DNA from: Myxococcota bacterium
Lineage (GTDB): Bacteria > Myxococcota > SpSt-1050
Direction: 5' to 3'
NCBI GenBank assembly: GCA_049969675.1
Contig: JBMFOP010000079.1
Span: forward strand, 1-13,755
Length of the DNA: 13,755 nucleotides
This document shows, one piece after another, positions 1 through 13,755 of this stretch; position 1 is the first letter of the stretch; each line of letters begins with the position of its first letter. Both the position numbers and the translations under genes were made by a program. Under the pieces are notes generated by a model, which saw only the letters and a list, made by a program, of their open reading frames with translations, made no database searches and was not told where the DNA came from.

Positions 1-490
1 GACCGCCAAAAGTTATTTCAGAATCGGGTTTGGCAGGTGCAGATGGATGGATTTCTGTTGAACCAGCAACACTCAAGACTAAATTTGAAAATATCTATGC
101 GATAGGCGATGTAACAAGTATTCCTATTGCGGGGAGATGGAAACCGGGTGTACCTCTCAAATTACCCAAAGCAGGTGTATTCGCTCATCTTCAGGCTGAG
201 GTAGTTGCAGAACAAATATCATCGGAAATTGAAGGGGCAAAAACAGATAGGTCATTTAATGGATTTGGCTACTGCATATTAGAGATGGGAAGTGGTATAG
301 GATCTATGGCTTATGGAGATTTTTTGCCAGTCCATCACCAATGGTGGTAATGTTTCCTCCCGGTAAGAAATGGCATTATGGGAAGGTGATTTTTGAGAAA
401 TGGTGGCTTTCTTTGGGGATTATGAAATCTTTATTAAAATCAATGATAAATGCTGGCAGTAGATTTTTAAAGGTGCCAATAAATGTATAG
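1..490 (+). pseudogene. 3' part of an FAD-dependent oxidoreductase (sulfide:quinone oxidoreductase / flavocytochrome c sulfide dehydrogenase-like) with a 1-nt frameshift at 320-325; 5' end lies outside the window
   Basis: Frame 3 is open from the window edge (PPKVISESGLAGADGWISVEPATLKTKFENIYAIGDV...LPKAGVFAHLQAEVVA...FNGFGYCILEMG). It contains the FAD-binding YAIGD motif and the PK(A)G motif typical of SQR-like proteins. After GDF the family-like tail continues in frame 2 (ASPSPMVVMFPPGKKWHYGKVIFEKWWL...PINV) and stops at TAG 488-490, directly before the RBS of the next gene. The frameshift could be a sequencing error. Confidence 0.8.
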
Positions 491-499
491 TAAGGAGGT
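491..499 (+). promoter_or_regulatory. Shine-Dalgarno site for the DsrE-family gene
   Basis: TAAGGAGGT, 6 nt upstream of ATG 506. Confidence 0.8.
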
Positions 500-505
500 A
501 GAAGT

Positions 506-826
506 ATGAAGATAGGAATTGTAATTTATTCAAATGATTCTGAGACAGTATGGAATGCTTTTCGGTTTGGAAATTTTGCATTGAAAGAAGGCGACGAAGT
601 GAAGGTATTCTTATTAGCAAAAGGCGTAGAATGCGAATCTCTTGATACTGATAAATTCAAAGTAACAGAACAGATGCGATCTTTCATTGGTAGCGGTGGC
701 AAAATTTTTGCTTGTGGCACCTGCCTTAAAATTCGTGGGTCCGAAGGTTCAGAATTATGTCCATTATCAACAATGAAAGATTTGTATGAGATAGTAAAGG
801 AGAGCGACAGAATCGTTACATTCTGA
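506..826 (+). CDS. DsrE/DsrF-family protein (putative sulfur carrier / peroxiredoxin-like)
   Basis: 106 aa with a strong RBS. Typical DsrE pattern: WNAFRF..A...GDEVKVFLLAKGVE, G.IFACGTCLKIRG (CxxC), STMKDLYEIVKESDRIVTF. Confidence 0.88.
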   Translation: MKIGIVIYSNDSETVWNAFRFGNFALKEGDEVKVFLLAKGVECESLDTDKFKVTEQMRSFIGSGGKIFACGTCLKIRGSEGSELCPLSTMKDLYEIVKESDRIVTF

Positions 827-861
827 GCGCACAGCCGAAACAGCGTATAATACGGGCCTAA

Positions 862-1206
862 AGAATCAGGGGGACGGTTCTAACGCAGAGGGACGCGGGC
901 GGGAGCGACACCGGGGTTGTGCCTGACGCTACCGAGGATACAGGAGACGTTCAGGATGACGGGCCCGATGCTGGGGTCCCGACCGCGGACTTAGGCGCCG
1001 AATCTGACGAAGGTGGTCAGGTGGATACCGGTGACACCGTAGTCACTATAAATAGTGGAATGCCAACAGACACTGGCGGTACAGGCGACACCGACGCTGG
1101 AAACGACGCCGCGGCCAAGAGCGACACCTACGGCGGAAGGGACGGCGCTCCCGGACCCCCGACCGAGGAGAGCGTAGGGTGCTCGTGCGCCGTGCCTGAC
1201 ATCTGA
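862..1206 (+). pseudogene. Orphan C-terminal fragment of a surface protein: acidic DAG/DTG low-complexity linker ending in GCSCAVPDI*
   Basis: Frame 1 is open from 862 (after TAA 859-861) to TGA 1204-1206. No convincing RBS, start codon or signal peptide. Repeated DAG/DTG/DLG tripeptides. GC is about 65% over 901-1200, well above the flanks. The terminus parallels that of the vWA protein. Confidence 0.6.
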
Positions 1207-1320
1207 TGATTGAGAATACCTGGCGACTGGGATACGCCCTATATGGACTGTTCCGCTCATTGTGATAGTCACGCTTGTGCTCGGGCTGGGTCTCTTTCGG
1301 CCATCCCTGCCACTGGATTG

Positions 1321-1545
1321 AACTGTTTCCCTCTCATAAGGTGTACCTTTGCGCCATACAACATTAAAGATTCCAATCTTCTCCTTTTTAGGCTCTACTG
1401 TGGGGTATAGAGAGTCTTCAGTATTAGCAGTATATGATAAAATATCTGTGGTTCCTCCAATATCCTCTGTTATGTTCCAGCCATTGCCCTCTGAACAGGC
1501 AAAAAATGGAGATATGATAAAGAGTAATATTGCTATTTGTTTCAT
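1321..1545 (-). pseudogene. Truncated lipoprotein gene, possibly the N-terminus of a C45/Ntn-hydrolase (acyltransferase/acid ceramidase-like) protein
   Basis: RBS AAGGAAGG upstream of ATG 1545. Signal peptide MKQIAILLFIISPFFA-C with a lipobox Cys. VVWRKGTPYE resembles the N-terminal GTPYEMGxQHG-type motif of C45-family proteins. Beyond ~1325 the ORF (to 991) is antisense read-through of the GC-rich patch. Confidence 0.55.
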
Positions 1546-1556
1546 AAATTCCTTCC

Positions 1557-2891
1557 TTATGAAAAATCTTCAAAATAACGTTTATGCACATCCGAAAACT
1601 CTTTTAAGATCTTCCCTGCTATATTGCTACCGATTAAAGGATGAACAGATAGTGCCTTCTCTGCAAGTGTAAATGAGCGATTGAGAATTGATTGCGCGGC
1701 CAATGTCTCATATTCGGCAACATCTTTAATAAGATTTACAACAAATTCTGGAAGTTTATAATCTATCCTTTCAGACGAGATTCTTCCATTGCGAATTCTG
1801 CAGAACTTTTCAACTACCGTATCATCGGGTAGAAATGGGATGACACCGTTGTTCGGTAGAATCATCGGAATATTCAGGTTGATATTATCTCTAATGGCGG
1901 AGATGATTTTGAGTGCAATCTCTGCGTAACCTTCGGATTCATTCTCAAGCACCCTCCTCTTAATCTCCCTGTATGCATAAGACATATAGGTGGTGAATCT
2001 GTCACTGAGGTATCTCTCATATATCTCAATTAACCGATCTGGCGAATTCTCCTGAAGGAGCATCTTTATAAGTTCTCTATTCTTTCTTAAGAGATATTCC
2101 CCTCGGGTCTCTTTCTCCTCAGTCATACCTTTTAAGGCATCTTCAGTGCAGTAATAATAGTAGAGGTATTCATTTTTATAGATACCATCTTTTGTAAATA
2201 TCTCTCTTGTAAATGGCCCGTGTGCTATCTCATAAAATTTCTCATCATAAATAAGGCTGGGGAGTATATCCTTTCCTCTATCAAAAAACCTGATTGTCCA
2301 GGATAGGTGATTGAGACCTACTATCTCCGCATCAAAATCAAATCTATTTCTCCTGTATAATTCCGCTGTATGAATTCTTGCTGCATCTGATGAATCACAT
2401 ATACCTATTACATCATTGATCCCTACCAGGTTCAGTGCCTTTACAACTATCCCTGCTGGGTTCGTAAAGTTGATAAGGATACAGTCTGGACTTCTCTTCT
2501 TGATCTCCTGCGCGTATTCAATAAGTGCTGGCACAGTCCTTACCGCAAATGAAAATCCAGCCGCCCCTGTCGTCTCCTGTCCTATGATACCGTATTTGAG
2601 GCATAATCTCTCGTCTATAGCCCTTCCTTCCTCAAACCCCTCTCTTATTGTAAAGATTACGGCATTAAGTCCCTCTGCAAATTCTGATATTGAATTACAT
2701 CTGACGATGTTGAGCCTTCTATTAAATTTTTGCAAAATTGCATAAGAGAGTTTCAGGATGGCATCACTCTTTTTTTGGTCAATGTCATATATTCTGACCT
2801 CTCCGAGTCCTTCCTTAAACTTGAATTCCGAAAGCATCTTTAATATTATAGGCGAGCGAACGCCGCCACCCCCGAGAATGCCTATCTTCAT
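1557..2891 (-). CDS. Glycoside hydrolase family 4 (NAD+/Mn2+-dependent; 6-phospho-glucosidase-like)
   Basis: 444 aa. Rossmann KIGILGGGG, GQETTGAAG...RTVP, INFTNPAG, GICD and GLNHLSW are GH4 hallmark motifs. ATGA overlap with the upstream gene at 2888-2891. Confidence 0.92.
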   Translation of the reverse strand: MKIGILGGGGVRSPIILKMLSEFKFKEGLGEVRIYDIDQKKSDAILKLSYAILQKFNRRLNIVRCNSISEFAEGLNAVIFTIREGFEEGRAIDERLCLKYGIIGQETTGAAGFSFAVRTVPALIEYAQEIKKRSPDCILINFTNPAGIVVKALNLVGINDVIGICDSSDAARIHTAELYRRNRFDFDAEIVGLNHLSWTIRFFDRGKDILPSLIYDEKFYEIAHGPFTREIFTKDGIYKNEYLYYYYCTEDALKGMTEEKETRGEYLLRKNRELIKMLLQENSPDRLIEIYERYLSDRFTTYMSYAYREIKRRVLENESEGYAEIALKIISAIRDNINLNIPMILPNNGVIPFLPDDTVVEKFCRIRNGRISSERIDYKLPEFVVNLIKDVAEYETLAAQSILNRSFTLAEKALSVHPLIGSNIAGKILKEFSDVHKRYFEDFS

Positions 2892-3871
2892 TTCTCTCCC
2901 TCTATTTTCTTTGCATTTCCGAGCATAAATAATCCTCTATTGAGATAGAAAAGTCCCATAAGAATCTGACCGGTTATAAATACTACATTTGAGGCAAGTG
3001 TGGATGCCAGTATATCTGCCTTATCTCCGTATTTTTCGAACAGGATGAGACTCATCCCCTGAAATGTCCCAAGACCTGAAGGGGTTATTGGAATCGCAGA
3101 GACAAAGAGCGAGAGAAGTATTAGAGAAAGCCCCTCTGCATATGGAACTTTTATATTGAAAAACCACAGTGCCATTACCATATAGAATGCCTTTAGAAAT
3201 ATCCTCGGCAGCCTTGCCATAAGTATGGTGATAAGGTCTGTAAATGGGATCAAAATCAATGCCCCGAGCAACTGCCCAATTTTATTTGACATCAATATGG
3301 TAGAGACCTTCAATTTGTCGTTTTTGAAGATCCACATTATGAAGAGCCTCAAGATTAGATATATCGGGATGAAGAGTATCAGAGAGATGATGAGGTATGG
3401 AACGAAGTTTGAGACAGAGATTACCTCTTCTTTTATATTGAGTCCAAGTGCAATTGTAAGTGCAATAATGTCAATAAAGAGGAGGAGGAGTAGCGCCCCG
3501 CCCACATAGAAGAATGGGAGTCCAGATTTCTTGTGGTAATAATATCCGATTGACATCTGTCCTACTGCCTGATTGAGGAAGCCTATCAGTCCTGATATGG
3601 ATTTTACGATTAACATCTCGTTAAATGTTGTATAGATTACAGATTTGTCTATGAGTATCTTTGTCCCTAAAACATCTATGTAAAAGACCAGTAGAAAGAA
3701 GAGTATACTTGAAGGAATAAAATATTCGTATCTACCTCTTGATATGGCATCAGCGAATTTTGTAAAAGAAACAATATGAATCAGATAACCAAGTAACAAT
3801 GTACCAATCAGATAAGGCAAAGCCTTTCTTGTATAATATAAGAATCTATTATTTTCAAGAAAGCCCTTCAC
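2888..3871 (-). CDS. Lysylphosphatidylglycerol synthase TM-domain (UPF0104/YbhN, flippase-like) membrane protein
   Basis: 327 aa with many hydrophobic helices and the C-terminal IPITPSGLGT motif (P.TP.G.G) characteristic of the LPG_synthase_TM family. Confidence 0.75.
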   Translation of the reverse strand: MKGFLENNRFLYYTRKALPYLIGTLLLGYLIHIVSFTKFADAISRGRYEYFIPSSILFFLLVFYIDVLGTKILIDKSVIYTTFNEMLIVKSISGLIGFLNQAVGQMSIGYYYHKKSGLPFFYVGGALLLLLFIDIIALTIALGLNIKEEVISVSNFVPYLIISLILFIPIYLILRLFIMWIFKNDKLKVSTILMSNKIGQLLGALILIPFTDLITILMARLPRIFLKAFYMVMALWFFNIKVPYAEGLSLILLSLFVSAIPITPSGLGTFQGMSLILFEKYGDKADILASTLASNVVFITGQILMGLFYLNRGLFMLGNAKKIEGEK

Positions 3872-3882
3872 AAAGACCCTGT

Positions 3883-6030
3883 CTATTCAATCAGATTACA
3901 GGAGCAGGAGGAGGATGAGGATTCATCTGTAGATAAGTTATCTCTCTTTATACCACCATCTCTATCTATGTCAATATCGGAGGAGGGGGTGCCCTCATCC
4001 ATCACAAATGTATCCTTAATTGCAATATCAACAGATATATCAAGTGGTGGCCCGAAGTCATAACCGGCATCCTGAGAAGGTACTTCGCTTTTGTCAATAC
4101 ACTGTCCATCGTAACAGACCGCGGGGTACGGGCATTTTATTCTAAAACAGGGGTCATCCACACAGTTACCATCTTTACAGATTCTTCCCCATGGACACAT
4201 AATGTCCCAGCATCTATCTTCCACACAATCTCCGTCTTTGCATATCTTTCCATTTTCGCATCTGACATTGTAGCACTTATCTTCCACGCACTCCCCGTCT
4301 ACACATCTCTTATCTGTGCTACATTTGATTCCATAACAACTCCTGATACAGCTTCCATCTCTACAAAATTCATTTTCTCCACAATTTACATCTTTGCAGG
4401 GGTCATCTATGCATTTGTTATCTTTGCAGACCTTTTGGTCTTCACACTTTATGACATAACAGCTTCCATCAAGGCAGGCACCGTTTTTACATATCCACTT
4501 CTCGGGACAGACAAGTGAATCACAGGGGTCTATACAATCTCCGTTCTGGCATATCTTCCCTTCCGGGCAATTTACATCAAAACATTTATCATCTTTAAGA
4601 CACCATCCCTCACTATTACACCTCCTACCCGCCGGACACTCATTGTTGACGCACGGAACCACACATTGACCTTTATAGCAAACAGCGCCTCCACCACAGA
4701 TATCCTCACCTTCATCAACTTCACCATTACAATTATTATCTATCCCATCACAGATCTCCTGAGGGGTTGGGCCACATCCACCACATCCATTGTTTGGCAA
4801 TGGTGCATCACAGGACTTTTCATCCCATTTACCATTCAGGCAATACTCATAGCCCGTGCCACACTGATTGGCACATGGTCTTCTTAGTAGCTGGTTGTTA
4901 TCATTTTCATCTGTAAAACCGTCGCAGTCGTTATCAATTCCGTCGCACATCTCAGCAGAAGGGGTGTAAATCTGAATACATTTTAATGTATTGCCTTCAC
5001 ATCTATTGACACCGTATTTACATATACCAAAGAGTCCAGTATCACACTCTTTATTTTCATCTTCAAAGGATGGAGCGGTGCAATTTATCCATTTACCATT
5101 CTCACAGATCTCTGTCCCCTTGGTATTGCAGGCTCCCTCGCACTCACGGGTGAGCCCATCATCGGTCTTCCCATTGCAGTCGTTGTCTACACCATCACAG
5201 ATCTCCTTTGGTATTGTAATATTCAAAATCTTATTCAGTTCATTGGAAAGGGTCTGAGGGTCAGATGCATTATAAGCCTTATTATTGACAGCGGTTCCTC
5301 CAGCTATAGCCATATCGTTTAAGGATTGTGCACCTTTTGTATTATCACCATATCCAACTACAAATGTCTTTATGTCATAATAGTTCTGCCCATATTGTGT
5401 GGCTCTCAACTTTAAGACCGCTCCCACAGGGTCTCCACCACAGGTCTCTTCTCCGTCTGTGAGTAAAATTACATAGTATGGCCTGCAGTCTCTAATCGGG
5501 TCAGAGGGTAAGAGCTGATTTATAAAATAGTCTTTCATTGAGAGTAATGCCTTTTCAAGCGGAGTGGAGCCATCTGCACGAAGCTCTTTATCCTGAGGAT
5601 AATTTTCATTATTATCCATCCATTTTAAGATATCCTGAATGTTTGAGTCCTGAAGCGGAACCAGAACTTCACCCCCATTTGTGCAATTCTCGCTTCCATC
5701 GTAATTGATAGTCCTTCCCCCATATGCACTTGAGGGATGACTTACGCCCTCTTTCTGATAGAATCTCCCGAGCCCAAATGTAATCTTTGTCTGGAAGGAT
5801 TGTACCAGCGAGGAGAGGACACTCTTTGCGGTATATATCTTTGAATTTTTACCATCTCCATTGCAGGGGCTCCCGTTTGAGCCATCACAATATTGCTCTA
5901 CCCCCTGCGGATTCTCTGTCATTGAGCCAGATGTGTCAAAGAGGATAAGGACATAGGGTTTTACTGCCTGAGCATTTAATAGTGATGGCAGGATAAAAAT
6001 TATAAACAGGATAAATAATTTTTGCTTCAT
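3883..6030 (-). CDS. Secreted vWA-domain adhesin-like protein with MopE-type and other Cys-rich repeats and a C-terminal CSC motif
   Basis: 715 aa. RBS GAGGAG and Sec signal peptide (MKQKLFILFIIFILPSLLNAQA). vWA MIDAS residues DTSGS, GSTPL and LLTDGEE. Three E.CDG.DN.C.G..D repeats, eight C-x4-C-x5-C-x4-C repeats and an acidic linker. Ends SSSSSCSCNLIE. Confidence 0.88.
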   Translation of the reverse strand: MKQKLFILFIIFILPSLLNAQAVKPYVLILFDTSGSMTENPQGVEQYCDGSNGSPCNGDGKNSKIYTAKSVLSSLVQSFQTKITFGLGRFYQKEGVSHPSSAYGGRTINYDGSENCTNGGEVLVPLQDSNIQDILKWMDNNENYPQDKELRADGSTPLEKALLSMKDYFINQLLPSDPIRDCRPYYVILLTDGEETCGGDPVGAVLKLRATQYGQNYYDIKTFVVGYGDNTKGAQSLNDMAIAGGTAVNNKAYNASDPQTLSNELNKILNITIPKEICDGVDNDCNGKTDDGLTRECEGACNTKGTEICENGKWINCTAPSFEDENKECDTGLFGICKYGVNRCEGNTLKCIQIYTPSAEMCDGIDNDCDGFTDENDNNQLLRRPCANQCGTGYEYCLNGKWDEKSCDAPLPNNGCGGCGPTPQEICDGIDNNCNGEVDEGEDICGGGAVCYKGQCVVPCVNNECPAGRRCNSEGWCLKDDKCFDVNCPEGKICQNGDCIDPCDSLVCPEKWICKNGACLDGSCYVIKCEDQKVCKDNKCIDDPCKDVNCGENEFCRDGSCIRSCYGIKCSTDKRCVDGECVEDKCYNVRCENGKICKDGDCVEDRCWDIMCPWGRICKDGNCVDDPCFRIKCPYPAVCYDGQCIDKSEVPSQDAGYDFGPPLDISVDIAIKDTFVMDEGTPSSDIDIDRDGGIKRDNLSTDESSSSSCSCNLIE
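4096..4593 (-). repeat. Eight tandem ~20-21 aa four-Cys coding repeats (D-P/K-C-x4-C-x5-C-x4-C)
   Basis: DDKCFDVNCPEGKICQNGDCI, DPCDSLVCPEKWICKNGACL, DGSCYVIKCEDQKVCKDNKCI, DDPCKDVNCGENEFCRDGSCI, RSCYGIKCSTDKRCVDGECV, EDKCYNVRCENGKICKDGDCV, EDRCWDIMCPWGRICKDGNCV, DDPCFRIKCPYPAVCYDGQCI. Confidence 0.9.
4708..5205 (-). repeat. Three dispersed MopE-type putative metal-binding repeats
   Basis: EICDGVDNDCNGKTDDG, EMCDGIDNDCDGFTDEN, EICDGIDNNCNGEVDEG. Confidence 0.85.
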
Positions 6031-6119
6031 ATCTGAACTCCTCGCTCGAATGCTTATATTAACATACTTTTAATGTAATATAAAACTAAAAAAATAGATA
6101 CCAGAGGTAGACAACGAAA

Positions 6120-6151
6120 TTGTTGTATTTTCATATTTTCTCTAATATAAG
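6120..6151 (+). promoter_or_regulatory. Putative sigma70 promoter for the methyltransferase gene
   Basis: TTGTAT(6123-6128)-N17-TATAAG(6146-6151), or TTGTTG(6120-6125)-N17-TAATAT(6143-6148). Confidence 0.4.
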
Positions 6152-6158
6152 GTGTCAT

Positions 6159-6755
6159 ATGGAGTTATTCCCATATTCAATCTATAAGAAGTTGCGGGAG
6201 TTGTCTGCCCCTATAGATGAGATAGTAAATCTCATACCTTACAGTTCTTCTGTGCTGGATGTGGGTTGTGGGAGGGGTGTGATGGCTGAAAGAATATTGA
6301 GAGAGAGGAAGCCAGAGAGATATGTGGGTGTGGATATAGATGAATCAAGAATCCTTAAACTAAAAAAGAGATTTGCTGATGCAGAATTTGTATCAATGGA
6401 TGCGAAAGAATATGTAAAATTATTAAAGGATAAGAATGAGACTTTTAGTTGTATCTTATTTTCTGATATCCTCTACCTTTTAAGTGATGAAGATGCTGTG
6501 TCGCTGATTTATGGTGCCTATGAATTATTAAAAATTGATGGCTTGATGATTGTTAAAGAGGTAGATCTGAATCTACCTGTCTGGCTTCAGGAGTTTATAT
6601 CTGTAAAATTGCTGAGAATGACCAGGGGGAAAGATTTATATTTGAGAGATGTAGAGTTCTACGAGAGACTCTTGGATAATAGGGGATTGAATTTTGCAAT
6701 AATTAAGTACAGGAGGCTCTGGTATCCTCACATAATAATCACACTGAGAAAGTAA
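6159..6755 (+). CDS. Class I SAM-dependent methyltransferase
   Basis: Motif I VLDVGCGRG, post-I GVDID, and FSDILY. ATG 6159 is preferred over TTG 6120, which lies in the promoter-like sequence. Confidence 0.85.
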   Translation: MELFPYSIYKKLRELSAPIDEIVNLIPYSSSVLDVGCGRGVMAERILRERKPERYVGVDIDESRILKLKKRFADAEFVSMDAKEYVKLLKDKNETFSCILFSDILYLLSDEDAVSLIYGAYELLKIDGLMIVKEVDLNLPVWLQEFISVKLLRMTRGKDLYLRDVEFYERLLDNRGLNFAIIKYRRLWYPHIIITLRK

Positions 6756-6815
6756 GATTTCTGACTTTCTCTTTTTGGACTTTTGTATTAGAATATTTAT
6801 TCATAAGGAGGAGCT

Positions 6816-7289
6816 ATGAAAAGATATCTTTTCTTCTTTGCAATTTCTTTATCTGTTACATTTTTATTCTCTGCAGGGATTAATGTCGGGGCAAATAAAC
6901 CTGATTCGCAAAAGGTTTCGGATATCAGAAGGCTATTGGAACTCACCGGTTCAGGGAATTTGGGGATGCAGGTTATGAAGAATATGATAAATTCCTATAA
7001 GCAGATGATGCCAGATGTCCCTCAGTCCTTCTGGGACAGTTTCATACAGGAGGTAAATGCCGATTCTTTGGTTGAATTGATAATCCCTATATATGATAAA
7101 TATCTGAGTCACGAGGAGGTAAAGGATATAATCAAATTCTATGAGAGCCCGTCTGGAAAAAAACTAATCAAGGTGCTACCTTCCATCACCGAGGAATCTA
7201 TGGAGGCTGGCAGGAACTGGGGGAAGGAGATCAGCAATAAACTCATCAAAAGGCTTCAGGATGAGGCTGAACGAAATAATACAAAGTAG
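6816..7289 (+). CDS. DUF2059 domain secreted protein
   Basis: 157 aa with RBS AAGGAGG and a signal peptide. IYDKYLSHEEVKDIIKFYESPSGKKL...WG is the DUF2059 signature. Confidence 0.88.
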   Translation: MKRYLFFFAISLSVTFLFSAGINVGANKPDSQKVSDIRRLLELTGSGNLGMQVMKNMINSYKQMMPDVPQSFWDSFIQEVNADSLVELIIPIYDKYLSHEEVKDIIKFYESPSGKKLIKVLPSITEESMEAGRNWGKEISNKLIKRLQDEAERNNTK

Positions 7290-7304
7290 GGCTGTGAGGT
7301 GTTT

Positions 7305-9833
7305 ATGAAGAAACTCTTGACCTTCTTTTTCTTTCTCATCCTTTATAGCTGTGATGAGAGATGGAGGAATGTAGATACAAACTCCCCTTTAGATTCCTCC
7401 ACGACAGATACAGGGATTGATTCTGAGCTTGCCCCCGGCTTATATACGATAGAGTTGCACAATGATTTGTTCAATATCAGAAGTGGGGCGTTGTTTCTTG
7501 AAGGGAAGGGGATAAGTGAGGAAGTACCGTCTATGCTTGCCGCAAGAGATGTTGAGATAGCCTATGAGATGATGTACGGATCCTTTAAGCCAGTGGATAG
7601 AAATAAGACAAAGTGGGTCGGGGCAGATAGATTGGAATATGAGAGGCTATCAGAGGAGAGTATATCTGTGGTAATGTACAGGGAAAAGGAAAAATTAGGT
7701 AGACTGATTTTTCAGAGTAAAAGAAGTGATGAGGGGGGATTTTTACAGATAGACTTTTATCAGATTGGTAGATACAACAGATTTTCTATTGCATTCAGGT
7801 GTATGCCAGATGAGCATTTTATAGGATTTGGGGCTCAATCGATAGATGTTGACCATTATGGGAATACTTTATTTGGGTGGGTGCAGGAGCAGGGTATTGG
7901 CAAGATTATGAGTGACAGCTATGATGACCCTTTATGGTATCTATCTGGACGCAAGCATTCATCTCAGATTCCTATACCTCAGATTCTATCGAGCAGGAAT
8001 TATGTGCTTACTGTAATGGACAATATAAGACCGGTGATGTATCTCTGTTCTGAAGATCCTGAGACATTGAGATTGGAGTTTGATGCTGGAACTACGATTT
8101 ATCTCTTTGCAGGCAAATCCCCCAAAGAGGCGCTGAAAATTGCTACATCAGTTACTGGCAGGAGTCGTCTCCCTCCCGATTTTGCATTCTTCCCATGGAT
8201 AGATGCCATCTTTGGGAGTGAGAATGTAAGAAGAATTGCACAGAGATTGCGCGATGAAGATATACCATCCTCGGTGATATGGACAGAGGACTACAAAGGG
8301 GCTGAGTTTAAGGGTGATAGATATGTGTTGAGTGAAAGATGGAATATAGACCGCACTCTTTATCCCGACTTTGAGAGATTATCCGATGATTTGCATAATC
8401 TCGGTTTTAAATTTCTGGTCTACTTTAACTCATTTGTATATCTGGATTCAGATGTCTATTCGGATTTGAATGAGAGAGGTTATCTAATTAGAGATAGAAA
8501 TAATAAGACATATCTCTTTGATGGTGCAAAGGGGAGTAAGTCATCACTTCTGGATCTCTTAAATGAAGATGCTGTAAACTGGCTAAAAGATAAGATGAAT
8601 GATATAATAAAGAAGGGTGCAGATGGCTGGATGGGAGATTTTGCGGAGTGGCTACCAGCAGATTCAATTTTATACGATTCAAAGAATAAGAAGGATGTCT
8701 CAGGTCTACTCGTTCATAATCAATACCCGGTAATCTGGCAGAGAATTCAGAGGGAGGTGATTGATTCACAAAAGGATGGTAAGGATAGACTCTTCTTTGT
8801 AAGGTCTGGCTGGTTTGGGACACCTGCTCTTGCTGATGTAATCTGGGCGGGGGACCAGAGGACATCTTTTGATGAAGATGATGGGATGCCAACCATAATT
8901 CCTATTGGGATTGGACTCGGTATATGCGGTATATCAAATTTTGGCCATGACATTGCTGGGTATCAGTCAGCAACAAATCCACCCTCTGATAAGGAGCTCT
9001 TCTTTAGATGGACAGAGATTGGGGCATTCTCTCCTATTATGAGAACACATCATGGATATATGCCAAAATTGAACTGGTCCTGGGAGAGCGACGAAGAGAC
9101 CATTTCATTCTTCAGACGATATGCGAAGATTCACTCGTCTTTATTTCCATATCTAAAAGGATTGGCACTTGAGGCATCAGAGATCGGTATCCCTGCGATT
9201 CGTTCAATCGCAGTTGAATATCCTTCTGATCAGAATGTATGGACTATTAAAGACCAGTATCTGCTCGGAGAAAAGATTCTGGTAGCGCCCGTAATGAAGA
9301 GGGGCAATAGGGTAAGGAGGGTATATCTCCCTCAGGGCAGATGGGCGACATTTGAACAGAACGGCTTTTATATTGAAGGTGGAAGATATATTACAATCAA
9401 TTCACCGCTGGATTATATTCCAGTCTTTGTCAAAGAGGGAGGTATAATTCCACTGATAAAAGAGGAGATAAAGACCAATGTGGATATTGATAATATTTAC
9501 AGGAGCCAATCCTGGAACCTGCGATATAGAATAATAAAATTGTTTTTGGGAAAGGATGGATATTTTAGAGAAAGTGATAGATTAAGTTATAGATTGAGGA
9601 TGATACAGGAATATTCTGAGAGGAAAGAACTGCATTTTAAAGTTGATGGGAGAGAAATTAATATATGTGGCGAAAGCAGACAAAATTGTTATAAGAAAGA
9701 TGAAGCAGATAGATATATCCTGTATGTCGGATCTTGTGCAGAGGTTGAAATCTATATGGAAGATAAGAAGATAGCCCTTTTTCAGATAGATTCAAAAGAG
9801 GATTTTGAATCAGAGATAAGGGTATTCTATTAG
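7305..9833 (+). CDS. Glycoside hydrolase family 31 lipoprotein (YihQ-like alpha-glycosidase)
   Basis: RBS GAGG at 7296-7299 favours ATG 7305. Signal peptide MKKLLTFFFFLILYS-C. Nucleophile motif GWMGDFAEWLP, acid/base motif WAGDQ, plus GHDIAGY, ELFFRW...FSPIMRTH, QYLLGEKILVAPV, VYLPQGRW and IPVFVKEG. Confidence 0.92.
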   Translation: MKKLLTFFFFLILYSCDERWRNVDTNSPLDSSTTDTGIDSELAPGLYTIELHNDLFNIRSGALFLEGKGISEEVPSMLAARDVEIAYEMMYGSFKPVDRNKTKWVGADRLEYERLSEESISVVMYREKEKLGRLIFQSKRSDEGGFLQIDFYQIGRYNRFSIAFRCMPDEHFIGFGAQSIDVDHYGNTLFGWVQEQGIGKIMSDSYDDPLWYLSGRKHSSQIPIPQILSSRNYVLTVMDNIRPVMYLCSEDPETLRLEFDAGTTIYLFAGKSPKEALKIATSVTGRSRLPPDFAFFPWIDAIFGSENVRRIAQRLRDEDIPSSVIWTEDYKGAEFKGDRYVLSERWNIDRTLYPDFERLSDDLHNLGFKFLVYFNSFVYLDSDVYSDLNERGYLIRDRNNKTYLFDGAKGSKSSLLDLLNEDAVNWLKDKMNDIIKKGADGWMGDFAEWLPADSILYDSKNKKDVSGLLVHNQYPVIWQRIQREVIDSQKDGKDRLFFVRSGWFGTPALADVIWAGDQRTSFDEDDGMPTIIPIGIGLGICGISNFGHDIAGYQSATNPPSDKELFFRWTEIGAFSPIMRTHHGYMPKLNWSWESDEETISFFRRYAKIHSSLFPYLKGLALEASEIGIPAIRSIAVEYPSDQNVWTIKDQYLLGEKILVAPVMKRGNRVRRVYLPQGRWATFEQNGFYIEGGRYITINSPLDYIPVFVKEGGIIPLIKEEIKTNVDIDNIYRSQSWNLRYRIIKLFLGKDGYFRESDRLSYRLRMIQEYSERKELHFKVDGREINICGESRQNCYKKDEADRYILYVGSCAEVEIYMEDKKIALFQIDSKEDFESEIRVFY

Positions 9834-9851
9834 CAGAGAGAATAAAGCGAA

Positions 9852-10832
9852 TTACTTTTTGATGATGACCCTCAGACTCTTTATTACATCGCTTCCATCA
9901 GTCTTGCAACGCGTCTCACCCCTGATACAGGAAATAAAATGTTGATAGGGATTTGTTTCGTAAGGTGGAAGCTTCTGAAGCAATTTTATTGTCTCCTTCT
10001 TCCCCTTCGTAGAGAAGAACTCTACCTTCTGCTCTGGCATCTCTGAGATATATAATATGCCGTTCTCACCATAGATGGTTGTAGTGCATTCACTTCTAAA
10101 AGATGTCCAGGATGCCTCCACAGAGATGACGATATTCTCCTTGGTCTTTGCAATCAATATCCCATTATCCTCTACATCACCTCGTTTTTCTAACTGGGAG
10201 AGCACATTGTATGATTCAATTATATCGTCGTTTGTAAGGAATCGTGCAATATCTACCATATGAATTCCGAGATCCAGTATTGCCCCACCACCTGAACGCT
10301 TCTTATCAAAGAACCAATCTCCTCTGAGTTTATCCGAATCAGGTCCACTGTGTGCGATTCTGAGATTCATTGAATAAATCTTGCCGATGCCACCCTTTAC
10401 TATAAAATCCTTTGCAGTCAAAAAGACTGTTGAGAATCTCTTACTCTGATTTATCATCAGAATCTTCCTGGTCGCCTTTGCAAGCGCCACCATCTTCTTT
10501 GCCCTGCCGAGAGTTATCGCCATCGGCTTCTCTACAAAGACATGATAGCCATGTTTTAAGACCTCTATTGCCTGAACATCGTGCAGATAATTTGGAGTTG
10601 CAATTGCAACCGCATCCAGTGGTACCACATTGAGCATATCCCTCCAGTCTGTATAAGCACCGGAGATCCCGTATTTACCCGCAAGCGCCCTGACCTTCTC
10701 CTGTGTATTCCCACAGATCGCAGATATCTTTACACCAGATATCTTTGAGAAGTTAGGCAGATAATCACTCTGAACAAATGAACCACTTCCAATAATACCT
10801 AATCTGATGATTTTGTTATCTGAAAGGCTCAC
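9852..10832 (-). CDS. Gfo/Idh/MocA family NAD(P)-dependent oxidoreductase
   Basis: GIIGSG Rossmann motif, DAVAIATPN..H, HVFVEKP and GGGAILDLGIH. RBS AGGAGG favours GTG at 10832 over 10838. Confidence 0.92.
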   Translation of the reverse strand: MSLSDNKIIRLGIIGSGSFVQSDYLPNFSKISGVKISAICGNTQEKVRALAGKYGISGAYTDWRDMLNVVPLDAVAIATPNYLHDVQAIEVLKHGYHVFVEKPMAITLGRAKKMVALAKATRKILMINQSKRFSTVFLTAKDFIVKGGIGKIYSMNLRIAHSGPDSDKLRGDWFFDKKRSGGGAILDLGIHMVDIARFLTNDDIIESYNVLSQLEKRGDVEDNGILIAKTKENIVISVEASWTSFRSECTTTIYGENGILYISEMPEQKVEFFSTKGKKETIKLLQKLPPYETNPYQHFISCIRGETRCKTDGSDVIKSLRVIIKK

Positions 10833-10857
10833 AAACACCTCCTGTCTGGGCTATAAT

Positions 10858-10885
10858 ATTATACATATAAATTCAAAAATATCAA
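10858..10885 (-). promoter_or_regulatory. Putative sigma70 promoter for the Gfo/Idh/MocA gene
   Basis: Minus strand TTGATA(10885-10880)-N16-TATAAT(10863-10858), just upstream of the RBS. Confidence 0.5.
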
Positions 10886-10963
10886 GTAATTACTGCAGTC
10901 CATTATTGTCCAAACCTCTCACAGATTAACTATAAATCTCTCTAACAACTAATTCATTTATAA

Positions 10964-10991
10964 TTGACATATCCCAATTTGTATGTATTAA
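10964..10991 (+). promoter_or_regulatory. Putative sigma70 promoter for the first PAP2 gene
   Basis: Perfect TTGACA(10964-10969)-N16-TATTAA(10986-10991), followed by RBS GAGGA at 11003-11007. Confidence 0.45.
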
Positions 10992-11014
10992 GAGTTGCAT
11001 TTGAGGAATTTGTG

Positions 11015-12028
11015 GTGGAGAGTAAGAGAAGTTACAATTTAACAAAGAGATTCAAAGAAATAATAGATAAAATACTATTTTACATTGGTCCAGATTTAAT
11101 ATTCCTCTTCTTACTCATTCTGGTTCTGGTAATATTGAGCATTGTATATGGGAATAGGAAATTCACCCCTGTAAAGAAGTCGGTGATTGTCCCATTTATA
11201 GTCTTTAGTGGGCTTCTATTTGCTGGCTTTATATCAAGGATTAAATTGATTACTTCGGGTAAAAGAGAGAAGTTGAGAGAGGTTCGTGATTTTGTACTGA
11301 ATATGGCAAGGGATTGGTTTCCACTTCTTCTGATTGTGCTTGTATATGAAAATCTACACGACCTAACTGACTTGATTCACCCGTATACACTTGATGGCAA
11401 ATTACGAGAATTGGATAGGATGATATTTGGAGTGGACCCCACACTTTGGCTGGAAAGAATAATAAGTCCAGCTCTAAATGATTATATGACATTTGCATAT
11501 GGGCTCTACTTTCTATATCCTGCAACTATATTGGGAATAGTCTATTCAAAGGGGGATATATTTAAGTTTAGAGAGGTAGCACTCTCATTCGTCATCTGTG
11601 TGGTGGCTGGTTTTATTGGATATGTAACAGTTCCGGCGGTTGGTCCGAGATATTTTATGGCAGATGAGTTTTCAATCTCTCTTACTGGATATCTCACAGA
11701 GGCTGGGGCAAAGGCGTGGAATTCAATAGAGTCAGTTAAAAGAGATTGCTTCCCGAGCCTGCATACTTCGATGAGCACCATCACACTTGTCTATTTTTAC
11801 AGGTTTAGAAAATATTATAGAGGAGGTAAGATTCTATTCTATATAGCCCTCCCGCTTGTTATAAGTCTCTGGTTCTCAACTGTATATTTGAGATATCACT
11901 GGGTGGTGGATGTCTTTGCTGGATGGATACTTGCGCTAATATGTGTGAATCTCTCCCCAGCATTTATCAGGTGGTATTATCGCTGGCACAGCGGGATAGT
12001 TGTTGAGGTCTCTAAAGATTTAAAATAA
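11015..12028 (+). CDS. PAP2-superfamily membrane protein, AUR1/inositol phosphorylceramide synthase-like (PAP2_3), paralog 1
   Basis: Multi-TM protein with motifs GYVTVPAVGPRY, DCFPSLH and STVYLRYHWVVDVFAG (His/His/Asp triad). Start GTG 11015 (or 11012) follows GAGGA; the TTG at 10964 is the -35 box. Confidence 0.88.
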   Translation: MESKRSYNLTKRFKEIIDKILFYIGPDLIFLFLLILVLVILSIVYGNRKFTPVKKSVIVPFIVFSGLLFAGFISRIKLITSGKREKLREVRDFVLNMARDWFPLLLIVLVYENLHDLTDLIHPYTLDGKLRELDRMIFGVDPTLWLERIISPALNDYMTFAYGLYFLYPATILGIVYSKGDIFKFREVALSFVICVVAGFIGYVTVPAVGPRYFMADEFSISLTGYLTEAGAKAWNSIESVKRDCFPSLHTSMSTITLVYFYRFRKYYRGGKILFYIALPLVISLWFSTVYLRYHWVVDVFAGWILALICVNLSPAFIRWYYRWHSGIVVEVSKDLK

Positions 12029-12157
12029 ACGGTTATTATCCCATTTATTTGTTATATGAGTTGTCTATCTTAGAGAAAAATCAATTATACTGTATTTGCC
12101 AATCTATTAACACAATCAAACGAATGTCAATAGTGTCTGATAAATCAATAAATTTAG

Positions 12158-12186
12158 TTGCATATTTCAAAAAGTGTAATTATCTT
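12158..12186 (+). promoter_or_regulatory. Putative sigma70 promoter for the second PAP2 gene and the PPC gene
   Basis: TTGCAT(12158-12163)-N17-TATCTT(12181-12186), with GGAG RBS at 12202-12205. Confidence 0.45.
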
Positions 12187-12212
12187 CTCAACCCTTCTAC
12201 TGGAGTCTTTTT

Positions 12213-13169
12213 GTGAGATTTATTAAGAAAATTTACTCCCTTCCACCCGATTTTCTATTTTTAGGAATCTTTGGAATTGTTCTGGCTTCAATTGTTGTAA
12301 AATTTGGTGGTTCTCTCAAATGGGTGGATGGTTCAATAGTTCTGCCTGCCATCGGAGCATCTATTGTATTTATATGGACTGTGGTCTATAAAGCCATTAA
12401 GAATAAACTCCATTCGGCATACGATATATGGATACTAATTAAGGATTCTGCTATTATTTTGAGGGATTGGTTGCCACTTATACTTATGATACTTGTCTAT
12501 GAAAATCTAAAGGATAAGACAGCATTGATGGAGCATAAGACTATTGAGCGGACCCTTGCAAGAATTGATGCAGCAATATTTGGAGGAGTGCAGCCAACTC
12601 AATGGCTGGAGAGATATACACACCCATTGATAGTTGACCTTATGGCTTTAAATTATGCACTGTATTTTATCCTCCCTCTCTCTGTCTGGTTTACATTGTA
12701 TCTTTTGAAAAATCAGAGGGGATTCTATGAGGTCTCAACTGCTATGATATCCACACTCTATCTCGGATATATTGGGTATGTGATATTTCCAGCGGCACCT
12801 CCCAGATTTACGCTCACTTATGAGGCACCACTGCCGAGCCTATTTTTACACCATTTCTTGCAATCAAATTGGGATAAAGCAGCTGCTGTGATGCTTGGTG
12901 CCTTTCCGAGTCTGCACGTAGGTCTCTCTACAATCTCAATTATCTTTGCCTATAGATATATAAATGTCCTGCCTAAAGGTAGGCTTTTCTTCTGGATTGT
13001 AACACCTTTGACTGTAAATCTCTGGTTTTCAACAGTCTATTTAAGACACCACTGGGTGGTGGATATTTTTGCAGGCTGGTTTGTGGCAATTTGTGGTTCA
13101 ATGATTGCAATTTATGGAGTGAATCTCTGGCTTAAAAAGAGGGAAGATTTTTCAAAGAAGGAGGATTAA
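12213..13169 (+). CDS. PAP2-superfamily membrane protein, AUR1/IPC synthase-like (PAP2_3), paralog 2
   Basis: 318 aa multi-TM protein with motifs GYVIFPAAPPRF, GAFPSLH and STVYLRHHWVVDIFAG. Collinear with paralog 1 (RDW.PL.L..LVYENL, GV.PT.WLER). Confidence 0.88.
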   Translation: MRFIKKIYSLPPDFLFLGIFGIVLASIVVKFGGSLKWVDGSIVLPAIGASIVFIWTVVYKAIKNKLHSAYDIWILIKDSAIILRDWLPLILMILVYENLKDKTALMEHKTIERTLARIDAAIFGGVQPTQWLERYTHPLIVDLMALNYALYFILPLSVWFTLYLLKNQRGFYEVSTAMISTLYLGYIGYVIFPAAPPRFTLTYEAPLPSLFLHHFLQSNWDKAAAVMLGAFPSLHVGLSTISIIFAYRYINVLPKGRLFFWIVTPLTVNLWFSTVYLRHHWVVDIFAGWFVAICGSMIAIYGVNLWLKKREDFSKKED

Positions 13170-13592
13170 ATGCAATATACAAAGAAGGGAAATCTACTTG
13201 TCGTAAGGCTCTTTAAGGATGAGGATGTCCTTGAATCTATCAAGAATGTATTAAAGAAGACAAAATTCAAAAACGGCGTTATTCTATCAGGTATTGGTAT
13301 GCTCAAAGATATTGAGCTCAGAGTCTTTAAAGGCAAAGGGACGTATGCAACAAAGTTGTTCAAAAAGGACTGGGAACTGGTCTCTTTCTCGGGAAATATT
13401 GTTCATTCTGACGATGATTATATCCTTCACATTCACTCTGCCATAGCAGATCATTCTTATAGGTGTTTTGCGGGGCACTTTGGTGGGGCAAAAGTAGCAG
13501 TTACCCTTGAGCTATTCATACTCTCTGTTCCAGTAAAGATGATGAGAAAGACCGAGCCCGATACAGGTCTTACGGGATTGTTTTTAAGATAG
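13170..13592 (+). CDS. PPC/DUF296 domain protein (putative Zn-binding)
   Basis: 140 aa with VVRLFKDEDVLESI, SGIGML, WELVSFSGNI, HIH...FAGH and TLELFI. ATG directly follows the upstream stop, with RBS GGAGG inside the upstream gene. Confidence 0.88.
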   Translation: MQYTKKGNLLVVRLFKDEDVLESIKNVLKKTKFKNGVILSGIGMLKDIELRVFKGKGTYATKLFKKDWELVSFSGNIVHSDDDYILHIHSAIADHSYRCFAGHFGGAKVAVTLELFILSVPVKMMRKTEPDTGLTGLFLR

Positions 13593-13755
13593 ATTTTCAT
13601 CAATATTAAATCAGAGTTCATAATATTCCAATTAATGTGATTGTATCCCAATTCGGCATAGTTGAAACCAAAATCCATAAAATCTTCTTGCATTTTGCGT
13701 AGAAGATACAATTAAAGAATCTATACATCAAATCCGTTATAGTAATATCCCCATC

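Follow-up and report, generated by a model that had tools for sequence, protein, structure and literature searches.

The tagged protein and its surroundings

The window, the whole stretch of 13,755 nucleotides that we analysed, lies on contig C79 of genome G000 (3.05 Mb, 38.9% GC, 99.9% complete), and its source organism is known from this assembled genome only. The labels of homologues and marker trees point to Myxococcota. The open reading frame at 3883–6030 (minus strand) encodes a protein of 715 amino acids, assigned from its translation, from Pfam matches to PF00092 and PF11617 and from its homologues. It comprises a hydrophobic N-terminus, in which we predict a signal peptide by eye (approximately 5971–6030), a von Willebrand A (vWA) domain, MopE-type Cys repeats, further Cys-rich repeats, a spacer and a C-terminal tag. 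The spacer (3910–4095, minus strand, from the translation) is an acidic, Ser-rich segment of about 62 residues between the Cys-rich stalk and the tag and is likely disordered. Positions 3883–3921 (minus strand) encode SSSSSCSCNLIE followed by a TAG stop codon and form the C-terminal end of the frame. The tag itself, S-C-S-C-N-L-I-E-stop (3883–3909, minus strand), is delimited by the sequence and by position counts over 33 such tags (see below); its first Cys codon lies at 3904–3906 and its second at 3898–3900. The closest orthologues, P0001–P0004 (78–80% identity), share the short ending, confirming the linker and short CxC tail that a first-pass annotation had proposed for this protein. A contig of sequencing run X1 matches window positions 3340–4300 with zero differences; X1 may be the source sample, and the match therefore does not count as independent confirmation.

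The next gene (2888–3871, minus strand; translation and Pfam) encodes an LPG_synthase_TM-like membrane protein and begins at a GTG at 3871, 11 bases past the stop of the tagged frame. A separate stretch encoding a helix would not fit in behind the tag, which agrees with the annotation's statement that no transmembrane segment is hidden there. The gene itself is outside the tag system. Together with two tandem PAP2-family membrane proteins at 10964–13169, which show weak likeness to phosphoinositol dihydroceramide synthase, and with GH4 and GH31 glycosidases (1557–2891 and 7299–9833), it possibly forms a glycolipid or inositol-lipid cluster. Within positions 1–826, an open frame running in from the contig start stops at 350 and a coding-like stretch continues in another frame to about 490, so a frameshift is possible; a DsrE-family gene follows at 506–826.

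The window contains a second copy of the tag in a gene remnant at 862–1206 (plus strand; open frame and translation), where an acidic linker precedes a tag at 1177–1206. The frame ends VGCSCAVPDI-stop, with five residues behind the second Cys, and the like linker and CxC tail reported for it earlier are indeed present. It has no signal peptide and a GC content of 64% versus 39% for the genome, and it likely stems from a high-GC relative. Both this composition and the five-residue tail, the form found in the sister-family genome G001, would fit a G001-like donor; a search of G001 to G004 did not find the donor. We rejected the idea that the remnant is a decayed full MYXO-CTERM signal, since no Arg cluster is present and five-residue tags are normal in G001. 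For the same reasons, a hydrophobic stretch in another frame, some 40 bases past the stop, is likely the start of another gene remnant.

The tagged remnant sits in an island of 61% GC (827–1330) within the 39% GC genome, and in another frame of this island a hydrophobic stretch at about 1235–1320 resembles a signal peptide. The X1 contig tracks the window to position 842 and then diverges in sequence, leaving 843–1250 uncovered by X1, which suggests that the locus is variable.

Occurrence of the tag

To count tags in G000, we called open reading frames mechanically (longest non-overlapping, at least 100 amino acids), which gave 2304 frames with a stop. CxC followed by exactly four residues and a stop occurs in 35 of them, compared with 0.87 expected per position; five residues follow CxC in four frames, and 6 to 11 residues in none of the 2304. 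Forty frames carry CxC with three to five residues behind it, and we removed by eye five without Gly/Ser-Cys and an acidic linker. The remaining 35 true tags have four-residue (33) or five-residue (2) tails, so that the tag, previously described from just two examples, is present in 35 copies in addition to the remnant at 862–1206. The 33 four-residue tags follow the consensus G-C-[SG]-C-[SNT]-[ILV]-[IL]-E-stop, with counts of G(30)-C(33)-S/G(30)-C(33)-S/N/T(29)-I/L/V(22)-I/L/V(31)-E(23). Both Cys are thus invariant (33/33) and Gly nearly so (30/33); where the last residue is not the Glu found in 23 of 33 tags, it is Phe, Tyr, Asp, Trp or Asn. The 40 residues preceding these tags contain 15% Asp, 14% Ser and 9% Glu. 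Their stop codons are divided between TAA (15), TAG (9) and TGA (9), and the use of all three, together with unrelated downstream DNA, rules out read-through or recoding. A search for single-Cys tags in G000 gave seven matches, and the three inspected were short chance frames.

The tag is not limited to one protein family. Its carriers fall into 21 homology clusters, and only 23 of 630 pairs are homologous (in a set of 36 that includes one likely false tag). An N-terminal hydrophobic stretch without any other helix is found in 32 of 38 proteins of the tag set versus 551 of 2202 others (p = 5e-14, by a crude hydrophobicity proxy rather than SignalP), which bears out the suggested enrichment among proteins resembling signal-peptide proteins. 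Besides the window protein, 27 of 34 carriers have a Pfam match at 1e-6. The families include peptidases (papain, subtilase, M4, M10 and M64), other enzymes (amidase, GH15, GH25, peptidyl-arginine deiminase and two purple acid phosphatases) and vWA, Ig, kelch and beta-helix proteins; carrier length ranges from 227 to 1390 amino acids. A lipobox regular expression matches one of 36 carrier N-termini, and about three more are possible by eye, so most carriers have no N-terminal anchor. Tagged proteins with a possible N-terminal lipoprotein Cys are encoded in G000 at C102:3357–5945, C58:3288–5408, C4:19999–21666 and C38:18626–22264 and may be anchored twice; in the C102 protein, each end bears a Ser-rich CSC motif.

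Across the four genomes of the genus, the DNA pattern G-C-x-C-x-x-hydrophobic-x-stop matches 32, 44, 27 and 44 times, and its reversed control 0–2 times; one of the genomes with 44 matches, G004, is 85% complete. A stricter pattern gives 14–27 matches in the genus versus 0–3 in the other 297 genomes of the phylum that were searched. G001, the sole other genome of the class, belongs to a different family. It has four TIGR03901 matches above the cut-off but most of its tags are short, with five or six residues, indicating that the loss of the helix is older than the genus. The G001 counterpart of the window protein, a homologue with 55% identity, terminates in SCSCATVGLY-stop. Degenerate five- and six-residue patterns in G001 lie below their reversed controls (131 versus 222 and 34 versus 60 matches), and our statement on this genome therefore rests on inspected loci: nine acidic-linker tags on open frames among the first 30 of 131 pattern loci, and, by eye, about 37 acidic-linker tag forms among the 100 matches listed.

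A search by myxosortase similarity yielded 80 genomes, 50 of which we examined for tags. G310 has 20 matches versus three in controls, 17 of the 20 behind an acidic linker and ending GCGC-[STA]-aliphatic-aliphatic-F or similar, and G320 has at least three tags of this kind. In G337, G331, G339 and G348 the tag has a single Cys (S-G-C plus five residues), and eight of 11 fetched loci show this form on long frames. G308 gives 67 matches versus 33 in controls, and about 55 of the 67 matches listed read [GS]GCGC-stop; its papain homologues end GCGC, GCGW or GCGL, with no or two residues past Gly-Cys. Tail length thus varies from 0 to 6 residues depending on the lineage, and Gly-Cys is the common element.

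Trees of rpoB and gyrA place the genus as sister to G001 (SH-aLRT 99 and 98), apart from G308 and G310. For gyrA, an AU test rejects the union of the seven short-tag genomes in one clade against 11 tripartite ones (p = 2.7e-6; one gene, a quick tree, groups fixed after the trees had been seen and seven rows unlabelled). This indicates that short tags probably had at least two origins or spread horizontally.

Relation to MYXO-CTERM and the candidate machinery

The tag occupies the position of a known sorting signal. Distant homologues of the window protein carry a Cys motif, a membrane helix and an Arg cluster, i.e. a full MYXO-CTERM signal, where the window protein has the tag. Among its best 120 homologues, a scoring rule classes 75 as tripartite, 14 as helix-free and 31 as other, the last consisting largely of full signals that the rule failed to recognize, or of partial proteins. 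Close orthologues have no ordinary tail of transmembrane segment and Arg residues; such tails are confined to the distant homologues. Judged from these alignments, the tag is therefore most plausibly a derivative of MYXO-CTERM by loss of the membrane helix and the Arg cluster, and the relationship to MYXO-CTERM put forward in the first-pass annotation holds.

The tail is not a plain truncation. Among the 33 G000 tags, a hydrophobic residue stands at position +1 behind CxC in 3%, at +2 in 79%, at +3 in 97% and at +4 in 24%; the corresponding values for 83 full signals, all from the family of the window protein, are 1, 28, 2 and 2%. Hydrophobic residues at +2 and +3, frequent in tags and much less so in full signals, show that the tail was rebuilt.

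No existing model that we found describes this ending. When 35 aligned tails (21 from G000 and 14 from G310) were searched at E 10 within HMMER filter limits, none matched any NCBIfam model, including the CTERM models that might have covered it. TIGR03901 and TIGR03382 give no match over the cut-off in G000, G002, G003 and G004, and a manual scan of G000 for helix-plus-basic tails with a GC motif revealed no convincing full MYXO-CTERM. Pfam gave two weak matches of the 35 tails to DUF4266 (PF14086; best E 0.005). A profile built from the tail alignment, which is very short, found one match among 1.84 billion proteins. The tag is lineage-wide, is not covered by any model found and falls outside MYXO-CTERM because it has neither helix nor Arg cluster. 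It likely works like MYXO-CTERM despite their absence.

G000 encodes a single PF02517 (CPBP) protease, which matches the myxosortase core NF040914 with 115.9 bits (cut-off 100); the suggested link to a CPBP-family myxosortase is thereby supported. The protease scores under the MrtX, MrtC and MrtP cut-offs and just above that of MrtJ (77.5 versus 75). It retains EExxxR, His and HxxxN, which are invariant in the alignment and are named as the catalytic motifs of myxosortase by Guo et al. (PMC11980579). Myxosortases over the NF040914 cut-off are present in G000, G001, G002 and G003; the 85% complete G004 has no match. Among three species, myxosortase dN is 0.33–0.36, and dS is saturated or near-saturated. 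The myxosortase gene of G000 (C85:9392–10048, within locus L001 at C85:7741–11023) adjoins a carD-like gene and ispDF in tail-to-tail orientation, an arrangement conserved in G002 and G003 and not in G001. In G001, full and short signals coexist with one above-cut-off myxosortase. The partial protease sequences of G310, G320, G337 and G331 reach 80–85 bits, below the NF040914 cut-off. Support for uniting the myxosortases of short-tag lineages is SH-aLRT 89 in a 44-row tree but 16 in a 52-row tree; in the group tables of both trees G001 counted as tripartite-only, although it carries mostly short tags.

Two genomes of 6 Mb, G307 and G311 (loci L025 and L029), have myxosortase cores above the cut-off (118 and 125 bits). 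In neither do TIGR03901 or TIGR03382 match, and patterns with 0, 4 or 6 residues are not in excess. Retention of the enzyme thus does not prove that tagged substrates exist, and these genomes may hide a further form of the tag.

The type II secretion (gsp) operon of G000 has GspC, D, E, F, G and N above their cut-offs. G000 also has two tandem Lgt genes in an ileS-lspA-lgt-lgt operon (C4:291–2600, locus L005); the tandem pair is found in G001 and G350 as well, and about 45 additional amino acids are inserted in the second Lgt. We considered whether a second Lgt might mark genomes with short tags and rejected this, as extra copies do not track the loss of the helix: of 44 genomes examined, 38 have at least two Lgt matches, with either signal type. 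Lgt is therefore treated here simply as a candidate.

Proposed mechanism and comparison with known systems

We consider it probable that the tagged proteins are lipidated at Cys, trimmed by myxosortase and displayed on the surface through type II secretion. The observations behind this proposal are the tag, its unrelated cargo, its positional homology with MYXO-CTERM, the rebuilt hydrophobic end and the machinery genes. The predicted N-terminal signal peptide would export the tagged protein, and the two aliphatic residues behind the second Cys would take the place of the helix, allowing the tail to reach the inner membrane at its outer face. Acylation of Cys would follow, catalysed by an Lgt-like enzyme that may belong to the tandem pair, and myxosortase would cleave behind the last Cys, much as Rce1 removes aaX from CaaX. 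Finally, by analogy with Myxococcus xanthus, the type II secretion system would carry the lipid-anchored protein to the surface.

Conservation of the myxosortase in a genome with no detected full signal for it to serve argues for this mechanism, and Haft (10.1101/2023.06.07.544157) reports having found no genome with a myxosortase but without a signal. Against it, the membrane helix of the substrate, proposed in the same work as the feature that myxosortase recognizes, is absent from the tag. In addition, the G308 tails leave little or nothing to trim, the incomplete G004 combines its 44 pattern matches with no myxosortase match, G307 and G311 have the enzyme without a detected tag, and four proteases from short-tag lineages remain under the cut-off. 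According to Guo et al. (PMC11980579), MrtX cleavage in M. xanthus is Cys-dependent and Lgt is proposed for an acyltransferase that is unidentified, so that the lipidation of MYXO-CTERM is itself a model, even in M. xanthus.

The most serious alternative, which we regard as unlikely, is anchoring by a lipidated tail that remains uncut. The genes would then encode a nearly mature end, and myxosortase would serve another substrate or role. The prevalence of GCGC-stop in G308, the lineage-dependent tail length and the myxosortases without detected tags in G307 and G311 would all be expected, and some M. xanthus TraA is surface-exposed without MrtX (Guo et al., PMC11980579). However, in G000 the tail has a fixed length (four residues in 33 of 35) and a constrained composition, as expected of an enzyme pocket, and the protease is conserved although no full signal was found there.

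A role of CxC as a thiol handle instead of a lipid site, i.e. a disulfide to an envelope partner, metal binding or redox activity, as might apply to the CXC of DUF4266, would explain why both Cys are invariant in G000, but we think it improbable. Single-Cys tags in G337, G331, G339 and G348 and the GCGW and GCGL ends in G308 exclude an internal disulfide as the shared function. Moreover, the tag is found where homologues have MYXO-CTERM, and its cargo consists of hydrolases and adhesins rather than redox proteins. Least probable of all is that the tail survives as a relic of MYXO-CTERM, or serves as a mere secretion or turnover signal, on proteins released to the medium. Positional homology does indicate descent from a full signal, and TraA without MYXO-CTERM is released via the type II system (PMC11980579). 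However, two invariant Cys, a single length and new hydrophobic residues would not persist in a dead remnant on 27–44 pattern matches in each of four species, nor would such a remnant recur in distant lineages.

In what appears to be an entire class of bacteria, the sorting system operates without a helix, and HMM-based annotation therefore misses the surface proteome of these lineages. The tripartite design of motif, membrane helix and basic cluster is standard for prokaryotic C-terminal sorting signals, and the helix forms part of how such signals are searched (Haft, 10.1101/2023.06.07.544157). Our literature search, with most subscription journals outside its coverage, found tripartite signals only and no helix-free form; Table S1 of Haft, which lists curated MYXO-CTERM proteins, could bear on novelty. 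In the passages covered, 10.64898/2026.07.10.737566 mentions neither CTERM nor myxosortase. The natural series of tails (full helix, 5–6, 4 or 0 residues; one or two Cys) maps the requirements of the enzymes, and the tag offers a very short substrate for the questions raised by Guo et al. (PMC11980579), namely the identity of the enzyme that lipidates MYXO-CTERM and the site of MrtX cleavage. Should eight residues suffice, they would provide a minimal handle for surface display.

Like MYXO-CTERM (TIGR03901 and the related TIGR03382), the tag has G-C-x-C after a low-complexity linker at the C-terminus, is borne by dozens of unrelated signal-peptide proteins per genome at the same position in homologues, and is accompanied by one myxosortase (MrtX/MrtC/MrtP; core NF040914) per genome, plus a system for type II secretion. 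The cargo is also alike, hydrolases and adhesins, as described by Guo et al. (PMC11980579). Unlike MYXO-CTERM, the tag has no hydrophobic helix, with the stop four or five residues behind the second Cys in all 35 cases, and no Arg cluster; its +2 and +3 residues are aliphatic and its end residue is usually Glu. JDVT-CTERM and Synerg-CTERM as well as CGP-CTERM resemble it in an invariant Cys after a Ser/Gly-rich run and in a candidate enzyme of the CPBP family, but all three are tripartite, the shortest, CGP-CTERM, having 20 amino acids with a helix, and none matched the tails. DUF4266 (PF14086) is likewise a secreted protein with a helix-free C-terminal CXC, but it is one small family in ApbE/DUF3570/thioredoxin clusters, whereas the tag is portable over unrelated enzymes and the window neighbours belong to none of the ApbE, DUF3570 or thioredoxin families.

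Read backwards, the end of the tag, C-[small]-[aliphatic or small]-[aliphatic], resembles a lipobox. As speculation, this would be compatible with a reversed substrate for Lgt; the G308 tails do not fit this idea.

With the CaaX box and Rce1, the tag shares a Cys near the C-terminus with aliphatic residues and a free end behind it, the absence of a membrane helix and a candidate enzyme from the same CPBP family. The spacing C-x-a-a-X is one residue longer, however, placing the second Cys fifth from the end, and the tag has an additional Cys upstream. CaaX proteins are cytosolic, whereas the tagged proteins are predicted to be exported. The resemblance is formal. It is conceivable, though we hold it with some doubt, that the tag is a working bacterial counterpart of CaaX processing, in which a helix-free tag of eight residues suffices for lipidation and trimming by an Rce1-family enzyme outside the inner membrane, which arose at least twice from MYXO-CTERM and whose mirror-image lipobox end points to Lgt as the acyltransferase. 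If eight residues do suffice, the gap between the substrates of bacterial myxosortases and those of eukaryotic Rce1 narrows.
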